Source: Clostridia bacterium (GTDB lineage: Bacteria > Bacillota > Clostridia > Oscillospirales > CAG-272). From it: DNA of 64,000 nucleotides. Position 1 is the first letter of the stretch. Every line of letters starts with the position of its first letter. The notes under the pieces are model-generated. The model was not told the DNA's origin and did not search any database. It saw only the letters and a program-made list of their open reading frames with translations. Positions 1-64,000 of the stretch are shown here, piece after piece. The stretch is from positions 4,246 to 68,245 of the forward strand of contig JAFTKN010000027.1 in assembly GCA_017453255.1 (NCBI GenBank), in the 5' to 3' direction. The position numbers were made by a program, and so were the translations under genes.

Positions 1-1
1 A

Positions 2-808
2 AATGTCGGTGACGTGACAGAAATTGAGCCAGCTTTATCCAATGGCTGTGAGGGAATAGGACTTTTGCGAAGTGAATTTTTATATTTATCAAAAAGCACC
101 TATCCAACTGAAGCACAGCTTTTTTCAGTATATAAGGATATAGCAGAAAAAATGGACGGACGTCGTGTAATTATCAGAACCCTTGATATCGGTGCTGATA
201 AGAAGGCTGATTATTTTAATTTGGAAAATGAGGAAAATCCAGCTCTTGGCTTAAGGGGTATAAGGCTTTGTCTTGAAAGAACTGATGTGTTTAAGACTCA
301 GATAAGAGCAATTTTAAGAGCATCTTACTATGGCAGAGTGGCTATAATGATACCGATGATATGCTGTGAGGACGAAATAATCAAAACAAAGGAGCTAATT
401 GAAAAATGCAAGGCAGAATTAAGAAATGAAAGCTTAATGTTTGATGAAAAAATTGAAATAGGTATAATGATAGAAACGCCAGCATCAGCAATAATGAGTG
501 ATAGACTTAGTAAGCATGTTAATTTTTTCTCTGTTGGTACAAACGATTTAGCTCAATACACCTTAGCTGTTGACAGACAAAACTCTAAGGTTTCTAACCT
601 TTGTGAGCAAAATTATGAGCCTATACTAAGGCTTATTGAAATGTCAGCAAAAGCAATAAAGAAAAAGGGTGGCTGGATTGGTATTTGTGGAGAAATGGCA
701 GCAGATTTAAGCTTGACACAATCCTTTGCCTCTATGGGCATTGATGAGCTGTCTGTTTCAACTCCCTATCTTTTAGGGGTAAGAGGAAAGGTAAGTGAAT
801 GTAAATGA
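2..808 (+). CDS. ptsI: PTS enzyme I (PEP-protein phosphotransferase), 5'-truncated by window edge
   Basis: GIGLLRSEF, RTLDIGADK, ENPALGLRGIR, GIMIETP, SVGTNDL and GICGEMA motifs; frame open from the window start. Confidence 0.96.
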   Translation, partial: NVGDVTEIEPALSNGCEGIGLLRSEFLYLSKSTYPTEAQLFSVYKDIAEKMDGRRVIIRTLDIGADKKADYFNLENEENPALGLRGIRLCLERTDVFKTQIRAILRASYYGRVAIMIPMICCEDEIIKTKELIEKCKAELRNESLMFDEKIEIGIMIETPASAIMSDRLSKHVNFFSVGTNDLAQYTLAVDRQNSKVSNLCEQNYEPILRLIEMSAKAIKKKGGWIGICGEMAADLSLTQSFASMGIDELSVSTPYLLGVRGKVSECK

Positions 809-1260
809 GTATATTTAAAAAGAAGAATACGATATTAAGCCCCTGCGATGGGGAAATTGTTGAATTAAAGAATGTAAAGGATGAGCTATTTTCCTCAGGG
901 CTTTTAGGCTATGGATTTGGGATAAAGCCCACACAGGGTGAGGTATTTTCGCCAATTGATGGAGTAGTAACCAACGCCTTTGACACAGGCCACGCCTATT
1001 CCATAGAGGGTGATGGTATAGAGGTGCTTGTCCATATTGGAATTGACACAGTAGAATTAGACGGAGAGGGCTTTTCGGCAAGAGTCAAGCAGGGCGACAA
1101 GATAAAAAGGCATAGCCCCTTAGCCTACGCAGATTTAGAGCTGATTACCAAAAAAGGCTACGACACAACCACAGTTGTAGTAATTCCAACCGAGCTAAAA
1201 TCACCAAAGCTAAGCTTAGGCAATAAAAAAGCAGGCGAAATAGCAATAGAGTATAGATAA
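805..1260 (+). CDS. crr: PTS glucose-family EIIA component
   Basis: EVLVHIGIDTVELDGEGF signature and TGHAY; overlaps ptsI stop. Confidence 0.92.
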   Translation: MSIFKKKNTILSPCDGEIVELKNVKDELFSSGLLGYGFGIKPTQGEVFSPIDGVVTNAFDTGHAYSIEGDGIEVLVHIGIDTVELDGEGFSARVKQGDKIKRHSPLAYADLELITKKGYDTTTVVVIPTELKSPKLSLGNKKAGEIAIEYR

Positions 1261-1262
1261 AA

Positions 1263-1295
1263 GCAAAAAGGACGAGAAAAGCTCGTCCTTTTTGC
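1263..1295. terminator. Bidirectional intrinsic terminator
   Basis: GCAAAAAGGACGAG-aaaag-CTCGTCCTTTTTGC between convergent genes. Confidence 0.85.
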
Positions 1296-1366
1296 ATATA
1301 TATTATAACATAAAAAAATACATTATACAAGTCTTGTTATATATAAAATAGTGTGTTATTCTTGAA

Positions 1367-1615
1367 TTAAGAGCTAAACTCAAAAAGCTGAAGCATATCT
1401 ACGCCCAAAACCTTTGCAATAATATATACCTCTTTATCGGTAGCGGTACGAATCTGCCCCTCTAACTTTGAATAGCTTGTGGGGTTAATATTAAGTCCTG
1501 CTACTTGAAGCTTAGCGATGAAGTCCTTTTGCTTGATGTTAAGCATTTTACGTAGCCTTTCTACGTTTTTTCCAATCAAGTTACAGTCGCCATAGGTTTG
1601 CTTGCGTATTTTCAT
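1367..1615 (-). CDS. XRE-family HTH transcriptional regulator
   Basis: NLIGKNVERLRK...QKDFIAKLQ...YSKLEGQIR cro/C1-type HTH pattern. Confidence 0.85.
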   Translation of the reverse strand: MKIRKQTYGDCNLIGKNVERLRKMLNIKQKDFIAKLQVAGLNINPTSYSKLEGQIRTATDKEVYIIAKVLGVDMLQLFEFSS

Positions 1616-1635
1616 AGCACATTCCTCAAAAATTA

Positions 1636-1724
1636 ATTCTTTTATGGAATTATATCATTAAAACCCCTTGACAAAATTCCGTATCGGAATTATAATGATA
1701 TTTACCAAGTATCCTTATAGGAAT
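1636..1724 (+). promoter_or_regulatory. SigA promoter of the ABC operon with three palindromic operator-like boxes
   Basis: TTGACA (1668-1673), 17 bp, TATAAT (1691-1696); boxes ATTCT-N5-GGAAT (1636), ATTCC-N5-GGAAT (1676), TATCC-N5-GGAAT (1710). Confidence 0.75.
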
Positions 1725-1747
1725 CTACGAAAGGAGATAACTAAATA

Positions 1748-3574
1748 ATGGAAAAGAAAAAGAAAAACCCCTTTAAGTTGGTAGTGAAAGATACAATGCT
1801 GGCGCTTAAAATTTCCTTTAAATATGCACCATTTGCCTGTATAGTTATGCTTCTTTCATATCTTCTTTCAAGTATTATGTATTTTGTGTCAGGAACATAT
1901 GCGCTAAAATACATAATTGATTCAGTAGGAGTAAGAGATTTTAAAGAGGTTGCTATTCAAACAACGCTTTTAGTGTTAATTCCTGCAATAGTTCAGTTAA
2001 TCATTGATACGATAGTTGATTTTGCTTGGAATGTAGGCACAATAAAAATATGCAAGGTTGTGGATAAAAGCATATTTGAAAAAAACATAAGCGTGGAGCT
2101 TGCTTGCTTTGAAAATCCTGAATTTTATGATAAATATGTTAAGGCATCAACGGAAACAACAAGTCACATATTTGGTATTACAACAACAGTATTTTATTTT
2201 TGCTATACAATATTAAATACATGTCTATATGGTAGTATATTATTTACAATGGACCCTGTGTTTATTATTTTTGCAATTATTCCACTTTTCGGATCGTTTT
2301 TTAAGAAAAAGAGTAATGAGCTATGGCATAAGCATTCAACAGAGGATAAGCTTCTGCATAGAAGATGCAAATATGTTCAAAGAGTTTTTTATTCAAGCGA
2401 TTACGCAAAGGAAATGCGTCTTACTAATTCAAAATCGTTTATGCTTAAAAAGTATGATGAGGCATCTGACGGCAGAATGGATATAGTTAAAAAATATGGC
2501 AAAAAGGAAATGCTACTTGATATTATAGGAAACAAAATATCAAGCATTTTGGCAAATCCCTTAGCCATAGCCTATGCAGTATATTCTGCTTTGGTGGGCT
2601 TCCCTTGGGGAGCAAGACTAACATTAGGTGGCTGTGCAGTAGTTATCAACTCAGTTTCTGAGCTTTCTAATTCATTTATTCAAATAACAAATCAATATTA
2701 TAGGCTACACGAAAAATCCTTATTTATTGAGGACTATAAGGAATTTATGAGCTATGAGCCGAAAATTAAAGATAATGAAAGCTCAATAAGTGCAAAAAAA
2801 GGAAAGCTAAAGCTGGAAAATGTGTCCTTCAAGTATTTCGGTAGTGATGAATATGCCCTAAAGAATATTAATATAGAGATTAACGAAAATGAAAAAATCG
2901 CCCTTGTAGGACATAATGGTGCAGGCAAGAGCACTCTTATTAAGTTGCTTTTGAGATTATATGATACAGACGAGGGAAAAATCACTCTTGACGGTATTGA
3001 CATAAAGGACGTAAGGCTGAAGGAATATAGGGATTTATTCAGCGTTGTATTTCAGGATTTTAAGCTGATTGCGTTGCCTGTTTTGGAAAACGTGCTTATG
3101 CGACCAGTGCGTGAGGGGGATAGAGAAAGAGTAATAGATGCTCTAAAAATGAGTGGCGTATATGAACGAATAATGGAGCTTAAGGATAAGGAAGATACCC
3201 TGCTTACCAAAGAATTTACAAAGGATGGAGCAGTTTTATCAGTGGGTGAGGGACAAAAAATTGCTATCGCACACGCATTTTTAAAAAGCTCTCCATATAT
3301 AATCTTAGATGAACCAACCTCGGCGCTTGACCCTGTGGCAGAAAGTGAAATGTATTCAAATATGCTTAAAATGGGCAAGGGCAAGGGAATGGTGTTTATT
3401 TCCCATAGACTTTCGAGTGCTGTATCAGCCGATAAAATATATATGATGGAAAAAGGCGAGATTATCGAAAGTGGTACACACAAGGAGCTTATGGAGCTAA
3501 ACGGAAAATATGCAGATATGTTTAAAAAGCAAGCGCAGAATTACGTAGATTTAGAGGGTGAGGTGGTAAAATGA
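1748..3574 (+). CDS. ABC exporter, fused permease/ATP-binding subunit
   Basis: N-terminal TM helices; GHNGAGKS; degenerate signature LSVGE; ILDEPTS; AAAGGAG RBS. Confidence 0.92.
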   Translation: MEKKKKNPFKLVVKDTMLALKISFKYAPFACIVMLLSYLLSSIMYFVSGTYALKYIIDSVGVRDFKEVAIQTTLLVLIPAIVQLIIDTIVDFAWNVGTIKICKVVDKSIFEKNISVELACFENPEFYDKYVKASTETTSHIFGITTTVFYFCYTILNTCLYGSILFTMDPVFIIFAIIPLFGSFFKKKSNELWHKHSTEDKLLHRRCKYVQRVFYSSDYAKEMRLTNSKSFMLKKYDEASDGRMDIVKKYGKKEMLLDIIGNKISSILANPLAIAYAVYSALVGFPWGARLTLGGCAVVINSVSELSNSFIQITNQYYRLHEKSLFIEDYKEFMSYEPKIKDNESSISAKKGKLKLENVSFKYFGSDEYALKNINIEINENEKIALVGHNGAGKSTLIKLLLRLYDTDEGKITLDGIDIKDVRLKEYRDLFSVVFQDFKLIALPVLENVLMRPVREGDRERVIDALKMSGVYERIMELKDKEDTLLTKEFTKDGAVLSVGEGQKIAIAHAFLKSSPYIILDEPTSALDPVAESEMYSNMLKMGKGKGMVFISHRLSSAVSADKIYMMEKGEIIESGTHKELMELNGKYADMFKKQAQNYVDLEGEVVK

Positions 3575-5355
3575 AAAAGGAAAAAATACCATTTAAAAAA
3601 TCCTTTAAAAACAATCTGTTCATTTTATCATTAGCCTTTAAAAGTGACAAGGTTATGGTTATTATGCGTCTTGTTATGGGATTTTTTACAGGACTAAATC
3701 ATGGTGCTTCAGTATTTTTCATAAGCAAAATATTAAATGCACTTGATAGCGGAGAAAAAATAGAGTATATAATGCTTTTAATTGGTTTGATGGCGCTATA
3801 TACTCTTGCATATGAGCTGTTTTTTGCTTGGTATTACAAGCTTCTTTTCCCGACGAGAAAGCTTAATTTTATAAGACTTGTTCATAAGAGCTTTTTTGTT
3901 AAAGCAAGTGATATAGACCTATCCTGCTACGATACTACTGATTTTTATAATGATTTTATTTATTCCATGCAAAATTGTGATAAAAGCATTACAAATACAG
4001 TTGACCAGCTGGGAGATTTGATAAGATCTATAGTAGCATCAAGCTCTGTCTTTGCAGTTGTTGCGACAATTGATATATGGGTTGCTCTTGTAATATTGGG
4101 TGCAAGCTTTGTAAATATGATACTAAGGCTTATTCAGAACGGAGTTTATTACAAATATAACTTGGAAATGAATGAGATTTATAGAAAGCAGTGGTATATT
4201 GAAAAGTTTTTCTCCCTTTCAGATTACGCAAAGGAAATAAGGCTTACTGATATTTCAAAAAATATATTGAATGAATATGATCGTAACGTGGAAAAGGAAC
4301 GCAAAGAGGCTATAAAAATGAACCTAAAGGCAAGGGTTGTAGAAACCTTTACCACAATTTTGGGGCATGGCTTGACTATATTCATATTGATATATATGGC
4401 ATATGGACTATTTAAAGGTGACGGAAGTGTTTTAATAGGTGGCTTTACTGCTACAATTACTGCTTCGTGGAAGCTTAGAAATCTTATCTATGATATTCAA
4501 AGCAAATTTGTTGAAATGAATAAGGATTCACTGTTTGCTGATAAGATAAGAACCTTTTTAGAAACAGAATCTAAAATAAAGTCAGGAGAAATTTTGCTCG
4601 ATAGCTTTGATAGTCTTGAATTTAAAAACGTGTCATTTGCTTATGATAAGGAAAACGTACTTAGTAATGTAAGCTTTAAGGTAAGCAAGGGAGAAAGAAT
4701 AGCATTTGTAGGCTATAACGGAGCAGGAAAGACAACGGCAACAAAGCTGATTATGCGTCTTTATGATGTAACTGATGGCGAAATACTTATTAATAATATA
4801 AACATTAAAGAATACGATTTAAAAAGCCTTAGAGAAAAAATGGGTGCAGTTTTTCAGGATTACCAAGTGTTTTCTGCTACGGTTGCTGAAAACGTATTAG
4901 GAGATGTTTATACAGAGGAAAAACAAAATACTGTAATATCTGCCCTTAATGATAGCACCTTCGGAGAAAAGCTAAGTGATTTAAAGAACGGAATTAACAC
5001 AGAGCTAACAAGAGAGTTTTACGACACAGGTACGAACCTTTCAGGTGGAGAAAATCAAAAAATTGCTATAGCAAGGGTGTTTGCGCATAATAGCGAACTG
5101 CTCATAATGGACGAGCCGTCAAGTGCACTTGACCCAATAGCTGAATATAATTTGAATTTGGGTATTGATAAAAACGCAAGTGAAAAAACAGTTATATTTA
5201 TAACCCACCGCCTTTCTACTACAAGGCATGTTGATAGGATTTATATGCTTGAAAAGGGAAGGATAATTGAAAGTGGCTCTCATGATGAGCTTATTTCTCA
5301 AAACGGCAAATATGCCTATATGTTTAACCTACAAGCGCAAAAATATAAGATTTAA
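3571..5355 (+). CDS. ABC exporter, fused permease/ATP-binding subunit (likely heterodimer partner)
   Basis: TM domain; GYNGAGKT; LSGGENQK; MDEPSS; ATGA overlap with previous gene. Confidence 0.92.
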   Translation: MKKEKIPFKKSFKNNLFILSLAFKSDKVMVIMRLVMGFFTGLNHGASVFFISKILNALDSGEKIEYIMLLIGLMALYTLAYELFFAWYYKLLFPTRKLNFIRLVHKSFFVKASDIDLSCYDTTDFYNDFIYSMQNCDKSITNTVDQLGDLIRSIVASSSVFAVVATIDIWVALVILGASFVNMILRLIQNGVYYKYNLEMNEIYRKQWYIEKFFSLSDYAKEIRLTDISKNILNEYDRNVEKERKEAIKMNLKARVVETFTTILGHGLTIFILIYMAYGLFKGDGSVLIGGFTATITASWKLRNLIYDIQSKFVEMNKDSLFADKIRTFLETESKIKSGEILLDSFDSLEFKNVSFAYDKENVLSNVSFKVSKGERIAFVGYNGAGKTTATKLIMRLYDVTDGEILINNINIKEYDLKSLREKMGAVFQDYQVFSATVAENVLGDVYTEEKQNTVISALNDSTFGEKLSDLKNGINTELTREFYDTGTNLSGGENQKIAIARVFAHNSELLIMDEPSSALDPIAEYNLNLGIDKNASEKTVIFITHRLSTTRHVDRIYMLEKGRIIESGSHDELISQNGKYAYMFNLQAQKYKI

Positions 5356-5373
5356 ACCTCCTATATTTTCGCA

Positions 5374-5540
5374 AAAAATGGGCTGTTGCATTAGCGACAG
5401 CCCATTTTTAGGGGATAGTGAAATGAGTGCAGAAGACGTGAACTCGCAAACGTAGGCGTACTTCGTACGATAGAGTGCGAGTTCGCGCCTAAAAAACAGA
5501 CATAAAAAAGAGGAGATGTTGCAATTTTTTGCAACATCTC
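5374..5540. repeat. Three stacked hairpins (terminator plus possible MITE-like relic)
   Basis: AAAAATGGGCTGTTGC/GCGACAGCCCATTTTT; GAACTCGCA/TGCGAGTTC enclosing CGTAC-TTC-GTACG; GAGATGTTGCAA/TTGCAACATCTC. Confidence 0.55.
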
Positions 5541-5613
5541 GACATTATTTTTTACTAAAAATACAATTTTATTTAGCTTTTTAGTTTTAGGAGTGTCTGT
5601 TTTTGTTCTGTGC

Positions 5614-7527
5614 TTATTGCAACATTCCCTTTTCTATTAGCAATTTGTGATAATAATAAATAGGAATCGAGCTCCAGCCATGACAAAGGCTTCCAGCATT
5701 ATCAAAGGCGCTTGCACCCTCGATGGTTTCCCAAACTGTGCCTGTTTCTACCATTTTTAAGTAGTCGCTTTTGATAGAGCTTAGAACAAAGCTCTTATAT
5801 TTTTCCACATCTTGATTTAAAAGTCCATCATAGGTAAAGCATTTAACAGAAAGGGAAATTTCTGTTATATCATCACCTGTAAGATAGCTTGCTATTTTTT
5901 CATTTTCTTCCTTAGTAAAAATATCGGTTAAAAGAGCAAGTGAGCAGGCAAGAGTGCTAACCTCTCGGTTTTCTAAGCTATAAGTGATAAGACCATTTTC
6001 TTTAATCAAAAATGAGCTCCTTATAGATTCCTTTAAGATAGCTAAAGCCTCAGAAAAATCAAAAATAAGGGAGCACGTGTCGCAAATTTCCTTATAATGA
6101 TTAATAGCTCTGTAGGCAAGAAGGTTTAAAATTGCACTTGGTGATTTGTCACCACCATCATGTCCCCTTGACCAGTCATAGAAGTTCCAATAACAATCTC
6201 CTAAAAAGGAATTAATCAAGCCATTTTCCATATTATTTAAAAAAGCATTAATCAAGCTCTTAGCCTTATTTTCAACCTCATATATTAGAGCTTTATCCTT
6301 CGAGTAGATAAGGTATTCATAAAGAGCAGTAATGTAGTGTAGGGAAAAGGATGGAATAGTTAAATCAATACCACAGGGGAAGCAAATTGAAAGTAAATTG
6401 TCACTTCTTTCGTCCTTGCTTGCAAGGAGTAAATTTGCCCTTGCGTATTCAAAATTACCATTTTCAAAGGCAAAATAGCCACAAAGCATTTGATTGCGTG
6501 AATCAAAGGCATACAGGCATTGCTCACGCCAAGGGCAATCAACATAATGCTCCATCATGCAAAGCTTTAGCGTGTTTACACAGGCATCATATATCCTTTT
6601 TTCATCACCCGACAAAAAGTCTATTTTTCTTTCGTTTGCTGGATAGTATTGAGGAATAAGACCTATTTTTTCTAAAAACACCTTACCCTGTGTATTAATT
6701 TCTAAATATCTACAGGCAAGCCTTAGCATATAATGGGTAAATTCATTTTTACCCTCTTTAGCTATGTAGTCAATGCTGAAATCTCTGTCACCGATTTTTC
6801 TCGGAACAAAGCCATTTACTAAATGCTCACCATAGGAAATATTAATTTCCTCTTTACCATTTGAAATAAGTACAAAGGATAAAAGTCCTACATATTCCTT
6901 GCCTAAATCTACTAAAATTCTGTTTTTGCTTTCGTAAATAACCTTACCAGAAACAAAATCGCCAAGCCTTAGCCCTTTTATTGGTCTGGGATAAAAAACT
7001 GATTTTTTAGACACAGGGTGCGCTTTTTTAAAGCCATCACCTTCTCCAATGGTCCAATTATCCTCTTTTCCTGCATCATATCTGTAGCTAAAGCCGAGCT
7101 GAGAGGAGATTTTTCTTTCAAAGCCACTTGTGTATGCCTTGCTTTCTCTTACTAATATATCCTCACAGCTTACCAAAAGCTCGTTTTCCTCGTTTAATAT
7201 TTCAAAAATCAAGCCAGCCTTGAATTTTTTGTATCTTTGCGTGTCCTTACCAAAATGCCACACAAGACAAGCAAAATGGTTCTTACCCTTAACTAAGAAA
7301 TCAGTTATATCAATAGTGTCATAGCACTTAAAGCCTTCAAAATCGCCATATTGATTGGAGCTTACATATTTTCCGTTAATAAAAAGAGTGTAATCTGAGT
7401 CACAGGATAGATTTATTTTTACATTTCCTAAATCGTAATTAAAGGAAGAATAAGCTTCTAAAAAGCTATTTTCCGATTCACTTTCAAGCCAAATATATTT
7501 TGAATTTTCAAAAGCCACAATAGTCAC
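5614..7527 (-). CDS. Alpha-L-rhamnosidase-like glycoside hydrolase (GH78)
   Basis: YVDCPWREQ, GTVWET and SLCHGWS motifs; no signal peptide. Confidence 0.88.
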   Translation of the reverse strand: MTIVAFENSKYIWLESESENSFLEAYSSFNYDLGNVKINLSCDSDYTLFINGKYVSSNQYGDFEGFKCYDTIDITDFLVKGKNHFACLVWHFGKDTQRYKKFKAGLIFEILNEENELLVSCEDILVRESKAYTSGFERKISSQLGFSYRYDAGKEDNWTIGEGDGFKKAHPVSKKSVFYPRPIKGLRLGDFVSGKVIYESKNRILVDLGKEYVGLLSFVLISNGKEEINISYGEHLVNGFVPRKIGDRDFSIDYIAKEGKNEFTHYMLRLACRYLEINTQGKVFLEKIGLIPQYYPANERKIDFLSGDEKRIYDACVNTLKLCMMEHYVDCPWREQCLYAFDSRNQMLCGYFAFENGNFEYARANLLLASKDERSDNLLSICFPCGIDLTIPSFSLHYITALYEYLIYSKDKALIYEVENKAKSLINAFLNNMENGLINSFLGDCYWNFYDWSRGHDGGDKSPSAILNLLAYRAINHYKEICDTCSLIFDFSEALAILKESIRSSFLIKENGLITYSLENREVSTLACSLALLTDIFTKEENEKIASYLTGDDITEISLSVKCFTYDGLLNQDVEKYKSFVLSSIKSDYLKMVETGTVWETIEGASAFDNAGSLCHGWSSIPIYYYHKLLIEKGMLQ

Positions 7528-7587
7528 CTGCCTTCTTAACTATTTTATCATATAAAAAATGAGGATACAAGTCCTCTTTAAAAAACA

Positions 7588-7610
7588 AAGGCGTATTTTA
7601 AATACGCCTT
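7588..7610 (-). terminator. Intrinsic terminator
   Basis: AAGGCGTATT-tta-AATACGCCTT with T-rich tail on the minus strand. Confidence 0.7.
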
Positions 7611-7621
7611 AATATGTCATC

Positions 7622-7852
7622 TTAGTTGTTTTCAAGCCATTCCTTAGCAACCTTTGCGCTCATTCTCTTGATATCCTCTTTAGGATGAATGGAGTCTAAG
7701 CCACCGTTAGTGTAAAGGAAATAATTTCCTTCAGCTGTTATGTATAGAGTTTCCTCATATCCATCGCTATCACCAAAATTACCAAAGGTAACCTTTTTTA
7801 CAATTTCTGATGCGTCTGTGTCATAAAGCTTTTTACAAATAACCTTTTGCAT
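7622..7852 (-). CDS. Small conserved hypothetical protein (K..YDT...ETLY...YFLY..GG type)
   Basis: GGAAGGAG RBS before ATG at 7852; own terminator. Confidence 0.75.
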   Translation of the reverse strand: MQKVICKKLYDTDASEIVKKVTFGNFGDSDGYEETLYITAEGNYFLYTNGGLDSIHPKEDIKRMSAKVAKEWLENN

Positions 7853-7933
7853 AATTGAATCTCCTTCCAAATTTATTTACACAAAAATAATAACATAAAT
7901 CATTTATTTTGTCAACGATTATATTTTGGAAAC

Positions 7934-8662
7934 TCAGTCAATATTCTCAACCTCAAATTCAGCCTCAACATTTGTTCTTCCGTCCTCAAGAACTGAACGC
8001 ATAAAATATTTTCCGTCAGTATATGCAACATATATCTTTAAGTTGTCACCGAGCTTTGCTTCATTTGCAAATGTGATAGCAAAGGATTTAATAATCTTCT
8101 TTTCAGGCTTTGGTAAGCAGTTATATAGCATATCGGGGTATTTTGAGTTGTTCATATGATGATTTATGTCGATATCTGTATATCTTACAGTATATTCACC
8201 GACTAAGGAAAGAACAACCTCACGTGGAATACGTACCTTAACAGGCTTTTCAAGTGTTAATGGTGCTTCTGGCTCATAATTAGACAAATCAACCTCGCTT
8301 ATTTTCACAAGCCTCTTGTCAACTGTAGAAACAAGTGCCCAAGTAGCTAATGCCTCACCGATAAGCTCACCATCTCTATGTAGCTCGTAGGAACGAAGGG
8401 TAGTAAAGCCCTTGTTATTATTATCAGCCCAGGTTTTAACTGTGATTTTTTCATATGGATAGATAGGGTAGTAAAGCTCAACCCTCATAGAGCTTAAAAT
8501 AAAAGCCTTACCCTGTTCAACAAGCTCCTCATATGAAGGCCTACATTCCTTCATTTGACGCATAGCAGTTTCTTGAAAAAGCACAAATGTATTTGAAATA
8601 CCGAGCATATCATTGGTATTGGTATCGTAATACTTTATATCATAGGATTCTTCCCATTTCAT
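7934..8662 (-). CDS. Acyl-ACP thioesterase
   Basis: VRYTDIDINHHMNNSKY motif, double hot-dog size; GGAGG RBS places start at 8662. Confidence 0.9.
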   Translation of the reverse strand: MKWEESYDIKYYDTNTNDMLGISNTFVLFQETAMRQMKECRPSYEELVEQGKAFILSSMRVELYYPIYPYEKITVKTWADNNNKGFTTLRSYELHRDGELIGEALATWALVSTVDKRLVKISEVDLSNYEPEAPLTLEKPVKVRIPREVVLSLVGEYTVRYTDIDINHHMNNSKYPDMLYNCLPKPEKKIIKSFAITFANEAKLGDNLKIYVAYTDGKYFMRSVLEDGRTNVEAEFEVENID

Positions 8663-8745
8663 AATAATAACCTCCAAAAATCAATAATAGTATTTTAACA
8701 CCAAACATTTTATATTTCAAGTATTAAATAAAAATAAACAAAAAG

Positions 8746-8775
8746 GGGAATTTTGTAAAAAAATACAAAATTCCC
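8746..8775 (-). terminator. Intrinsic terminator after mazF
   Basis: GGGAATTTTGTA/TACAAAATTCCC followed by T-run on the minus strand. Confidence 0.7.
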
Positions 8776-8781
8776 TAAAAA

Positions 8782-9219
8782 CTAAATTAGAACATTTCCC
8801 ATTCCGTCGGAGGTAGGAATGTTGGTAGAAAACGCAACATAAGAGTCATTTACGTTTTCCTGCCTTACACCTGAGGACAAGCCAAAGGAAACTGTAATAG
8901 CATCATTGACCTCGTTCATTGTTGAATCGTCAAGATGCCCCATTTTCTCCTTAAGCCTTGTTTTATCAAGCGTTCGTATCTGCTCAAGCAAAATAACAGA
9001 ATCCTTCATTAAGCCAACCTTATCGGCAAAGACATCGATATGAGTTGGTAGCCTTGTTTTAGACATTTTGCTTGTAATAGCTGCTGCAATAACAGTTGGG
9101 CTATATTTATTTCCAACATCGTTTTGAACGATTAGAACAGGACGAAGACCACCCTGCTCAGAGCCAACAACAGGACTCAAATCTGCGTAAAAAATATCTC
9201 CACGTCTTATGTTATTCAA
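8782..9219 (-). CDS. mazF: PemK/MazF-family endoribonuclease (EndoA-like), no adjacent antitoxin
   Basis: [30 protein letters not shown] and [10 protein letters not shown]; GGAGTGA RBS before TTG at 9219. Confidence 0.93.
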
Positions 9220-9291
9220 AAAATCACTCCAAACCAAAAAATTAATCAGCCACTAAGTCCATATTCAAATCGGCTATATGTAGCTGATACT

Positions 9292-9320
9292 ATTATTGTC
9301 CAAAAAGACGCACTTTAAAC
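9292..9320 (-). promoter_or_regulatory. Putative SigF/SigG-type promoter of mazF
   Basis: Minus strand GTTTA-N14-GGACAATAAT, same spacing as the site upstream of spoIIR. Confidence 0.45.
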
Positions 9321-9352
9321 TTCCTTTACTAACATTTTATGCAAAAATAAAA

Positions 9353-9377
9353 AGAGTGAGCAAAATTTGCTCACTCT
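9353..9377 (-). terminator. Intrinsic terminator
   Basis: AGAGTGAGCAAA-a-TTTGCTCACTCT plus T-tail on the minus strand. Confidence 0.75.
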
Positions 9378-9382
9378 AAATA

Positions 9383-10198
9383 TCAGTTTAATTGTCCAAG
9401 CTCGCTATCGGAAAGATAATATGGAGCATATTGCTTTTCCTCACGATATTTTTGGTTTGTTTCGCTATCAACCTTAATGTTGTATTGGTCGTGAATTTGA
9501 ACGTCACCAGCTGTAAATTGAGCCCCAGGCATATCTCTGAGATAAGTAGCCGAGCCGTCATCTGGAACGACCTTTTCCACATTATCAAAAATCATATTGA
9601 TAGTTAAATAATCAGCTGTGAAATCAACGCCTGAAAATTCAATTTTAAAGTATTTGTAATTATATTTTTCCTCAGTTGCAACAACATTTGGAGTGTAGGT
9701 AATGATATTTGTAGTTTCCTCAGTTTCAATATCCTTAAATGAAGCGCTTAAGGTAAAATGTATAAAGTCCTCACTAAAATTAGGACAAGCATTTTTTACG
9801 TCATTTAGCTGGTTTTTGTTATATCTAACAGTAAGCTGAGCATATCCAGCCTTAGGAATATAAACAAAGGAGTAGGGAAGCACGCTACCCTCACCACTTG
9901 AAACAAAGGCGTTTTCAGTATCATGAGTAAATACCTCATCACTAACCGTATAAGCGTCCTTAAATTCCTCGGTTATAAAAAGACCATTTAAAGCCTTATG
10001 GTCGGATTGAACTATTCTTACAATTAGAAAAATAACGAAGGCTAATAGAGCAAGACCTAAAGCACCAGAAACAAGGCGAGAAACAATTTTTTTGTTCTTT
10101 TCGTAATTCTGATTCTTTTTATCAAAATCATCAATTTGCTTTTCCACTTTTTTACGTTCGGTATCAGGAAGTGGAGAAGTGTTAGCTATATTTTCCAA
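9383..10198 (-). CDS. Hypothetical single-pass membrane protein
   Basis: 271 aa; basic N-terminus, one TM (GALGLALLAFVIFLIV), polar remainder. Confidence 0.75.
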   Translation of the reverse strand: MENIANTSPLPDTERKKVEKQIDDFDKKNQNYEKNKKIVSRLVSGALGLALLAFVIFLIVRIVQSDHKALNGLFITEEFKDAYTVSDEVFTHDTENAFVSSGEGSVLPYSFVYIPKAGYAQLTVRYNKNQLNDVKNACPNFSEDFIHFTLSASFKDIETEETTNIITYTPNVVATEEKYNYKYFKIEFSGVDFTADYLTINMIFDNVEKVVPDDGSATYLRDMPGAQFTAGDVQIHDQYNIKVDSETNQKYREEKQYAPYYLSDSELGQLN

Positions 10199-10277
10199 AA
10201 TAAATACATCCTTTTAAAGTATTTTAGACTATTGTAGCACATAAATTGAAATACTGCAAGTTTTTTATAAAAAATAC

Positions 10278-10306
10278 TTGACAAAACTTTATAATTTAAT
10301 TATAAT
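10278..10306 (+). promoter_or_regulatory. SigA promoter of yceD-rpmF
   Basis: TTGACA-17 bp-TATAAT, perfect consensus. Confidence 0.8.
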
Positions 10307-10343
10307 ATAAATCTGTGAAATGCAAATAGGGAGGATATTTCAT

Positions 10344-10862
10344 ATGGTTTTAGACATTACCTCGCTTATTAGTGGTAGAGTCAATAAAATTGATTTTAAC
10401 TACACAATTGAGGCAACTGACGAAAACTCTGTTATACCACCCTACGATGTTTCTTTTACAGCGCCAGTAAGAGTTTCTGGAATAGTTACAGATAATGCAG
10501 GATATATTAAGCTTACTGTAAATGCAGAAATTGATTACAAGTCACGCTGTGCAAGATGTCTCGAGGATGTTTTTGGCACATTCACCCTTGAATTCAATCG
10601 TACTGTTGCAATCTCAGGCACTTTACAAAACGAGCAGAATGATGATTATGTCATTTGCAAAAATGGTTTACTTGACATCGACCGTGAGCTTGTAGAGGAT
10701 TTAATGCTTGAGTTTCCATCAAAGCTTCTGTGTAAAGAGGAATGCGCAGGGCTTTGCTCCAAATGTGGTAAAAACCTTAATTTAGGACCTTGCGATTGCC
10801 CGAAGAAAAAAGAAATCGACCCAAGACTTGCAATTTTACAAAAACTACTTGAAAATGATTAA
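10344..10862 (+). CDS. yceD: YceD/DUF177 family protein
   Basis: CARCL, LCKEECAGLCSKCG and IDPRLA motifs; upstream of rpmF; GGAGG RBS. Confidence 0.93.
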   Translation: MVLDITSLISGRVNKIDFNYTIEATDENSVIPPYDVSFTAPVRVSGIVTDNAGYIKLTVNAEIDYKSRCARCLEDVFGTFTLEFNRTVAISGTLQNEQNDDYVICKNGLLDIDRELVEDLMLEFPSKLLCKEECAGLCSKCGKNLNLGPCDCPKKKEIDPRLAILQKLLEND

Positions 10863-10922
10863 AATTTGTAGTATAATACTACAGTAACGTATTTACTATT
10901 TACTTAAAGGAGGTTACTCACA

Positions 10923-11105
10923 ATGGCAGTACCAAAGAGAAAACAGTCTCATTCTCGTACAAATTTGAGAAGATCCCAAAATAGCAAGATGACCGCTCCA
11001 ACAATGGTTAGATGCGCAAAATGTGGTGAATACAATCTCACACACCGTGTTTGCTCAGCATGTGGCTACTACGGCGACAAAGAGATCGTAAAGAAGGATA
11101 ACTAA
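10923..11105 (+). CDS. rpmF: 50S ribosomal protein L32
   Basis: MAVPKRK...CAKCG...HRVCSACGYY. Confidence 0.97.
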   Translation: MAVPKRKQSHSRTNLRRSQNSKMTAPTMVRCAKCGEYNLTHRVCSACGYYGDKEIVKKDN

Positions 11106-11114
11106 TAACCTACG

Positions 11115-11143
11115 AGGCTGTTGTCACACTCTGGCAACAGCCT
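11115..11143 (+). terminator. Stem-loop/terminator after rpmF
   Basis: AGGCTGTTGTCA/TGGCAACAGCCT. Confidence 0.6.
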
Positions 11144-11163
11144 TATTAATTTAAGGAGAAAAA

Positions 11164-11721
11164 ATGACCTACACCCCTAAGCATAACGACAAGTCACTTA
11201 GAACGATTTATATGATTTTGTTCTTTGTATCAATTATTGCTATAATTGTAAACGGAATAAGAAAGGATAACTACAGCTGGCTTTATATTTCAATAGCTAT
11301 GCTTTCCTTAGTCGGCTTTTTAGTAATGCTAATTAGCTTTGAGCTAACTACCTATTCTTATATATTAAATGCCAAGGCAAAAAGCTATGATTTTTTTGTA
11401 GATAGAAGCGTTGGTAAGCGTGGTGGATATGTTTGCTTTTATCCACTTAGCGACCTTGTTTATCTTACAAAAAATGAAGATGGCATAAGAGAAAAGCTAA
11501 CAAAGCAATACAAAAAAATTCAATTTAACAGATACGTTCACAATATTTTTTCAAAAAACACCTATATTTTAGTCTTTAAAAATACCAATTATCACGATGC
11601 AGTTATTATTGAACCAAACGACACATATTTAGCATTTTTAAATAAGGTAATCAAGCTCCAAAAAATTGAGCTTGATATAATAGATGAAAATGAGGTAGGC
11701 AATAATGAAGCAGGAATTTAA
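11164..11721 (+). CDS. Hypothetical membrane protein (2 N-terminal TM helices)
   Basis: AAGGAG RBS; two hydrophobic helices then soluble domain. Confidence 0.75.
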   Translation: MTYTPKHNDKSLRTIYMILFFVSIIAIIVNGIRKDNYSWLYISIAMLSLVGFLVMLISFELTTYSYILNAKAKSYDFFVDRSVGKRGGYVCFYPLSDLVYLTKNEDGIREKLTKQYKKIQFNRYVHNIFSKNTYILVFKNTNYHDAVIIEPNDTYLAFLNKVIKLQKIELDIIDENEVGNNEAGI

Positions 11722-12202
11722 AGCACCGCTTAAGCAGGTTATATGGGCAAGGATTTATATAATCGGCTCATTAATTAGCTCTGTATTGCTATCATTTTCT
11801 GCGTGCTTGTTTTTCTTTGTTTTTAATAAAAGTGATGTATTAGTTTCTATAATAGCAATAGTATTTTGCGTGCTTTTGGTAGCCTCAGCTGTTTTTGTAG
11901 CAACCTCATTTTGGAAAAGTGCATTTTCTAAAATTGTAATTGAAAATGGTGTAATTTCAGCCGTATGCCTATTTGCTAAAAGGGTTTCTATTAGTGTAAG
12001 CGAGGTAAGAAAATTAGCTGTTAGAAAAGAGGGAAATACTAAATTTGTGTTAATCACAAGTGATAGGAACTTGCCCTATAAGGAAACAGAAAAGATACAA
12101 ACAGAAAACGGCTTAATCAAGTTTTATCTAACTGAGGAATTGTCACTCGGTTTAACAAGCCTTCTTCCAACACAGCTTACAAAGCCACTTAGAAAAATAT
12201 GA
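11705..12202 (+). CDS. Hypothetical membrane protein (2 TM helices)
   Basis: GAGGT RBS; overlaps previous gene; terminator follows. Confidence 0.7.
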   Translation: MKQEFKAPLKQVIWARIYIIGSLISSVLLSFSACLFFFVFNKSDVLVSIIAIVFCVLLVASAVFVATSFWKSAFSKIVIENGVISAVCLFAKRVSISVSEVRKLAVRKEGNTKFVLITSDRNLPYKETEKIQTENGLIKFYLTEELSLGLTSLLPTQLTKPLRKI

Positions 12203-12230
12203 GCAGGGAAAACACCCTGCTCACTTTTTT
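12200..12230 (+). terminator. Intrinsic terminator
   Basis: TGAGCAGGG-aaaaca-CCCTGCTCA then T-run. Confidence 0.75.
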
Positions 12231-13071
12231 ATTCAACACGTGTTTGTAAATTTGCTTCATTTTCACGTTTTTTGATAAAATATTTGTTTATTTCAGCACC
12301 TAAAAGAACAATCATTACAAGAAAGTAAATCCAAAGCATAAATAAAACCAATGTTCCCATGCTTGCATAAACTGATGGCTTTTCTAAAACGTAGGAAATA
12401 TACTTTGAATATAAAAATGTAAAAGCAAGCCAGCCAGCTGACGAAAATAGAGCACCTGGTATATGCTTTAAAATTCCCTTTTTAGAAGAGATACACCTAT
12501 AAGCTATTGTGAAAAAGAGAGTAAGCACAAGAAAGAAGGCAAAAAAGCGAAGCTTTACTAAAATATGAAGCAGTAAATCAAGAGCCTGTGTAGTTGGATG
12601 AATGTTTGCAAGAAGCACCCTGCCAACTGAAAAAATAACTAAGGATAAAATTACCATAAGAGCAAACACAAGCGTTCTAAAAATTACCCTTAAGATGCTT
12701 AGTATCCATATTTCCTTGTTATCTCTTTCATAAACTGATTCAATACCTCTTGTAAGCCCTAAAGTACCCTTGCACGATGCCCATATTGCAGTAATAATAC
12801 TAATCGGCAAGAAAATACTTAAATCAGTTTCTTTAATTTTGCCTATAATATCAAAAAGTCCGTCGCTAAGACCATTTGGTATAACTGAGGAAAGCAAGGA
12901 CTCAAATGATGATGCAAGCGAGGGAGAAAGCTTTCCTAAAAGGAAAAGCAAAAGAGCAACAAAGGGTACAGACGATATAGTAATAAAGAAGGAAGCATAG
13001 CCTGTATATACGCTTACCCTGTCGCTTTTATAGCTTTTAGTTAAAAATTTTAAAAATCTGTTCATACTCAT
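12229..13071 (-). CDS. YihY/BrkB family membrane protein
   Basis: ASFFITISSVPF, PGALFS, YASMG...LWIY...LLGAEIN. Confidence 0.9.
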   Translation of the reverse strand: MSMNRFLKFLTKSYKSDRVSVYTGYASFFITISSVPFVALLLFLLGKLSPSLASSFESLLSSVIPNGLSDGLFDIIGKIKETDLSIFLPISIITAIWASCKGTLGLTRGIESVYERDNKEIWILSILRVIFRTLVFALMVILSLVIFSVGRVLLANIHPTTQALDLLLHILVKLRFFAFFLVLTLFFTIAYRCISSKKGILKHIPGALFSSAGWLAFTFLYSKYISYVLEKPSVYASMGTLVLFMLWIYFLVMIVLLGAEINKYFIKKRENEANLQTRVE

Positions 13072-13181
13072 ATTTTGAGCTTTTTTGATAAAAATATTCG
13101 CTCATAATGTTTACAAATCAAGAAATATATGTTAATATATTATTGTTATTACTAAGAATAAAATATAAGGAGATACATAAA

Positions 13182-13757
13182 ATGAACAACAAGGTTTTAG
13201 TAGAAACAAGTGCACGTCATGTTCACCTTTCAAGAGAGGCTATTGATGTTTTGTTTGGTCAAGGCTATGAGCTTACAAATATTAAGGATTTAAGCCAACC
13301 AGGTCAATTTGCTTGTCAGGAAAGAGTTACAGTAGTAGGTCCTAAGAAGGCTATTGAGAGAGTTAGTATTCTTGGCCCAGCAAGAAAGGCTTCACAGGTT
13401 GAGGTTTCCTTCACAGATGCAAGAACACTTGGATTAGTTCCACCAGTTAAGGAAAGTGGTGATATCGCAGGCACACCAGGCTGTAAGCTTATCGGTCCTT
13501 GTGGCGAAATTGAAATTAGCGAGGGTGTTATTGTAGCTAAAAGACATATCCACTTTACACCAGACGAGGCAAATGAGGCTGGTGTTAGTGATAAGGAAAT
13601 TGTTAAGGTTAAGGTTTCTTCAAACGGTAGAACAACAATCTTTGATGACGTTGTTGTAAGAGTTAGCCCAACCTTTAGTGCTGCTATGCACATTGATACA
13701 GATGAGTCAAATGCTTCTTGTGCGTTTGGTACTGTATATGGTGAGATAATTAAATAA
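13182..13757 (+). CDS. pduL: Phosphate propanoyltransferase/acyltransferase PduL
   Basis: SARHVHLS, LSQPGQFA, AKRHIH, MHIDTDESNA; AAGGAG RBS gives start 13182. Confidence 0.95.
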   Translation: MNNKVLVETSARHVHLSREAIDVLFGQGYELTNIKDLSQPGQFACQERVTVVGPKKAIERVSILGPARKASQVEVSFTDARTLGLVPPVKESGDIAGTPGCKLIGPCGEIEISEGVIVAKRHIHFTPDEANEAGVSDKEIVKVKVSSNGRTTIFDDVVVRVSPTFSAAMHIDTDESNASCAFGTVYGEIIK

Positions 13758-13861
13758 TTCAAAATGAGAGCTTACAAATTGTAGGCTCTTTATTTTTATT
13801 GTTTGACAACAATCATACAATATGTTAAAATGTAAGCAAGAAATATTTTGCGAGGTTACAT

Positions 13862-14503
13862 ATGATTAAACACGAAAAAATAGAAAAAATGCAAATTGAC
13901 ACAAGTGAGCTTGGCTATATTTTAACAAGCCCTGATAATATTAAGGAAGGCGAAAAATTACCTCTTATAGTTTTCCTTCACGGAGCTGGAGAGAGGGGAA
14001 ATGACCTTGAAAAGTTAAAGGTTTATTGTATTCCTAAGCTATTTACAAAAAATCAGGAGCATAATGGAATTAGAGCCTATACTTTAAGCCCACAATGCCC
14101 AGAAAACACTACATGGATTGATTACAAAAAGGAGCTTGTTGCCTTAATAGACAAGGTAATTTGTGAAAACAATATTGATGACAAAATGGTAAGCCTATGT
14201 GGAATTTCTATGGGTGGCTTTGGCACTTGGGAGCTTGCTCTTACATACCCATACAAATTTCATAAAATTGCACCTCTTTGTGGTGGTGGAATGAATTGGA
14301 GAGCTTGGGCAATTAATATGCCTGTTAGAGCTTTTCATGGTAAGCTTGATGATGTTGTTCCAATTTCACAATCTGAGGCTATGGTAAACTCATTGAGAGT
14401 ACAGGGCAAGGACGTTGAGCTTATAGTGTATGACGACCTTTCCCACAACTGCTGGGATAGAGCATTTGAGCAGACTGATTTAATTGAATGGCTAGTTAAA
14501 TAA
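13862..14503 (+). CDS. Alpha/beta-hydrolase (phospholipase/carboxylesterase or peptidase-like)
   Basis: VFLHGAGERG, GISMGGFG nucleophile elbow, FHGKLDDVVP, HNCW. Confidence 0.88.
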   Translation: MIKHEKIEKMQIDTSELGYILTSPDNIKEGEKLPLIVFLHGAGERGNDLEKLKVYCIPKLFTKNQEHNGIRAYTLSPQCPENTTWIDYKKELVALIDKVICENNIDDKMVSLCGISMGGFGTWELALTYPYKFHKIAPLCGGGMNWRAWAINMPVRAFHGKLDDVVPISQSEAMVNSLRVQGKDVELIVYDDLSHNCWDRAFEQTDLIEWLVK

Positions 14504-14540
14504 AAAAATGAGTGTTGAAAAAATCAACACTCATTTTTTT
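14502..14540. terminator. Bidirectional terminator
   Basis: AAAAAAATGAGTGTTGA/TCAACACTCATTTTTTT between convergent genes. Confidence 0.85.
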
Positions 14541-16209
14541 AACATTCAATTCTAAATGAAAAGCTATTATCTGAAGGCTCGTTTACTTTGATTGTAAGGT
14601 AGTAAACCAGTCTTGTTTCCTTAGGTGTTCCGTCGTCGTTTATGGAAACTGTGTGGTAGTCAGTTGACACCTCTAAGCTTGCCTTAGAGTTATCAAAAAT
14701 AACTGAAACAGAGTCGATTACAGTCACTCCGTCCACTATTTTTGGCTCGTCGTAGGAAACAAGCCTCTCCTCAAAGGAGGATACTCCTTCAAATTCGTCA
14801 GTAATAGTAATACCATTTTCGTCTGACTTGTAGTGCCTTGTTAGCTTATTAAGCCCCTCAACGTCATAAAGCTCCTTGAAATCTACAGTAAATACACCAT
14901 TTTCAAGTCTTGTATATGAGCGAGTGCAGGGCAAATTAGCCTGATATTTACCATTTATAATAGGTACATTATGGCTTTTTGAGGATATTTCCATATATCT
15001 GTCGTATCTACCCTCAGTAAAATATTCCTTTGTATAGGGTCTAACACCTATATCAATAAGCACCTGCTTATCATTTTTTGAAAGAACAAAGGAGCCAACG
15101 TCATTATGGTTATGGCTTTCTCCGTTTGTGCCACCCTTAGCACCAAATGCGTACTTATCGTAGCGTCTTACATACCAACCAGCACTCTCCATATAAATTT
15201 CCTCCTTTGGTAAAGAGGTAAATTCATAATCTGGATTGTAGTTTTCGATATACATAAGAATGTGAATAAGTGGGTCAATAGGTAATGCGTGCCTTACCCT
15301 TGTAGGCATAATAAATTCATCACCATAGATTTTTTTCAAAAGATAAAGCAAGGATGCGTTAGTTTTTACGTCCATTGGTGCATCACCATAGGAGGTAATA
15401 ACATTTTCGTCAAGCATTGTGTTTTGATAGAAAAGAGCAATTTTCTTTGTCTTTTCTAATTTAAAGTAGTCCCTTTCACCCTTTGTATATTCCTTTAAAA
15501 CATACGCGTATGCAAGGAAGGAAACAAAGCCATAGCCCCAATATCCAGGACCCTCAAGACAAACACCATCATCTGGAAAGCCCTTATAATATTTTTCCAT
15601 ATTCAAATCAAAGCGGTCTATTAGCTTATCAAACTCATCAGGGAACATGAGCATTAAGGTAATGCCTGTAAATCCAGCACATACAGAGGTCCAGTTATTG
15701 TATCTATCCTCCCAGTGCCAAATTTGCTTTTTAAATGGCTCTAAAACTCTACGTCTTAATTCAGTTCTTATTCTTTTTTCAAGCTGTGGGTGTAATTTAT
15801 CCTTTAATAGATAGTGAATTAAGGCAAGAGTACAGGCTGTTGAGGTTGAGCCTAAATCAAGCTCGTAGTAGTTTTCCTCATTTATATCAGGCACATGTGC
15901 AGGCAAAGCCCAAACATAAGCTGATAAAATATCGTAAATGCAGTCCTCAAGATCATATAAATAGCTATCACCCATAAAAATAGTCATATAAGCAAGGGAG
16001 TGAAGCTTGTGAATATGGTCGTTCCACATAGCCTCGTAAGCACCACGAGTACCTATTTCCGAAAACTCTCTAAACTTAGAAAACAAAAGCGACTTTAATT
16101 CCTTGTTGTATTTGTTGTAGTGCTCCAAATAGGCATCTCTGACATCTTTATACCTGTCGCTATGTCTATACTCCTCTAAAAATTTAGGGTCCTTGAATTT
16201 TTCAAACAT
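14539..16209 (-). CDS. Heparinase II/III-like (polysaccharide lyase-like) protein, paralog 2
   Basis: NNWTSVC, DGVCLEGPGYWGYG, GESHNHNDVGSF, SHNVPIING. Confidence 0.8.
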   Translation of the reverse strand: MFEKFKDPKFLEEYRHSDRYKDVRDAYLEHYNKYNKELKSLLFSKFREFSEIGTRGAYEAMWNDHIHKLHSLAYMTIFMGDSYLYDLEDCIYDILSAYVWALPAHVPDINEENYYELDLGSTSTACTLALIHYLLKDKLHPQLEKRIRTELRRRVLEPFKKQIWHWEDRYNNWTSVCAGFTGITLMLMFPDEFDKLIDRFDLNMEKYYKGFPDDGVCLEGPGYWGYGFVSFLAYAYVLKEYTKGERDYFKLEKTKKIALFYQNTMLDENVITSYGDAPMDVKTNASLLYLLKKIYGDEFIMPTRVRHALPIDPLIHILMYIENYNPDYEFTSLPKEEIYMESAGWYVRRYDKYAFGAKGGTNGESHNHNDVGSFVLSKNDKQVLIDIGVRPYTKEYFTEGRYDRYMEISSKSHNVPIINGKYQANLPCTRSYTRLENGVFTVDFKELYDVEGLNKLTRHYKSDENGITITDEFEGVSSFEERLVSYDEPKIVDGVTVIDSVSVIFDNSKASLEVSTDYHTVSINDDGTPKETRLVYYLTIKVNEPSDNSFSFRIEC

Positions 16210-17909
16210 TATTCTACCTCAACTGTAAATGTAAAGCTGTCCTTAGGGTTGTTTAGCTTAATATCTATAAGATATACTGTCTGCCCTTTTGTGATTTCAC
16301 CCTTTTCGTCAAGCACGAGGGCGTGAATGTCTGTAGTATATGATGCTTCGGCTAAGCTACTATCAAAGCAAACAGAGCATTTGCCGATTTTTATTTTTCC
16401 GTTTTCAATTACAGGCTCTTTATAGGAAACAAGTCTTTCAACAAAGCTTGCCTTACCAGTAATTTCAAACTTATCTGTAATAATAACCTTGCTTTCAAGT
16501 GGCTTATATTCACGAACTAAGCTCTTAAGCTCATCTATATCATAAGCAAGCTTGTAATCAACCGTAAAAGCTCCATTTTCAAAGCTTGTTGTTGGATAAG
16601 CCTCTGGAATATTAGCCTGATATTTGCCATTTATAATAGGTACATTATGACCTCTTGATGAGGTTTCAAGATATGTATATCTTGTACCATGCTCAAAGTA
16701 TTGTCTTGTATATGGTCTTCCACCCATATCAACAATAACCTGCTCGCCATCAAGTGCAAAAATAAATGTACCAACGTCATTGTGGTTGTGGCTTTCACCA
16801 TTACAGCCACCACGAGCGCTAAAGCCGTATTTAGGGGTTCTCTTAACAAACCAACCACAATCTCCCATATAATACTCTGCATTTTTTGAAATTGAGGCAG
16901 AGGAATACGCAGGATTAAAGCAGGTAAAGGCATTAAGCATAGCAGGGAAGTAGTGCACCTGTATGCTAAGACGGTCACGAGGTGGAATTTCCACGTCATT
17001 TGGGTAAAGCTCCTTTAAGCCATACATAAAGCCAAATGGTACGCAAACATCTGAGCCGATACCACAGTCACCATAGTTTACAATAAGACTTTGGTCCATA
17101 AATAGCTTTTGTAAAAATGTGGATATGTTTTTAGTTTTTTCGTTATTAATAAAATCAAATTTACCATTAGTAAATTCTCTAAGCATTTTAACATACTCGA
17201 TATAGTAGCCAAAGCCGTATGACCAGTATCCTGCACCCTCAACGCAAACACCATCGTTCTTGTATGATGAAATGTAGTCTGCCATATCTGCGTTTAGTCT
17301 GTCAATAGCTAAATCAAATAGCTCGGGTCGGTTAAGCATAAGCACGCAACCAACAGAGCCAGCACAAACAGCAGTCCAGTTGTTAGCTCTGAATTCCCAA
17401 TGCCATCTCTGTCTAAAAAATGGCTCAACTATTCGTCTGTCAATCTCAGCATCAATTCTTGAAATAATGAGTGGGTGTAGTCTATGACCGAGAGCTTTTT
17501 TGATAATACAAAGAGCAAAGCCCATAGTCGTTGCATCAAGGTCAAGCTCACCGTTATCATTTTTCTCAATGTTGTCAATATGAGCAGGCAAAGCCCAAAC
17601 ATAAAGGTCACAAATTTCCCAAATTGTATCCTGTAAAAGCTTTAGGTATTCTTCATTTTCAGGATAGATTAAGCACATAAATGCCATAGCATAAAGCCTG
17701 TGCTGACGCTTGAAGAATATCTCTTGATACTGTGTTCTGTCGCCACAATCCTTAAAAAGACGGAACTTTGAAAATTTAATTGTTTCAATCTCCCCAATAC
17801 AGCACTCATTGTAGTCCTTTAAAACCGCATCTATAAGTGGCTTGTAATTTTCGTCGTTTCTTACTTTTGCCCAAAATTCAGGATTGGTCGCCTTGCCTAA
17901 TAAATTCAT
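16209..17909 (-). CDS. Heparinase II/III-like protein, paralog 1
   Basis: NNWTAVC, DGVCVEGAGYWSYG, GESHNHNDVGTF, GHNVPIING; AGGAG RBS gives start 17909. Confidence 0.8.
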   Translation of the reverse strand: MNLLGKATNPEFWAKVRNDENYKPLIDAVLKDYNECCIGEIETIKFSKFRLFKDCGDRTQYQEIFFKRQHRLYAMAFMCLIYPENEEYLKLLQDTIWEICDLYVWALPAHIDNIEKNDNGELDLDATTMGFALCIIKKALGHRLHPLIISRIDAEIDRRIVEPFFRQRWHWEFRANNWTAVCAGSVGCVLMLNRPELFDLAIDRLNADMADYISSYKNDGVCVEGAGYWSYGFGYYIEYVKMLREFTNGKFDFINNEKTKNISTFLQKLFMDQSLIVNYGDCGIGSDVCVPFGFMYGLKELYPNDVEIPPRDRLSIQVHYFPAMLNAFTCFNPAYSSASISKNAEYYMGDCGWFVKRTPKYGFSARGGCNGESHNHNDVGTFIFALDGEQVIVDMGGRPYTRQYFEHGTRYTYLETSSRGHNVPIINGKYQANIPEAYPTTSFENGAFTVDYKLAYDIDELKSLVREYKPLESKVIITDKFEITGKASFVERLVSYKEPVIENGKIKIGKCSVCFDSSLAEASYTTDIHALVLDEKGEITKGQTVYLIDIKLNNPKDSFTFTVEVE

Positions 17910-17911
17910 TT

Positions 17912-18700
17912 CTATTCTCCTAACATGCAATTTAAGGTATTTGCCTCGCATGGTAGAGAGGTAATCTCACCATCAGGCATAAATTCAAGGAAGTATATTC
18001 TATCCTTATTGTTTTCGTCATTAAGCACCCTTAGATATTCACACCATTCACACTTGCCCTCATTAAGTGGGAACTTCTTTGCACTTGTGTCCCAATTAAA
18101 CACGTGAACATTTGTTATGTATGGTAAAAGAGCACTCAAAGCCTCTAAATTATATTCAAAGGACCTTGAATGGTTTGGTTGCCAATATAGCTTTAAATTA
18201 TCACAGCCTACCTCGTTTAAGAATTTTAATGTATCGTGATAATCGTCTGTTAGTGTAGCAAAGTGACATTCAATAGAGAGGGTTAAGCCATACTTTTTTG
18301 CTTGATTGCAAAGGTCCTTAGTTAAGGAAACTGTTTTTTGGTAGTGCTTGCTACAAATATATTGACATTTTCCCTTTTTACAACCACAATTCGGCCAGCC
18401 AAGCCAAACTCTGACTGTATTAGCACCTAAAGCCTTAGCAGTTTTTAGTACCTTTTTAAAGGGTAGAGGAAAATGCTCATCACAATGGTACATTAAGCCA
18501 AAATAAGAGCCATAGGACTCGCATTTAAGTCCTGCACCGTGCATCTTTCTTTTAACCTGTCTTGCAAGCTTAACATTACCCATAGGAATGTGAACATCGC
18601 CACCCCATTCGATATATTTAAGACCAGCATCCTTAGTAGCCTTTATCAATTCGTCAATACTCTTTTTTCTGAAAGAAATAGAAACAAGTCCGCTTTTCAT
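17912..18700 (-). CDS. Sugar phosphate isomerase/epimerase (xylose isomerase-like TIM barrel)
   Basis: IEWGGDVH, YGSY, IECH..TLTD, YWQP, NVHVFNW, LEF. Confidence 0.85.
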   Translation of the reverse strand: MKSGLVSISFRKKSIDELIKATKDAGLKYIEWGGDVHIPMGNVKLARQVKRKMHGAGLKCESYGSYFGLMYHCDEHFPLPFKKVLKTAKALGANTVRVWLGWPNCGCKKGKCQYICSKHYQKTVSLTKDLCNQAKKYGLTLSIECHFATLTDDYHDTLKFLNEVGCDNLKLYWQPNHSRSFEYNLEALSALLPYITNVHVFNWDTSAKKFPLNEGKCEWCEYLRVLNDENNKDRIYFLEFMPDGEITSLPCEANTLNCMLGE

Positions 18701-18780
18701 AATTATCTCCTGTACCCTGTGGCTAAAAAACCACAGAATTATGTAAATAGGCTTGGCTTTGCACAGCCAAGCCCCTTGCC

Positions 18781-20736
18781 TTAATAAATATTTTTATTTT
18801 CTCGATATTCACGCCAAACGTTTTCAAAGAAACCGCCACCCTCTGGAAGTGGTCGTACAGAACGAGCATAGCCACCGCCACGACCATCTACTAAGGTAAG
18901 CTCAAATACCTTATCGTTATAAGCTCCATCATCAAGCTCAAAACGGAAGATTTCCTCCATTTTATCAGGTAAATCACCATTAGCAGAGGTGTAAATAGCA
19001 GAGCCTCGGGATTTAGCACCTGCCATAACATAAAATTTCATAGCATTTATGTATAGCTCCTGCGCTAAAAGTGCATCTCTTAGGCGATAAGCCTGCCAAA
19101 GCTTAGACTCCTTATCAACCATTACAACATTTTTGAAGTTATAAAGGGTGTTGGAAATTGCTTCAATTACCATATCAAACTTAGATGCGTTTCTGATAGG
19201 ACCAGCATGCTCGTCCATTAGCCTTTGGTGCATATCTGTAAGAGAGGTAACATTGTCCATATCCCCTAAAATGCTACAGGTAATATCCAAATGCTTTTCT
19301 ACTGCTTTTTCAGCCACAGAGTCGAAGATTTTAGAATCTGCCTCTTGATTTTCAAGGTGCTTTGAAATATATTGGGCGCATCTCATAGAGCCAACCTGAC
19401 CAGCATTAAGTGCGCTTCCACCTGGACGATAAACGCCATGGCTACCTGCCACCTCGCCACAGGCAAAAAGGTGAGGTACGTTGGTCTGCCACCACATATC
19501 TATGTCAAGACCACCATTATTATGCTGAGCACAAAGAGCTATTTCAAGCATTTCCTTTTCTAAATCAACACCCTTAGACTTGTATAAGTCGTAAGCAGGC
19601 ATATTCATAAATTGTAATCTTTCAAGTGGTGTGCCAAAGCAAGCGTGGGCATTTTCCAAATACTCTCTTGCCTCGCTATCTAACTCGTCATATGGAAGAT
19701 TATCAAGTCCATATGGATTTTTTCTAAAGTCCAAATAAACACGTTTGTTCTTTAAAACACACTCTCTGAATACCAAAAGGTCAATAATTGATGAGCCGTT
19801 TAATACCTTTTTGCAGTCAAATGGCCACTCATAGCCCTTTCTGAATACCTTAGAAAGACATACACCAAGTGAGTCAAAATACTCATTTAAAAACTCATAT
19901 TCCTGTCCATTTTCGTCGACAGAAACAAAGCGAGGAAGCACCTGCATATATGTACCAGACACGTTCCAACGTGGGTTGGTTGATGCAAGACCATATTGCC
20001 ATTCGGTAAGGTTTTTACCCTTAACACCACATTCAAAGGCGACACCACTTGCACCATGATGCCCTAATGGATATACAGTGTTTGAGTAAATTCCAGCAGG
20101 ACCACCTGTTGCTGTAATTGTGTTTTTAGAATTAAATAAAACAAAACGGTCATTTTCGTTTGTTGAAACCTTGTTTAAGCATAAAACACCCACACACGTG
20201 TCGCCATTTTTAATAAATTCAATGATTTGAAGCTTATCAAAAATCTTAATATTGCGCTTGTTTACCTCTTTTTCAAGACATTCCGTCATCATCTTTGAGG
20301 TAAGAGGTCCAACGCTTGTAGCCCTTGCACGTGGGTCGTGGTCGGTTTTATAGCCAACATATTCGCCATAGCGATTTACAGGAAATTCTACTCCAAGCTC
20401 GCAAAGATGCAAAAAGCAGGGAACAGACAAGGCGGCCTCGGCATAAGCAATATCACCGTCAACACACTTTCCGTTAAAGAAATCCTGTGCCATAGCCTTA
20501 GGTGAATCTGGATAGTCAGCGCAAAGGTTCATTTTATAATAGGTTTGCTTGTCCGAGCCTGTGTTACGAGATGTACCCATATTAATACCCTCTGTAACAA
20601 TGGCTATATCATTAACACCATAGTCAGTAAGCCTGAGTGCAGCATTATAGCCTGCCGCGCCTGTACCAATAATCAAGGCATCAAGTGTAACCTTTTTTAC
20701 ACTTAAATCGCCATATTTTATAATTGTTTCAGTCAT
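18781..20736 (-). CDS. FAD-binding oxidoreductase (SdhA/FrdA/NadB flavoprotein superfamily)
   Basis: IIGTGAAG, ATGG, QHNNGGL, LFACGEVAGSHG...GGSALN. Confidence 0.85.
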   Translation of the reverse strand: MTETIIKYGDLSVKKVTLDALIIGTGAAGYNAALRLTDYGVNDIAIVTEGINMGTSRNTGSDKQTYYKMNLCADYPDSPKAMAQDFFNGKCVDGDIAYAEAALSVPCFLHLCELGVEFPVNRYGEYVGYKTDHDPRARATSVGPLTSKMMTECLEKEVNKRNIKIFDKLQIIEFIKNGDTCVGVLCLNKVSTNENDRFVLFNSKNTITATGGPAGIYSNTVYPLGHHGASGVAFECGVKGKNLTEWQYGLASTNPRWNVSGTYMQVLPRFVSVDENGQEYEFLNEYFDSLGVCLSKVFRKGYEWPFDCKKVLNGSSIIDLLVFRECVLKNKRVYLDFRKNPYGLDNLPYDELDSEAREYLENAHACFGTPLERLQFMNMPAYDLYKSKGVDLEKEMLEIALCAQHNNGGLDIDMWWQTNVPHLFACGEVAGSHGVYRPGGSALNAGQVGSMRCAQYISKHLENQEADSKIFDSVAEKAVEKHLDITCSILGDMDNVTSLTDMHQRLMDEHAGPIRNASKFDMVIEAISNTLYNFKNVVMVDKESKLWQAYRLRDALLAQELYINAMKFYVMAGAKSRGSAIYTSANGDLPDKMEEIFRFELDDGAYNDKVFELTLVDGRGGGYARSVRPLPEGGGFFENVWREYRENKNIY

Positions 20737-20754
20737 AAAGGATTCCTCTATAAA

Positions 20755-21510
20755 TTATAATCTTTGAATGTGCATACCACCATCAACAATGATAGATTGA
20801 CCAGTTGTATAGCCTAAAAGTCCTGAGCAAAGAACGTAAATAGCGTTAGCGCAGTCCTCAGGAAGTCCCCATCTTCCAAGTGGAACAAGACCACCAGCAA
20901 TTAATTTGTCGTACTTTTCCTTAACCTTTTCTGTCATTCCTGTTTGAATAATGCCAGGGCAGATTTCATTTACAGTAATGCCCTCACAAGCCAAGCGGTC
21001 AGCAAAAAGCTTAGTAATCATAGTAGCGCCAGCCTTAGAAATGCAGTATTCACCACGACTTGTTGATGAGGTGTAAGCAGAGCAGGAGGAAACATTTGCA
21101 ATATATCCCTTAACTCCATTTGTCATTTCCTGCTTAATCATCTGATTAGCAACAAGCTGTGTTAAGAAAAGAGTACCCTTTGTGTTGATATCCATAACAA
21201 AATCGTAGCTTTCCTCAGTCATTTCCAAAATGTCGTTTCTTACCCTTGGAGCAACGCCTGCTACATTTACAAGCACGTCGATTCTTCCATATGTATTGAT
21301 AGCTGTGTCAACAAGATTTTTTCTGTCATCAGCTGATGCTAAATTACCCTTAACATAAACCAAATCAGCCATGCCTTCAAACTTTTCTGCTACCTTGTCG
21401 CTATCTAAAATATCCATAGCTATAACTGCATAGCCCTCTTTGTTAAATTTCTCTACAGTTGCATAGCCAATTCCACCAGCAGCACCTGTAATAATTGCAA
21501 CCTTTTTCAT
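20755..21510 (-). CDS. Short-chain dehydrogenase/reductase
   Basis: TGAAGGIG, NVAG, YCISK, PGIIQT, VDGG. Confidence 0.92.
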   Translation of the reverse strand: MKKVAIITGAAGGIGYATVEKFNKEGYAVIAMDILDSDKVAEKFEGMADLVYVKGNLASADDRKNLVDTAINTYGRIDVLVNVAGVAPRVRNDILEMTEESYDFVMDINTKGTLFLTQLVANQMIKQEMTNGVKGYIANVSSCSAYTSSTSRGEYCISKAGATMITKLFADRLACEGITVNEICPGIIQTGMTEKVKEKYDKLIAGGLVPLGRWGLPEDCANAIYVLCSGLLGYTTGQSIIVDGGMHIQRL

Positions 21511-21514
21511 TTTA

Positions 21515-22840
21515 TTATTCCTTTCCTAAAACAAGCTTTTTATAAATAGGCATATAAACCTCGCCATCACGGATTACACATCCAGGAGTTCCACCGGGCT
21601 TTCTCATAATCTCTGTGCATTTGCTACAGCAAATACAGATTTTTTTGGGGTCGAGATTTCTGCCACTTGTAATTTCGTTAGCACAATCAGGGTAAGCAAG
21701 CGTTTGTCTGCCATAGCCTGCAAAATCAAATTTTCCATCTTTAACGTATGCAGAGCATACATTTGCACTTTCACTACCTAAGAAGGAAATACCCGAGGAG
21801 ATAACAGGAGTGCCCTTAATTTCACTTGCGATTTCACTAATGCCCTCAAGCATTCTGTGTACGCCAAGCATAGGATGCTCAGGTGGCTCATATCCACCCT
21901 TAGAGTATGGACGATTAACATGAGGATTGAAGTATGGATTTCCCATAGTCATATCAATCATATCAATTCCACCCTTAACAAGACTTTTAACAAGCATCTT
22001 TGATTCTGTAAAGTCAGGATTTATTCCCTCACCCTCCTTAACAGCAAAGCCATATGGATATGGGAAGCCGTCATATACGTTAAGCCTTGAGGTTATAATA
22101 AAATCATTTCCTGTAAGTGCCTTTGCATTTGTAACTGCGTTTGTAAGTAATCTTGTACGATTTTCAAAGCTACCACCATATTTGCCATCTCTTTCATAAG
22201 CAGACAAAAGCTCACTTAACAAATATCTATGACAGCTCTTAATATCAGCACCGTCAAAGCCAAGCTTTTTTGACCAAACAGCACCATTTACAAGCGCCTC
22301 GCCAAGTCTATCAAGGTAGTCGTCAGTTACAATTCTTGATTTATCAATAGGGTTATCCTTTTCAAAAATTGGGTTATTGTAAGCTATTAATGGAGCAGGA
22401 GTGCCATTTGGCTTAGAATATCTGCCTGAATGGGTAAGCTGAATTATAACAACAGGCTCAAAGCCGTTTGCCTTAATACCCTCTTCCTTAATATCATTTA
22501 CAATTTTCTTAAATGCGTCCTGAGTTTTTTCAGTAAGATACATTTGACGAGGGTTAGCTCTGCCTTCCTCAAATACAGCAGTAGCCTCAAACCAAATAAT
22601 ACCAGCACCGCCTCTTGCAAAGCGCAAATATCTTCTAATAGTAAGCTCGTCAGGAGCACCATCAAGCGTGCCGTCACAGCCCTCCATAGCCTGATATACT
22701 ATTCTGTTGTTAATTGTTTTGCTCGCAATTACGATTTTTTGATTTAAGGGAGATATATCCTCAGAGTAAGGAAAGCTAACATTAGCCTCATTACACATTT
22801 TCAAAAAAGCGTCCTTGCTTTGTGGAACGTTGTACGCCAT
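21515..22840 (-). CDS. Old-yellow-enzyme-like NADH:flavin oxidoreductase with C-terminal Fe-S-type Cys motif
   Basis: QLTHSGR, GFDGADIKSCHRYL, KYGGSFENRTR, CICCSKC-x12-C. Confidence 0.88.
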   Translation of the reverse strand: MAYNVPQSKDAFLKMCNEANVSFPYSEDISPLNQKIVIASKTINNRIVYQAMEGCDGTLDGAPDELTIRRYLRFARGGAGIIWFEATAVFEEGRANPRQMYLTEKTQDAFKKIVNDIKEEGIKANGFEPVVIIQLTHSGRYSKPNGTPAPLIAYNNPIFEKDNPIDKSRIVTDDYLDRLGEALVNGAVWSKKLGFDGADIKSCHRYLLSELLSAYERDGKYGGSFENRTRLLTNAVTNAKALTGNDFIITSRLNVYDGFPYPYGFAVKEGEGINPDFTESKMLVKSLVKGGIDMIDMTMGNPYFNPHVNRPYSKGGYEPPEHPMLGVHRMLEGISEIASEIKGTPVISSGISFLGSESANVCSAYVKDGKFDFAGYGRQTLAYPDCANEITSGRNLDPKKICICCSKCTEIMRKPGGTPGCVIRDGEVYMPIYKKLVLGKE

Positions 22841-22873
22841 AAGTCACCTCTATAATATATAATATCTACTCAA

Positions 22874-22979
22874 ATGTTACCATAATCTGTAAGCTTTGTC
22901 AAGTAAGTCACTTTACTTTTGTTAAAAAGTAAAAAATAACTCTATTTCCCTTGACAAATAACTGTATTTATGAGAAAAT
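22874..22979. promoter_or_regulatory. Divergent SigA promoters with palindromic site between them
   Basis: Minus strand TTGACA-17-TAACAT; plus strand TTGACA (22951)-17-GAAAAT; AAGTAA-N6-TTACTT and TTACTTTT-N4-AAAAGTAA at 22901-22932. Confidence 0.55.
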
Positions 22980-23021
22980 AAGCATAGTTGATATAAATGC
23001 TGAAATTTAGCGAGGTACGAT

Positions 23022-24032
23022 ATGAGAGCAATATATTTAGCAAACAATAAGGGTAATATTGATTATGTTTACTCCAAGGAAAGTCAAGAGAGAATTAAAA
23101 GGCTTGCAGATATAGACAATGAGGTTTATTGTCAAGAGGATTTAGAGGCTAATCCTGACGGCTTTAAGGATGTTGAATATGTATTTTCTACATGGTCTAT
23201 GCCAGGTGGAAGTGAGGATAAGGATGATTTTGCAAGATTTTTCCCAAGCTGTAAGGCGTTTTTCTATGCAGCAGGCTCGGTAAAATATTTTGCAGATCAT
23301 TGGCTTGATAAGGGCATAAGAATTTTTAGTGCCTTTGCAGCAAATGCAATTCCTGTTGCTGAATTTACAGTTGCACAAATTTTGCTTGCAAATAAGGGAT
23401 ATTTTCAGGCAATGCGTGGCTTTAAAAATCCAGATAGCCATAAGTCAACAAACGACCTGTCAAGAGCACACTGTGGTAACTATGATGCAAATGTAGGTAT
23501 TGTTGGTGCAGGTATGATTGGTAGGCATGTAATTGAGCTTTTAAAGCCATACAAGCTAAACATTTTGATTTATGATGAATTTATAAATGAGGAGCAGGCA
23601 AGAAAATTAGGTGGTACTAAGGTAACTCTAAATGAGCTATTTGAAAAATGCGATATAGTTTCCAATCACTTAGCTAATGTGCCACAAACTGTTGGAATTT
23701 TCAAAAAGGAGCATTTTAAGATGATGAAGGAAAATGCGACCTTTATAAATACAGGCAGAGGCGCACAGGTGTGCGAGGATGATATGCTTTCTGTACTAAA
23801 GAAAAGAAATGATATTTGTGCGTTGCTTGACGTTACAATCGACGAGCCACCTACAGAAAACAGTCCATTCTATACTCTTGAAAACGTATTTTTAACCCCA
23901 CATATAGCAGGTAGCCAAGCAAACGAGGTTCAAAGAATGTCTGAGCTTGTTGTTGACCAGTTTGAGAACCTTTTATCAGGTAAGGAAACAAATTACGAAA
24001 TCACTAAGGAAAAATTAGCAAAAATGGCGTAA
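23022..24032 (+). CDS. D-isomer-specific 2-hydroxyacid dehydrogenase
   Basis: GIVGAGMIG, FINTGRG, LDVT..EP, LTPHIAG. Confidence 0.92.
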   Translation: MRAIYLANNKGNIDYVYSKESQERIKRLADIDNEVYCQEDLEANPDGFKDVEYVFSTWSMPGGSEDKDDFARFFPSCKAFFYAAGSVKYFADHWLDKGIRIFSAFAANAIPVAEFTVAQILLANKGYFQAMRGFKNPDSHKSTNDLSRAHCGNYDANVGIVGAGMIGRHVIELLKPYKLNILIYDEFINEEQARKLGGTKVTLNELFEKCDIVSNHLANVPQTVGIFKKEHFKMMKENATFINTGRGAQVCEDDMLSVLKKRNDICALLDVTIDEPPTENSPFYTLENVFLTPHIAGSQANEVQRMSELVVDQFENLLSGKETNYEITKEKLAKMA

Positions 24033-24167
24033 AACAGACACGTGTCGCCGCTTTTTGAAGAATCAGGCATAGATTTTCAAAAATCAAAAACAAACACAGG
24101 GTAGGGGATTTTAAAAATCCTCTACCTTTTATTTACAAGTGAAAAATAATAAAAAATACAAGCGAAA

Positions 24168-24201
24168 AATAAAAAACGGCGTTTTAAACGCCGTTTTATT
24201 A
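24168..24201. terminator. Bidirectional terminator
   Basis: AAAACGGCGTTT/AAACGCCGTTTT between convergent genes. Confidence 0.75.
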
Positions 24202-25269
24202 TTTTTTCTTCTTCTTTTTAGAAGACTTACTCTTAGGATAAGATTTAGCCTTTTGGAATGGTGTTACATTTTGTACTTTTACAGCTTGCGCTTCATTTTC
24301 CTGCACAGGTGTAGCCTCATTGATAGCTACGTCCTCTGTAATTTCTGCTTTTCTGTTTGCATCTTCAACACCTTCATCAGCTGGTTTAGTGTGATGATGG
24401 TGATGATGGTGATGAGAATGTGCAGAGGAGGTTCTTTCTGTATCCATTACAAATTTAATTGTATATTGATAAGCATAAACCTTGGAAATCGCATAAATTG
24501 AAAGCGCCATAGCAGCAAGATATTCAAATAGTGAAATTTTTGTAATTGAAATATCGTTTATGTTACCGATAACGATAGCAAATGCGAATGGGAATGCTAT
24601 TGTAAATAGGAGCAAGGCAGTTATTATATGAAGCTTAACGCTTGGCTTAACTAAGTGAGCCTTAACCTCTGTAACTATAAATAGCGTGAACAATGCGTAA
24701 AATAGTGTATGCTCAACCTTGAAGAAAATGTAGGCTGATGATTCAAAGAACCAAATAGCTAAAATACTGAATAATGCCCATGTGACAGCACCGATTGAAG
24801 CAATATGCCAAAGTGTATCTGGAACAACAATTTTTTGTCTAAACATTCTCTTTGGTAGTGCGCTAATTACTATATAAATAAGGAATGGAATTGCTGCAAT
24901 GATTCTTAAAACCTTAAATACCTTAGCTGGATTAACAACAGTACCAGAGTATAAAAGCACATAAAAATCAAATATTGTAAGTGCGAGAATTACAGCAAAG
25001 GCAAGAACGGATGAAAATTTAAGCACATTTGAATCTCTTCTGATTTTTGTAACGTGAACATGCTTGATTTTAAATACAAAGCAAAAGCTTACAATAACAG
25101 AGATAGCAATTAACAAAAATGTGATAATTGGTGCCGCCTGTAAAAAGTTTATGCCTGAGCTTGGATTAAAGGTCAGCGTAAAAATAAAAACACCGACTAT
25201 TGATGAAATAGCTGTCAATGCTAAAATAATAGGCAAAAATAGCTTGAAAAGCTTATAGGTGCGCTTCAT
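24199..25269 (-). CDS. Multi-pass membrane protein with poly-His and Lys-rich C-tail
   Basis: About 8 hydrophobic helices; HSHHHHHHHH; ends KSKSSKKKKKK. Confidence 0.8.
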   Translation of the reverse strand: MKRTYKLFKLFLPIILALTAISSIVGVFIFTLTFNPSSGINFLQAAPIITFLLIAISVIVSFCFVFKIKHVHVTKIRRDSNVLKFSSVLAFAVILALTIFDFYVLLYSGTVVNPAKVFKVLRIIAAIPFLIYIVISALPKRMFRQKIVVPDTLWHIASIGAVTWALFSILAIWFFESSAYIFFKVEHTLFYALFTLFIVTEVKAHLVKPSVKLHIITALLLFTIAFPFAFAIVIGNINDISITKISLFEYLAAMALSIYAISKVYAYQYTIKFVMDTERTSSAHSHHHHHHHHTKPADEGVEDANRKAEITEDVAINEATPVQENEAQAVKVQNVTPFQKAKSYPKSKSSKKKKKK

Positions 25270-25453
25270 TATAAAGGTCCTTTCGCAATATAAATATTAT
25301 CCATTTAAGTCTAACACAATATGCCTAAAAAATCAAGGTTTTTGAATAATAAATATTAAAAGAATAGATTTTTTAAATAAAATCTTGACTAAATATAAAA
25401 TATTTGTTACTATTTAAGTGATATTTATATTTTGTTTATGTGGAGGCATTTTT

Positions 25454-26161
25454 ATGTTAGAACAACTAAAAAAAGAGGTTTATGAGGCAAATATGATGCT
25501 TGTTAAATATAACCTTATTACATTTACATGGGGAAATGTTAGTGGTATAGATAGAGAAAAGGGGCTTGTTGTAATTAAGCCATCTGGTGTCGAGTATGAT
25601 GAGCTAACTCCTGATATGCTACCTGTGATTGACCTTGACGGAAATGTTATTGAGGGCAATCTCAAGCCATCGTCTGATACTCCAACTCACTTAGAGCTTT
25701 ATAAGGCGTACCCACAAATTGGTGGCGTTTGCCATACTCATTCTCCTTGGGCTACAATCTATTCACAGGTGGGTAGAGGAATTACCCCATATGGAACAAC
25801 TCATGCTGATTATTTTGGTACAACTATTCCTTGCACACGTCAAATGACAGAGAAGGAAATAAAGGGAGAATATGAAAAGGAAACAGGCACAGTTATCCTT
25901 GAGGCTATAAAGGATATTGGTGCTGACCAAATGCACGCAGCGCTTGTATATTCCCACGGACCATTTACATGGGGAAAGAACGCATATTCCTCAGTTGAGG
26001 CAGCTGTAGTTTTAGAGCAGGTTGCTATGATGTCATATAATACAGAAATGCTTATGTTAAATGCAAATGGTAAGACTGAAAGAATGCAAGAGGTGCTTTT
26101 AAGAAAGCATTACGACAGAAAGCATGGCCCAAATGCTTATTATGGACAGGGCAAAAAATAA
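25454..26161 (+). CDS. araD: L-ribulose-5-phosphate 4-epimerase
   Basis: TWGNVS, KPSGV, PSSDTPTH, HTHS, GTTHADYF, KHGPNAYYGQ; GGAGG RBS. Confidence 0.95.
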   Translation: MLEQLKKEVYEANMMLVKYNLITFTWGNVSGIDREKGLVVIKPSGVEYDELTPDMLPVIDLDGNVIEGNLKPSSDTPTHLELYKAYPQIGGVCHTHSPWATIYSQVGRGITPYGTTHADYFGTTIPCTRQMTEKEIKGEYEKETGTVILEAIKDIGADQMHAALVYSHGPFTWGKNAYSSVEAAVVLEQVAMMSYNTEMLMLNANGKTERMQEVLLRKHYDRKHGPNAYYGQGKK

Positions 26162-26540
26162 AAAATGATGGATTTCTGGAGCTTTATTTTTTTTTTAGTA
26201 AAGCTCCTCTTTTTTGGCTCAATTTAAGAGAAAAAACATAAAAAATCAAGAAAAATTATGAATTTTTTGTTAATTTTTTAATTTTGCGACTAAAACACGG
26301 CTTATTATCTTGAAAAATCAAATTGCACCTCTATATATAATAATAAGGAAGAAAACTTTCAAAAAGGCAAAAATGACAATTTGTGCAATCATACAAAATT
26401 TTCAAATATTTTTAAGAAAAAAAGGGGTTTAAATGGCTGTAAAGCGGAAAAATGCCCTTGGTTTTTGTGCAAAATAGACAAAAATCGCACAAAATTTTAC
26501 ACTTGTAGAAAAATGATTGTGCAGAAATTTCAAAAAAATA

Positions 26541-26569
26541 TTGACAATTACTATTATATATGGTAAAAT
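26541..26569 (+). promoter_or_regulatory. SigA promoter of the S10 operon
   Basis: TTGACA-17 bp-TAAAAT with extended TG. Confidence 0.8.
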
Positions 26570-26575
26570 ATCTTC

Positions 26576-26842
26576 GCTTGACGTGTGAAGAAGCGAGAGG
26601 TTGCTACAAAGGTCCGACTGCTATGGCGTTTGTAGGGAATTTTCGTGGAGCATGTCCGATTCACAATGGCAGCTGAAATGCAGCCGAGTGGTCTTCCAGT
26701 CAGTAATGCTGACGCTCCACCGCTTGCATTTGTCCCGAACCAAAGAGTTGCAAGGTTCGGTTTTGTTAAGCGAGTGGATGAAACACACGGGACGGTGTAA
26801 GGCAAAAAGTCCCCGCAAGTTCTATTAAAGGAGGAAAGCAAG
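26576..26842 (+). ncRNA. Structured S10 (rpsJ) leader with an extra structured insert
   Basis: GAAGCGAGAGGTTGC...TGCTATGGCG...GGGAATTTTCGTGGAGCATGTCC core recalled from Bacillota rpsJ leaders; GC-richer than flanks; several further stems. Confidence 0.7.
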
Positions 26843-27154
26843 ATGGCAGTAAATGAAAAGATCAGAGTAAGAGTTAAGGGTTACGACCACAAGTTGGTTG
26901 ATACCGCCGCTGAAAAGATCGTTGACGCAGCTAAGAGAAACGGTGCTACAGTGTCTGGTCCTATTCCACTACCAACAGAGAAGGAAATTATCACAATTCT
27001 CCGTGCGGTACACAAGTATAAGGACAGCCGTGAGCAGTTTGAGCAGCGTACACACAAAAGACTTATCGAAATCGTTAAGCCTTCAAAGAAGGTTGCAGAC
27101 GCTATCATGAGTCTTGAATTACCAGCTGGTGTAGAGATCGAAGTTAAGCTTTAA
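26843..27154 (+). CDS. rpsJ: 30S ribosomal protein S10
   Basis: [22 protein letters not shown]. Confidence 0.99.
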
Positions 27155-27310
27155 TCTACCAGCAAAAGCCAATACCTCACCGTACAGTAGCAGGAGCGAA
27201 GTTACTCAAGCTCAGGTAAGACTATGATGACGGCAAGGTCAAGTTGATGCGTCGGTTGGCACCGACAATTAGTAGGCATCAACCAATAACCTAATATGGA
27301 GGAAAGAAAA

Positions 27311-27943
27311 ATGAAGAAAGCAATTATCGGTAAGAAGCTCGGTATGACACAGATCTTCGCTGAAAACGGCGCAGTTATTCCTGTAACAGTTATCGAGGCC
27401 GGTCCTTGCGTGGTTGTTCAAAAGAAGACCACAGAGACTGATGGCTATAATGCTATCCAGGTTGGCTATGAAGAAGTAAAGGCTAACCATGTATCAAAAC
27501 CCATGAAGGGTCACTTCGAAAAAGCAAACGTATCTGCTAAGAAGCATCTCAAGGAATTCAGACTTGAAAATGCAACTGATTACAATGTTGGCGACGTAAT
27601 AGCAGTCGATACCTTCGCCCAAGGCGACAAGGTCGATATTACAGGCATTACAAAGGGCCACGGTTACTCAGGTGCAGTTAAGAGATGGGGTCACCACATG
27701 CTCCAAGCAACACACGGTACAGGTCCAATCCACCGTCAGGTTGGTTCAATGGGTGCTAACTCAACACCTTCAAGAGTTTTCAAAAACAAGAAAATGGCAG
27801 GTCAGTATGGTAACGAACAGGTTACAATACTCAACCTTGAAGTAGTAAAAGTTGACGCAGAGAAGAATCTTATCGCTGTTAAGGGCGCTGTTCCAGGTGC
27901 TAAGAACGGTATCGTAGTTCTTCGTAACAGCGTAAAAGCATAA
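27311..27943 (+). CDS. rplC: 50S ribosomal protein L3
   Basis: [23 protein letters not shown]; GGAGG RBS gives start 27311. Confidence 0.99.
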
Positions 27944-27961
27944 TCAAAGGAGGAATAAACA

Positions 27962-28585
27962 ATGCCAAATATTAATGTTGTTAATATGACCGGCGCTAAG
28001 GTTGGCGAAATCGCTTTATCTGATGTAGTGTTCGGTGCTGAAGTTAATGAAGCTGTCCTCCACGCTGCTGTAAGAGCTTACCTTCTCAACCAAAGACAAG
28101 GTACACAGTCAACTCTCACAAGAAGTGAGGTTTCCGGTGGTGGACGTAAGCCATGGAAGCAAAAGGGCACAGGTAGAGCAAGACAGGGCTCAACAAGATC
28201 ACCACAATGGACACATGGTGGTATCGCACTTGGTCCAAAGCCACGCTCATACTATACAAAGCTTAACAAGAAGGTTAAGCAAATCGCTATGTTCAGTGCA
28301 TTAAGCGCTAAGGTAGCAAACAATGAAATGGTTGTAGTTGATGCTATCGTAGCAGAAAGCTACAAGACAAAGGTAATGGCAGATATGCTCAAGGCTATCG
28401 GCGCAGGCAAGAAAGCTCTCGTAGTTTTAGAGTCTAAGAACGATATGGTTGTAAAGAGCTTATCAAACATTGCAGGTGTTAAGGTTGTATATGCAAATAC
28501 ACTTAATGTATATGATATTCTTAACTGCAACACCATCGTATTTGCACAAGGTGCAGTACAAAAAATCGAGGAGGTATATGCATAA
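27962..28585 (+). CDS. rplD: 50S ribosomal protein L4
   Basis: SGGGRKPWKQKGTGRARQGS. Confidence 0.99.
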   Translation: MPNINVVNMTGAKVGEIALSDVVFGAEVNEAVLHAAVRAYLLNQRQGTQSTLTRSEVSGGGRKPWKQKGTGRARQGSTRSPQWTHGGIALGPKPRSYYTKLNKKVKQIAMFSALSAKVANNEMVVVDAIVAESYKTKVMADMLKAIGAGKKALVVLESKNDMVVKSLSNIAGVKVVYANTLNVYDILNCNTIVFAQGAVQKIEEVYA

Positions 28586-28878
28586 TGAAATTTGCTCAGG
28601 ACATAATCCTCAAACCAATGATTACTGAAAAGTCAATGGATGGAATCTCATCAAAGAGATATACATTCAAGGTTGCATCTGACGCAACAAAGCCAGAAAT
28701 TGCAAAGGCAGTTGAAGAGCTTTTCGGCGTTGAGGTTGCAAAGGTTAATACAATAAATATGAAGAAAAAACCAAAGAGAGTTGGTTACCACTTCGGCTAT
28801 ACAGCTGAATGGAAGAAGGCTATCGTAACATTAAAGGCTTCTTCTAAGGAAATCGAATTCTTTAACGGTTTGAACTGA
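28585..28878 (+). CDS. rplW: 50S ribosomal protein L23
   Basis: PMITEKS, WKKAIVTL; operon order. Confidence 0.98.
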   Translation: MKFAQDIILKPMITEKSMDGISSKRYTFKVASDATKPEIAKAVEELFGVEVAKVNTINMKKKPKRVGYHFGYTAEWKKAIVTLKASSKEIEFFNGLN

Positions 28879-28896
28879 TAGTGGGAGGTAGTTCAA

Positions 28897-29724
28897 ATGG
28901 CAACAATGAAATATAAACCCACCACACCTTCAAGAAGACACATGTCTGTGGCTTCCTTTGATGAGGTAACAAAGTTTACCCCTGAAAAGAGCTTGATCGA
29001 GGTTAAGAAAAAGCACGCAGGCCGTAATAGCTACGGTAAAATCACAGTACGTCATCAGGGTGGCGGAAACAAGCAGAAGTACAGATTAATCGACTTCAAG
29101 AGAGAAGAAGGCAAGGCTACTGTTATCGGTGTTGAATACGACCCTAACAGAACATCATATATCGCACTTCTTCAAAATGAAGAGGGCAAGAAGAGCTATG
29201 TAATCGCTCCACTCGGCGTAACAGACGGTGACGTTCTTTACTCCGGTGCTGATGCAGATATCAAGCCAGGTAACACTCTTCCTATCGAAAAGATTCCAGT
29301 AGGTACAATCATTCACAATATCGAAATCTATCCTGGTAAGGGCGGTCAGTTAGTTCGTACAGCAGGTGCTCAGGCACAGCTTATGGCTAAGGAAAACGGC
29401 ATGGCACAGGTTAGACTTCCATCTGGTGAAGTAAGACTTATCAGACTTGACTGTAAGGCTACAATTGGTCAGATCGGTAACATCGAGCATGATACCGTTA
29501 AGATCGGTAAGGCTGGTAAGACACGTCATATGGGCATTCGTCCAACTGTACGTGGTTCAGTTATGAACCCATGCGATCACCCACACGGTGGTGGTGAGGG
29601 TAAGTCTCCTGTTGGAAGACCAGGACCTGTTACTCCTTGGGGTAAGCCAGCTCTTGGTTATAAGACCAGAAATAAGAAGGCAAGAACCAACAAATACATC
29701 GTTAAGAGAAGAAACGGTAGATAA
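28897..29724 (+). CDS. rplB: 50S ribosomal protein L2
   Basis: [19 protein letters not shown]. Confidence 0.99.
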
Positions 29725-29738
29725 GGGAGGAAAGAATA

Positions 29739-30020
29739 ATGAGCAGAAGTTCCAAAAAGATGCCTTACGTAGAAGAGAAGCTCTACAATCGCATTGTAGC
29801 TATGAACGAAAAAGGCGAAAAGAAAGTTTTGAAGACCTGGTCACGTTCTTCAACAATATTCCCAGAGTTTGTTGGACATACAATCGCAGTGCATGACGGT
29901 AGAAAGCATGCTCCCGTATATGTAACTGAGGATATGGTAGGACATAAGCTTGGTGAGTTCGCACTTACCAGAACATTCAAGGGTCACGCAGGATCAAAAA
30001 CATCTAATAACGGTAAATAA
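29739..30020 (+). CDS. rpsS: 30S ribosomal protein S19
   Basis: [17 protein letters not shown]. Confidence 0.99.
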
Positions 30021-30032
30021 TAGGAGATAACA

Positions 30033-30380
30033 ATGGAAACTAAAGTAGCTAATGCATATCTTTATGACGTTCGCATTGCTCCCCGTAAAGTTCAAATAGT
30101 TCTTGACCTCGTTCGTGGCAAGGATGTTGAAATGGCTGCAGCTATTCTTAAGAATACACCTAAGAGAGGTGCTGAAATTCTTGAAAAGTTGCTCAAGAGT
30201 GCGGTAGCAAATGCTGAGAACAATCATAACATGGATAAATCAAAACTCTATGTTTCAAAGTGCTTCGTAACACCTGGTAGTCATATGCTCAAGAGAGTAA
30301 TGCCAAGAGGTAAGGGTAGCGCTAATAGAATTTTAAAGAGAACAAGCCACATCACAATCACAGTGGCAGAAAAAGAGTAA
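30033..30380 (+). CDS. rplV: 50S ribosomal protein L22
   Basis: [20 protein letters not shown]. Confidence 0.98.
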
Positions 30381-30393
30381 AGGAGAGTCAACT

Positions 30394-31158
30394 ATGGGAC
30401 AGAAAGTTAATCCACACGGATTGCGCGTTGGCGTAATTAAGAATTGGGATTCAAGATGGTACGCTTCTGACGAAAAGTTTGGCGATATCCTTGTATCTGA
30501 TTATAATTTGAGAGAGCATCTCAAAAATAAGCTTCTAAACGCAGGCATTTCAAAGATTGAAATCGAAAGAGATGCAAAGGAAACCGTTAAGGTATTCATT
30601 CACTGCGCTAAGCCTGGTATGATTATCGGTAAGGGCGGAAGCGAAATTGACAACCTTCGCAAAGAGGTTGAAAAGATTACTGGCAAGAAGGCTGTTGTTA
30701 ACGTAGTAGAGGTTAAGCCAATCGAGCTTGATGCTCAGCTCGTTGCTGAAAGCATTTGTAGCCAGCTTGAAAGACGTATCGCATTCCGTCGTGCTATGAA
30801 GCAGGCTATTGGAAGAACAATGCGTCTTGGCGCTAAGGGTATTAAGATCGCTTGTAGCGGTCGTCTTGCAGGCGCTGAAATCGCTCGCACAGAGCACTAT
30901 CACGAGGGTACAATTCCACTACAGACAATCAGAGCCGACATCGACTATGGTTTCTGGGAGGCTAATACAACTTACGGTAAAATCGGCGTTAAGGTTTGGA
31001 TTTACAAGGGCGAGGTTCTTAACGAGGTAAGCAAAAAAACTGAGAATAAGAACGACAGACCAAGAAGAAGATTCAACAAGGATGGTAACAAAGAGGGCCG
31101 TAACAACACACGTAGAGCTCCTCGTGCTCCAAAAACAACTGAAGGAGGCGAGCACTAA
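30394..31158 (+). CDS. rpsC: 30S ribosomal protein S3
   Basis: [21 protein letters not shown]; basic C-terminal extension. Confidence 0.99.
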
Positions 31159-31586
31159 TGTTAATGCCTAAGAGAGTTAAATATAGACGTGTACAAAGAG
31201 GTCGCCTTACAGGTAAGGCTTCCCGTGGTAACAAGGTTACTAACGGTCAGTATGGTTTAGTAGCTTGTGAGCCAGCTTGGATCACAGCTAACCAAATTGA
31301 AGCTGCACGTATTGCCATGACAAGATATATCCGTCGTGGTGGTCAGGTTTGGATTAAGATATTCCCTGACAAGCCAATCACAGAAAAGCCAGCTGAAACT
31401 CGTATGGGTTCAGGTAAGGGTTCACCTGAGTATTGGGTAGCCGTTGTTAAGCCAGGCAGAGTAATGTTTGAAATGGACGGCGTTAGCGAGGAAATAGCTA
31501 GAGAGGCTATGCGTCTTGCTATGCACAAACTTCCTATCAAGTGTAAGTTTGTAACAAAGGAACAAACAGAGGAAGAGGAGGCGTAA
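31158..31586 (+). CDS. rplP: 50S ribosomal protein L16
   Basis: [12 protein letters not shown]. Confidence 0.99.
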
Positions 31587-31589
31587 GTG

Positions 31590-31778
31590 ATGAAAACAGC
31601 AGAAATAAGAAACCTAAGTGTTCAAGAGCTTGAAAACAAACTTAAGGAACTCAAAGAGGAACTCTTTAATCTTCGTTTTCAGCACACAATCAACCAACTC
31701 GAAAATCCTCACAAGATAGCTGATGTTAAAAAGGACATCGCTCGTGTAAAAACAGTTCTCAACGAGAAGAACGCATAA
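31590..31778 (+). CDS. rpmC: 50S ribosomal protein L29
   Basis: ELFNLRFQ...KKDIARVKT. Confidence 0.98.
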
Positions 31779-31795
31779 GTGGAGGAAAATGAGTT

Positions 31796-32056
31796 ATGAC
31801 AGAAACACGTAACCTCAGAAAGACCAGAGTTGGTATTGTTGTTAGCAACAAGATGGACAAAACTATCGTAGTTGCTATTAAGGATAATGTAAAGCATCCT
31901 GTTTACAGCAAGATTATTAAGCGTACAACAAAGATTCATGCTCACGACGAGAAGAATGAGTGCGCAATCGGCGACAAGGTAGAAGTAATGGAGACCAGAC
32001 CTCTTTCAAAGACAAAGAGATGGCGCCTTGTTCAAATCATAGAAAAAGTAAAATAA
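31796..32056 (+). CDS. rpsQ: 30S ribosomal protein S17
   Basis: [18 protein letters not shown]. Confidence 0.99.
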
Positions 32057-32134
32057 TTAATCTCATCCTTTGGGTACATTAAAAAAAGAAAATGTGCCGA
32101 AGCTTAGGGAAACCTTATTAGGAGGATATTTAAA

Positions 32135-32503
32135 GTGATTCAGCAAGAAAGCAGAATGAAGGTTGCCGATAACACAGGCGCTAAAGAGCTTCTTTGCATC
32201 AGAGTACTCGGCGGTACAGGTAGAAGATATGCTAATATCGGTGACGTTGTAGTTTGCTCAGTTAAGAAGGCAGCTCCTGGCGGAATTGTTAAAAAGGGCG
32301 ACGTAGTAAAGGCTGTAATCGTAAGAAGTGCTAAGGGACTTCGTCGTCAAGACGGCTCTTACATCAAGTTTGACGAGAATGCAGCAGTAATTATTAAAGA
32401 AGATAAGACACCAAGAGGAACACGTATCTTTGGCCCAGTGGCTAGAGAACTTCGTGAAAAGGAATTTACAAAGATCCTTTCACTCGCTCCTGAAGTACTT
32501 TAA
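32135..32503 (+). CDS. rplN: 50S ribosomal protein L14
   Basis: [15 protein letters not shown]; GTG start. Confidence 0.99.
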
Positions 32504-32519
32504 TTGGAGGTAAGTAATA

Positions 32520-32849
32520 ATGAAGAAGATGCACATTAAACGTGATGACACAGTTATTGTTATCTCTGGTGATGACAAGGGTGTTAAGGGTAAGGTACTC
32601 GCAGTAAGCCCAGAAGAAGGCAAGGTTATTGTTGAGGGTGCAAACATTGTATCCAAGCATCAAAAGCCAAGAAAGCAGGGCGAAACAGGCGGTATTCTTA
32701 AGGTAGAGGGTGCTATGTATGCATCCAAGGTTCAGCTCGTATGCCAAAACTCAAAGTGCGCTAAGTACAACAAGGGTACAAGAGTTAAGCATGCAGTAGT
32801 TGATGGTAAAAAGGTTCGCGTTTGCGCAAAATGCGGACAAGAGCTTTAA
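32520..32849 (+). CDS. rplX: 50S ribosomal protein L24
   Basis: KOW motif VIVISGDDKGVKG; Cys pairs near the C-terminus. Confidence 0.98.
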   Translation: MKKMHIKRDDTVIVISGDDKGVKGKVLAVSPEEGKVIVEGANIVSKHQKPRKQGETGGILKVEGAMYASKVQLVCQNSKCAKYNKGTRVKHAVVDGKKVRVCAKCGQEL

Positions 32850-32870
32850 TAGGTAAGGAGGTAACTTATA

Positions 32871-33410
32871 ATGTCAAGAATGAAGGACTTATATAAAAAC
32901 GAAGTTGCTCCTGCGCTTATGACAAAGTTCGCTTATAAGAGCTCAATGCAAATTCCACGCTTCAACAAGATCGTTATCAACGTTGGCGCTGGTGATGCAA
33001 AGGACAACGCAAAGGTAATTGATAAGATTATCGAAGAAATCTCACTCATCTCAGGACAGAAGGCAGTTCCAACATACGCAAGAAAGAGCGTAGCTAACTT
33101 CAAGCTCCGTGAGGGTGTTAAAATCGGTGCGAAGGTTACACTTCGTGGCGAAAGAATGTACGAATTTATGGATAGACTTTTCACATTTGCTCTTCCAAGA
33201 GTTCGTGACTTCAAGGGTATAAATCCAAACGGCTTTGACGGACGTGGTAACTACTCAATGGGTCTTAAGGAACAGCTCATATTCCCAGAAATCGAATATG
33301 ATAAGGTTGATAAGATCAGAGGTATGGATATCACATTCGTAACAACAGCTACAACAGATGAAGAAGCAAAAGAGCTCCTTACACTTATGGGCGCTCCATT
33401 TGCGAAATAA
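32871..33410 (+). CDS. rplE: 50S ribosomal protein L5
   Basis: [21 protein letters not shown]. Confidence 0.99.
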
Positions 33411-33429
33411 TTAGAGGAGGACTGACAAG

Positions 33430-33615
33430 ATGGCAAAGAAGGCTATGGTGCTTAAGCAACAAAGAGCACAAAAATATTCTACAAGAGAATACAACCGCTG
33501 CAAAATCTGTGGCAGACCTCACGGTTATCTTCGCAAGTACGGTGTTTGCCGTATCTGCTTCCGTGAGCTTGCTTACGCTGGTGAAATCCCAGGTGTAAGA
33601 AAGGCAAGCTGGTAA
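33430..33615 (+). CDS. rpsZ: 30S ribosomal protein S14, Zn-binding type
   Basis: RCKICGR...CRICFRE; 61 aa. Confidence 0.98.
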
Positions 33616-33776
33616 AAGCTTAATAAACCGAGCAATCGGTAAAAAATATTAAGAATACAAAGTATTCAAACTCCAAACTAACCGGAAGGAAACAAGATAT
33701 GTTTAACCACCGGTAAGCCGTCACCCAATAGGGTGGCAGCAAGGTTGGTAACTTGCATAAATAGGAGGAAAATAAA

Positions 33777-34175
33777 ATGCAAATTTCAGACGTAATTGCA
33801 GACATGCTCACCAGAATCAGAAATGCAAGCAATGCAAAGCATGAAAACGTTGATATCCCAGCTTCAAATATGAAGAAGGCAATCGCTGACATTCTTCTTG
33901 AAGAGGGCTACATTAAGGGCGTTTCAGTAATCGAGGACGGTAAGCAGGGCGTAATCAGAATTACACTTAAGTACGAGGCTGGTAAGACAAGAGCTATCCA
34001 TGGTATTAAGAGAGTTTCTAAGCCAGGTCTTAGAATTTACTCAAACTGTGAGGATATGCCAAAGGTTATGAACGGTCTTGGTATTGCAATCGTATCCACA
34101 TCAAAGGGCATTATGACAGACAAAAAGGCAAGACGTGAAAACGTTGGCGGCGAAATTCTCGCATTTGTTTGGTAA
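33777..34175 (+). CDS. rpsH: 30S ribosomal protein S8
   Basis: [22 protein letters not shown]. Confidence 0.99.
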
Positions 34176-34193
34176 TAACGGGAGGTAAAGAAC

Positions 34194-34736
34194 ATGTCAA
34201 GAATAGGAAGAAATCCAATTAATGTTCCCTCCGGCGTAAACGTATCAATCGATACAGAAAATTGCGTTATTACAGTTAAGGGTCCTAAGGGTACATTAAC
34301 ACAAAACTATCACAACAGAATGATTGTTAGCTATGATGCAAACGTAATCACTGTTGCTCGTCCAAGTGACGAAAAAGAGGATCGTGCACTTCACGGTCTT
34401 ACAAGAACACTTATCTACAATATGGTAGTTGGTGTAACTGAGGGCTACACAAAGAAGCTCGAGGTTAATGGTGTAGGCTACAGAGTAGCAATGCAGGGCA
34501 AGGCACTCAACCTTACACTTGGTTATTCTCACCCAGTAATCGTAGATGCACCAGAGGGAATCACCTTTGAAACACCTGATGCAAATACAATTCTTGTAAA
34601 GGGCATCAACAAGCAGGTTGTTGGCGAAACAGCTGCATTTGTTCGTTCAAGAAGAGCTCCTGAGCCATATAAGGGCAAGGGTATTAAGTACGAGGGTGAA
34701 AAGATCCGTCGTAAATCCGGTAAAACCGGCAAATAA
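34194..34736 (+). CDS. rplF: 50S ribosomal protein L6
   Basis: MSRIG, PEPYKGKGI. Confidence 0.99.
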   Translation: MSRIGRNPINVPSGVNVSIDTENCVITVKGPKGTLTQNYHNRMIVSYDANVITVARPSDEKEDRALHGLTRTLIYNMVVGVTEGYTKKLEVNGVGYRVAMQGKALNLTLGYSHPVIVDAPEGITFETPDANTILVKGINKQVVGETAAFVRSRRAPEPYKGKGIKYEGEKIRRKSGKTGK

Positions 34737-34754
34737 TGAAAGGAGAGGAAAAAG

Positions 34755-35114
34755 ATGGTATCAAGAAAAGATAGCAACGCACAACGTCTTAAGAGACATG
34801 CAAGAGTTCGTGGAAAAATTTCAGGAACAGCACTTCGTCCTCGTTTATGCGTTTATCGTTCAAACAAAAATATCTCTTGCCAAATCATTGATGATGAGGC
34901 AGGCGTAACACTCGTTTCCGCTTCTACAATGGAGGCCGGATTTGAGGGTATCGGAAGCAATAAGGAGGCTGCTAAGAAGGTTGGCCTTATGATTGCTGAA
35001 AAGGCACTTGCAAAGGGAATAGACACAGTTGTATTTGACCGTGGTGGTTATGTATATCACGGCCGTGTATCAGAGCTTGCTGAGGGTGCAAGAGAAGGCG
35101 GACTTAAGTTCTAA
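34755..35114 (+). CDS. rplR: 50S ribosomal protein L18
   Basis: [17 protein letters not shown]. Confidence 0.99.
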
Positions 35115-35184
35115 TTCTTACCCGAAATAAGAAATCTGGTTTGTACACTGTTTAATTTAATTAAACATAATAGGAGAAAAATAA

Positions 35185-35688
35185 ATGTCTACAAAAATCG
35201 ACGCAGCTACACTTAATCTCCAAGAGAGAATGGTAGCACTTAACCGTGTTTCCAAGACAGTTAAGGGTGGTCGTATTGCTCGTTTCACAGCTCTTATGGT
35301 AGTTGGTGACGGCAATGGTCACGTTGGCTATGGTCTTGGTAAGGCAGCCGAGGTTCCAGACGCAATTCGTAAGGGAATTGAGGATGCTAAGAAGAACATG
35401 ATTACAGTATCTATTAAGGATACAACAATTCCACATGAAGTTTTAGGTAAGTTTGGTGCAGGTACTGTGCTTCTAAAGCCAGCTTCACTTGGTACAGGTA
35501 TTATCGCAGGTCAAACAGTTAGAGCTGTTTTAGAGCTTGCTGGTATTAAGAATATTAGAGCGAAGAGCCTCCGTTCAAACAACAAGACAAACGTAGTTAA
35601 GGCTACATTTGAAGGTTTGAAACAACTCCGCAGTCTCGAAGAAGTTGCAAAGACTCGTGGTCTTTCTGCAGACAAAGTTTTAGGTTAA
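35185..35688 (+). CDS. rpsE: 30S ribosomal protein S5
   Basis: [17 protein letters not shown]. Confidence 0.99.
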
Positions 35689-35701
35689 GGAGGACTATAA
35701 G

Positions 35702-35881
35702 ATGGAAAACGTAAAGGTAACTCTTACAAAGAGTCTTATAGCTTGCAAGCCTAACCAAAAGGCAACTGCTAAGTCACTCGGTCTTAACAAGATCGGAGAC
35801 ACAATTGTTTGCAAAAACGATAAGGTTTTGGCAGGCAAGGTAAAGGTAATTTCTCATCTCGTAACAGTTGAGAATGCGTAA
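35702..35881 (+). CDS. rpmD: 50S ribosomal protein L30 (not in ORF track)
   Basis: Translated by hand: MENVKVTLTKSLIACKPNQKATAKSLGLNKIG...ISHLVTVENA, 59 aa; AGGAGG RBS; expected position. Confidence 0.95.
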   Translation: MENVKVTLTKSLIACKPNQKATAKSLGLNKIGDTIVCKNDKVLAGKVKVISHLVTVENA

Positions 35882-35952
35882 ACGACTGCCGGAGGGCAGA
35901 AATTGATTGATTAACAATCGAAAAAATTGATTTCAAATAAGGAGGATAAAAA

Positions 35953-36393
35953 ATGAAGCTCCATGAACTTTCTCCAGCTGCTGGTTCAGCAAAGGCAGCA
36001 TGGCGTAAAGGTAGAGGTCCCGGTTCTGGTAATGGTAAAACTGCAGGAAAAGGACACAAGGGACAGAATGCACGTTCAGGTGGCGGAGTAAGACCAGGCT
36101 TTGAGGGTGGTCAGCTCCCACTATATAGAAAACTTCCTAAGAGAGGATTTAACAATAAATTTGCTAAGGAGTACGCTATCGTAAATGTAAGCGACCTTAA
36201 CAAGTTTGAAAACGGCGCAACTGTAACTCTTGAAACACTTGTAAATTGCGGTATCGTTCGCAAGGAACTTGATGGACTCAAAGTGCTTGGAAACGGTAAC
36301 ATCACAAAGGCTATTACCGTTGAGGCTAAGATTTTCTCACAAACAGCTAAAGAGAAAATCGAGGCAGCAGGCGGAAAAGCTGAGGTGAAATAA
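35953..36393 (+). CDS. rplO: 50S ribosomal protein L15
   Basis: [22 protein letters not shown]. Confidence 0.99.
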
Positions 36394-36395
36394 TT

Positions 36396-37856
36396 ATGTT
36401 TAAAACCTTAGCTAACGCTTGGAAAATAAAAGATTTAAGATCAAAGCTCTTATTTACACTATTTATTGTTTTGGTTTACAGAATAGGTACAGCAGTTCCT
36501 GTTCCATTTGTAAATGCTTCAGTAGTATTTAGTGGACAATCAGAGGGCTCAATCTTCGGATTTTTAAACACTCTTTCAGGTGGTGCGTTTGAAAACGGCT
36601 CACTATTTGCGCTTGGTGTATCACCTTATATTACTGCATCAATCGTAGTTCAGCTTTTATCAATCGCAATCCCAGCTCTCGAAAGACTTGCTAAGCAGGG
36701 CGAGGAGGGCAAGAAGGCAATTAATGCAATCACAAGATATATCACTATAGCTATTTCAATCGTAACAGCTATTGGTTACTATATGCTACTTAGATCAATG
36801 AAGAATGAAGAAACAGGCGTAAATGGCTTGACAGACTTCGCTGTTAACTCTGAGTACGCTGGCTTTGCAGCAGTAGTAATTATTGCTTGCTTTGTAGCAG
36901 GCTCATGCGTAGTTATGTGGCTTGGTGAAAAGATTAATGAGCATGGTATCGGTAACGGTATTTCAATGATTCTATTTGCTAACATCGTATCACGTGGATA
37001 TCCACTTCTTATGAAGTTTATCTCTATGTTCCAGGTAGAGGCATCCGGTTACACAACAGATAATTATGTATTTAAGGATGGCACTATTCAGCCAGAGGTT
37101 ATAGAGGGAAATGGTATTCCAATAGGCTCAATGATCTTTACTGTATTAGTAGTAATTGGCTTGCTTGCAATGATTTGGTTCGTAATTCACATCTCAGATA
37201 GTGAAAGACGTATTCCTGTTCAGTATGCAAAGAGAGTAGTTGGAAGAAAAATGTATGGAGGACAAAACTCCAACATTCCATTAAAGGTTAATATGGCAGG
37301 CGTTATGCCTATCATTTTCGCAAATGCAATTTTAACAATTCCAACAACTATTGCAATGTTTATAACTCCAACCTATACAGGTGATGATTATCAAACATAT
37401 ACAAGAGAGCCTTGGAATTCAATAGTAAACGCATTCTCCCAGTCATCTTGGTTCTATGCACTATTAACATTTGCATTAATTCTTGCATTTGCATACTTCT
37501 ATGTAGCAATTTCCTTCAATCCATATGAGGTTTCTGGAAATCTACAAAAGAATGGTGGTGCTGTTCCTGGTATTCGTCCAGGTAAGGCAACTGCTATGTT
37601 CATTAAAAAGGTTCTTTCAAAGGTTACATTTATCGGCGCACTTTCACTTTCAGTAATCTGCGTAATTCCATTAATTATTAACGTTGTAATTGTAAATCTT
37701 GTAAACGTAAATATTGCGTTTATGTCATTTACCTATGTATCTGAGCTTGCTCAATGTGGTACATCAATCGTTATCGTAGTTGGCGTTATCATTGAAACTG
37801 TAAGAGAAATTGAGTCACAAATGACAATGCGTCATTATAAGGGCTTCCTTGGTTAA
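36396..37856 (+). CDS. secY: Preprotein translocase subunit SecY
   Basis: GVSPYITASI, GIGNGIS, AGVMPIIFA, PGIRPG. Confidence 0.99.
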   Translation: MFKTLANAWKIKDLRSKLLFTLFIVLVYRIGTAVPVPFVNASVVFSGQSEGSIFGFLNTLSGGAFENGSLFALGVSPYITASIVVQLLSIAIPALERLAKQGEEGKKAINAITRYITIAISIVTAIGYYMLLRSMKNEETGVNGLTDFAVNSEYAGFAAVVIIACFVAGSCVVMWLGEKINEHGIGNGISMILFANIVSRGYPLLMKFISMFQVEASGYTTDNYVFKDGTIQPEVIEGNGIPIGSMIFTVLVVIGLLAMIWFVIHISDSERRIPVQYAKRVVGRKMYGGQNSNIPLKVNMAGVMPIIFANAILTIPTTIAMFITPTYTGDDYQTYTREPWNSIVNAFSQSSWFYALLTFALILAFAYFYVAISFNPYEVSGNLQKNGGAVPGIRPGKATAMFIKKVLSKVTFIGALSLSVICVIPLIINVVIVNLVNVNIAFMSFTYVSELAQCGTSIVIVVGVIIETVREIESQMTMRHYKGFLG

Positions 37857-37871
37857 TAAAGGAGAATAATA

Positions 37872-38525
37872 ATGGCTAAGAATCTTAAAATGATATTCCT
37901 TGGTGCACCTGGTGCAGGCAAGGGAACACAATCTGACATCGTAGCTGAAAAGTATGGTATTCCTACCATTTCAACAGGCGTAATGATCAGAGAAGCGATT
38001 AAAAACGACACCGAGCTGGGACGCACCGCAAAGGCTTATGCTGAAAGCGGAAAGCTTGCTCCAGACGAGGTTGTAATAGGTATCATTGGTGAAAGACTTT
38101 CAAAGGATGACTGCAAAAATGGCTTTATCCTTGACGGCTTCCCAAGAACCGTTCCACAGGCTGAGGCGCTTGACAAAATGGGAGTTGAAATAAACTGCGT
38201 TGTCAGCATCGAGGTTGCGGATGAAAAAATCGTTACCCGTATGAGTGGTAGACGTGCTTGCCCAAAGTGTGGCGCAACCTATCACATTGTATATAATCCT
38301 TCTAAGGACGGAGAAAAGTGCGAAAAATGTGGCGAGGCTCTATCCATTAGAAAGGATGATGCTCCTGAGGTTGTTCTTGATAGACTTCATATTTATCATG
38401 AGCAAACAGAGCCCCTTAAGGATTTCTACGGTAAAAAGGGCGTTTTAGCATTAGTTGAGGGACAAGAAAAGGTTGAGGATACAACTGCTCTTACACTTTC
38501 AGCTATTGAAAACGCAGTAAAATAA
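37872..38525 (+). CDS. adk: Adenylate kinase (Zn-binding LID)
   Basis: GAPGAGKGTQ, LDGFPRT, two CxxC. Confidence 0.99.
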   Translation: MAKNLKMIFLGAPGAGKGTQSDIVAEKYGIPTISTGVMIREAIKNDTELGRTAKAYAESGKLAPDEVVIGIIGERLSKDDCKNGFILDGFPRTVPQAEALDKMGVEINCVVSIEVADEKIVTRMSGRRACPKCGATYHIVYNPSKDGEKCEKCGEALSIRKDDAPEVVLDRLHIYHEQTEPLKDFYGKKGVLALVEGQEKVEDTTALTLSAIENAVK

Positions 38526-38528
38526 GTT

Positions 38529-39287
38529 ATGATTCAATTAAAAACACCTGAGCAAATTGAGATAATGAAGGTTGCTGGTAGAATTACTGGCGAAACCCTA
38601 CTCATGGCAAAGGAATTAATTCGAGAAGGCGTAACTACAAAAGAAATTGATGAAAAGATTAACCGTTATATCAAGAAATGTGGTGCGAAGCCAACATTTC
38701 TTGGATACGGTGGATTTCCTGGTAGCGCCTGCATAAGCATTAACAATGAGGTAATACATGGTATTCCTTCACACAAAAGAGTGCTTAAAAATGGCGATAT
38801 TGTAAAAATCGACGTAGGTGCAGAGTGGCACGGCTTTACAGGTGACAGTGCAGCCACCTTCGCTGTCGGTGAAATCTCAAGTGAGGCACAAAGACTAATT
38901 GATGTCACAAGAGAAAGCTTCTTTAAGGCGATTACAGCACTTGAAAATACCGAAAACCCAAGGGTTGGAGATATTGGATATGCAGTAGAAAGCTATGTAA
39001 AGGAGAATGGCTTTTCAGTAGTGCGTGACTTTGTAGGTCACGGCGTGGGTGCAAATCTTCACGAGGATCCAAATGTTCCAAACTATGGAACTAAGGGACG
39101 TGGAGTTAGAATTTACCCAGGTATGACCTTGGCGATTGAGCCAATGGTAAATCAAGGCACACATATGGTTAGAATGCTATCTGACGGCTGGGGAGTTGTA
39201 ACAGCTGACGGAATGCTATCAGCTCATTACGAGCATAGCATAGCAGTAACCGACAACGGCATAATTCTTTTAACAAAGGTTGACTAA
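38529..39287 (+). CDS. map: Type I methionine aminopeptidase
   Basis: HGIP, GHGVG..LHE, AIEPM, AHYEH. Confidence 0.98.
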   Translation: MIQLKTPEQIEIMKVAGRITGETLLMAKELIREGVTTKEIDEKINRYIKKCGAKPTFLGYGGFPGSACISINNEVIHGIPSHKRVLKNGDIVKIDVGAEWHGFTGDSAATFAVGEISSEAQRLIDVTRESFFKAITALENTENPRVGDIGYAVESYVKENGFSVVRDFVGHGVGANLHEDPNVPNYGTKGRGVRIYPGMTLAIEPMVNQGTHMVRMLSDGWGVVTADGMLSAHYEHSIAVTDNGIILLTKVD

Positions 39288-39411
39288 CTCGAAAAATTTG
39301 ATTTCTTCAACGCGGCTGAATTTTGAAGAATGAACTAAACCGAAATATCGCACGTTACTTCGATATACGGATTTGAATAATAATTTACCCGCAGAAAAAT
39401 GAGAGGATAAT

Positions 39412-39630
39412 ATGGGAAAACAAGATGTAATGGAATTTGAAGGCGTAGTTACCGAAGCACTTCCTAACGCGACCTTCAAGGTAAAATTGCCTAATGGGCA
39501 CATAATAACAGCCCATATATCAGGCAAACTAAGACTTAATTATATTAGAATATTGCCCGGTGATAAGGTAACCGTTGAGGTATCAGTATATGACCTCACA
39601 AAGGGACGTATCACATGGCGCGCTAAATAA
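39412..39630 (+). CDS. infA: Translation initiation factor IF-1
   Basis: [20 protein letters not shown]. Confidence 0.99.
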
Positions 39631-39647
39631 GAAAGGCGGTTTTAATA

Positions 39648-39761
39648 ATGAAAGTAAAGCCTTCCGTAAAGAAAATCTGTGATAAGTGCAAGATTATAAA
39701 GAGAAAGGGTACCGTAATGGTAATTTGCGAGAACCCTAAGCACAAACAGAGACAGGGCTAA
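39648..39761 (+). CDS. rpmJ: 50S ribosomal protein L36 (not in ORF track)
   Basis: Translated by hand: [37 protein letters not shown]. Confidence 0.97.
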
Positions 39762-39799
39762 TTCAAACCAAACCAAAAATTTAATGAGGTGAAAAACTA

Positions 39800-40168
39800 A
39801 TGGCTCGTATAGCTGGTGTTGATATTCCGAACGCAAAGCGTGTTGAAATTGCTTTAACATATATTTACGGTATCGGATTAAAGAGCGCACAGGACATTCT
39901 TGCTAAGACAGGAATCAACCCTGATACACGCGCTAAAGATTTGACAGAAGATGAAATCGCGAAGCTTCGTGATGAAATCGAAACAAATTATCACGTTGAG
40001 GGTGAGCTTCGTAGAGAGGTAGCTCTTAACATTAAGCGTCTAGTTGAAATCAACTGCTATCGTGGAACTAGACATAGAAAAGGTCTTCCAGTAAGAGGAC
40101 AAAGAACAAAGACAAATGCAAGAACTCGTAAGGGTCCTGCAAAGACGATAGCTAACAAGAAGAAATAA
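39800..40168 (+). CDS. rpsM: 30S ribosomal protein S13
   Basis: [22 protein letters not shown]. Confidence 0.99.
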
Positions 40169-40181
40169 GGAGTGTAGCGAA

Positions 40182-40571
40182 ATGGCTGAAAAGAGAGTAA
40201 CAAGAAAACGCCGTGAGCGCAAGAATATTGAAAAGGGTGCAGCACACATCAGCTCAACCTTTAACAATACTATTGTAACAATCACAGACGTTTACGGAAA
40301 CGCAATTTCATGGGCATCTGCTGGTGAACTTGGTTACAAGGGTTCAAGAAAATCCACACCATTTGCTGCACAGATGGCTGCAGAGGCTGCTGCTAAGGCT
40401 GCAATGGAGCATGGTATGAAGACAGTTGAGGTTTACGTTAAGGGACCTGGTCAAGGTCGTGAGAGCGCAATTCGTGCACTTTCCACAGCAGGACTTCAGG
40501 TTACAATGATTAAAGACGTAACTCCAATTCCTCACAATGGTTGCAGACCACCAAAGCGCAGACGCGTATAA
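40182..40571 (+). CDS. rpsK: 30S ribosomal protein S11
   Basis: [22 protein letters not shown]. Confidence 0.99.
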
Positions 40572-40593
40572 TTCTAATAGGAGGAATAACAAA

Positions 40594-41241
40594 ATGGCAA
40601 GATATACAGGACCTTCATGCAAGCTTTGTCGTAGAGAAGGTGTAAAGCTTTACCTTAAGGGTGAAAGATGCACATCAGACAAGTGCGCATTTAATAGAAG
40701 AAAGAGAACTGAAGGCAAGTCTGAAGTTATCTCAGCTCCCGGACAGCACGGTGCAGCTCGTAAGAAGCTCACTGAGTACGGAATGCAGCTTCGTGAAAAG
40801 CAGAAGGCAAAAAGATATTATGGCGTTCTTGAAAAGCAATTCAAGAGCTACTACACAAAGGCTGATAACCAAGAGGGTATCGCAGGTGAGAACCTTCTCC
40901 GCCTTCTTGAAAGAAGACTTGATAATGTAGTATATAGAATGGGCCTTGCAAATAGCCATAAGGAAGCTCGTCAATTAGTGCTTCATGGTCACTTTACATT
41001 AAATGGCCACAAGGCAAACATTCCATCTATCCTTGTTAAGGTTGGTGACGTTGTTGCAGTAAAGGAAACTGACTCAACAAAGATCAAGGGTCTTATCGAG
41101 GCTATGGGTGACAGGGTTGCTCCAAAATGGCTTGAGGTTGATACAAATGCAGGTGTGGCTAAGGTTGTAGCTATGCCAGAGCGTGACGATATCGACTTCG
41201 CAATCAATGAGCAGCTCATTATCGAACTTTACTCGAAATAA
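40594..41241 (+). CDS. rpsD: 30S ribosomal protein S4 (Zn-binding type)
   Basis: [27 protein letters not shown]; AGGAGG RBS gives start 40594. Confidence 0.99.
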
Positions 41242-41424
41242 TAACTCTTTGTCGGCTGTACTCCTCTGCGAATTTTGCAGGGGGTATAGGTCGCATAACG
41301 ACTTTGGGTATTGTCCGACATCAATGTTATGTAACACAGTATTAGTATTAATGCTAATCGAAACCGCTTCCCAAAAGGGAAAATGTCCAATTGCATAAAT
41401 TGAATTTTAGGAGGGTTATTAATT

Positions 41425-42396
41425 ATGATGATAGAAATCGAAAAGCCGAACATTACAATTGTTGGTGAAAGCGAGGACGGTAAGAAGGGTAAATTCGTTA
41501 TCGAGCCTCTTGAGAGAGGCTTTGGTACAACACTTGGAAACTCACTTAGAAGAGTGCTTATTAGCTCACTTCCAGGCTACGCAGTTAGTGCTATCAAGAT
41601 TGATGGTGTTTTACACGAGATTTCAAGCCTTGAGGGTGTAACTGAGGATATTACTGAGATTGTACTTAATGTTAAGAGCATTGTTGCAAAGATTCGTTCA
41701 AACGATTCTGTAAAGACAGCTTACATTGATAAGGTTGGTCCTTGCGTAGTTACAGCAGGTGACATTAACTATGATGACGAATTAGAAATTCTTAATCCAG
41801 AGCTTCCAATCGCCACACTTAGCGAGGGTACTCGTTTCTATATGGAGCTTATTATTGAGCGTGGACGTGGTTATGTTTCACAGGAAAAGAACAAGAATGA
41901 CCACTTGAAGTCAAATATTGCAGTGCCAATCGGTACTATCTTTGTTGACTCAATCTACACACCTGTTTATAATGTAAGCTACAATGTAGAAAATACAAGA
42001 GTAGGAAGCATTGCCGACTATGATAAATTGACAGTAGAAGTAGAGACAGACGGCACCATTAGGGCAACAGATGCAATTTCACTTGCAGCCAAGGTACTCA
42101 ACGATCATTTCACCTTGTTTGTAGATCTCTCAGACGAGGCAAGAAACGCTGAAACAATGGTTGAGCGTGAGGAAACTAAGAAAGAAAAATATCTTGAAAT
42201 GACTATTGAGGAGCTTGACTTGTCTGTACGTAGCTTCAATTGCTTGAAGCGTGCAGGCATTGATACCGTTGAAGACCTAATCAATCGTACAGAGGACGAT
42301 ATGATTAAGTTTAAGAACCTCGGTAAGAAATCCCTCGATGAGGTTAAAAACAAACTTGACTCCCTCGGTCTTTCACTCCGTAAGGAAGAGGACTAA
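41425..42396 (+). CDS. rpoA: RNA polymerase alpha subunit
   Basis: [28 protein letters not shown]. Confidence 0.99.
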
Positions 42397-42449
42397 TAGG
42401 GCATTTGAGCAATCGGCTCATATAAATATCGGCAAAGGAGGACAAATCA

Positions 42450-42794
42450 ATGCCAGGAACAAGAAAACTCGGCAGAACAACAGAGCACAGAAACGCTATG
42501 CTTCGTGGAATGGTTACATTGCTTCTTGAAAAGGGCGCAATCGAAACAACTCTTTCAAGAGCTAAGGAGCTTCGTTGTGTTGCTGATAAGATGATAACAC
42601 TCGGCAAGAAGGAAACACTTGCTGCTCGTAGAGATGCTCTTGCTTACATCACAAAGGAAGATGTAGTTAAGAAGCTCTTTGACGAAATCGCACCAAAATA
42701 TGCTGATAGAGTAGGTGGATATACACAGATTTATAAGCTCGGTCCAAGACGTGGCGACGCTGCTGAAATGGCTCTTATAAAGCTTGCTGACTAA
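42450..42794 (+). CDS. rplQ: 50S ribosomal protein L17
   Basis: [18 protein letters not shown]. Confidence 0.99.
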
Positions 42795-42808
42795 TTGTCA
42801 AACATAAT

Positions 42809-42838
42809 AAAAAAGAAGTGGAAAACCACTTCTTTTTT
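42809..42838. terminator. Terminator of the r-protein superoperon (bidirectional)
   Basis: AAAAAAGAAGTGG-aaaa-CCACTTCTTTTTT. Confidence 0.85.
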
Positions 42839-43221
42839 TATTTATCAGTTTTTTCAGAGCTATGCTCGTTTTCGTTTTCGTTTTTAGGTGTATCGCTGTC
42901 ATTATCCTTTTTCTTGTGGAAGCACGGGTGACAAAAGCTTGTTCTTTTACAATGTGGACACTTAAAAAGACGAGAGCCACAAAAATGAACAGTCCAAAGC
43001 AGATTATACCATTTTGTCGGCTTAAATTCCTTTTCACACTTAGGACAAATATAGGTTCTTTTAAAAATAAAGTAGCCAGAAATAATTAGAATAATAATTA
43101 CAAATAGAGTGACAGGAATTGCAATATAATACCAAGGCACGTCATATCTTTCGTTTCCCCAGCTTACCTCACAGGATGTAAGAGTAAGCATAAGTAATGC
43201 TAATGTAATTAATATTTTCAT
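42838..43221 (-). CDS. Small membrane protein with lipobox-like N-terminus and Zn-ribbon
   Basis: GGGAGTGA RBS; MKILITLALLMLTLTSC, one TM, CPKC...CPHC. Confidence 0.7.
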   Translation of the reverse strand: MKILITLALLMLTLTSCEVSWGNERYDVPWYYIAIPVTLFVIIILIISGYFIFKRTYICPKCEKEFKPTKWYNLLWTVHFCGSRLFKCPHCKRTSFCHPCFHKKKDNDSDTPKNENENEHSSEKTDK

Positions 43222-43440
43222 AAGTATCACTCCCTTCATAATTATTATATCACACAGTAAAATTCAGTTCAATGATTTTGATAAAAAAATTAATAATATA
43301 GTTTTTTAAAAACATATGAACATATTAGCATATTATAATGTAATTAAAATAATACAGAATTCTGCCTTTTTGTGTTGATATATAGTCAAAAATATGGTAA
43401 ATTATAGATAAGATTAAGACTTCCCTTGTGAGGGAAGACA

Positions 43441-43828
43441 TTAAAAGTAACAAAACAGAAAATAGATTTCTCGACTACGCTCGAAATGACAGGGTTGGTG
43501 CGTGGCTTTTCGCCTGTGCTCGGAATGACAGGGTTGGTGCGAGATTTTTCGCCTGTGCTCGAAATGATAGGGTTAGTGCGAGATTTCATCAATTTGTCAT
43601 CTCGACCGAGCTTGCGAGTGGAGAGATCTATTAAAAAGTAACTAATTAGAAAAATAGATTTCTCGACTACGCTCGAAATGACAGGGTAGGTGCGTGGCTT
43701 TTTGTATGTGCTCGAAATGACAGGGTTAGTGCGAGATTTTTCGCCTGTGCTCGAAATGACAGGGTTGGCGCGAGATTTTCATCAATTTGTCATCTCGACC
43801 GAGCTTGCGAGTGGAGAGATCTATTAAA
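43441..43828. repeat. REP-like (TGTC-tagged) cluster: two ~192-bp units, each with 39-bp sub-repeats
   Basis: TAGATTTCTCGACTACGCTCGAAATGACA at 43463 and 43655; CTCG(A/G)AATGA at 43480, 43519, 43558; TGTCATCTCGACCGAGCTTGCGAGTGGAGAGATCT twice. Confidence 0.9.
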
Positions 43829-43856
43829 TTTAATCTAAATTAAAGAGGTTATATTT

Positions 43857-45869
43857 ATGGCAAAATGGATTTGGCATCCTGGTAGCTTTGAGCTTTATCA
43901 CAGTATGCTTTTACATAACAGAAGAACGAGAACAAGAAGATATAAAAAGGACACCCCATCTGACCGACAAGGTCAGACAAGGTCACTATATTACCCTCCA
44001 ATGTGGCGAGTAGATGGGCCAAGCCACAATGCTTGCCTTGAAAAAACTGCCGAAATTTTTGAGCCTGAGGTGGTTGAGCTATTTTCTAATACAAAATGTG
44101 CTTCAATCATAGTCGATGGTATGTACTATAATGTAGGCACTAAAATTAAGCTAAACGAGGGTAAGCACACGGTTCGAGTTGAGGGCTTCAAGGCTGAAAG
44201 CTTTCCTGCCTTTTACGTAACTGGTAACGTCTTTGCATCAAGCAGAGATTATAAGGTGGTTTCCCACGACGAGAAAAATGGTGTTAGCGCAGGAGAAAGT
44301 GAGCTATACACCAAGCAAAGCGACAATGTAGAGGTATTTAAGTTTTCTTATAAAAGGGTTGAGCCTACTAATGTTACTAAGTTAAACGGTGGCGTGCTTT
44401 ACGATTTTGGTAGAGAGCAGTTTGCAAAAATCAAGGTAAAAAGCAAGATTGTTGATAGCGTAACTCTCTATTTAGGCGAGTCATATGAGGAGGCAACTGA
44501 CACTGATTTTACCCACATAGTTTTAAATGCAGAGCTTAAAAATGGGTGCTATGAATCAAGCGCATCTGCCTTTCGATACATTTTTGTTCCCTGTCAAAAG
44601 GAAATAGAATTAAGTGCAAGGCTTGAATATTTACCAATTAAAAATAGAGGTAGCTTTAGGTGCGATGACCCACTAATAAACAAGCTATGGGACGTTTGTG
44701 CATACACAATGCTACTTAACTCCCGTGAGGGCTTTTTCGATGGAATAAAGCGTGATAGATGGATATGGAGTGGTGATGCGTATCAAAGCTATATAGTAAA
44801 CTATTACCTCGGCTTTGACAAGGATATTGTTAAACGAACAATCAGAGCATTAAGAGGCGCTGACCCTATTAAAAAGCATATAAACACAATAACCGACTAC
44901 ACATTTTTCTGGCTGATTTCCATTTGGGATTATTACTTCTATACAGGTGATAAGGACTTTTTAGAGGATATTTACGTTGATATAAAGGCAGTTTTAACCT
45001 TTATTGAGGGTAGGCTCTCAAGTGACGGAATGTTTGAAAGAAAGCCAGATGATTGGGTGTTTATGGACTGGTCCACCTTTGATAGCGACGGACCTATTTG
45101 TGCAGAGCAAATGGTTCTTGCAAAGGCGTATGAAAGCGTATCAAAAATTGCCGAGCTTTTAGGGGATAACGACCTTTCAGATAGAACAAGAAAGCAAAGC
45201 GAGTATATTGTTAAGCAGGTAAATAAGCTATACTGGTCTAAGGAAAAGGGTGCTTTTGTTGACTCCTACAGGTCAGGGAAAGAAAATGTAACAAGGCACG
45301 CAAATATTCTTGCAATTTTGTTTGGCTATACCTCTAAGATTAGAGAAAAAAGCATAATCAAAAACGTAATCTATAACGATAAAATTACACCAATTACAAC
45401 CCCATATTTTGAATTTTACGAGCTTGATTCAATGTGTAAAATAGGCGATACTGAATATATGACAGATATGCTAAATAGCTACTGGGGAAAGATGCTTAGC
45501 TTAGGTGCAACTACCATTTGGGAGGAGTTTGACCCAACAAAAAATGGAATAGAGCACTACGAAATGTATGGTGGAAAATATGAAAAGAGCCTCTGTCACG
45601 CTTGGGGTGCGTCGCCCATATATCTTTTAGGAAAATATGCCCTTGGTGTAAGACCAACAAAGGCAGGCTATGAGGAATATGAGGTAAGACCCCAAAAAAT
45701 GGCTTTTGGTAGCTTTGAGGGTAGGGTTCCAACTCCAAAGGGAGAAATTTATGTTAAATTTAGCGACACAGGGTGCGAGGTTTTGTCCCCACTCGATAAC
45801 GGAACGCTCATTATAAAGGGCAAGGAATATAAAATTCCAAGGAACCAAAGACTAAAGATAAAATTCTAA
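43857..45869 (+). CDS. Alpha-L-rhamnosidase-like glycoside hydrolase (GH78)
   Basis: DGIKRDRWIWSGD, GATTIWE, SLCHAWG, VPTPKG. Confidence 0.9.
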   Translation: MAKWIWHPGSFELYHSMLLHNRRTRTRRYKKDTPSDRQGQTRSLYYPPMWRVDGPSHNACLEKTAEIFEPEVVELFSNTKCASIIVDGMYYNVGTKIKLNEGKHTVRVEGFKAESFPAFYVTGNVFASSRDYKVVSHDEKNGVSAGESELYTKQSDNVEVFKFSYKRVEPTNVTKLNGGVLYDFGREQFAKIKVKSKIVDSVTLYLGESYEEATDTDFTHIVLNAELKNGCYESSASAFRYIFVPCQKEIELSARLEYLPIKNRGSFRCDDPLINKLWDVCAYTMLLNSREGFFDGIKRDRWIWSGDAYQSYIVNYYLGFDKDIVKRTIRALRGADPIKKHINTITDYTFFWLISIWDYYFYTGDKDFLEDIYVDIKAVLTFIEGRLSSDGMFERKPDDWVFMDWSTFDSDGPICAEQMVLAKAYESVSKIAELLGDNDLSDRTRKQSEYIVKQVNKLYWSKEKGAFVDSYRSGKENVTRHANILAILFGYTSKIREKSIIKNVIYNDKITPITTPYFEFYELDSMCKIGDTEYMTDMLNSYWGKMLSLGATTIWEEFDPTKNGIEHYEMYGGKYEKSLCHAWGASPIYLLGKYALGVRPTKAGYEEYEVRPQKMAFGSFEGRVPTPKGEIYVKFSDTGCEVLSPLDNGTLIIKGKEYKIPRNQRLKIKF

Positions 45870-45871
45870 CA

Positions 45872-45906
45872 AAAAAGGGCACAAAATGTAAAATTGTGCC
45901 CTTTTT
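45872..45906 (+). terminator. Intrinsic terminator
   Basis: AAAAAGGGCACAA/TTGTGCCCTTTTT. Confidence 0.8.
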
Positions 45907-45960
45907 GCCTAACCACGTGTCTGTGCTTTGAGCAATCCGAAAAATTTCATGCACACAAGA

Positions 45961-46338
45961 TGTCATTTTGAGCGTAGTCGAGAACATACTGCCAACCGTT
46001 GTCATTTCAAGCACAGGCGAAAAATCTTGCACCAACCCTGTCATTTCGAGCGTAGCCGAGAAATCTATTTTTTGTCAACTAACTTCTAAAGCCTTCCCCA
46101 GCTGGGGAAGGGGGACCACCTTTGGTGGTGGATGAGGTGTAAAAAACTTACGTTTTAATAGATCTCTCCACTCGCAAGCTCGGTCGAGATGACAGAGGGG
46201 GGGAAGACACGCACCTAACATTGTCATTTCGAGCGTAGTCGAGAAATCTATTTTTCTAATTAGTTACTTTTTAATAGATCTCTCCACTTACGTTGTTCGG
46301 TCGAGATGACAATTTGGTGCTTTTGGTCGAGATGACAA
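45961..46338. repeat. Second REP-like cluster, inverted relative to 43441-43828, plus a different GC-rich palindromic unit
   Basis: TGTCATTTCGAGCGTAGTCGAGAAATCT copies; 46222-46288 is the exact reverse complement of 43617-43683; CCTTCCCCAGCTGGGGAAGG...GGATGAGG at 46092-46137. Confidence 0.88.
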
Positions 46339-46369
46339 AGTTGCAACGGTTGCTTTGTGTTAAAAAACA

Positions 46370-46395
46370 AAAAAGACGACAAAATGTCGTCTTTT
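46370..46395 (-). terminator. pfkA terminator
   Basis: AAAAGACGACA-aaa-TGTCGTCTTTT. Confidence 0.75.
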
Positions 46396-46406
46396 CAATT
46401 TGCGTT

Positions 46407-47474
46407 TTAGCAAGAAACTCCGTTTACAACCTCATACATATCAGTAAAGTACTTACGGCGCTCAGCACAAATAGCTTCCATTTCCTTGATTTGCTCAGGT
46501 GTGAATTTATCAAGGTCGCCGTCCTTTAATTTGCCCTTATACATTCTGTCAAGAATTAAAGCAAACTTAATTTCCATAGGAACAATCTCGTCGTGTCTTG
46601 AGCAGATAACAACATCGCTAACACCATCTAAAAGCAACTGAACAGCCTTATAGCCACTCTTTGAAGCGAAGTTTCTATCAGCAAGAGTAGGAATACCACC
46701 TCTTACAATGTGAGCAGGACGAACAAATCTTGCCTCAATTCCTGTATTGTCCTCAATTTCCTTAACAAGTCCTTCACTAAATTCAGCACCAAGACCCTCA
46801 GCAACAACTACAATAAAGCTTCTTTGTCCGTTAGCCCTTGCCTCGTTCATCTTTTTAAAGAGGTTAGCCTTATCAAAAGGAATTTCATTTATAGCAACAC
46901 CAATAGCGTTTAAAGCAAGACCAGTTTCGATAGCGATATAGCCAGCATGCCTACCCATAACCTCTATAACCATACAACGAGCATGGCTCTCACTTGTATC
47001 TCTTAGCCTGTCACCAATGGCAAGAACTGTATTCATAGCTGTATCATATCCAACAGTAATATCAGTTGCAGTAATATCGTTATCAATAGTACCACTAACA
47101 CCGATACAAGGAATACCTCTGATGCTTAAATCAGTAGCACCTCTGAATGTACCATCACCACCGATAGCAACAATACCGTCAATGTTGTGCTTCTTACAGG
47201 TAGCAATAGCCTTTTGCATACCAGCCTCATATTTAAACTCATCACAACGGTCAGAGTAGAGCATAGTACCACCCTTTGAAGCAATATCGGCAACGTCGAT
47301 TTTATTTAAAGGACGAATTTTATCATTAATAAGTCCTGAATAACCACCTAAAATACCAACAACGCTAACACCCTTATCAATAGCGGCGCAGGTAACTGCC
47401 TTAATAGCAGCATTCATTCCAGGAGCGTCACCACCTGAGGTAAGAACTCCAATTTTTCTAAACTTCTTTTCCAT
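46407..47474 (-). CDS. pfkA: ATP-dependent 6-phosphofructokinase
   Basis: TSGGDAPGMNA, GGDGT, GTIDND, EVMGRHAG. Confidence 0.95.
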   Translation of the reverse strand: MEKKFRKIGVLTSGGDAPGMNAAIKAVTCAAIDKGVSVVGILGGYSGLINDKIRPLNKIDVADIASKGGTMLYSDRCDEFKYEAGMQKAIATCKKHNIDGIVAIGGDGTFRGATDLSIRGIPCIGVSGTIDNDITATDITVGYDTAMNTVLAIGDRLRDTSESHARCMVIEVMGRHAGYIAIETGLALNAIGVAINEIPFDKANLFKKMNEARANGQRSFIVVVAEGLGAEFSEGLVKEIEDNTGIEARFVRPAHIVRGGIPTLADRNFASKSGYKAVQLLLDGVSDVVICSRHDEIVPMEIKFALILDRMYKGKLKDGDLDKFTPEQIKEMEAICAERRKYFTDMYEVVNGVSC

Positions 47475-47538
47475 TTTAAGCTCCTTAATTAGAAAATAAA
47501 TTCAAACAAGGTAATTTTATCATAATATATATATAAAA

Positions 47539-48021
47539 TCAATACCTTTTGGTAAATTTTTTTACTAACATTTTTGCTATCTTAAGGCATACAGCCTCTC
47601 TTATTTCATTACGTGAAAGGGTATTTGGAAAGCAAAGACGAATACTGTATAGACTATTTTCAAGGAAAAAGCCACAGTAAACCGTTCCAACGGGATTTTT
47701 TTCAGTTCCACCAGTAGGGCCAGCAATACCTGTTAAGCTAATAGCAATATCACATTTTAATAGCTCCTTAAGTCCCTTAGCCATCTCGGAGGCACATTCG
47801 TAGCTAACCTCTGTATATTTATCAATGGTTTCTTTTTTTACCTTAAGCACATTTATTTTTACGTCGTTTGTGTAGGAAACAACGCCACCACATAAAACAC
47901 TCGACGCGCCACTAACATTAGCAATTTTTGAGGCAAAAAGCCCACCAGTTAATGACTCGGCAAAGCCAATAGTTAGCCCCTTTTCCTTTAAAAGTGAAAC
48001 AAGATTAGAATAAACATCCAT
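47539..48021 (-). CDS. CinA C-terminal domain / NMN deamidase family protein
   Basis: AESLTGG, GASSV, TGIAGPTGG, PVGTV; AAGGAG RBS. Confidence 0.9.
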   Translation of the reverse strand: MDVYSNLVSLLKEKGLTIGFAESLTGGLFASKIANVSGASSVLCGGVVSYTNDVKINVLKVKKETIDKYTEVSYECASEMAKGLKELLKCDIAISLTGIAGPTGGTEKNPVGTVYCGFFLENSLYSIRLCFPNTLSRNEIREAVCLKIAKMLVKKFTKRY

Positions 48022-48115
48022 AATAATTCTCCTTTTGTAAATCAAGCCATTTCAGCTCGATTTTCGTAAGACTATAATAATTTTACCACAAAGTAAAATA
48101 TTTAGCAACAAATTT

Positions 48116-48144
48116 GAATAAATAATTGCATAATGGCTAATACT
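48116..48144 (+). promoter_or_regulatory. Putative SigF promoter of spoIIR
   Basis: GAATA-N14-GGCTAATACT upstream of spoIIR, a known SigF target. Confidence 0.6.
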
Positions 48145-48174
48145 AAGCTGAAAAACAAAAAAGGAAAAGAAAAA

Positions 48175-48789
48175 ATGAGATTTATTCTAAAAATTTTAGG
48201 TAGCATAATTATTTCAGTAATAGTATTTTTAGCACTAAGTAGCTTAATACCCTCAAAAAAGGATGTGGAAATTTTTAACTCAACAATAAGACTTCATGTC
48301 CTTGCTAATTCCGATTCGGAAAATGACCAAGCATTAAAGCTAAAGGTAAGGGACAAAATACTTGAAAGGGTAGTTACCTATGAGGCAAAAAACAAAAACG
48401 AGGCACTTGAAATAATTGAGGCAAAAAAGGAAGAATTGATTGAAATAGCCGAGGACGTGGTTGAAAATGAGGGATATGACTATGATGTAAAAATAGAGGT
48501 TGGACTTGAGGACTATCCCACAAGATACTATGAGGATTTTGGCTTGCCAGCTGGAGTTTATACCTCGGTCAGAGTAATTATAGGAAGTGGCGAGGGACAA
48601 AACTGGTGGTGCGTGCTTTTTCCACCATTATGCACAAGCTCAGCTATTGAATACGACAAGGAGAGTTATATCGACGTCGGCTTAACAAAGGACCAATATT
48701 CCTTAATTACAGGGGCAAATGGCGCATATAGGGTAAAATTCAAGCTAATTGAAATGGCTTCCCAGCTTTTTGGCTTTAATTACGATTAA
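48175..48789 (+). CDS. spoIIR: Stage II sporulation protein R
   Basis: IRLHVLANSDS..DQALKLKVRD, GEGQNWWCVLFPPLC. Confidence 0.96.
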   Translation: MRFILKILGSIIISVIVFLALSSLIPSKKDVEIFNSTIRLHVLANSDSENDQALKLKVRDKILERVVTYEAKNKNEALEIIEAKKEELIEIAEDVVENEGYDYDVKIEVGLEDYPTRYYEDFGLPAGVYTSVRVIIGSGEGQNWWCVLFPPLCTSSAIEYDKESYIDVGLTKDQYSLITGANGAYRVKFKLIEMASQLFGFNYD

Positions 48790-48820
48790 AATTTTTATTC
48801 AAAATTCACCATAAAAAACA

Positions 48821-48850
48821 AAAAAGTGCAGACACGTGTCTGCATTTTTT
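48821..48850. terminator. Palindrome / probable terminator after spoIIR
   Basis: Perfect 18-bp palindrome TGCAGACACGTGTCTGCA flanked by A and T runs. Confidence 0.6.
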
Positions 48851-48974
48851 ATATTTTCAGTCTTGATTTCAGGTAAGAAATACCACAAAAAGTAAAACTT
48901 CACCAAATTTTCACTTGCAATATTAATAAAAACGTAGTACAATATATATATTATAGGGGAAAGGTTGAGATATT

Positions 48975-49889
48975 ATGTTTGGTTACATTAAGCCTGATAT
49001 ACCTCAGCTTAAGGTTGTTGACTACGAGCTATATAAGGCTACATACTGTGGACTTTGTAAAACTATGGGTAAAAAGACAGGCTGTCTTTCTAATCTAACC
49101 CTTAGCTACGATTTTGCATTTTTAGCCTTTATGCGTATGGCTTTGTCTGACCATAAGTATGAAACTAAAATGGGTAGATGTATTTCTCACCCCTTCAAAA
49201 AAAGACCAATGCTATCCTTAAATCCGTCCCTTGAATTTTCTGCTAAATCAAGCACGATTTTAACAAGGCTGAAGCTAAAGGATAATATAAACGACAGTCA
49301 CGGCTTATCTAAGCTAAAGGCAAAAATTAAGGGGATAGTGTCTGTTTTGCTTAAAAAAACCGACAAATCTCTTAAGGAGCTTGAATTAAAAATCAAGGAA
49401 TGTATTGATGACCTTTCAAAATTGGAAAGGGAAAACTCAACCTCTATTGATAAAACGGCTGACACCTTTGGTAGGCTTCTTTCCATCGTTGGCTCTTACG
49501 GCTTAGATGGGATAAATGAGCGTATTGCTAAGGAGGCATGCTATCATTTAGGCAAGTGGATTTATGTAATTGATGCCTATGACGACTATTACGACGATAT
49601 AAAGAAAAAATCCTACAATGTGCTGGTAAATAATTATGGTGCTGATTTAAACGAGGATAGAATTTCGAATATCAAATGTGCATTGATTTTAGAGCTTGAG
49701 CAAATGTCAAAGAGCATTGAGCTTATAGATTTTACAGAAAAAAGCGACATTGAGCGCATAATCAAAAATATAATTTATTTAGGAATGCCCTCTGAATTTG
49801 AAAGAATTACGAAAAATGAAAAAAGACAAAAGCAAAGGGCAAAAATACTAAAAAAGCATACGGAGGTACAAAATGAGCAATCCATATGA
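48975..49889 (+). CDS. DUF5685-like protein with two Asp-rich motifs
   Basis: MFGYIKP...YCGLC...[26 protein letters not shown]; family name from recall. Confidence 0.75.
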
Positions 49890-50469
49890 GGTTTTAGGCG
49901 TTTCTCCTAACTGTTCCAATGAGGAATTAAGAGACGCTTACAGAAAATTAGCAAAAAAATATCATCCTGACAACTATACAGACACTAACTTAGCTGACGT
50001 TGCTGAGGAAAAGATGAAGGAAATTAATGCTGCCTATGACGAGATTTTGCGTATTCGTACAGGTAAGCAAGGCAGTGGTGGTGAGCAAAATACAGGCTAC
50101 CAGAATAACACACAAAGAGACCCTGTTTATGATAGAATCAGACAGGCTATCAATGCAAGAAATTTCCGTCTTGCTGAACAGCTTTTAGGCTCAGTTAAGG
50201 CTGAAAATCGTGGAGCAGAATGGTACTTCCTTCGTGGCTGTGTGCTTTTACAGGGACAATACTACTTTGACGCACTTAACTATCTTGACAAGGCTTGTCA
50301 AATGGATCCAAACAATATGGAATACAGAAATATGCGTGACAGGGTAAGAAATCAGACAAACGGCTATGGCTCAAATCAAAGAGGAAATACAAATGCAGGT
50401 GGCTGTAATCTCTGTGACGTTTGTATGGCGCTTTACTGCCTTGACTGTATGTGTGGAGGCTTCAGATAA
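49873..50469 (+). CDS. J-domain protein with TPR-like segment and Cys-rich C-tail
   Basis: PYEVLGV...KYHPD...INAAYD; AEWYFLRG...DPNNMEY; CNLCDVC..YCLDCMC. Confidence 0.88.
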
Positions 50470-50471
50470 GA

Positions 50472-50984
50472 ATGAAAAAAGCAAAAATAGCCTCATTTTG
50501 TGGAATTGTTTCCGCATTAAGCATTGTATTTTTGCTCCTTGGCTCGTTACTCGATATTTTTGATATAACAATGGTGGTAATTGCCTCGGCACTTTTAATG
50601 GTTGTCTATGAGGAAATGAGATATAACGCATTTTATGTATATGCAGTGACTCTTATCTTGGCGCTACTTATTTGCCCTAATAAGCTTATCGGTATTGAAT
50701 ATGCAGTTTTTGCAATCTATCCGATTTTAAGACCTCTTACTAATAAGCTTGGTAAGGTGGGTAGCTTAATTATAAGGCTTTTATATTCCTTAATTGCAAG
50801 CGCTGGAATTTGTCTGCTGATTCACTACGTATTTATGCCACTTGAGCCACTTTGGTTTGTCGTATGCTACTTTGTAGCAAATGTTGCAATTTTTATTCTT
50901 TTTGATATTTGCTTAAAAAGATTTAGCACCTATTACTATCTTAAGCTACGCAAGCAACTTAGAATTGATAGGTTTTTCCGTTAG
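50472..50984 (+). CDS. Hypothetical multi-pass membrane protein
   Basis: Mostly hydrophobic, about 170 aa, starts 2 nt after the J-protein stop. Confidence 0.75.
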   Translation: MKKAKIASFCGIVSALSIVFLLLGSLLDIFDITMVVIASALLMVVYEEMRYNAFYVYAVTLILALLICPNKLIGIEYAVFAIYPILRPLTNKLGKVGSLIIRLLYSLIASAGICLLIHYVFMPLEPLWFVVCYFVANVAIFILFDICLKRFSTYYYLKLRKQLRIDRFFR

Positions 50985-50995
50985 TGAAAATGACG

Positions 50996-51024
50996 AAAAA
51001 ATGCAGTTTATAACTGCATTTTTT
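50996..51024 (+). terminator. Intrinsic terminator
   Basis: AAAAAATGCAGTT-tat-AACTGCATTTTTT. Confidence 0.8.
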
Positions 51025-51117
51025 GTTTATCTATACAATAGTATAGCAAAAAACTTGACAAATTCTTATAGTATAATTTAAAATGATATTATATAATATT
51101 TTAAGGAAGTATATAAT

Positions 51118-52005
51118 ATGTTTAGAAGCATGACAGCATTCGGCAGAGCCAGAGAAACTATTGGCGCAAAGGATATAACTGCCGAGATTAAATCAGTAAA
51201 CAATAGGTACCTTGACTGCACAGTTAAAATCACAAGGCTATATAGCTTTTTAGAGGACAAGATTAAAAAATACCTTTCCGAAAAGGGAATTTCCCGTGGT
51301 AAAATTGAGGTTTATGTGGGAATCGACCTTCTTGAAAAGGAGGGGGTTGAGATTGGTCTTGATACAGCCTATGCTAAGTCCTATATTGACGCTCTTTATA
51401 AGCTTCGTGATACCTTTGATTTAAAGGACGATATTACAGTTTCAAGGGTTGCCTCAAATCACGATGTTTTCGTTACTAAAAAGCCAGAGGACGATATTGA
51501 AAAGGATTGGGTAGATATTAAGCTTGTGCTTGATAAGGCTATTTGTGCATTCTTGGAAAGACGTAATCAGGAGGGTGAAAACCTTTACAAAAATATCGTT
51601 GAAAAGATTGAAAATATCAAAGGATATTTAAAGGTAATTGAAAAGAATTCCGAAAGTGATATTAGTGGATATGCTAAGAAGCTTGAGGAAAGAATTGTTA
51701 AATTCTTAAATGATAACTCCGTTCAAATCGACGAGCAAAGAATACTTACTGAGGTTGCAATTTTTGCTGACAAGGTTGCAATCGACGAGGAGCTTGTTAG
51801 ATTAAATAGTCACTTTGACGCATTTTATGAGATTGTAAAGGCGGACGAGCCTGCTGGAAGAAAGCTTGATTTCTTGCTTCAGGAAATGAATAGAGAAACT
51901 AATACAATCGGCTCAAAGGCATCAAACTCCGATACTGCTCATTTAGTTGTAAGCATTAAAAACGAGCTTGAAAAAATCAGAGAGCAGATACAGAATATCG
52001 AATAA
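51118..52005 (+). CDS. yicC: YicC/YloC family endoribonuclease
   Basis: SMTAFGR, EIKSVNNRYLD, GRKLDFLLQEMNRETNTIGSK. Confidence 0.95.
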   Translation: MFRSMTAFGRARETIGAKDITAEIKSVNNRYLDCTVKITRLYSFLEDKIKKYLSEKGISRGKIEVYVGIDLLEKEGVEIGLDTAYAKSYIDALYKLRDTFDLKDDITVSRVASNHDVFVTKKPEDDIEKDWVDIKLVLDKAICAFLERRNQEGENLYKNIVEKIENIKGYLKVIEKNSESDISGYAKKLEERIVKFLNDNSVQIDEQRILTEVAIFADKVAIDEELVRLNSHFDAFYEIVKADEPAGRKLDFLLQEMNRETNTIGSKASNSDTAHLVVSIKNELEKIREQIQNIE

Positions 52006-52241
52006 TGAGATTTATTGATATTGGAGCAAGCAACATGGTGCTTGACACAAAAATTGTTGCGCTAATCACTCCAGACTCAGCACCAGCAAAGAGAATTGTT
52101 GGCGAGGCTAAGGAAAAGGGCAGAATTATTGACTGCACAGCAGGAAGGCGCACCCAAACGGTTATAATTACCGATTCAGACCATGTAATTTTATCATACC
52201 TGACTACCGACCAGCTTGGTAAAAGGTTGAACGGAGAATAA
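52005..52241 (+). CDS. remA: RemA/DUF370 family protein
   Basis: PDSAPAKR, IDCTAGRRT, SDHVILS; yicC-remA-gmk order. Confidence 0.88.
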   Translation: MRFIDIGASNMVLDTKIVALITPDSAPAKRIVGEAKEKGRIIDCTAGRRTQTVIITDSDHVILSYLTTDQLGKRLNGE

Positions 52242-52242
52242 T

Positions 52243-52848
52243 ATGAGAAAAGGCTTACTATTTATAATTTCAGGCCCTGCTGGTAGTGGTAAGGGCACGG
52301 TTGTTAGGGAGCTTATTGAAAAGCATAAGGAGCTTAAGCTTTCTATTTCAGCCACAACGAGAGAGCCAAGGGCTGGCGAGGTACACGGAGTACATTATTA
52401 TTACATAAGCAAGGAAGAATTTGAGGATAGAATTAATAAGGGCAAAATGCTTGAATATACAACCTATTCGCAAAACTATTACGGAACTCCTGAAAAGGAG
52501 GTAAGCGAGGCTATGGAAAATGGCTTTGACGTAATACTTGAGATTGAGGTTGATGGCGCAATGCAGATTAAGAAAAAGCTTGAAAATTCCGTTCTTATTA
52601 TGCTAACCCCACCAAATAGCCAGGTTTTAGAAAGCAGGCTAAGAGGTAGAGGAACAGAAAAGGAGGACGTTATCAAGTGGAGGCTTGAAAGGGCTAAGGA
52701 GGAAATTAAGCTCCTTACTGAGTATGATTATTCCGTTGTGAATAATGATAACGAGGCTGATAAATGTGCCGAAACAATTTATTCTATAATCAATGCTGAG
52801 CATCAAAAAACAAAATATACTAAGTCAATTATTGAAAAATTTATATAA
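52243..52848 (+). CDS. gmk: Guanylate kinase
   Basis: SGPAGSGKGT, SATTREPRAGE, NYYGT. Confidence 0.98.
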   Translation: MRKGLLFIISGPAGSGKGTVVRELIEKHKELKLSISATTREPRAGEVHGVHYYYISKEEFEDRINKGKMLEYTTYSQNYYGTPEKEVSEAMENGFDVILEIEVDGAMQIKKKLENSVLIMLTPPNSQVLESRLRGRGTEKEDVIKWRLERAKEEIKLLTEYDYSVVNNDNEADKCAETIYSIINAEHQKTKYTKSIIEKFI

Positions 52849-52866
52849 GCAAAAGGAGAATACAAA

Positions 52867-53352
52867 ATGCTTTACCCATCAATTCAGGAATTATTAAACG
52901 CAACATCAAAGGACGGCAAGGAAAAGCTTAACAAATATTCACTAACTATGGCTACTGCAAAGTGTGCCCGTGTTGTTACAAATGACTATCTTGAGCAACG
53001 CTATAATGCTGAAAAGAAGATTAGCAACAAGGAAACAGATAAGGACTTTTTGTCCCTTGTAAACAGAGAGTACAGAGATGAAAAGAGCGTTAAGAACGCA
53101 GTTAAGGAAATCAACGAGGGCAAGTTTGAGATTTTACTACCAGGCGAGGAGGGCTATGAGGATAGCATCGTTGAGGTAGTTGACTACCAAGAGCCAAAGG
53201 TTGAAACCTTCTTTATGGAAAAGAAGGAGGAGGATAAGACCGAGCAAGAGGACGAGGAAACAAACGAGATTGAAGAAATCATGGATATTGAAGAGGTTTA
53301 TGAGGACGGCTACGACGAGGCTGAGGGCTTCTACGTAGAGGGCGACGAATAA
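52867..53352 (+). CDS. rpoZ: RNA polymerase omega subunit with internal insertion and acidic C-tail
   Basis: MLYPSIQELL, NKYSLTMATAKCAR, KSVKNAVKEINEGK; directly after gmk. Confidence 0.82.
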   Translation: MLYPSIQELLNATSKDGKEKLNKYSLTMATAKCARVVTNDYLEQRYNAEKKISNKETDKDFLSLVNREYRDEKSVKNAVKEINEGKFEILLPGEEGYEDSIVEVVDYQEPKVETFFMEKKEEDKTEQEDEETNEIEEIMDIEEVYEDGYDEAEGFYVEGDE

Positions 53353-53403
53353 AAAATGCTCTTAGAGCAAAATTAATGTAACTATCTTACAAGGAGGCTT
53401 TTT

Positions 53404-55896
53404 ATGATAGGTAAATATATAAATGTGCATATATTTGACGTTCCATATCAAGCCGACTGTGAATATACCTATTTTGTGCCAAGCTATCTAAGCTCTGACG
53501 TAAAGCGAGGCTCGATTATAGTTGTTCCTTTTGGAAAAAGTGATAAGCACCATTTAGCCTTAGCTATAAAGGAATGTAATCAACCTCTTTCCTCTGATTA
53601 TAAAACTATAATTTCCGTTTTAAGCGATTATTTTACCTTAAATGAGGAAATGATAGAGCTTTGCTATTTTATGAAAAGACAGACCCTTTCTACAATAGGG
53701 GAGGCTGTAAAATGTATGGTTCCTGCTTCCTTAGGAACAAGGGCTAAGGAGCTTTTTACTGTAAGAGAGGGCACTTTAGCAAAAAAGCACGAGAGCTTGT
53801 TTGAGTTTATTAAAAATAACCCCAATGTCCCTTATGAAAAATTAAAGGATAGAGAGGACTTTTCAAATGAGGCAATAGCCTATCTTTTAAGAAATGGCTA
53901 TGTTAAAAAGGATACGTGCCTTATAGAGCAGGATAAAACAAAATACGAAAATAGAATTACATTAAAAATTAGCAAGGACGAGGCTTGTAAAATTGCAGAC
54001 GGAGAGGGGAAAATTAAGCTACGCAGTCAGAAGCAATGCGAAATTTTAACCTTACTCTGTGAATATACTGAGCTTAGTGATAGCCAAATATATTCAATCC
54101 TTAATGCAAACAAGTCACATATAGATGCACTATTAAAAAAGGACTTAATTTCTCTTGAAAAAATTAAGCTCTTTCGCGACCCATATAAGCAGGCAAAGGA
54201 AAATATAAACAAGGAAAGCGTTGTTTTAAACGAGGTACAAGAAAGTGCCTTTTCAGAGCTTAAGAGCCTTTACTATTCAGAGGGTGCAAGCGCAGCCTTG
54301 CTATATGGAATTACAGGTAGTGGTAAAACAAGCGTAATTAAGAAAATGATAGACGAGGTAATTAAGGATAATAAAAGCGTTATTATCTTAGTGCCCGAAA
54401 TTTCTCTAACACCACAAACGGTTTCTGTTTTTTGTGGATATTATGGAGATAGAGTTGCTGTTATTCACTCCTCGCTATCCTTAGGAGAGCGCTTTGATAC
54501 CTATAAAAAAATAAAAAACGGAGAAATTGACATAGTTATCGGCACTCGCTCCGCAGTCTTTGCTCCACTTGAAAATCTCGGTATGATAGTAATCGACGAG
54601 GAGCAGGAGCATACATATAAGTCCGATACAAGCCCAAAATATTTAGCCCACGATATTGCAAGGTTCAGAGTAGCTAAGAATAATGCGCTTATGCTCCTTG
54701 CCTCTGCAACACCGTCACTTAATTCCTTTTATAAGGCTAAGGAGGGCAAATATGCGCTTATAAAAATGATGTCAAGATATGGAGTAGCCACTCTACCAGA
54801 CGTAATTATTACAGATATGCGTAAGGAAAGGGTAAGGGGAAACGCTTCACCCTTTAGTGTTAAGCTACTTGAATATATGCAAAGAACCCTTGAGGATAAA
54901 AAGCAATCAATTTTGTTTTTAAACAGACGTGGCTACCATTCCTCACTAAGCTGTCAAGCCTGTGGTCAGGTTTTAGAGTGTCCTAATTGCTCCGTTGCCT
55001 TGACATACCATTCATACAAGAAAATAGACAAGGACTTAAGTCCTGAAAATATAGATAGCGTAATGGCTAAAAGTGGCATTTTACGTTGTCACTACTGTGG
55101 CTATCATACAAAGGTACCAAGCAAATGTAAGGAATGTGGTCAGGAAAAATTTGACTATGTTGGTTTTGGAACTCAAAGGGCTGAGGGTGATTTAAAAGAG
55201 CTTTTTCCAAGCATAAGAGCATTAAGGCTTGATGCAGATACAACCACCTCAAAAAGCTCCTATGAAAGAATTTTAAGCTCCTTTAGACAGGGCGAGGCTG
55301 ATGTTATGATAGGCACGCAAATGGTAACTAAGGGACATAACTTTCCAAGCGTTACATTAGTAGGTGTTGTGCTTGCCGATACTATGCTTTATACAAGCGA
55401 CTATCGTGCAAGTGAGAGAACCTTTTCGATGCTTACACAGGTTATAGGAAGGGCAGGCAGAGCTAAGGATAAGGGAAGTGCAATTATCCAAACAAACTCA
55501 CCAAACGACCAAGCAATAATATTAAGTGCAAGACAGGATTACGACGCCTTTTATGAAAACGAAATCCAAGTAAGAAAGGCTTATAATTTTCCACCGTTTT
55601 GCGATATAGCTATGCTGACTATCTCCTCGACAAACGAAAAGGAGCTTGACCAGTACGGTAAGGAATTAATCAAGGATTTAGAAATAGAGATTAATAAAAT
55701 TGGTGCACCTGCTTTAGCATATGGTCCATTTGAAGCACCTGTATATAAGGCACAGGGCAGATACAGAAAAAGAATAATTATTAAATGTAAGCTAAACAAT
55801 CAGTTGAGAGATATGTTTTCCTCTCTTTATATTAAATATCTTAAGAAGGGAAGCAAAAATCACATATCAATAGACTTTAATCCATCGAGCATATAA
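53404..55896 (+). CDS. priA: Primosomal protein N'
   Basis: GITGSGKT, VPEISLTPQ, DEEQE, four CxxC pairs, QVIGRAGR. Confidence 0.97.
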   Translation: MIGKYINVHIFDVPYQADCEYTYFVPSYLSSDVKRGSIIVVPFGKSDKHHLALAIKECNQPLSSDYKTIISVLSDYFTLNEEMIELCYFMKRQTLSTIGEAVKCMVPASLGTRAKELFTVREGTLAKKHESLFEFIKNNPNVPYEKLKDREDFSNEAIAYLLRNGYVKKDTCLIEQDKTKYENRITLKISKDEACKIADGEGKIKLRSQKQCEILTLLCEYTELSDSQIYSILNANKSHIDALLKKDLISLEKIKLFRDPYKQAKENINKESVVLNEVQESAFSELKSLYYSEGASAALLYGITGSGKTSVIKKMIDEVIKDNKSVIILVPEISLTPQTVSVFCGYYGDRVAVIHSSLSLGERFDTYKKIKNGEIDIVIGTRSAVFAPLENLGMIVIDEEQEHTYKSDTSPKYLAHDIARFRVAKNNALMLLASATPSLNSFYKAKEGKYALIKMMSRYGVATLPDVIITDMRKERVRGNASPFSVKLLEYMQRTLEDKKQSILFLNRRGYHSSLSCQACGQVLECPNCSVALTYHSYKKIDKDLSPENIDSVMAKSGILRCHYCGYHTKVPSKCKECGQEKFDYVGFGTQRAEGDLKELFPSIRALRLDADTTTSKSSYERILSSFRQGEADVMIGTQMVTKGHNFPSVTLVGVVLADTMLYTSDYRASERTFSMLTQVIGRAGRAKDKGSAIIQTNSPNDQAIILSARQDYDAFYENEIQVRKAYNFPPFCDIAMLTISSTNEKELDQYGKELIKDLEIEINKIGAPALAYGPFEAPVYKAQGRYRKRIIIKCKLNNQLRDMFSSLYIKYLKKGSKNHISIDFNPSSI

Positions 55897-55905
55897 GGAG
55901 GAAAT

Positions 55906-56376
55906 ATGGCAGTATTAAATATTGTTAAGGAAAGTGATAACGAGGAATTTCTCAGAAAGACAAGCAAAGAGGTTACTGAGATAACACCAAGAATTTTAAC
56001 TCTAATTGACGATATGGTTGAAACAATGCGCCATGCAAACGGCTGTGGACTTGCCGCCGTTCAGGTTGGAGTTTTACGCAGAATAGTTGTTATAGAAACA
56101 GACGAGGGACTTTTTGAGCTTATAAACCCAAGAATTGTTAAGACAAGCGGAACGCAACAGGGTGTTGAGGGCTGTCTATCTCTACCAGGGAAATGGGGTA
56201 TTACAAAAAGACCAAAGGCTGTAACAGTAAGGGCTCTTAACAGAAAGGGCGAGGAAATTGAGATAACAGGCTACGATTTACTTGCTAAGGCTATGTGCCA
56301 TGAGCTTGACCATTTAGATGGTACTTTATATACCGATAAGGTAATTCGTATGGTTAGGGAAGACGAGTTAGAATGA
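55906..56376 (+). CDS. def: Peptide deformylase
   Basis: GCGLAAVQ, EGCLS, HELDH. Confidence 0.98.
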   Translation: MAVLNIVKESDNEEFLRKTSKEVTEITPRILTLIDDMVETMRHANGCGLAAVQVGVLRRIVVIETDEGLFELINPRIVKTSGTQQGVEGCLSLPGKWGITKRPKAVTVRALNRKGEEIEITGYDLLAKAMCHELDHLDGTLYTDKVIRMVREDELE

Positions 56377-57299
56377 GAATTTTATTTATGGGTACTCCCG
56401 ACTTTGCTAAGGAATGTCTTAAGGCAATTTACGAGAGTGAAAACGAGGTTATAGGAGTTGTTACAACACCAGATAAGCCAAGAGGCAGAGGTATGGTATT
56501 AACACCTACACCAGTAAAAGCCTTTGCTTTGGAAAAGGGACTAAGGGTCTATGAGCCACTTACTCTTAAGGACGGTGCGTTTTTAGATGTCTTAAATGAG
56601 CTTATGCCTGAATTGATAGTAGTAGTTGCATATGGTAAAATACTACCTAAATATGTCCTTGAGTTTGCAAAATTCGGCTGTATAAATGCCCATGCCTCAA
56701 TTTTACCTAAGTATAGAGGGGCAGCGCCTATTCAAAGAGCCATTATAGATGGCGAGAGGGAAACAGGCGTTAGCATTATGCAAATGGATGAGGGACTTGA
56801 TACAGGCGACGTTATCCTTACAAATAAGGTAACAATCGAAAATGACGATAACTTTGAGTCCGTTCACGATAAGCTAATTGTAGCCTCCTGCAAGGGACTT
56901 TTAGAGGTAATTTCCCTTTTTGAAAGAGGAGAAGCACATAAAACCCCACAAGGTAACAATTTTACCTATGCTGAAAAGATAACAAAGGCTGATTGCCTGA
57001 TTGATTTTTCAAAATCAGCAAAAGAGGTTCATAATCAGATAAGAGGACTAAGTCCAATACCTCTTTCATATACAATTTGTCAGGATAAAAGCGTTTTAAA
57101 AATCGTAAGGGCGCATATATCACAAGAAAGCCTTGACGGACAAATTGGAGAGGTTGTTTCCTTAAATGGTGGAATTTACGTAAAATGCAAGGATAACTGC
57201 ATAGTAATTGACGAGTTAGTTCCACAGGGCAAGGGAAAAATGGATGCAAAATCATATATAAACGGAAGAAAAATCAAAATTGGTGACATTTTAGGATAG
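56373..57299 (+). CDS. fmt: Methionyl-tRNA formyltransferase
   Basis: FMGTPDFA, HASILPKYRGAAPI, GLDTGD. Confidence 0.98.
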   Translation: MRILFMGTPDFAKECLKAIYESENEVIGVVTTPDKPRGRGMVLTPTPVKAFALEKGLRVYEPLTLKDGAFLDVLNELMPELIVVVAYGKILPKYVLEFAKFGCINAHASILPKYRGAAPIQRAIIDGERETGVSIMQMDEGLDTGDVILTNKVTIENDDNFESVHDKLIVASCKGLLEVISLFERGEAHKTPQGNNFTYAEKITKADCLIDFSKSAKEVHNQIRGLSPIPLSYTICQDKSVLKIVRAHISQESLDGQIGEVVSLNGGIYVKCKDNCIVIDELVPQGKGKMDAKSYINGRKIKIGDILG

Positions 57300-57363
57300 C
57301 ATATACCCAGTCAAACCCGATCGGATATACTGTGGATAGCAAAATTCATTGAAAGGAGAAAAT

Positions 57364-58665
57364 ATGGTAAATCCAAGAAAATTAGTGCTTGATTCGCTTA
57401 TAAAGAGCGAAACGGTAGGTAGCTACTCAAACATTGAGATAAATACCACCCTTACAAGAAATCAATTAAGCAATGTGGATTCAAGGCTATATACTCTCCT
57501 TTATTTAGGTACTCTTGAAAAAAAGCTATACCTTGATTATATAATCAAGTCATATTCTAAAATCAAGCTAAGTGACATTGAAATAGATACAAAATGTGCA
57601 TTAAGATTAGGTCTTTATCAGCTAATCTTTTGCGACAAAATACCAGATTATAGTGCAATAGATGAAAGCGTTTCCTTAGCACCTAAAAAATCAAAGGGCT
57701 TTGTTAATGCTATTTTACGCTCATTTTTAAGAGATGAAAAAATCGTAAGGCTACCAAAGGACGAGCTTGAGAGCTTGAGCATAGAAGCGTCAATTCCAAT
57801 GAAGCTTTTATGCCTTTTAATTGATTCCTATGGTAAAAGCGAGGTATTTAATCTTTTAAAATATAACGAAAAAAGCTCACCTCTTTCAATAAGAGTAAAT
57901 ACCCTAAGGGCAACTAAAGAGGAAATATTTGATTATTTATCAAGTAATGGCTATGAGCCAAGCTATTCAAAAATAGCTAAGGACATAATTATTTGCAATA
58001 CACAAATTGGAAAAATAAAGGAATTAATCGACACAGGTAAGGTATTTATTCAGGACGAAAGCTCTAAAATAGCAACTGAGGTTTTTTCAGCTGAGCCAAA
58101 TGAGAAAATATTAGATGCCTGCGCCTGCCCTGGTGGAAAAAGCTTTTCTATCGCTATAGATATGGAAAATAAGGGAGAGCTTTTATCCTGTGATTTGCAC
58201 GAAAGCAAGCTAAGGCTCATTACTAATGGAGCTAAAAGGTTAGGCATTGATATTATCACAGCAAGAGAGCAAAATGCTAAGCTACCTGTCTGTGATTACA
58301 TAGAAAAATTTGATAGGGTGCTTTGTGACGTGCCCTGCTCAGGCTTAGGAATTATCTTTAAAAAGCCTGATATTAAATACAAAAGCATAGAGGATATAAA
58401 AAACCTACCTAAAATACAGTACGAGATATTAAATAACTGCTCAAAATATGTAAAAATAGGTGGCGTTTTAGTATATTCCACCTGCACACTAAATAAGCAG
58501 GAAAACGAAAATAATATTGAAAAATTCTTACAGGAAAATAAGGACTTTGAGCCACTTGATTTTTCAGTAGGTGATATAAAATCAAAGGGGGGAGTGTTTA
58601 CCTTTTTGCCACATAGAGATAAAACAGACGGCTTCTTTGTTGCAAAAATGGTAAGAAAGCAGTAA
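57364..58665 (+). CDS. rsmB: 16S rRNA m5C967 methyltransferase
   Basis: DACACPGGKS, DVPCSG, YSTCT, DGFF. Confidence 0.95.
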   Translation: MVNPRKLVLDSLIKSETVGSYSNIEINTTLTRNQLSNVDSRLYTLLYLGTLEKKLYLDYIIKSYSKIKLSDIEIDTKCALRLGLYQLIFCDKIPDYSAIDESVSLAPKKSKGFVNAILRSFLRDEKIVRLPKDELESLSIEASIPMKLLCLLIDSYGKSEVFNLLKYNEKSSPLSIRVNTLRATKEEIFDYLSSNGYEPSYSKIAKDIIICNTQIGKIKELIDTGKVFIQDESSKIATEVFSAEPNEKILDACACPGGKSFSIAIDMENKGELLSCDLHESKLRLITNGAKRLGIDIITAREQNAKLPVCDYIEKFDRVLCDVPCSGLGIIFKKPDIKYKSIEDIKNLPKIQYEILNNCSKYVKIGGVLVYSTCTLNKQENENNIEKFLQENKDFEPLDFSVGDIKSKGGVFTFLPHRDKTDGFFVAKMVRKQ

Positions 58666-59732
58666 TGGATACACAAGCCTCTAAAATAGATATTCTTTCA
58701 TTAAGCCTTGATGAGCTTAGTGAGAAAATTGTTGAAATTGGTGAGCCAAAATTCAGAGCTAAGCAGATTTTTTCTTGGATAAACAAGGGTATGTTTGGTA
58801 GTGAAATGACAAATATTTCAGTAGCATTACAAAATAAGCTTGAGGGCGTGTTTGAATTTAGGCTTCCTAAGGTTAAAAAAAGATTAGTTTCTAAGCTTGA
58901 CGGAACTATAAAATACCTATTTGAGCTAATAGACGGAGAGCAAATTGAGTCTGTGTTTATGGAATATGAGCATGGTAACACTCTTTGTATTTCCTCACAG
59001 GTTGGCTGTAGAATGGGCTGTAAATTCTGTGCCTCAACCTTAGCTGGTAGAGTCAGGGATTTAACCCCGTCAGAAATGCTTGGTCAGATAATCTCAGCCC
59101 AGAGGGACACAGGAAAAAGAATTTCCAATGTGGTTATGATGGGCATTGGCGAGCCACTTGATAATTACGATAATGTAATTAAGTTTTTAAGGCTCGTAAG
59201 CTCCGAAAACGGACTAAACATAGGCTTAAGGCATATTTCACTTTCAACCTGTGGTCTTGTTGACAAAATTGATATGCTTTCAAATGAGGGCTTACCAATT
59301 ACCTTGTCAATTTCCTTGCACGCCTATGACGATGAGGTTCGCTCACAAATTATGCCTGTGAACAAAAAATATCCAATAGGTGAGCTTTTAAAGGCTTGCG
59401 ACAGATATTTTAACAAGACAGGCAGACGTATTTCCTTTGAATATACGCTAATAGCAGGTAAAAACGATACAAGGGAGGGAGCATTAGCCCTTGCATCGCT
59501 ACTTAAAAAATATTTAAAAAGCTCCCAGCACGTTAATCTGATACCATTAAATGAGGTTTCGGAAACAGGACTAAGAACCTCAAAAAATGTAAATTTATTT
59601 AAAAACACCTTGCTTTCACAGGGCATAAATGCAACAGTCAGACGTAAATTAGGCTCTGATATAAATGCGTCCTGTGGTCAGCTAAGAAGACAAGAGGCAA
59701 TAAAGAAAATTGACAAGGAGGACACTAAATGA
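58665..59732 (+). CDS. rlmN: 23S rRNA m2A2503 methyltransferase (radical SAM)
   Basis: SSQVGCRMGCKFC, MMGIGEP, ASCGQL. Confidence 0.97.
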   Translation: MDTQASKIDILSLSLDELSEKIVEIGEPKFRAKQIFSWINKGMFGSEMTNISVALQNKLEGVFEFRLPKVKKRLVSKLDGTIKYLFELIDGEQIESVFMEYEHGNTLCISSQVGCRMGCKFCASTLAGRVRDLTPSEMLGQIISAQRDTGKRISNVVMMGIGEPLDNYDNVIKFLRLVSSENGLNIGLRHISLSTCGLVDKIDMLSNEGLPITLSISLHAYDDEVRSQIMPVNKKYPIGELLKACDRYFNKTGRRISFEYTLIAGKNDTREGALALASLLKKYLKSSQHVNLIPLNEVSETGLRTSKNVNLFKNTLLSQGINATVRRKLGSDINASCGQLRRQEAIKKIDKEDTK

Positions 59733-60505
59733 TTTGCTCGGCAAACACAGATAAGGGACAAAAGCGTAGCAATAATCAGGACTGCTATGCTGTAAGAAAA
59801 TATACAGAAAAAACCTATTTAGCCGTTGTTTGCGATGGAATGGGTGGTGTTCGTGGTGGTGAGGAGGCTTCACAAATTGCTTGCGAGGCATTTGTTAAAA
59901 CCATTGATAAGTGCATAACCCCATACCTAAAGAACAGACAAAAGCAGATAGGCACATCAGAGATTAAAAGAATGCTCGTTAAGGGCATTGATTTAGCAAA
60001 TGAGCAGGTTTATTTAAAATCAAAGCAAAACCCAGACCATAAGGGAATGGGAACTACCATAGTAGCAGCCTTGATTATAGACAAAACTGCATTTTGCTTA
60101 AATGTAGGGGATAGCCGTCTATACTTAGTTAAGGGCACTAATATAAGACAGGTAACTAAGGACCATTCCTATGTTCAATACCTTATTGATATGGGACAGC
60201 TAACACCTGAGGAGGCAGAAACGTCCTCAAACAAGAATATAATTACAAGAGCAGTAGGAACTGAGGTTTCTGTTGAGCCTGATATTTATCTTGAAAGGCT
60301 TGAGGAAAATAGCTTTATGCTCCTTTGCACCGATGGTCTTACTAATATGGTCGATAATGCAACAATTTGCGACATCGTTTCAGGCGATAAGGCAAACAAG
60401 CAAATTGACCAAATAGAGCTTGACTTAAAGACAAGAAAATTAATTGACACTGCAAATGAAAACGGTGGTACTGATAATATCACAGCAGTGCTTTTAAGGT
60501 TTTAA
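59729..60505 (+). CDS. Stp1/PrpC-family PP2C Ser/Thr phosphatase
   Basis: NQD, VCDGMGG, NVGDSR, CTDGL, GGTDNIT. Confidence 0.95.
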   Translation: MICSANTDKGQKRSNNQDCYAVRKYTEKTYLAVVCDGMGGVRGGEEASQIACEAFVKTIDKCITPYLKNRQKQIGTSEIKRMLVKGIDLANEQVYLKSKQNPDHKGMGTTIVAALIIDKTAFCLNVGDSRLYLVKGTNIRQVTKDHSYVQYLIDMGQLTPEEAETSSNKNIITRAVGTEVSVEPDIYLERLEENSFMLLCTDGLTNMVDNATICDIVSGDKANKQIDQIELDLKTRKLIDTANENGGTDNITAVLLRF

Positions 60506-60517
60506 GGAGGGCATCTT

Positions 60518-61477
60518 ATGGAAAACAAGCACGACAAGTACGAAAAATATAAGAAATTTGAGGGACAGGTGCTCGACGACAGATATGTTATCGAAAAGCT
60601 TATAGGCATTGGTGGTATGGCTGTTGTTTATAGAGCAAGAGATAAGTTCCTTAATAATATGACAGTAGCCATTAAGATGCTAAAGGACGATGCTGCAACC
60701 GATGAGGTTATAGTAAAGCGCTTTAAAAACGAGGGTAGAGCCGAGGGTATGCTTAAGCACCCCAATATTGTTGGCGTTTATGACGTAAACATAAAGGGCG
60801 AATATAAGTATATGGTAATGGAGCACGTTTATGGTATCACCCTAAAGGACTACCTTTCTGCAAAAAATGAGCCATTAAAGTTTGACGAAATAATGAGCTA
60901 TACAATGCAGATTTTGAAGGCTCTTACAAAGGCTCACGAAAACGGAATTATCCATAGAGATATTAAGCCACAAAATGTAATGGTATTCCAAACAGGACAA
61001 ATTAAGCTAATGGATTTCGGTATTGCAAAACTTCCAAATGCTCAGACAATCACCGTTACCGATAAGGCTGTTGGTACTGTTTATTATATGAGTCCAGAGC
61101 AGGCAGGAGGCAAAAAGGTTGATGCAAGAAGTGACCTTTATTCCTTAGGTGCTATGATATATGAGCTTGCAACAGGTCAAACACCATTCAAGGGTGAAAC
61201 ACCATTGCAGGTATTGGTTAAGCACATAAATGAGCCACTTACCCCACCAAGACAATTAAACTCCAGTATTCCAGTAGGACTTGAGCAGATTATAATGTGT
61301 GCAATGAGCAAGGACCCAGCACAAAGATTCCAAAGCGCTAATGAAATGCTCGATTATGCAAAAAGACTTCACAAGAATAAGAAAATCAAATTTGATGAGC
61401 TTCCCTCAAATAGCTTTATGAAGAATTTCATAGGCAGACTAAAGAGAATTTTCGGCTCAAAGAAGAAGGATAAATGA
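60518..61477 (+). CDS. Hanks-type Ser/Thr kinase in the PrkC/PknB position, lacking TM and PASTA domains
   Basis: GIGGMAVVY, VAIK, HRDIKPQN, DFG, GTVYYMSPEQ; only 319 aa. Confidence 0.93.
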   Translation: MENKHDKYEKYKKFEGQVLDDRYVIEKLIGIGGMAVVYRARDKFLNNMTVAIKMLKDDAATDEVIVKRFKNEGRAEGMLKHPNIVGVYDVNIKGEYKYMVMEHVYGITLKDYLSAKNEPLKFDEIMSYTMQILKALTKAHENGIIHRDIKPQNVMVFQTGQIKLMDFGIAKLPNAQTITVTDKAVGTVYYMSPEQAGGKKVDARSDLYSLGAMIYELATGQTPFKGETPLQVLVKHINEPLTPPRQLNSSIPVGLEQIIMCAMSKDPAQRFQSANEMLDYAKRLHKNKKIKFDELPSNSFMKNFIGRLKRIFGSKKKDK

Positions 61478-62409
61478 TTTTAGGAACAGTATTAAAGGGT
61501 GTAGGAGGACTTTTTACAGTCCTTCTCGACTCTGAAATTGATAACGAAAGAGAAATAAGCGTAAGAGGTAGAGGCGCATTCAGACACGAAAAAATCGTGC
61601 TTTTACCTGGTGACAGAGTAGAGCTTGAGAAAAATCAGGACGGTAGCTTTTTCTGCAAAAGAATTTTGGAAAGAAAAAACTCCCTAATCAGACCATCTCT
61701 TGCTAACCTTGACTATATTTTTGTGGTAATCCCCTGTAAAAAGCCAATGCCATCTCTTGAAATAATCGACAAAATGATAGCTATTGCAGAGTTTAATAAA
61801 ATTGAGCCTGTAATTATTATTTCCAAGTCGGATTTAGATGAGGGCTTTGCTGAGGAAATGTACCATATATATAAAAATAGTGGCTTTGACACATTTATAA
61901 CCTCGTCATATTCAAACGAGGGCGTTTGCGATATTTATAACTATATTAAAAAAATAGCTACAGAAAAATCACCTATTTGTGCCTTTGCAGGCGCAAGTGG
62001 AGCAGGCAAAAGCACGCTTATTAATGCCCTTTTCCCAAGCCTCACCCTTGAAACAGGCGAGCTTAGTGAAAAGATTGAGAGGGGAAAAAATACTACAAGA
62101 AAATCGGAGCTTTTTCCACTTGATTCCTTAATAGGCAAGGAATACAATGGCTATCTTGCCGACACCCCTGGATTTTCACTTTTAGATTTTGAACGCTTTG
62201 ACTTCTTTTCCTTAAATGATTTGTTTTATACCTTTAGAGAATTTAGGGAGCTTGAAAATCAATGCAAATTTACAAAATGCTCGCATACTAAGGAGCAGGG
62301 CTGTGTAATTATAGAAAAAATTAAAAACGGCGAAATTGAAAAATCCCGTCACCAAAGCTACATAGCCTTATATGAAATTTTAAAGAAAAAACCAAGCTGG
62401 AAAAAATAA
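61474..62409 (+). CDS. rsgA: Ribosome small subunit-dependent GTPase A
   Basis: SKSD, GASGAGKS, RGKNTTR, DTPGF, CKFTKCSHTKEQGC. Confidence 0.97.
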   Translation: MILGTVLKGVGGLFTVLLDSEIDNEREISVRGRGAFRHEKIVLLPGDRVELEKNQDGSFFCKRILERKNSLIRPSLANLDYIFVVIPCKKPMPSLEIIDKMIAIAEFNKIEPVIIISKSDLDEGFAEEMYHIYKNSGFDTFITSSYSNEGVCDIYNYIKKIATEKSPICAFAGASGAGKSTLINALFPSLTLETGELSEKIERGKNTTRKSELFPLDSLIGKEYNGYLADTPGFSLLDFERFDFFSLNDLFYTFREFRELENQCKFTKCSHTKEQGCVIIEKIKNGEIEKSRHQSYIALYEILKKKPSWKK

Positions 62410-62427
62410 ATGAAGGGAGGGGCAGAT

Positions 62428-62712
62428 GTGAAACGTAAATATAAAGCGTTGATAATTGCAATTTTAATTATAGCTATAGCTATGTCTGCTTTTCTCCCAC
62501 TATTTGATAACGGGCATCACTGCGACCACGAAGGTGACTTAAAATGCACCATTTGTATATTAATAAGTGATATTGGTGAGGCTGTAATTAGCATAAGCTT
62601 AGTTATATTGCTTGTTAAAATAGTTCATTTATTGACCTGTTTAATTAAAGAAAAGCAAGATTTATCAAAGAATAATACCCTTATTAAGCAAAAGGTTAAG
62701 CTTTCCGATTAA
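62428..62712 (+). CDS. Small two-hydrophobic-segment protein with His/CxxC motif (candidate regulatory uORF)
   Basis: GGAGG RBS then GTG; HHCDHEGDLKCTIC; ends TLIKQKVKLSD. Confidence 0.75.
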   Translation: MKRKYKALIIAILIIAIAMSAFLPLFDNGHHCDHEGDLKCTICILISDIGEAVISISLVILLVKIVHLLTCLIKEKQDLSKNNTLIKQKVKLSD

Positions 62713-62745
62713 GAGTATCAATGTAAGATACTAATAATAGGAAAG
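62701..62745 (+). promoter_or_regulatory. Hairpin covering most of the ABC ATPase ribosome-binding site
   Basis: CTTTCC-G-ATTA..AGTATC-aatgtaa-GATACT..TAAT-A-GGAAAG; 3' arm is the purine-rich SD region. Confidence 0.6.
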
Positions 62746-62755
62746 GAACATAACA

Positions 62756-63424
62756 ATGATTGAAATAAAAGGAGTAAAAAAGCAATTTCAAAACGAAACC
62801 GTAATAGAATACAAGGATATGGTATTCGAGGACGGAAAATCATATATGCTCTTAGGAGCAAGTGGCTGTGGCAAGTCCACTCTGCTTAATATAATAGCAG
62901 GAATATTGTCACCAACAAAAGGAAATGTAGTCATAGATGGGGAAAATATGCAAGAAAAAAGCCAACCTCAAAGAGATAAGCTACGAATAAAACAAATCGG
63001 CTACATTTTCCAGGATTTTAAGCTTATAAATGAAATGTCAGTAATTGATAATATAAATATTTTAAGGCTTGAAGGAATTAATACTAAGGACGCACCCGAG
63101 CTACTTAATAAGCTTGGCATATTAGAAAAGAAAAAAAGTAAAATCAAGCATTTGTCAGGTGGACAAAAGCAGAGAGTGGCAATAGCAAGGGCACTTGTAA
63201 AAAAACCACAAATAATTTTAGCAGATGAGCCAACTGGTAACCTTAACTTTACAATAGGTGAGCAGGTTATTAAGGAGCTTGTTGATGTATCAAGGGGTAA
63301 AACACTAATAGCCGTAACTCATGATGACCGACTTGCAAAATACTTCGACTGTGTTGTTGATATGAATGAGATGACAAGTGGTATGCAGGATTTGGTAAGA
63401 GAGGGGGGCTTGAGTAATGATTAA
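62756..63424 (+). CDS. ABC transporter ATP-binding protein (LolD/MacB-like)
   Basis: GASGCGKS, IGYIFQ, LSGGQKQRVAIARA, LADEPTGNL. Confidence 0.95.
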   Translation: MIEIKGVKKQFQNETVIEYKDMVFEDGKSYMLLGASGCGKSTLLNIIAGILSPTKGNVVIDGENMQEKSQPQRDKLRIKQIGYIFQDFKLINEMSVIDNINILRLEGINTKDAPELLNKLGILEKKKSKIKHLSGGQKQRVAIARALVKKPQIILADEPTGNLNFTIGEQVIKELVDVSRGKTLIAVTHDDRLAKYFDCVVDMNEMTSGMQDLVREGGLSND

Positions 63425-64000
63425 GTTTGCCCTTAAAAATATGGCTGTCAAAAAGGTACAGTGCATCTTGATAGTTGTTTCGATAGTCATATCGACATCA
63501 ATCGCCGTGCTTGCATACAACGTGTCAAGTCAGGTTAGTGATGGAATAACCTCGAACGCAGGGTATTATTCTGTTATTATAGGACCAGCAGGCTCAAAAA
63601 CACAGCTTGCGATGAACACAATGTATTTTTCGGACGAGCCACTTGGTACAATTCCTTATTCAGTAGCTATGAATTTGATGCAGGATGGTACAAGAGTAAA
63701 TACAGTTATCCCGTTTGCAATGGCAGACAATTATAATGGCTCTAAGGTTGTAGGAACAACATCGCTATATTTAAAGGATAAGAGCATACAATGTGGTGAA
63801 ATGATGAATGACAGCTCCACTATGCAGGCAGTTGTAGGCTATAATGTAGCAAAAAATAATGGACTCAGCATTGGTGACATAATATATACAAGTCACTCCG
63901 CAACCTCACTCGATACTCACAAAAAGGGAATAACCGTTTGTGGTATTTTAAATCAAAGCTATTCATCCTTCGACAATGTGGTGTTTACACAGGTGCGCAC
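63417..64000 (+). CDS. ABC transporter permease (MacB/FtsX-like), 3'-truncated by window edge
   Basis: Translated by hand: MIKFALKNMAVKKVQCILIVVSIVIS...IIGPAGSKTQLAMNTMYF...TSHSATSLDTH; open to the end of the window. Confidence 0.88.
   Translation, partial: MIKFALKNMAVKKVQCILIVVSIVISTSIAVLAYNVSSQVSDGITSNAGYYSVIIGPAGSKTQLAMNTMYFSDEPLGTIPYSVAMNLMQDGTRVNTVIPFAMADNYNGSKVVGTTSLYLKDKSIQCGEMMNDSSTMQAVVGYNVAKNNGLSIGDIIYTSHSATSLDTHKKGITVCGILNQSYSSFDNVVFTQVR

Follow-up and report, generated by a model that had tools for sequence, protein, structure and literature searches.

A conserved small membrane-peptide gene of Clostridia as a candidate metal-responsive leader of transporter operons

The stretch analysed here (the window) comprises 64,000 nucleotides of DNA from a Clostridia bacterium. 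Near its end lies a small open reading frame (ORF), followed by genes for an ABC transporter. A first-pass annotation, made from the sequence without database searches, had proposed that this ORF encodes a metal-sensing, ribosome-stalling leader peptide controlling the transporter. The locus carries the following features:

62415..62422, + strand, Shine-Dalgarno (SD) sequence GGGAGGGG of the small ORF; strong SDs also precede the homologous ORFs
62428..62712, + strand, small ORF, GTG start, 94 aa followed by TAA
62446..62511, + strand, N-terminal hydrophobic helix, residues ~7-28, after a basic KRKYK start (signal-anchor/TM1), read from the sequence; AF2 helix 3-26
62515..62556, + strand, putative Cys/His metal site, residues 30-43, HHCDHEGDLKCTIC, with H30, C40 and C43 conserved
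62557..62676, + strand, spacer, residues 44-83, mostly hydrophobic, TM2-like helix, poorly conserved, of fixed length; AF2 helix 41-82
62677..62709, + strand, conserved C-terminal motif TLIKQKVKLSD, residues 84-94, candidate arrest or termination-stall element
62701..62745, + strand, SD-masking hairpin predicted by RNAfold, with the last codons and the stop as 5′ arm and GGAAAG as 3′ arm
62710..62712, + strand, TAA stop codon, within the 5′ arm of the hairpin
62740..62748, + strand, SD region GGAAAGGAA of the ABC ATPase gene
62756..63424, + strand, ABC transporter ATP-binding protein, 222 aa, ATG at 62756 (Pfam ABC_tran, E 3.9e-37)
63417..64000, + strand, continuing past the window to 64607, MacB/FtsX-type permease, 396 aa, with a His/Glu-rich outer loop

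The small ORF has the layout VKRKYK-hydrophobic stretch-GHHCDHEGDLKCTIC-hydrophobic stretch-...NTLIKQKVKLSD. Every element that had been read in it, namely 94 codons with a basic and hydrophobic N-terminus, an HHCDH-x5-CxxC cluster, a second hydrophobic stretch and a ...KVKLSD end, was found again at 62428-62712. Starting instead at the in-frame ATG at 62410 would lengthen the product to 100 aa, but it is from the GTG that homologues align. The identical 94-aa protein is present in a protein collection. Judged by its own strong SD, the ORF is translated in its own right, and from the positive-inside rule the N-terminus of its product would face the cytoplasm (N-in). Scanning for promoters and terminators revealed no convincing promoter 5′ of the ORF and no terminator 3′ of it. 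Among sequencing runs, the locus is listed as complete in two gut-metagenome DNA runs, possibly those it came from, and in no RNA run. The hairpin at 62701-62745 was considered as an intrinsic terminator and rejected because no U-run follows it. Identity of the small protein as an anti-sigma factor was likewise rejected, since no sigma gene lies nearby.

Single-sequence searches found few relatives: phmmer against 1.84 billion representatives gave five matches, and a word-index search returned the protein itself as sole match. Profiles were therefore needed to reach remoter relatives. A profile search yielded 407 proteins at E≤1, and among the 120 matches listed none bears a Pfam domain or an informative name. 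hmmscan assigned the small ORF to no Pfam or NCBIfam family (window protein, E≤1; 40 family members, Pfam, E≤10). Within the order, 36 of 401 sampled genomes contain the family, as do 28 of 178 genera; beyond the order, it occurs in 13 of 400 genomes of the class. It is common in gut metagenomes and carries no annotation at all. Homologues are 92-99 aa long and align end to end. By these sequence comparisons the small ORF is a member of a real, undescribed and unannotated family across Clostridia. A literature search with the string 'LKVKLS' gave no match, and searches on arrest peptides, uORFs and coupling showed no zinc or znuA leader peptide among the matches listed.

The conserved positions are limited to H30, C40-x-x-C43 and the C-terminal end ([LF]-K-V-[KR]-L-x-[DN]-stop). 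In an alignment of 40 sequences the CxxC never varies and ≥90% of members have H30; variants of the putative metal site in the family read HDCxGExCxxC or, in a His-rich form, HxHxHDH...CxxC. A basic N-terminus followed by a hydrophobic helix is common to all 40 aligned members. The distance from CxxC to stop is 51-56 aa in 41 loci, including those encoding proteins with longer N-termini.

What follows the small ORF depends on the lineage. Outside the genus it is znuA that comes next in 33 of 38 loci (24/27 at order level, 9/11 at class level), and a Fur-family gene lies directly upstream in 12/27 and 4/11 loci, respectively. Within the genus, the partner is a four-gene MacB-type module that resembles the Zur-regulated PA4064-PA4066 system. 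The same peptide end is thus combined with differing downstream genes and RNA layouts. The first-pass annotation had asked whether neighbours are metal transporters, and this is borne out by the znuA genes (24/27 and 9/11 loci) and by the His-rich MacB-type system of the genus. Its remark on similar C-termini of small clostridial proteins before metal transporters was also right, as judged by the tail and the znuA neighbours.

In the module, the ABC ATPase is 73-78% identical across 11 related loci, and the full permease, taken from locus L003, matches MacB_PCD (E 4.5e-9) and FtsX (E 1.6e-8). His residues and His/Glu loops are conserved in the permease alignment, and the His-containing loop SHSATSLDTH noted earlier is indeed present. 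The permease gene is followed, outside the window, by a lipoprotein gene (L003 2855-3811). Its product aligns with Pfam DUF3299 at E 0.066 (13.7 bits, below the cut-off of 22; profile positions 39-133 of 139), and in Foldseek 4hsp (PA4066) came at rank 9 with E 4.1e-3, 19% identity and TM 0.41 on target. Sequence searches of the PDB with this lipoprotein gave nothing meaningful.

A Cys-containing peptide adjoining an ABC system could also be the precursor of an exported bacteriocin or RiPP, with the transporter as its exporter or immunity pump. The best NCBIfam match of the ATPase, TIGR03608 (putative bacteriocin export), points the same way, at 185 bits against a cut-off of 254.85 and hence below threshold. 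However, in all 12 loci compared the four-gene module lacks a modification enzyme and a leader-peptidase domain. The peptide begins with a membrane anchor and not with a leader that has a cleavage motif, and most relatives precede znuA importers, behind a Fur-family gene. We hold a precursor peptide to be very improbable.

The znuA and Fur-family neighbourhood makes zinc, as Zn(II), the most likely metal for the putative sensor; it is among the four, Zn, Cu, Co and Ni, that the first-pass annotation named. The Zur-box-like palindrome of related zur-znuA loci was absent from the contig of the window with up to two mismatches allowed; the genus may use another operator. Since neither such a site nor a clear promoter lies upstream, zinc control of the window locus is deduced from its relatives only. 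No ZnuA-family gene was found in the genome of the window (96.8% complete). The small-ORF family therefore draws attention to the four-gene module of MacB type as a candidate system for zinc, which annotation alone would miss.

The C-terminal tail was then compared in detail. The motif stands at the C-terminal end in 121 of 125 retrieved proteins, and in three further ones it precedes a TGA that the source read as Trp. Conservation of the C-terminal ~11 residues at a fixed distance from the stop had been predicted, and it holds: the family tail reads [TS]-[PL]-[VI]-x-[LF]-K-V-[KR]-L-x-[DN] and always abuts the stop. Of the 40 aligned sequences, ≥90% retain V90 and L92. Among the 41 loci, Val at -5 occurs in 37, with all four codons in use, Leu at -3 in 39, with six codons, and Lys at -4 in 36 (plus 4 Arg), with both Lys codons. 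The stop is TGA in 23 loci and TAA in 18, never TAG. As noted in the first-pass annotation, a RAPP motif is lacking; across the 41 loci there is neither a proline-rich stretch nor PP, and Pro occurs no more than once, in 21 of them and at -10. The tail resembles no characterised arrest motif. AF2 models it as coil, with a mean pLDDT of 64 over the last two 10-residue blocks (81-94), which argues that the tail by itself is not a folded part of the protein.

At the RNA level, the Leu-Ser codons CTTTCC (62701-62706), followed by GAT (62707-62709), face GGAAAG (62740-62745). The proposed hairpin over the ATPase SD was recovered by RNAfold, which pairs CUUUCC with GGAAAG and adds two inner helices, for a total of -17 kcal/mol. 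None of 200 dinucleotide shuffles was equally stable (z = -3.58), and the 64-nt core of the hairpin reached z = -6.06. In the MFE structure three of the five nucleotides of the SD core are paired, with partners at -9 to -11 from the last base of the stop.

The arrangement recurs, with stem sequences that vary from locus to locus, as had been predicted for SD masking in homologues. In MacB-type loci the SD is paired in 15/15 cases, and in 14/15 the pairing strand is found between -11 and +10 nt relative to the stop; z ranges from -0.6 to -2.0 for four of the 15 hairpins of the genus. In znuA-type loci, where intergenic regions of 46-262 nt were examined, the probability of pairing between SD and stop region is ≥0.5 in 23/33 (16/24 in the order, 7/9 in the class) and <0.5 in 8/24 and 2/9; the mean is 0.66, compared to 0.26 when the stop window is shuffled. 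Because ORF, tail and SD masking recur in relatives, the hairpin exceeds chance. By these predictions the last codons and the stop form the strand that pairs with the next SD, or are some 10 nt or less away from it. With an anti-SD at or near the stop, the structure has to open when a ribosome reaches the last codons. Many znuA-type loci have a further conserved RNA element of their own, which begins 8-17 nt past the stop; it is left unexplained by a stall. Rfam gave no match at E≤1 over the hairpin or over the znuA-type intergenic element (16 loci).

These layouts raise the possibility that the ORF is translated merely to open RNA structure, its peptide sequence having no role and its conservation being a by-product of constraints on the RNA. 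In 7 of the 15 MacB-type loci the Leu-Ser codons are themselves the anti-SD, as such a reading would have it. Nevertheless, synonymous codons are free to vary at the conserved residues, and in six genus loci where the anti-SD follows the stop the Leu-Ser/Thr codons vary while K-L-[ST]-[DN] is retained. For these two reasons we conclude from the codon comparison that the tail is selected as peptide, not as RNA. In addition, H30, the CxxC and the spacing of 51-56 aa are conserved although they are well away from any pairing in the RNA. A role for the RNA without the peptide is improbable.

A more serious alternative is that the product of the small ORF is a stable membrane protein of two helices. 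It would bind zinc at the outer face and act as accessory, sensor or chaperone subunit of zinc transporters, with its conserved cytoplasmic tail as a docking strand or degradation signal and the hairpin as ordinary translational coupling, by which the genes are expressed together. The ORF is protein-like in length and has its own strong SD, its spacer is hydrophobic in 40 of 41 loci, and AF2 folds residues 3-26 and 41-82 into helices; this hydrophobic spacer and two-helix hairpin, which look like a small stable membrane protein, weigh against a stall. So does the analogous proteobacterial operon, Zur-regulated and of MacB type, whose first gene, PA4063/ZrgA, encodes a genuine metal-binding accessory protein according to the published descriptions (PMC11481552; PMC8561739). 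Plain coupling by a terminating ribosome would, moreover, account for the RNA layout without any stall. Six of 40 members show weak matches to CbtB, the best at E 0.012, below significance, and in the tail hydrophobic residues take turns with basic ones, a pattern that a docking strand could have. Prediction of a complex of the small peptide, ATPase and permease gave a score of 0.01 and a mark of 0.32, values from which no verdict follows.

Several observations fit this alternative poorly. The helices are barely conserved in sequence across the family. One locus, L045, has a hydrophilic spacer, yet its length is unchanged and both tail and SD pairing are retained. One and the same tail accompanies two unrelated transporter types (ZnuABC and MacB-type), which makes docking to a specific transporter unlikely. 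The tail ends exactly at the stop, and the stop sits at the anti-SD in most loci, whereas a stable membrane protein needs neither. Longer or fused relatives were searched for and none were found, which is weak evidence. We regard a stable membrane protein as a real possibility, though a doubtful one on balance.

The reading we favour is that the small ORF acts in cis as a leader peptide, probably zinc-responsive, on which the ribosome stalls at or near the stop; we give it close to an even chance. In this mechanism the N-terminal helix would direct the nascent chain to the membrane, and the invariant proline-free tail would slow peptide release or the last elongation steps. A ribosome dwelling on the stop would hold the downstream SD open, as CliM and the DGMK-stop peptides do at termination. 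During the stall, the His/Cys site, 51-56 residues from the stop, would stand at the translocon or just beyond it. Binding of metal there, most likely Zn(II), could alter the pull on the nascent chain and with it how long the stall lasts. The polarity in an uptake-type system would, at a guess, be that of CruR: metal relieves the stall and the transporter is shut down.

In a broader form, [LF]-K-V-[KR]-L-x-[DN]-stop would be a new proline-free termination-arrest module of clostridial ribosomes which, together with a Cys/His knuckle at a fixed distance of ~55 residues, would make a translational zinc sensor beside Zur. Extracytoplasmic zinc bound by the emerging nascent chain would govern the time that the ribosome spends on the stop codon. 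The sensor would have been placed in front of at least two transporter types, ZnuABC and ZrgBCD-like MacB systems, and on more than one RNA platform. We put this forward tentatively, as possible but rather short of an even chance. The prevailing view assigns control of bacterial zinc uptake almost entirely to Zur, a repressor that senses zinc in the cytoplasm. If the proposal is true, a leader sensing zinc at the membrane and acting on translation would add a second, faster layer of control. Nascent-chain metal sensing, as in CutF and CruR, would extend from copper and Proteobacteria to zinc and gut Clostridia, and the few termination-arrest motifs without proline would gain a new sequence class in the tail, with a bearing on how release factors are blocked.

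Compared with known systems, the small ORF is like CbtB, the small subunit of the cobalt transporter CbtAB, in being a small single-pass membrane protein with metal-ligand residues that adjoins a metal transporter; CbtB is not known to have a conserved C-terminal tail at the stop or an SD-masking layout. The transporter module is like PA4063-PA4066 (P. aeruginosa) and ZrgABCDE (V. cholerae), which are linked to zinc homeostasis: a separate ATPase, a MacB-type permease and, as a candidate with a sub-threshold Pfam match here, a DUF3299-like partner, behind a first gene that there encodes a metal-binding protein. It differs in that this first gene encodes a 94-aa membrane peptide instead of a periplasmic ferredoxin-like protein, in the Gram-positive host, in an extra C-terminal helical domain of the lipoprotein and in that no Zur box was found at the locus.

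MifM (Bacillus subtilis) and CliM (Clostridia) likewise combine an N-terminal TM segment, a conserved C-terminal element close to where the ORF ends and an SD-masking stem-loop, which in their case a stalled ribosome opens, whereas the stall here is a candidate. C. difficile CliM is reported to stall with the stop codon in the A site and helices in the exit tunnel, and without RAPP (PMC13183943). Both, however, monitor membrane insertion and precede yidC, and they have no Cys/His site and no sequence similarity to the present family. Short proline-free motifs adjacent to the stop also arrest termination in uDF_DGMK-stop and LudP (Clostridia, upstream of secDF), where the effect is reported as specific to Gram-positive ribosomes (PMC10987492; bioRxiv 10.64898/2026.10.26.761930). 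The tail described here is likewise short, conserved, proline-free and at the stop, but uDF_DGMK-stop and LudP have another motif and other target genes, and no metal site.

The closest parallel in design is with CutF (Rhodobacter capsulatus) and CruR (Bordetella pertussis), a precedent that the first-pass annotation cited as established and that is real (PMC9973294; PMC9426467; see also bioRxiv 10.1101/2025.02.05.636593). In both, a metal-sensing uORF with an N-terminal membrane-targeting segment heads a metal-homeostasis operon and carries a Cys/His motif, which a short stretch of fixed length separates from a conserved element at the C-terminus; metal binding in our family is putative. The distance from motif to stall in CutF, 45 aa in the proposed geometry, is comparable with the 51-56 aa found here. 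CutF also has a stem-loop hiding the SD of the next gene, and CruR heads an uptake system that metal switches off. DUF2946 (PF11162), to which CutF and CruR belong, was not among the 25 Pfam families listed for 40 members, at most one of which could match it. In contrast to the two copper systems, the present peptides have no proline-rich or RAPP motif and a candidate stall at the stop codon itself, and the survey in PMC9973294 demanded a PP motif in the last 15 residues. They belong to Firmicutes and not to Proteobacteria or Bacteroidota; they have a hydrophobic second helix where the others have a secreted soluble part, CutF being reported to be secreted and to have a Sec signal that can be cleaved (PMC9973294); and their neighbourhood is of zinc type and not of copper type, so that the comparison is one of analogy and not of the same metal. 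Taken by analogy, the best reading of the small ORF is a leader that would work on the principle of CutF/CruR and CliM with an unrelated, proline-free motif.

[quoted passage not shown] Its underlying observations (the ORF, the Cys/His site, the C-terminal tail and the SD hairpin) were confirmed in every detail at the window coordinates. The small ORF opens a four-gene module, for which sequence beyond the window end was taken from the same contig (fetched locus L003):

GTG 62428 to TAA 62710-62712, + strand: small ORF, 94 aa
from ATG 62756, + strand: ABC ATPase gene, 222 aa (ABC_tran, E 3.9e-37)
63417-64000 and on beyond the window end (L003:1663-2853), + strand: permease gene, 396 aa, MacB periplasmic-core and FtsX domains, overlapping the ATPase gene
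beyond the window end (L003:2855-3811): lipoprotein gene, ~318 aa

The small ORF carries its own SD, GGGAGGGG, 6 nt 5′ of the start. Its peptide begins with a basic KRKYK followed by a hydrophobic helix, GHHCDHEGDLKCTIC, a second long hydrophobic stretch and, at the C-terminus, NTLIKQKVKLSD. An alternative in-frame ATG at 62410 directly adjoins the upstream gene's stop codon; homologues align from the GTG, and the protein collection holds the identical 94-aa form. No convincing promoter was found before the window's small ORF. Since it starts only 18 nt past the stop of the last upstream gene, the module looks like an insertion into a housekeeping operon; from motifs recognised by eye, we take the genes at 57349-62409 to be the conserved rsmB - rlmN - PP2C phosphatase - Ser/Thr kinase - rsgA cluster.

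Pfam and NCBIfam gave no family match for the small ORF, and single-sequence searches retrieved almost no relatives. A six-frame search over 60 related genomes yielded full-length matches at 24-36% identity, from which 13 loci plus the window were analysed (L012, L016 and L020-L023, with partial matches or internal stops, were left out). Each of the 14 genus ORFs is 92-97 aa long, with an SD of its own, and is followed directly by the same ATPase gene. A profile search then returned 407 proteins at E ≤ 1; among the 120 matches listed, none carries a Pfam domain, and the only names given are ‘hypothetical protein’ and, in one case, a transporter label. Within the same order, 36 of the 401 genomes sampled have a profile match, spread over 28 of 178 genera; at class level a broader profile matched 13 of 400, other orders included. 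The small ORF is a new, widespread and unannotated family. The tail motif forms the protein end in 121 of 125 collected members; three are longer, with a W after the motif, presumably a TGA stop read as Trp by the source, and one is a 44-aa fragment. Among decayed or odd copies, L076 and L077 have no tail, and the L076 ORF runs into a znuC-like gene.

Across 40 aligned proteins mean column identity is 29%; the CxxC is invariant and H30, V90 and L92 are each kept in at least 90%. The tail follows the consensus [TS]-[PL]-[VI]-x-[LF]-K-V-[KR]-L-x-[DN], with the stop always immediately after. Position -5 is Val in 37 of 41 loci, with all four codons in use, position -4 is Lys in 36 (Arg in four), with both codons, and position -3 is Leu in 39, with six codons; such synonymous variation at kept residues shows selection on the peptide. 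TGA (23) and TAA (18) serve as stops, TAG never. The second Cys of the CxxC lies 51-56 residues from the C-terminus in all 41 loci (39 as computed; in L005 and L006 the computation started from an earlier CHHC, and the aligned CxxC, read from the sequences, gives 52). This distance is unchanged in proteins with N-termini 10-16 residues longer, and 15 of the 41 ORFs are exactly 98 aa.

These properties bear on the main alternative, which is plausible: the product may be a stable membrane protein of two helices that binds zinc, its gene being tied to the next one by ordinary translational coupling. The spacer between the Cys/His site and the tail is hydrophobic in 40 of 41 loci, six of 40 family members match CbtB weakly, and the AF2 model predicts a helical hairpin (helices 3-26 and 41-82; residues 83-94 coil; mean pLDDT 64 over the last two 10-residue blocks, 81-94). 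However, the spacer is conserved in length and not in sequence, and that of L045 is hydrophilic (maximum 19-residue hydropathy -0.31), yet this 98-aa protein keeps the usual spacing, the tail and the SD pairing.

The same C-terminal codons take part in RNA structure. In the window, CTT TCC GAT TAA (62701-62712) pairs with sequence up to GGAAAG (62740-62745), which overlaps GGAAAGGAA, the ribosome-binding region of the ATPase gene. The hairpin has a predicted energy of -17 kcal/mol (z -3.58; none of 200 shuffles as stable), and its 64-nt core reaches z -6.06. An intrinsic terminator at this position was rejected because no U-run follows. In the MacB-type RNA set of 15 loci, which comprises those of the genus and L053 of a different genus, the ATPase SD is paired in every MFE structure. 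In 14 loci the pairing partner falls between -11 and +10 nt relative to the last base of the stop (L015 has two hairpins). Hairpin z is -2.6 or lower in 11 loci and between -0.6 and -2.0 in the other four. Two designs occur: the anti-SD consists of the Leu-Ser codons plus the stop (seven loci, including the window) or lies immediately 3′ of the stop (seven loci). In the six loci of the second design with Ser or Thr at -2, codons vary and the tail K-L-[ST]-[DN] is kept. At loci where the small ORF precedes znuA, pairing between the znuA SD and the stop ±14 nt persists across intergenic regions of 46-262 nt. Its probability reaches 0.5 or more in 16 of 24 order-level and seven of nine class-level loci, the order-level mean being 0.66 versus 0.26 with a shuffled stop window (40 shuffles each).

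The RNA layout, and not the RNA sequence, is thus what is conserved between loci. With a ribosome at the final codons or on the stop, the anti-SD nucleotides would be occupied, so it follows directly from the sequences that completing the small ORF would open the SD of the next gene; that the ribosome dwells there does not follow. A further point against the two-helix protein is that the tail has to end at the stop, where the anti-SD sits.

The four-gene module is intact in 12 of 12 loci (the window and 11 relatives with flanks), and the genes after the lipoprotein differ among them. The outer domain of the permease has conserved histidines in a variable-length His/Glu-rich loop, with H200 and H202 invariant; the loop SHSA...TH singled out by the first-pass annotation is conserved too (T158 and H160 invariant). 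A His/Glu/Asp-rich permease insertion, ~12 residues in the window's protein and >60 in L062 (L062:1046-2383), resembles the His-rich loops of zinc-binding proteins. In the lipoprotein SCPFC is invariant; an invariant GYMATSSPVDGSF...PYQSCPFCVPNT block containing CxxC falls within stretch 77-91 of the AF2 model, where pLDDT is below 50. The lipoprotein matches Pfam DUF3299 weakly (E 0.066, below cut-off, nearly the whole profile covered). Its model (pLDDT 77) has an OB-fold-like N-terminal domain; Foldseek returned no match reaching E 1e-3, and 4hsp (PA4066, a P. aeruginosa DUF3299 protein) ranked 9th (E 4e-3) with 19% identity, the highest of the list. No clear structural match was found for the ~170-residue helical C-terminal domain. 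A relation to DUF3299/PA4066 is only suggestive. By its ATPase, MacB/FtsX permease and DUF3299-like lipoprotein features, the trio resembles PA4064-PA4066/ZrgBCD, which PMC11481552 presents as a Zur-regulated MacB-type system of Proteobacteria; PA4063/ZrgA offers a precedent for the two-helix protein.

Outside the window's genus, 24 of the 27 order-level loci have a gene for a ZnuA-family lipoprotein next (identity Pfam-confirmed on three, one of them a ZnuA-ZinT fusion). Of the other three, L053 is MacB-type, L032 is cut off where its contig ends, and L028 has another OB-like lipoprotein gene, which appears split across two frames. In the class, nine of 11 loci likewise have a ZnuA-family gene next; the small-ORF copies at the remaining two are truncated, with no tail. 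That the same tail is kept beside two unrelated transporter types argues against the two-helix protein. The gene immediately upstream belongs to the Fur family in 12 of 27 order-level and four of 11 class-level loci, and the promoters of several znuA-type operons bear a palindrome of the form ATTTGCGAAnnATTCGCAAAT, which is probably the order's Zur operator. In L029, L036, L038, L042, L050, L051, L025 and L026 it either overlaps the -10 or lies after it, in the promoter of the Fur-family gene or of the small ORF. With ≤2 mismatches the window's genome has 19 sites versus six for the reversed control, and the window's contig none, so none near the small ORF. That genome, rated 96.8% complete, has two Fur-family genes, both away from the locus, and no ZnuA-family (PF01297) gene was found in it. 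The MacB-type module may be the genus's substitute for ZnuABC, and at the window locus control may be exerted mainly through the translational layer.

Most modules of the genus (L007, L008, L011, L014, L015, L017, L018, L019) have upstream an extended -10 promoter (TGNTATNAT), after which comes an AT-rich, TATATTATATA-like near-palindrome that may be the operator of some regulator; this arrangement is absent at the window's locus. Just 5′ of the module also lie sub-threshold Gut-1 RNA matches (L017:788-999 and L008:1980-2052; 45.6 and 38.3 bits, gathering score 50) and, in some relatives, a tRNA gene. Many relatives have a conserved ~65-nt branched RNA element between small ORF and znuA, all instances lying outside the window:

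L025:1795-1929: branched RNA element
L029:1759-1891: branched RNA element
L030:1372-1500, - strand: branched RNA element
nine more related loci: branched RNA element

Its outer helix ACAAGGG/CCCTTGT encloses the hairpin GTCTGCC/GGCAGGC, and ATTTTTGCGCCCATTTTT follows the element; a second GC-rich hairpin was seen by eye and not predicted by RNAalifold, which on 12 loci gave 19 pairs, six with compensatory changes. It has no Rfam match. The exact pattern occurs once per genome in three of five genomes, always at the small ORF-znuA locus, and could be an attenuator or riboswitch-like element.

The interpretation first proposed is thus partly supported: its sequence features stand, and on that evidence the small ORF would be a new variation on the leader-peptide design that senses metal, with stalling and metal sensing as candidate functions. 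Its candidate stall motif would be new, and the likely signal is zinc. According to PMC9973294 and bioRxiv 10.1101/2025.02.05.636593, CutF has a Sec signal, a C-terminal stalling motif, a CxxxC placed 45 residues from that motif and a stem-loop hiding the cutO SD, and copper prolongs the stall. The family search in PMC9973294 demanded a PP motif within the last 15 residues and so would have missed the present family. Proline-free arrest at a stop codon in Clostridia is described for CliM of C. difficile (PMC13183943) and uDF_DGMK-stop (PMC10987492), and the LudP study lists termination arrest among its results (bioRxiv 10.64898/2026.10.26.761930). Because the anatomy of the small ORF matches published nascent-chain sensors point for point, its tail would most likely slow release at the end of the ORF, and we think that the Cys/His site ~55 residues back may report metal at the membrane. 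The signal would be zinc, to which the genomic neighbourhood points. As for polarity, the natural guess for an uptake system is that of CruR, which according to PMC9426467 carries CxxC and RAPP, heads an uptake operon and is relieved of arrest by copper, shutting the operon down; here too, metal would relieve the arrest and turn uptake off.
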